A stretch of DNA of 7,268 nucleotides, taken from an uncultured archaeon (GTDB lineage Archaea; Iainarchaeota; Iainarchaeia; Iainarchaeales; 0-14-0-20-30-16). Below, in pieces: positions 1-7,268 of the stretch. Below the pieces are notes generated by a model. That model ran no database searches. It saw only the letters and a list, made by a program, of their open reading frames with translations, and was not told the DNA's origin. Each line of letters opens with the position of its first letter. The first letter of the stretch is position 1. The stretch covers positions 1 to 7,268 of the forward strand of contig CAZMCX010000010.1 in the NCBI GenBank assembly GCA_964565125.1, given 5' to 3'. Position numbers and translations under genes: made by a program.

Positions 1-2
1 CA

Positions 3-464
3 GGAAAATCTCTTGCTGTGTATGATACAAGTGGACCTGGATTCCAATGGGAAGCACAAATAGCTGACACCGAAAATATGGACGATTACTTTGCAGTTTA
101 CTATGTTGTATATTGTGAAGAACAAAATATTGCGACTTTGGGGGGCGGACATACAGTCATGCCTATTGCTTGTGGGCTTGGTACTGGAAAGAAAGGCTCT
201 GCAATAACTATGCAGAAACAAAGTCACTTTTCTTGTAGCCAAGAAGCTTACGGCACAATATCGTTGTTTGATGGTTCAGAATCAGATATAATCCGATTGT
301 ATGGTGCATATAAAGATGGCGGATGTTTGAGGACTATTCCAATAAACTCAGTAGAGTCTAAAGTTTATCCTCCACTAGGAAAAATAGTTCAGGGTACAAT
401 TACCGTAACTGGTGGCTTAAATGGATCCCAGGCAGAGATTTTTGTAACTCAAAGCCCATCATAA
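3..464 (+). CDS. C-terminal fragment of a hypothetical protein; the gene continues beyond the left edge
   Basis: The frame is open from base 3 (GKSLA precedes the GTG at 18 that the ORF track used as start), and the stop is TAA at 462-464. The sequence is Gly/Thr/Cys-containing and looks beta-rich (GTITVTGGLNGSQAEIFV). I recognise no family motif. Confidence 0.6.
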   Translation, partial: GKSLAVYDTSGPGFQWEAQIADTENMDDYFAVYYVVYCEEQNIATLGGGHTVMPIACGLGTGKKGSAITMQKQSHFSCSQEAYGTISLFDGSESDIIRLYGAYKDGGCLRTIPINSVESKVYPPLGKIVQGTITVTGGLNGSQAEIFVTQSPS

Positions 465-552
465 ACATTTAACAACCTTTTCCCTTTTTTTGGGAAACTA
501 AGTTTAAAAAAGATACCTTTTTATACACTATGTTACTAATTTTGATAACAAA
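465..552 (+). repeat. 88-bp direct repeat, copy 1 (R88), directly after the stop codon of the upstream gene
   Basis: Hand alignment at an offset of 1515 nt shows 465-552 identical at 88/88 positions to 1980-2067. Identity breaks at 464/1979 and at 553/2068. Confidence 0.95.
479..497 (+). terminator. Hairpin TTTCCC-T7-GGGAAA; the T7 run is an archaeal-style termination signal for the upstream gene
   Basis: A 6-bp inverted repeat (479-484 / 492-497) flanks a run of seven T (485-491), 15 nt after the stop codon. Oligo-T tracts are the known archaeal terminator signal. Confidence 0.35.
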
Positions 553-610
553 ATGCTACAAAAAGGATGCAGTAGAAAAGAAGGGTTTATATTCTTTTGT
601 ATTATAGTTA

Positions 611-634
611 CCATATAACAAATCTGTTATGTGG
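611..634 (+). promoter_or_regulatory. Near-perfect inverted repeat CCATATAACA-AATC-TGTTATGTGG, a candidate AbiEi-1 operator
   Basis: The arms are complementary at 9 of 10 positions, and the repeat ends 11 nt before the abiEi-1 ATG. The TGTTA/TAACA half-site also occurs as an inverted pair inside R88 (531-535 / 546-550). AbiEi antitoxins are known to autorepress through inverted repeats in their promoters. Confidence 0.3.
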
Positions 635-644
635 TTGATATAAT

Positions 645-1232
645 ATGTCTAGGCAGAATTTATATGATATAAAAGAAAAAGCAATTAATTCAAAACAAAA
701 AGTATTTTCTATAAAAGATTTAGCAACCCTTCTAGGAAAATCTACGAATGTGTCTGGAGTTTATTTTAATAGGTTAATAAAACGGGGTTTGGCATATAAA
801 ATAAAAGACGGGCTGTTATGTTTTGTAAATGATGACAAAGTTATTGCAACAAATATAGTACAGCCATCATATATTTCTCTTAATTCTGCTTTGTATTATT
901 ATGGCCTTATTGAACAGATTCCTCAAACTTATGAAGTAGTATCTACTAGACAAGTAAGATACAAAACGCAGTATAAATATTATGTCATAAATTCAAAGTT
1001 GCTGTTCGGATATACTATGGAAAAAGCAGGCGAGTCATATTTTTTTATTGCAGATCCAGAAAAAGCGTTTTTGGATTTAGTTTATTTTTTTGGTTTCTCA
1101 AAAGCTTATTTTGGGGATATAAAGCAAAAACTAAACCTAAAAAAATTAAAGTCTTATTTAAAAATATATAAATCAATTGGCGGATATCGTGCAAAAAGAG
1201 TGCTAAAATTAGGTGATTATCTTGATAAGTAA
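645..1232 (+). CDS. abiEi: AbiEi-family antitoxin / transcriptional regulator (type IV TA), module 1
   Basis: There is an N-terminal wHTH-like segment (FSIKDLATLLGKSTNVSGVYFNRLIKRGL) followed by PSYISLNSALYYYGLIEQIP, a motif I recognise from AbiEi/COG5340-type proteins. An in-frame TGA at 636-638 fixes the ATG at 645 as the first possible start. The 3' end overlaps the downstream DUF1814 gene by 20 nt. Confidence 0.8.
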   Translation: MSRQNLYDIKEKAINSKQKVFSIKDLATLLGKSTNVSGVYFNRLIKRGLAYKIKDGLLCFVNDDKVIATNIVQPSYISLNSALYYYGLIEQIPQTYEVVSTRQVRYKTQYKYYVINSKLLFGYTMEKAGESYFFIADPEKAFLDLVYFFGFSKAYFGDIKQKLNLKKLKSYLKIYKSIGGYRAKRVLKLGDYLDK

Positions 1233-1980
1233 AAAAGAGCTAGAAGAAGTAGCAAAAATAAGTGGATTGAAATTGTGGCAGCAGGAAAAACACTATTTTC
1301 AAACCCTAATTTTGCAAGCTTTGAAGAATAAAAACCTGATTTTTAAAGGTGGAACATACTTGTGGTTTTTTCATGGTTTGAATCGGTTCTCTGAAGATCT
1401 TGACTTCACAACAATGGGCGATGTGGAACTAGATTTACCAAAGCAAATTGTGTCGTTTTTGAAATATTATGGTGTAAAATCAGATTATTTGGTAGTTTCA
1501 AACAAAAAAGATTCATACTCCTTCAGAGTTGGAATCGAAGGTCCATTATATGACGGAAATCCACGAAGCAAATGTTTTGTGTATGCGGATATTAGTAAAA
1601 GAGAGAAAATATTATTGCCCGCAAAGAATTATGATGTTTTTTTTGCATATTATAATTTGCCCGTATCGATTATTACAGGCTGTGCTTTAGAAGAAGTTTT
1701 TGCAGAAAAAATAAGAGCAATAATGACGAGAAATAAGGCAAGGGACCTATATGATTTGTGGTTTTTAATAAAAAAACAAATAACTTGTAATGTTTCTCAA
1801 ATAAATAAAAAACTGTCTTACTGTAAAGAGTCATTTAATTTAGACAAATTCTTTAAAAGTATTGGTAATCATAAAGCGAATTACAAATTAGAATTAAATA
1901 ATCTTATTTTTGGGAACTTCCCTGAATTCGAAGTTGTTGAAAAAGATATAAAAAATTATTTTCAGGAAGTTTGCAAGTGA
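1213..1980 (+). CDS. abiEii: AbiEii/DUF1814 nucleotidyltransferase toxin, module 1
   Basis: The motifs FKGGTYLWF, RFSEDLDFT, AEKIRAIMTR and ARDLYDLWFL match the conserved AbiEii nucleotidyltransferase motifs (GG, ExDxD, AEK, RDLYD). The start is GTG at 1213 (or TTG at 1222), and both overlap the abiEi-1 stop, suggesting translational coupling. Confidence 0.85.
   Translation: MIILISKKELEEVAKISGLKLWQQEKHYFQTLILQALKNKNLIFKGGTYLWFFHGLNRFSEDLDFTTMGDVELDLPKQIVSFLKYYGVKSDYLVVSNKKDSYSFRVGIEGPLYDGNPRSKCFVYADISKREKILLPAKNYDVFFAYYNLPVSIITGCALEEVFAEKIRAIMTRNKARDLYDLWFLIKKQITCNVSQINKKLSYCKESFNLDKFFKSIGNHKANYKLELNNLIFGNFPEFEVVEKDIKNYFQEVCK
1940..1980 (+). repeat. Conserved 3' tail, copy A (the last 13 codons of abiEii-1, EKDIKNYFQEVCK*)
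   Basis: AAAAAGATATAAAAAATTATTT (1940-1961) is identical to 3391-3412. The alignment resumes with CA and AGTGA after a 1-nt and an 11-nt gap in copy B. Confidence 0.8.
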
Positions 1981-2067
1981 CATTTAACAACCTTTTCCCT
2001 TTTTTTGGGAAACTAAGTTTAAAAAAGATACCTTTTTATACACTATGTTACTAATTTTGATAACAAA
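1980..2067 (+). repeat. 88-bp direct repeat, copy 2 (R88), directly after the abiEii-1 stop codon
   Basis: It is identical to 465-552 at 88/88 positions. It ends 9 nt before the abiEi-2 ATG. Confidence 0.95.
1994..2012 (+). terminator. Hairpin TTTCCC-T7-GGGAAA (copy 2), a possible terminator of module 1
   Basis: This is the same element as 479-497 and lies within R88 copy 2. Confidence 0.35.
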
Positions 2068-2076
2068 GTGATGTAA

Positions 2077-2640
2077 ATGAATGAAATAATTGGGAAAATA
2101 AAATCTTCGGGTATGGCGGCATTTAGAACTAAAGAATTTGCTGTATTGCTTGGTAAGAAAGAATATGCAAGGCAAGTTTTGCATAGGCTTAAAGAAAAAA
2201 ATGAATTAATCTCTATAAAAAAAGGGTGGTGGGCGTTTCCTGATGCAATGCCAGAGGCAGTTGCCTGTGAGTTATTTATGCCTTGTTATATTTCATTTCA
2301 TTCTGCATTGTATTTACACGGATTGACTACCCAAATACCTAAAAAAGTTCAACTAGCAGTTACTAAAAACAGCAGGAGTATAAGTGTTTTTGGGGTGCAG
2401 ATAAAAAAATATAAAATAAAACAAAAAGAATTTAATAGCTTTTGTAAAAAAGATAATTTGTTATTGGCATCTAAAGAAAAAGCTTTTGCGGATGCAGTGA
2501 ATTATCCACGATCTTGCCCAGAAATAGTTTTAAAAGAGGCTATTTCCTGTGTTGAATTAAAACAGGTAAGAACCTATCTTAATAGTGAAGAATCAAGAAG
2601 GAGATTTTTGAGGTTGATAAAATATGTTAACAAGAGATGA
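2077..2640 (+). CDS. abiEi: AbiEi-family antitoxin / transcriptional regulator, module 2
   Basis: There is a wHTH-like N-terminus (FRTKEFAVLLGKKEYARQVLHRLKEKNEL) plus PCYISFHSALYLHGLTTQIP. An in-frame TAA at 2074-2076 fixes the ATG at 2077. It overlaps the downstream toxin gene by 17 nt. By eye it is only roughly a quarter to a third identical to AbiEi-1. Confidence 0.8.
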   Translation: MNEIIGKIKSSGMAAFRTKEFAVLLGKKEYARQVLHRLKEKNELISIKKGWWAFPDAMPEAVACELFMPCYISFHSALYLHGLTTQIPKKVQLAVTKNSRSISVFGVQIKKYKIKQKEFNSFCKKDNLLLASKEKAFADAVNYPRSCPEIVLKEAISCVELKQVRTYLNSEESRRRFLRLIKYVNKR

Positions 2641-3370
2641 ATTAAATAGACTTGGCCCCCCTGGCTTCCATTTAGCACAAAAAGAAAAAGATTATGTTCA
2701 ATATTTAATTTTGTCTTATTTATCTCAGTCTGGCTTTGAAGGAATTTTTAAAGGCGGAACTGCTTTGCAGAAAGCTTTTGGCTTACCAAGGTATTCCGAG
2801 GATTTAGATTTTACTCTTAATAATGTGGCGGAGCCAAATATTGATTCTTTAGTATCTTTTTTGGGGTCTTATGGTTTTGGTAATGTATCTTGGGAAAGAA
2901 GTAAAGGAAATGTGTCATCTAATGTTAGATTAAAATATTATGGTCCTTTATACAATAAAACTGAAATAAGTGCGGGCTATATTACTTTTGATTTTAATAA
3001 TCGGGAGCTAATAAGATTAGACCCCGAAATAGTAGTTATAATTCCGCCATATTTTGATATTTTACCTTATAACCTGAGGGTTATGAACAGAGTAGAAATT
3101 GTTGCAGAAAAGATAAGTGCGATATTTACGAGATCTTCTGCAAGAGATTTATTTGATTTGTATTTCTTGCTTCATCAAGGTATAAAAGTAGATTATAATT
3201 TAGTAAATAAGAAGTTAGAATTCTATAAAATAAAATTTTCAGTGGGTGCGTTTTTGAAGAGGATTACAAATTTAGAAAAAATTTGGAAATCAGAAATATC
3301 TGCCCTTACAAATAATTATTTGGAATTTGACTTCGTATTTACTTTTGTAGAAAAAAATATGAAAAAATAA
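2624..3370 (+). CDS. abiEii: AbiEii/DUF1814 nucleotidyltransferase toxin, module 2
   Basis: The motifs FKGGTALQKAF, RYSEDLDFT, AEKISAIFTR and ARDLFDLYFL are the same four motifs as in module 1. Otherwise the protein is diverged, about one third identical by eye. Confidence 0.85.
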   Translation: MLTRDELNRLGPPGFHLAQKEKDYVQYLILSYLSQSGFEGIFKGGTALQKAFGLPRYSEDLDFTLNNVAEPNIDSLVSFLGSYGFGNVSWERSKGNVSSNVRLKYYGPLYNKTEISAGYITFDFNNRELIRLDPEIVVIIPPYFDILPYNLRVMNRVEIVAEKISAIFTRSSARDLFDLYFLLHQGIKVDYNLVNKKLEFYKIKFSVGAFLKRITNLEKIWKSEISALTNNYLEFDFVFTFVEKNMKK

Positions 3371-3371
3371 A

Positions 3372-3382
3372 GGGGTTTTTTT
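3372..3382 (+). terminator. GGGG-T7 tract directly after the abiEii-2 stop
   Basis: A run of seven T (3376-3382) begins 6 nt after the TAA at 3368-3370, which fits an archaeal oligo-T terminator. Confidence 0.35.
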
Positions 3383-3390
3383 GTGTTCAC

Positions 3391-3419
3391 AAAAAGATAT
3401 AAAAAATTATTTCAAGTGA
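3391..3419 (+). repeat. Conserved 3' tail, copy B: a non-coding relic of an abiEii-1-type C-terminus (reads QKDIKNYFK*) that also carries a TATA-like box for the next gene
   Basis: 29 nt align to 1940-1980 with a net 12-nt (in-frame) deletion. It lies 21 nt after the abiEii-2 stop and in a different frame from abiEii-2. GATATAAAA (3396-3404) is centred about 24 nt upstream of the ATG at 3424. Confidence 0.75.
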
Positions 3420-3423
3420 TATT

Positions 3424-4155
3424 ATGAATAAAAAGTTCCACGAAGAAATGTTTGAACAGGAATTCAAATTTAATTCTTATTTGCAAAAATACCTGCAGAA
3501 AAAAGGCTTGGAGTTTGTAAAGCTTCTGAACGAAGGCAGAAGTGCTTGGATTATTGTTGTAAAACCTAAAAAGCAGATAGAGGGCAAATCCTGTTCTGGT
3601 CAGACAAAAGAAAAGCAAAAGATTAAGTCAAAACAAACCAAAACAAATGAAACAGGATCCCATTTTGCACCCACCCCCCTTTTTACAATCAAACTAGAAA
3701 AGAAAAGAAGCACAAGATCAGAAATGGTGGAAAAAGAAACTAAGTATATGAAACTTGCAAACAAAGCAAAGATGGGTCCTAAGTTTGTAGACTCTAATAT
3801 AAAAGGCAGGTTTATTGTTTATGAATATTTTGATGCTATTCCCCTGATAAATTATTTGGATAAATTTGATAAAACAGAATTTATTGATTTCTTGGGGATA
3901 TTATTTGCACAAGGAAAAAAACTAGATGAACTTGGGTTGGATCATGGCCAGCTTGTGGGAAAAGGAACCAATATTATGGTTCTAAAAAATGGAAAACCGA
4001 TAATTGTAGATTTTGAAAAGTCGTCTAATAATAGAAAAACACATAATGTGAATGTACTTATTTCATACTTTTTCTCTGAGAAATCAAAAGTTGCAGGCAA
4101 AGTAAAAAAAATATTGGGAAAAGATTTTGAAGAAATAAAAAAAGAATTTTTATAA
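3424..4155 (+). CDS. Bud32/RIO-like atypical protein-kinase-fold protein, possibly catalytically degenerate
   Basis: The order of elements matches Bud32/RIO mini-kinases. These are a Gly-loop-like LLNEGRSAWIIVV, a beta3 Lys candidate in FTIKLEK, a hinge-like RFIVYEYFDAIPL, a catalytic-loop-like GLDHGQLVGKGTNIMV (canonical HGDLxxxN) and a metal-binding IIVDFEKS (canonical IDFG/IDFxQ). A Lys/Gln/Thr-rich insertion (about residues 47-85) lies between the first two elements. Confidence 0.55.
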   Translation: MNKKFHEEMFEQEFKFNSYLQKYLQKKGLEFVKLLNEGRSAWIIVVKPKKQIEGKSCSGQTKEKQKIKSKQTKTNETGSHFAPTPLFTIKLEKKRSTRSEMVEKETKYMKLANKAKMGPKFVDSNIKGRFIVYEYFDAIPLINYLDKFDKTEFIDFLGILFAQGKKLDELGLDHGQLVGKGTNIMVLKNGKPIIVDFEKSSNNRKTHNVNVLISYFFSEKSKVAGKVKKILGKDFEEIKKEFL

Positions 4156-4542
4156 AAGTAGAATTAATTCTTTCGTATTAAAAACTAAGATCTGTTTTTG
4201 ATTTTTGAATTCAGAATCATTTGACCATATGGGGAGATTAAACTCTAAAGCCATTGCAAAATATATTATGTCTTTTTCATCATTAATTATGTTCTTTGCT
4301 TCCTTTAAACTATCTTTATATTCTGAAATTGGCAAAAATTTTACTTTTTCTTTTAGCTGGGTAATATAATTTTTAAAATTAATGTTAAATTTTTCCTCTA
4401 TGAGAGAAGAATATTTATTTAGCTCTTTTAAAGCATAATCTGGGGCAATTAATTCTAAATCTTTTTCTTTGATAAGTTTATTAGTCACAGAATCTTTTTT
4501 TGCAATAGAGAAAAGGATATTAGCATCTGCAATGAGTTTCAT
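4150..4542 (-). CDS. vapC: PIN-domain ribonuclease toxin (VapC-like)
   Basis: The N-terminal LIADANIL motif is present, and an acidic quartet sits at PIN-typical spacing (D6, E40, D91, D109; NDEKDIIYFAMA...WSNDSEF). There is a 4-nt ATGA overlap with the upstream antitoxin gene. Confidence 0.75.
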   Translation of the reverse strand: MKLIADANILFSIAKKDSVTNKLIKEKDLELIAPDYALKELNKYSSLIEEKFNINFKNYITQLKEKVKFLPISEYKDSLKEAKNIINDEKDIIYFAMALEFNLPIWSNDSEFKNQKQILVFNTKELILLL

Positions 4543-4790
4543 ATTAGCCCATCCTTTTTTAACTTATTAGCAACACCTTTGTTTAATTTTCGTCCTAATT
4601 CAATAGAGTCTTTTTCTAATTGGCTCTCTTCTTTGATCTTTTTGAGCATTTCTTCTTTCCAAGCAAGTTCTTTGGTTTTTTCTATTATTGCTTTTTTTAC
4701 AAATCCGGACCAGTTTATCTCTGAAAAAGTGTCCATCTGGTCTTTTACTTCTTGTGGAATAGATAGAGTTATCGCAGGCATAATAATCAC
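4539..4790 (-). CDS. vapB: RHH/CopG-like antitoxin (VapB-like)
   Basis: The N-terminal beta-strand plus helix pattern ITLSIPQEVKDQMD...NWSGFVKKAI is typical of ribbon-helix-helix antitoxins, and the C-terminal half is charged. It is 83 aa and is positioned immediately upstream of, and overlapping, the PIN gene. An alternative start lies at 4781. Confidence 0.65.
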   Translation of the reverse strand: MIIMPAITLSIPQEVKDQMDTFSEINWSGFVKKAIIEKTKELAWKEEMLKKIKEESQLEKDSIELGRKLNKGVANKLKKDGLI

Positions 4791-4815
4791 TTATAAATAA
4801 ATAGTTACATAAAAA

Positions 4816-4823
4816 TATTTAAA
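4816..4823 (-). promoter_or_regulatory. TATA-like box (TTTAAATA on the minus strand) for the vapBC operon
   Basis: It is centred about 30 nt upstream of the ATG at 4790, consistent with a near-leaderless transcript. This favours 4790 over 4781 as the start. Confidence 0.3.
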
Positions 4824-4843
4824 CCTTTGTTTTTATTATTGGT

Positions 4844-5341
4844 TTATAGTTCTTTTCTTGAGATTTCTTGGAATACAACTTCTAGATCGTCGCCCACAAT
4901 AGCAAGTAACAAAGTTGTTTTTAGGCCCAGAGACATTCTTACTGCTTTTGTTAATTCAGTTGTATTTATTTTTTGTTTTTCTTTTACTGCCCACACAACA
5001 TATTTTGAGTGGCTTTTGTCTGGACTTTTTCCTTTCGGATAAACTCTGAAATCAAAACCGAATTTTAAGCCGGTTTTTACAACATAGCCTAAAGATCGCA
5101 AATTTTTGAATACTGCAAAATTGTCTAGGATCTCTTTTTTTGATTTTTTTATAATGCTTTCAAAAGTTTCTTTTTTTGATAGTTTAAGAGTCCCGCGTTC
5201 TAAGAAATAAAGAGTTTCATAAATATCTAAAAAGAATGAATTCCCTGTCTTTTCTCCGTAATACTTGCTGATAAGCCAAGATTTGGAGTCATTTTCCGAG
5301 ATTATTGTTTTGTTATTTACAAAAGTTCCCTTTAAATTCAT
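4844..5341 (-). CDS. endA: tRNA-splicing endonuclease (EndA), catalytic-type subunit
   Basis: The C-terminal domain motif is LRSLGYVVKTGLKFGFDFRVYPKG...SHSKYVVWAV...GLKTTLLLAIV. The candidate catalytic triad is Y101/H111/K141, with spacing of 10 and 30 residues that closely matches the M. jannaschii enzyme (Y115/H125/K156). Confidence 0.85.
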   Translation of the reverse strand: MNLKGTFVNNKTIISENDSKSWLISKYYGEKTGNSFFLDIYETLYFLERGTLKLSKKETFESIIKKSKKEILDNFAVFKNLRSLGYVVKTGLKFGFDFRVYPKGKSPDKSHSKYVVWAVKEKQKINTTELTKAVRMSLGLKTTLLLAIVGDDLEVVFQEISRKEL

Positions 5342-5361
5342 ACTATAATACAGAAAGAGTA

Positions 5362-5369
5362 TAATTAAA
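5362..5369 (-). promoter_or_regulatory. TATA-like box (TTTAATTA on the minus strand) for endA
   Basis: It is centred about 25 nt upstream of the endA ATG (5341), which is the geometry expected for a leaderless archaeal transcript. Confidence 0.35.
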
Positions 5370-5401
5370 TATTTTGTCTTTTTAGGTGGGCCTTAATTAT
5401 T

Positions 5402-5989
5402 TTATTCAATTTTTTTTATTTGTCCAGGTGCTACTTGGCCATCTCTATTTGGATTTACTCCTGTAAGTTGGTATAAAAGTAAGGCATTTGTGTATCCATT
5501 TTTTTCTAATTTTGTTTTTAGCATTTCATAAAAATCATACTGGTTTCGATCTAATGCACGAGGGAATTTTTTATAATCTTGCCCTAATCCTGCCAAAAAT
5601 TCAGTTGGCGCCATTGCTATAACATCTGCCAATTTTTCTATTTGTTCTAAAGTAGTTTTTCTATCTCCTCTAAAAAATGCAGAAAAAAATGGTTTTGGAT
5701 CTTGATGAACAGCACGAGCTAAAGTACGAATATATCCGTTTCTTTTTTCTGGAGCCATGGCAGCTAAATATGGTCTTCCAAAGAAGTTACACCAAACCCC
5801 AAGCTCTTTTGCTGCAAGTCCAAGAAGAATAGGCCTTTCTTTAAAAATTCGTATTGCGTTAAGATGTAAAAGGGCAAGGTCGTCTTTGCTTGGTCTACTA
5901 ATGGGTGCAAATTGTTCTACTCTGTGCTTTCGTCTATTGAATTCAAATTCTTCTACAACGATTTTGTGTCTTCGTCTTGGTTCCGGCAT
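5402..5989 (-). CDS. Hypothetical protein (orphan) between truD and endA; start revised to the internal ATG
   Basis: The ORF track starts at 6064, which would overlap the truD 3' end by 44 nt. The ATG at 5989 (MPEPRRRHK...) has a TATA-like box about 25 nt upstream and avoids that overlap. The protein is rich in Arg/Ala/Pro/Gly/Leu, unlike its Lys/Ile/Asn-rich neighbours. I recognise no family motif. Confidence 0.6.
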   Translation of the reverse strand: MPEPRRRHKIVVEEFEFNRRKHRVEQFAPISRPSKDDLALLHLNAIRIFKERPILLGLAAKELGVWCNFFGRPYLAAMAPEKRNGYIRTLARAVHQDPKPFFSAFFRGDRKTTLEQIEKLADVIAMAPTEFLAGLGQDYKKFPRALDRNQYDFYEMLKTKLEKNGYTNALLLYQLTGVNPNRDGQVAPGQIKKIE

Positions 5990-6010
5990 AATATAATTAG
6001 TTTTTTTTGT

Positions 6011-6018
6011 AATTATAA
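6011..6018 (-). promoter_or_regulatory. TATA-like box (TTATAATT on the minus strand) for the orphan gene
   Basis: It lies just after the truD stop (6021-6023) and is centred about 25 nt upstream of the ATG at 5989. Confidence 0.35.
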
Positions 6019-6020
6019 GC

Positions 6021-7241
6021 CTATTGTAATTTTTTAATAATTTCTTCGGTAACTGTGGTTGCATAATTTCCTTTGTCTAGAATGAAAGAGATCTTTAGGG
6101 CCTGGCAGTTTTCATTGAATTCGTCTGTGGAAATTTCTAAAACTTTGAAATCTTCTACTTCAAGTTTAATCTTTCTTCTTGTCCCTTCTACAGACATCAT
6201 AGGGAAATTTGCTATTTTAAATGTGGGTAGGGAAAACTGCTCTTGATCTAAAATGCTTTTTTCTAAATCTTCTATTTTGTCTTTTGCAAATTCTGTGCTG
6301 TGGCCATATAAAGGCCCTAAAACAAAACCTTCAGAATCTAAAATATCGCCTTTTTGTGGCTCTAAAGGATTTTTGAATTCTTGAACTCTTTTTTCTAAAT
6401 ATAGATTAAATAAATAAGATTGATATGCGTGTACAAAAAGATATGCAAGAGTTTTTGGGATTTGGTTCCAGGCATTATTGTAATCATTTGGATTTTTTAT
6501 TAGAGCGTTTAGAATTGCTTTTTCATACTTGTTTTCTTTTGGAAAAATTCTTATTGCGTCTTTGAAGTTTCCTTGTTTTGCTAACTCTCTTGCTTTAATT
6601 GTATTTTCCGGCTCATTTCCTGAAATTCCAGTTAAAAATAATTCAACTGCTTCTTTTGTTTTGCCTTCAAAAAATAATTTTCCAATAAGGTGGTTTGAAC
6701 TTCTTATTGAACCGAATCTTTGTTCTCCAAAAGAATTTGGAATTCCTTTTGTAATGTCTTTTTTTATTTGTAATGTTATTTTTTTCAAATCTTTTTTTTC
6801 ATCTATTCCTCTAATTATAATTTCAAAATAATTTTTGTCTAAGTCTCCTAATTCAAGTTTCTTGTCGGACCATTCAAAAGAATGTAAAAGTATATTTCTA
6901 TCTTTGAATTGTTTTAATCTATCTAGGTCTGGGTCAAATATGGTGATAAATTGGGAAGTTACTGCTCTTTTGTCTTTTGTTCCGGCAAACCCCAATCTTT
7001 TAATGCTAAAGCCTTGTTTATTAGAAATTGATTTTAGTGCAAATTGCATTTCTGTAATTCTTTTTTGCATAACACATTTTAGTTGCTCTTTACGTTCTCC
7101 TTGTAATTCATCTAACTCTTTCTCGATTTTTTGCCCATAATCTTCAAGACTTATAGAAAATTCTTTTATCCCCGCTTTTTTTCCATTAGAAATTTCTTGA
7201 ACCTTAAAATCTTCGTATCTTTGTTTTATTCTAGGAACCAT
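6021..7241 (-). CDS. truD: tRNA pseudouridine synthase D (TruD/Pus7 family)
   Basis: The N-terminal YEDFKVQEI motif is present, along with the catalytic-Asp motif GFAGTKDKRAVTSQ and the PNSFGEQRFG motif. All are TruD family hallmarks, and the 406-aa length is typical of archaeal TruD. Confidence 0.9.
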   Translation of the reverse strand: MVPRIKQRYEDFKVQEISNGKKAGIKEFSISLEDYGQKIEKELDELQGERKEQLKCVMQKRITEMQFALKSISNKQGFSIKRLGFAGTKDKRAVTSQFITIFDPDLDRLKQFKDRNILLHSFEWSDKKLELGDLDKNYFEIIIRGIDEKKDLKKITLQIKKDITKGIPNSFGEQRFGSIRSSNHLIGKLFFEGKTKEAVELFLTGISGNEPENTIKARELAKQGNFKDAIRIFPKENKYEKAILNALIKNPNDYNNAWNQIPKTLAYLFVHAYQSYLFNLYLEKRVQEFKNPLEPQKGDILDSEGFVLGPLYGHSTEFAKDKIEDLEKSILDQEQFSLPTFKIANFPMMSVEGTRRKIKLEVEDFKVLEISTDEFNENCQALKISFILDKGNYATTVTEEIIKKLQ

Positions 7242-7268
7242 AAAAATTACTTCCTAATTTTTTGTGTT

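Follow-up and report, generated by a model that had tools for sequence, protein, structure and literature searches.

Two AbiE operons of different clades side by side at a probable insertion hotspot that separates a Bud32-like kinase gene from its promoter in a Diapherotrites/Iainarchaeota archaeon

Integron gene cassettes, including the toxin–antitoxin (TA) cassettes of chromosomal superintegrons, are serial promoter-proximal genes with a repeated boundary sequence and a variable number of units. In tandem arrays generally, copy number varies by unequal crossing-over or by excision between direct repeats. AbiE type IV TA or abortive-infection systems (Streptococcus agalactiae, Lactococcus) are bicistronic operons with overlapping ORFs, in which an AbiEi-type antitoxin lies upstream of a DUF1814/PF08843 nucleotidyltransferase toxin; in S. 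agalactiae, the operon is known to be autoregulated by AbiEi through inverted repeats (Dy et al. 2014, PMC3985639).

Here we analysed a 7,268-nt stretch of DNA (the window) from a Diapherotrites/Iainarchaeota (DPANN) archaeon. We hold with moderate confidence, for the reading as a whole, that a conserved Bud32-like kinase gene has an insertion hotspot between its promoter and its start codon, that the occupants of this locus are two AbiE type IV TA operons of different clades placed side by side, and that AbiE copy number there changes through repeat-mediated recombination with no need for a dedicated cassette system. As far as defence and TA hotspots, for example those of phages and satellites, are characterised where Rousset et al. 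2022 is cited in PMC12988326, the locus shares with them conserved flanking genes, an occupancy that ranges from none to one or two modules among relatives and inside a single population, and a further TA pair (PIN/VapB-like, here 0.7 kb away). It differs from that account in its chromosomal setting in a DPANN archaeon, without mobile-element genes in its vicinity, in its insertion point between a promoter and its start codon, and in forming a tandem array through a duplicated promoter segment. The features of the window, including a repeat that opens each unit (head) and a repeat that follows each toxin's coding region or closes it (tail), are as follows:

18–464, + strand: 3′ end of upstream gene, left hotspot border; no known family; 324 aa in L002
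465–491, + strand: head copy 1, opening 27 nt (c27); intergenic DNA of ancestral origin with TATA-like TTTAACAA and a T7 run
492–552, + strand: head copy 1, last 61 nt; predicted duplicated B-type AbiE promoter/operator without B genes, identical to 2007–2067
553–644, + strand: unit A's own leader; TATA-like TTTATATT (587–594), palindrome ATAACA-AATC-TGTTAT (616–631), SD-like GGTTGAT
645–1232, + strand: AbiEi-A antitoxin/repressor, 195 aa; PADLOC AbiEi, E 5e-25
1213–1980, + strand: AbiEii-A nucleotidyltransferase toxin, 255 aa; PF08843 E 8e-25, PADLOC AbiEii E 8e-64
1940–1980, + strand: tail, full copy (41 nt); final toxin A codons (EKDIKNYFQEVCK, then stop)
1980–2067, + strand: head copy 2; c27 (1980–2006) and a B promoter/operator predicted to be the working one
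2077–2640, + strand: AbiEi-B antitoxin/repressor, 187 aa; PADLOC AbiEi, E 7e-24
2624–3370, + strand: AbiEii-B toxin, 248 aa; PF08843 E 5e-27, PADLOC AbiEii E 4e-58
3371–3390, + strand: B-borne downstream segment AGGGGTTTTTTTGTGTTCAC with a T7 run; right end of imported B segment
3391–3419, + strand: tail remnant (29 nt), reading KDIKNYFK and stop; 12-nt deletion; 22/22 and 7/7 against 1940–1961 and 1974–1980
3424–4155, + strand: Bud32-like small kinase gene, right hotspot border; conserved host gene, weak NCBIfam Bud32 match
4150–4542, − strand: PIN-domain toxin; PF10130, E 2e-18
4539–4790, − strand: RHH/VapB-like antitoxin; VapB-family match below cut-off

The PADLOC and Pfam PF08843 profiles confirm AbiEi and AbiEii in both units, and both pairs are intact. 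The genes of each pair overlap, by 20 nt in unit A and by 17 nt in unit B. AbiEii-A carries the KGGT and SEDLDF motifs and gives weak matches to the DUF1814-type PDB chains 4o8s and 4ok0, and AbiEii-B, which ends in its own C-terminus (FVEKNMKK, stop), has its nearest relatives, at most 59% identical, in Micrarchaeota/Diapherotrites MAGs. The two units are diverged, as noted originally: toxins A and B are 36% identical, antitoxins 27%, and the sole interior DNA similarity is a stretch of 78 nt at 74% across a conserved toxin motif. The toxins fall into separate clades, with 120 of 120 best matches per query closer to their own query than to the other toxin. AbiEi-A is 78% identical to the AbiEi at the corresponding site in L029/L033; AbiEi-B shares 50–54% identity, and a conserved wHTH, with the AbiEi partners from L037 and L039.

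The unit A leader is homologous to that of L029, and the A-clade type of operator palindrome also occurs in L005 (allele A′), L029, L030 and L040; in A′ the palindrome and the AbiEi wHTH change together. Each operon may be autoregulated by its own AbiEi at a clade-specific palindrome, and the two would be independent TA or abortive-infection modules. The bicistronic organisation, overlapping ORFs and gene order match those of described AbiE systems, and the predicted operator, an inverted repeat between promoter element and start codon, is placed as in the autoregulated S. agalactiae operon (PMC3985639). Here, in comparison, the host is archaeal, the predicted promoters have TATA boxes, two clades with distinct palindromes lie in tandem, and the promoter of one operon is duplicated upstream of the other; the N-terminal wHTH of AbiEi is assigned from the family, and toxicity, neutralisation and phage defence are putative functions. 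Throughout the array, the promoter, terminator, SD and operator roles are predictions.

The two heads bracket unit A as direct repeats. They are identical at 88 of 88 positions (465–552 and 1980–2067), as originally reported, and similarity fades across the following 10 nt. By comparison with other loci, the head is a composite: its first 27 nt are intergenic DNA ancestral in the host, some 17 nt are of unassigned origin, and about 45 nt are native B-type promoter/operator. Specifically, the L026 empty site retains c27 immediately before ATATTATG, which belongs to the kinase gene, and L029 has c27 as well. Since its TATA-like element lies 29 nt upstream of the ATG, c27 is probably the original leaderless kinase promoter together with an oligo-T terminator. 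The 3′ 45 nt or so align to B-type AbiE operon leaders in unrelated contexts (L037, L039; p<1/2000), and these leaders and the head have in common TATA-TTGTTAYCA..TGATAACAAAGTGA-ATG (p<1/2000). Head copy 2 has a predicted TATA at 2033–2040 and a palindrome at 2046–2065, and is contiguous with a predicted SD (GTGATG, 2068–2073) followed by the ATG at 2077. Head copy 1 has the equivalent predicted TATA (518–525) and palindrome (TGTTAC-N9-GATAACA, 531–550), and 5 of 12 contigs carry in it a TATA-destroying variant, TTTTACACAC. Because the 3′ part of the head is native B-type promoter/operator, the copy upstream of unit A is read as a duplicated B promoter.

The tail corresponds to the 3′ end of the A-type toxin's coding sequence. 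Positions 1940–1961 recur at 3391–3412 (22/22), CAAGTGA closes both copies (1974–1980 and 3413–3419), and the copy after unit B lacks 12 nt, TCAGGAAGTTTG; the toxin of the A-clade relative P0002 ends in EKEIINYFKGEE. The tail had been described as a common end of both units; the sequence does recur, but after unit B it lies 20 nt past the stop codon, outside toxin B, which has a C-terminus of its own, homologous to the tail region. Because it lies beyond that stop codon, the copy after unit B is a remnant of an A-type toxin gene, presumably that of a displaced module. It is missing from the L026 empty site and found in all contigs that join B to the kinase gene. For that gene it would now provide an SD-like GTGAT and, 27 nt ahead of the ATG, a TATA-like ATATAAAA. 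The intervening segment (3371–3390) has no counterpart in unit A or the empty site, and its T7 run is probably a terminator.

The site in relatives agrees with the earlier suggestion of a hotspot accepting alternative AbiE content. In the related Iainarchaeum L026 it holds zero modules: the sequence runs from ACCTTTAACAACCTTTTCCCTTTTTTT straight into ATATTATG, and c27 abuts the kinase ATG. A more distant relative (L028/29, L033–36) has a single A-type module at the corresponding site, with AbiEi at 78% and AbiEii at 71% identity, comparable to TruD (73%) and EndA (75%). The kinase, whose NCBIfam Bud32 match (E 9e-5) is far under the curated cut-off, has orthologues at syntenic positions that are 77% (L026) and 58% (L029) identical.

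We surveyed about 25 contigs from many samples (sources including ENA, NCBI, JGI and Logan) and found three forms of the locus: A-B, B only, and toxA-head-A, the last being either a tandem A-A or a circle. The upstream gene is joined through a head to A in nine cases (the window and 8 contigs) and to B in two contigs (L011, L025); toxA is joined through a head to B in 11 (the window and 10 contigs), and no allele with A directly before the kinase gene was found in this population. The toxA-head-A leader junction occurs in L005, and toxA is joined to a copy-1-type head in L008. L005 also joins the variant allele A′ to A, which could partly be a strain-mixing path in the assembly graph. The junctions upstream gene-head-B and toxA-head-A co-occur in the same two samples, matching the expectation for reciprocal products, and the B-only L011 shares its upstream haplotype with the A-carrying L017 and L019.

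Heads before B are nearly invariant; those before A are variable and have often lost the B TATA box. The perfect identity of the ends noted originally holds in the window but is strain-specific, the head pairs of most other contigs differing at 1–4 positions. The identical pair of the window is of CCC type and that of L018 of CTC type, so that heads have been homogenised both ways. These and the mosaic single-base variants point to gene conversion of the ends, one of the routes proposed earlier.

Under our preferred reading, an A-type module would have been the first occupant of the site. A B-type module with its own promoter and T-run terminator would then have displaced it by illegitimate recombination, the toxin gene's last 29 nt being retained, we suggest, because they feed the kinase's translation and transcription signals. 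Finally, an A-type module would have been placed again between the B operator and the B SD, with duplication of 88 nt (c27 and B promoter). Parsimony is what orders these events, with 4 novel junctions against 5 for the alternatives considered. At both J1 (552|553) and J2 (1979/80) microhomology is no more than 1 nt, and each coincides exactly with a gene or signal boundary, which one would not expect of random illegitimate events without filtering by selection. Thereafter, homologous recombination between the heads, by unequal crossing-over or by excision and integration, could delete or amplify unit A, and intermittent gene conversion would homogenise the heads, which may account for their perfect identity in the window. 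As in tandem arrays generally, direct repeats (88 nt) bracket the variable unit, junctions of both deletion (B only) and amplification or circle (toxA-head-A) are seen, and gene-conversion mosaics are present; here, in contrast, the cargo is non-homologous, and pairing is limited to the heads (88 nt) and tails (22+7 nt).

Of the original prediction, then, the hotspot with alternative AbiE content, the gene conversion of ends and the different toxin clades are supported; dedicated, reusable cassette ends are not supported, the head being host DNA plus B promoter and the tail toxin A coding sequence. In particular, a head 23-mer is absent from GTDB representative genomes and IMG/VR contigs, and in JGI metagenomes occurs solely on this organism's own contig, so no head copies with other cargo emerged from these collections.

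It is possible, though we think it unlikely, that in this archaeal clade the AbiE modules are small, non-autonomous mobile cassettes whose insertion, perhaps via a circular intermediate, generates long target duplications that vary in length, and that the head and tail repeats are insertion footprints rather than traces of isolated illegitimate events. Each of the four A-clade loci examined shows target-derived flanking direct repeats (88 nt in the window, 35 nt in L029/L033–36, a perfect 16 nt in L030–31 and about 45 nt in L040/L042), each at p<0.001, with similar spacings of 1435–1515 nt, and these 16–88 nt repeats are unexplained. In the window the head and tail repeats each reach p<0.001 (dinucleotide shuffles, 200 nt upstream against 200 nt downstream, per module), the tail repeat likewise flanking unit B; junctions lie within 1 nt of stop codons, and the toxA-head-A form, compatible with a 1515-nt circle, occurs in two samples that both carry the B-only junction. 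However, no recombinase, transposase, terminal inverted repeats or conserved cargo termini were found, and no recombinase gene lies within or adjoining the AbiE array; repeat lengths of 16 to 88 nt are unlike enzyme-defined target duplications, B-clade modules in L037/38 and L039 are without flanking repeats (p>0.4), and close relatives were not found on IMG/VR viral contigs. The sample is four loci, and duplications would be over-represented among random illegitimate insertions if those deleting gene starts or promoters were selected against.

Slightly less probable again is a simple tandem duplication of a single A-type unit, from its head to its tail, the second interior then being swapped for a B-type pair, with head and tail together as the original A-type frame. 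The tail, which is A-type coding sequence, does border both units, the toxA-head junction is the product expected from duplicating 465–1980, and A-type is the resident module at this site in a relative. Operator comparison has already weakened this reading: the 3′ part of the head is B-type promoter/operator running into the B SD and ATG as in other B-type operons, and the head cannot be an A-type frame that received B because unit A has its own complete A-type promoter/operator downstream of it. Moreover, the L029 A-type module has no counterpart of the 61-nt segment, and similarity of the head to the L029 leader is marginal (p=0.015).

We give little credence to an integron-like or other site-specific system in which head and tail are sites for a recombinase encoded elsewhere that exchanges AbiE cassettes. 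Unit boundaries are precise, the presence/absence polymorphism of unit A falls exactly at the heads, and the head contains an inverted repeat, TTTCCC-T7-GGGAAA (z=-2.0); the serial units, repeated boundaries and variable unit number also recall integron cassettes. Unlike in those, there is no integrase, attI or attC, no integrase being encoded in the 7.3-kb window or the 7.3-kb L002 contig, and the repeated ends are host flank, promoter and coding remnant, not attC-like and, in the collections searched, shared with no other cargo. Head copy 1 decays in many strains, and homologous recombination between the 88-nt repeats fully explains the polymorphism. A collapsed or chimeric repeat is hardly credible: many contigs do start or stop inside the head and the source is a metagenome of mixed strains, but ENA, NCBI, JGI and Logan data yielded the A-B arrangement in independent assemblies, with at least seven independent contigs spanning toxA-head-B (e.g. 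L002, L003, L004 (GCA_002778895.1), L010, L015, L018, L024), the 88-nt repeat is shorter than the assembly k-mer (141) and typical reads, and the two head copies carry distinct variants in most strains.

At the left border, in the upstream gene, bases 340–398 form a hypervariable patch, and the C-terminus of its product matches the end of a 1294-aa protein from the L026 syntenic site at 40% identity. Beyond the right border, the PIN and RHH/VapB-like pair (4150–4790), missing in L026 and L028/L033 (there the stop codons of the kinase gene and of endA abut or overlap), is a separate third TA insertion outside the AbiE array.

Self-comparison of the window reveals two direct repeats associated with two gene pairs. 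In particular, an exact 88-nt repeat (the head) is present at 465-552 and 1980-2067 with a spacing of 1515 nt, confirming the prediction that both units start with an identical element, while an exact 22-nt repeat (part of the tail) is present at 1940-1961 and 3391-3412, with CAAGTGA located 3′ of both copies and with 12 extra nt (TCAGGAAGTTTG) ahead of CAAGTGA in the first copy. The gene pairs lie between the repeats, and the window also carries archaeal neighbour genes:

645-1232 and 1213-1980: unit A gene pair, between the repeats
2077-2640 and 2624-3370: unit B gene pair, between the repeats
3424-4155: Bud32-like kinase gene, weak match
4844-5341, minus strand: tRNA-intron endonuclease gene (endA)
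6021-7241, minus strand: TruD gene

The second gene of each pair encodes AbiEii, which has a DUF1814-type nucleotidyltransferase domain (Pfam PF08843, E = 8e-25 for A and 5e-27 for B, both above the gathering score; PADLOC, E = 8e-64 for toxin A and 4e-58 for toxin B), and the Pol-beta-type nucleotidyltransferase motifs KGGT and SEDLDF are intact and aligned in both toxins. The first gene, located directly upstream of the toxin gene in one operon, encodes an AbiEi of the COG5340-like family (PADLOC, E = 5e-25 for A and 7e-24 for B; no Pfam model scores above its cut-off for either AbiEi gene), and the antitoxin and toxin reading frames overlap by 20 nt in A and 17 nt in B. The modules thus have the sequence-level hallmarks of AbiE (type IV TA/Abi). 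These profile matches, together with identities between A and B of 36% for the toxins and 27% for the antitoxins, bear out the proposal of two diverged AbiEi/AbiEii pairs. Each of the best 120 database relatives of each toxin is closer to its own query than to the other toxin, and so toxins A and B belong to separate clades (A-clade and B-clade). Protein P0244 is identical to AbiEi-A of the window. Identical proteins are encoded on contigs of many ENA, JGI, Logan, and NCBI assemblies, including GCA_002778895.1, named Candidatus Diapherotrites archaeon by NCBI. The A-B arrangement is present in at least 7 independent assemblies and the repeat is shorter than the assembly k-mer; an assembly artefact, whether chimera or collapse, which the original prediction had named as a possible refutation, is therefore very unlikely.

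Comparison with an empty site reveals the origin of the 5′ part of the head. Ca. Iainarchaeum sp. STB_43 (L026; TruD 87% and EndA 90% identical to the window) has the window's flanking genes without an AbiE module between them: the sequence after its upstream gene reads ...ATAAACCTTTAACAACCTTTTCCCTTTTTTT and continues without interruption into ATATTATG, where the kinase begins. Since the same nucleotides are present at this empty site, the 5′-most 27 nt of the head (c27) are ancestral intergenic DNA; conservation of c27 extends to L029, a third and more distant species. Relative to the L026 empty site, the whole of 492-3418 is inserted.

B-type AbiE operons are present in unrelated, GC-richer genomes, beside gatD in L037 and beside an NFACT gene in L039, with toxins 57-58% and antitoxins 50-54% identical to those of B. 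The leaders of the L037 and L039 operons, TTTATATG-TATTTGTTATCAATTATGATAACAAAGTGAGATAAATG and TTTTTATATG-TTTTGTTATCATAATTGATAACAAAGTGATGCTAATG, align to the 3′ part of the head plus the B leader TTTTTATACACTATGTTACTAATTTTGATAACAAAGTGATGTAAATG (p<1/2000). Because B-type leaders elsewhere align to it, the 3′ part of the head is predicted to be the native promoter/operator of the B-type operon, comprising its TATA box and operator; in unit B, it is continuous into the Shine-Dalgarno (SD) motif and ATG of B. Unit A has, downstream of the head, a TATA-like element (587-594) and a palindrome (ATAACA-AATC-TGTTAT, 616-631) of its own, the latter of a type that recurs at A-clade operons in L029, L030, and L040. 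Since A has its own promoter-like elements and this part of the head is B-type, the head upstream of A would be a duplicated B promoter without B genes.

Heads before B are nearly invariant across strains, and heads before A are variable. Specifically, TTTTACACAC replaces TTTTTATACAC at window position 518-525 in the A-side head of 5 of 12 contigs (L002 1218-1304, L003, L005, L008, and L017), a variant that never occurs in the head before B and that is predicted to destroy the B TATA box. Putative clade-specific operator palindromes are located between TATA box and SD motif. They are retained in relatives, and in A′, a variant allele of unit A, they change along with the wHTH; the candidate operator sequences are TGTTACTAATTTTGATAACA for AbiEi-B and ATAACAAATCTGTTAT and GTAACAAAATTGTTAC for AbiEi-A and A′. 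In S. agalactiae, autoregulation by AbiEi acting at inverted repeats is established (PMC3985639).

Other readings of the head and leaders fare less well. The 61 nt of the head downstream of c27 match an A-type leader only marginally (L029, p=0.015) and do not match the window's A or A′ leaders, and the B-type match overrides an A-type leader remnant. A structured RNA or known RNA family is disfavoured by a fold z-score of only −2.0 and by the absence of an Rfam match in the window. No bacterial-type terminator was found, and sigma-70-like sites are below shuffle expectation in a scan that is blind to archaeal promoters. The A leader (553-600) is not recognizable as a decayed kinase 5′ end, for which the 35-nt L029 duplication described below offers a precedent, or as a decayed B leader (local alignment p about 0.9 for both). 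A target duplication relating the B leader AGTGATGTAAATGAAT to the kinase sequence AGTGATATTATGAAT is likewise rejected (p=0.29); the GTGAT common to the B and kinase leaders is the SD motif found upstream of most ORFs here. Separately, an inverted repeat, TTTCCC-T7-GGGAAA (481-497 and 1996-2012), straddles the border where ancestral c27 meets the imported B segment and exists at occupied sites only; its T7 run alone could serve as an archaeal terminator for the preceding gene.

The tail is a repeat, as predicted, but it is not an equivalent end of both units: in unit A it constitutes the last 13 codons of toxin A, while in unit B it starts 20 nt past the toxin B stop codon. The tail encodes ...EKDIKNYFQEVCK followed by a stop codon, an A-clade C-terminus (relative P0002 ends ...EKEIINYFKGEE). 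Toxin B ends in a separate but homologous C-terminus (FVEKNMKK) and stop codon, followed by a T7 run; the 29-nt A-type fragment comes only after this run and borders directly on the kinase start. In a second relative (L028/29, L033-36), precisely this position is occupied by one A-type module, whose toxin stop codon lies immediately next to the kinase ATG. Most simply, an A-type module would have been first at the site and would then have been displaced by the B segment (492-3390), with only the last 29 nt of the A-type module left behind. We infer that the fragment was kept because of two signals that it may supply to the kinase gene: an SD-like GTGAT, and a TATA-like ATATAAAA that precedes the kinase ATG by 27 nt and would have arisen after the 12-nt deletion. 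The 27-nt spacing of ATATAAAA matches that of the c27 TATA-like element at the empty site (29 nt).

To define variation in the population, we performed a blastn-short landmark census of contigs together with direct inspection. Four types of junction were found, where toxA denotes the AbiEii-A gene:

Upstream gene-head-A: 8 contigs in addition to the window, 9 sequences in total
toxA-head-B: 10 contigs in addition to the window, 11 sequences in total
Upstream gene-head-B without unit A: two contigs, L011 and L025
toxA-head-A leader: L005

L011 covers 423 nt of the upstream gene and reaches the kinase gene, and L025 includes only 9 nt of the upstream gene. In L008, toxA is joined to a head with variants otherwise seen only upstream of A. 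The upstream gene-head-B and toxA-head-A types co-occur in the same two samples (ERZ27293393 and ERZ27293411), a pairing that is what the reciprocal products of head-by-head recombination would look like; such products would arise either by deletion plus circle formation or by unequal crossing-over yielding B-only and A-A-B. The upstream-gene haplotype of L011 is identical to those of A-carrying L017 and L019, and thus a single genetic background occurs both with and without A. The two head copies are identical within the window (CCC type) and within L018 (CTC type) and differ in most other contigs, a pattern that indicates gene conversion of heads in both directions and that favours the gene conversion of ends raised in the original prediction.

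Beginning at window position 772, allele A′ (L005 1-240 versus window 535-779; P0248) shares 100% identity with A. Its palindrome is GTAACA-AAAT-TGTTAC versus ATAACA-AATC-TGTTAT in A, and 15 of the first 38 AbiEi residues, in the wHTH helices, differ, as if operator and DNA-binding domain had been exchanged together. Downstream of the A′ unit, L005 continues with a head and an ordinary A leader.

Any path from A-only and B-only alleles to the array needs two novel junctions: 552|553, between B operator and A upstream sequence, and 1979/80, between the toxin A stop codon and c27. Microhomology at either junction does not exceed 1 nt. Of the orders that we constructed, the most parsimonious would have A first, B replacing A, and A re-entering with an 88-nt target duplication, for 4 novel junctions; alternatives would require at least 5. 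This population yielded no A-kinase allele. A history in which an A-type frame was duplicated in tandem and then underwent interior replacement is contradicted, since the head is B-native.

The locus comprises AbiE modules with probable repeat-mediated copy-number variation at a TA hotspot. The array fits a variable hotspot between core genes, with the site empty in L026, a single A-type module in L028/29 and L033-36, and A-B, B-only, and toxA-head-A forms in the population, all at the same flanking genes, as anticipated for a hotspot accepting alternative AbiE content. Of the cassette interpretation, hotspot, exchange, and gene conversion stand, whereas its dedicated ends are not borne out: the head consists of host flank and B promoter, and the tail is toxin coding sequence. 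Further head copies with other cargo did not materialize; a head 23-mer is present in no GTDB representative or IMG/VR contig and, in JGI metagenomes, only in the organism's own contig, in an incomplete scan that missed head-bearing L017-L019. The array differs from an integron in having no integrase, attI, or attC-like sites: no site-specific recombinase (IntI) was found among the ORFs of the window, L002, and L003, and the head and tail are not shared with unrelated cargo in the GTDB, IMG/VR, and JGI searches. It differs from a transposon, IS, or MITE in that neither the A nor the B segment is bounded by terminal inverted repeats and no target-site duplication of fixed length is present, the flanking repeats ranging from 16 to 88 nt among loci. 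No relatives of toxin A or B that would indicate viral carriage are present in IMG/VR.

Comparison of the 200 nt upstream with the 200 nt downstream of each module reveals direct repeats of local target sequence flanking all 4 A-clade loci examined (p<0.001 each):

Window: 88 nt
L029 533-567 and 1968-2002, and L033-36: 35 nt, 34/35 identical, duplicating the kinase 5′ end including the ATG
L030 7292-7307 and 8779-8794, also L031: 16 nt, perfect, spacing 1487 nt
L040 2263-2312 and 3768-3817, also L042: about 45-50 nt, 82-90% identity, including the upstream gene end, spacing 1505 nt

The L030/31 and L040/42 modules are in unrelated genomic contexts. Two B-clade loci outside the window have no such flanking repeat (p>0.4), and no terminal inverted repeats, conserved termini, or recombinase were found at the A-clade loci. 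One explanation is that selection may filter random illegitimate insertions, the survivors being those that duplicate, rather than delete, gene starts or promoters. That an undescribed insertion route makes the flanking repeats is improbable, and we regard it as similarly doubtful that A-clade AbiE operons of DPANN move as non-autonomous units of about 1.4-1.5 kb, with long variable target duplications, excision as circles, and re-integration via the repeats. Their insertion sites would lie beside host promoters or gene starts, with duplications of 16, 35, about 45, and 88 nt, and such units would represent a so far undescribed route of TA/defence mobility without a dedicated recombinase. The left repeat copy in L029 would encode an 11-codon ORF downstream of a c27-like promoter.

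AbiE enrichment in DPANN archaea has been reported (PMC12988326). The locus provides a resolved natural example of how small-genome DPANN symbionts may gain, lose, and shuffle AbiE modules, in which empty site, single module, replaced module, and two-module array are all recovered and in which a duplicated 88-nt promoter probably drives presence/absence polymorphism of A in one groundwater population. It also illustrates a pitfall: identical ends around diverged cargo can come from a duplicated promoter plus a coding remnant, without cassette machinery. Of wider interest, if they hold, are the target-derived flanking repeats of the A-clade and the A′ swap of operator and wHTH, which have implications for TA mobility and for the avoidance of cross-regulation between tandem paralogues.

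Three further features were observed near the site. In L026 (7901-7969), about 52 extra nt immediately 3′ of the upstream gene stop codon are enclosed by a 9-nt direct repeat, CGTCATAAA, an arrangement that may be the trace of a further insertion or deletion at this hotspot. In the window, a gene pair for a PIN-domain toxin and an RHH/VapB-like antitoxin (4150-4790, minus strand) lies between the convergent kinase and endA stop codons; the pair is missing in both related species, where these stop codons abut or overlap, and is an independent TA insertion of about 690 nt with TTTATA(A/G) at both borders. Within the upstream gene, about 16 clustered substitutions at 340-398 distinguish the haplotype of the window and L010 from most other contigs, the rest of the region being about 99% identical, a pattern that suggests recombination or diversification of this stretch of a probable surface protein.
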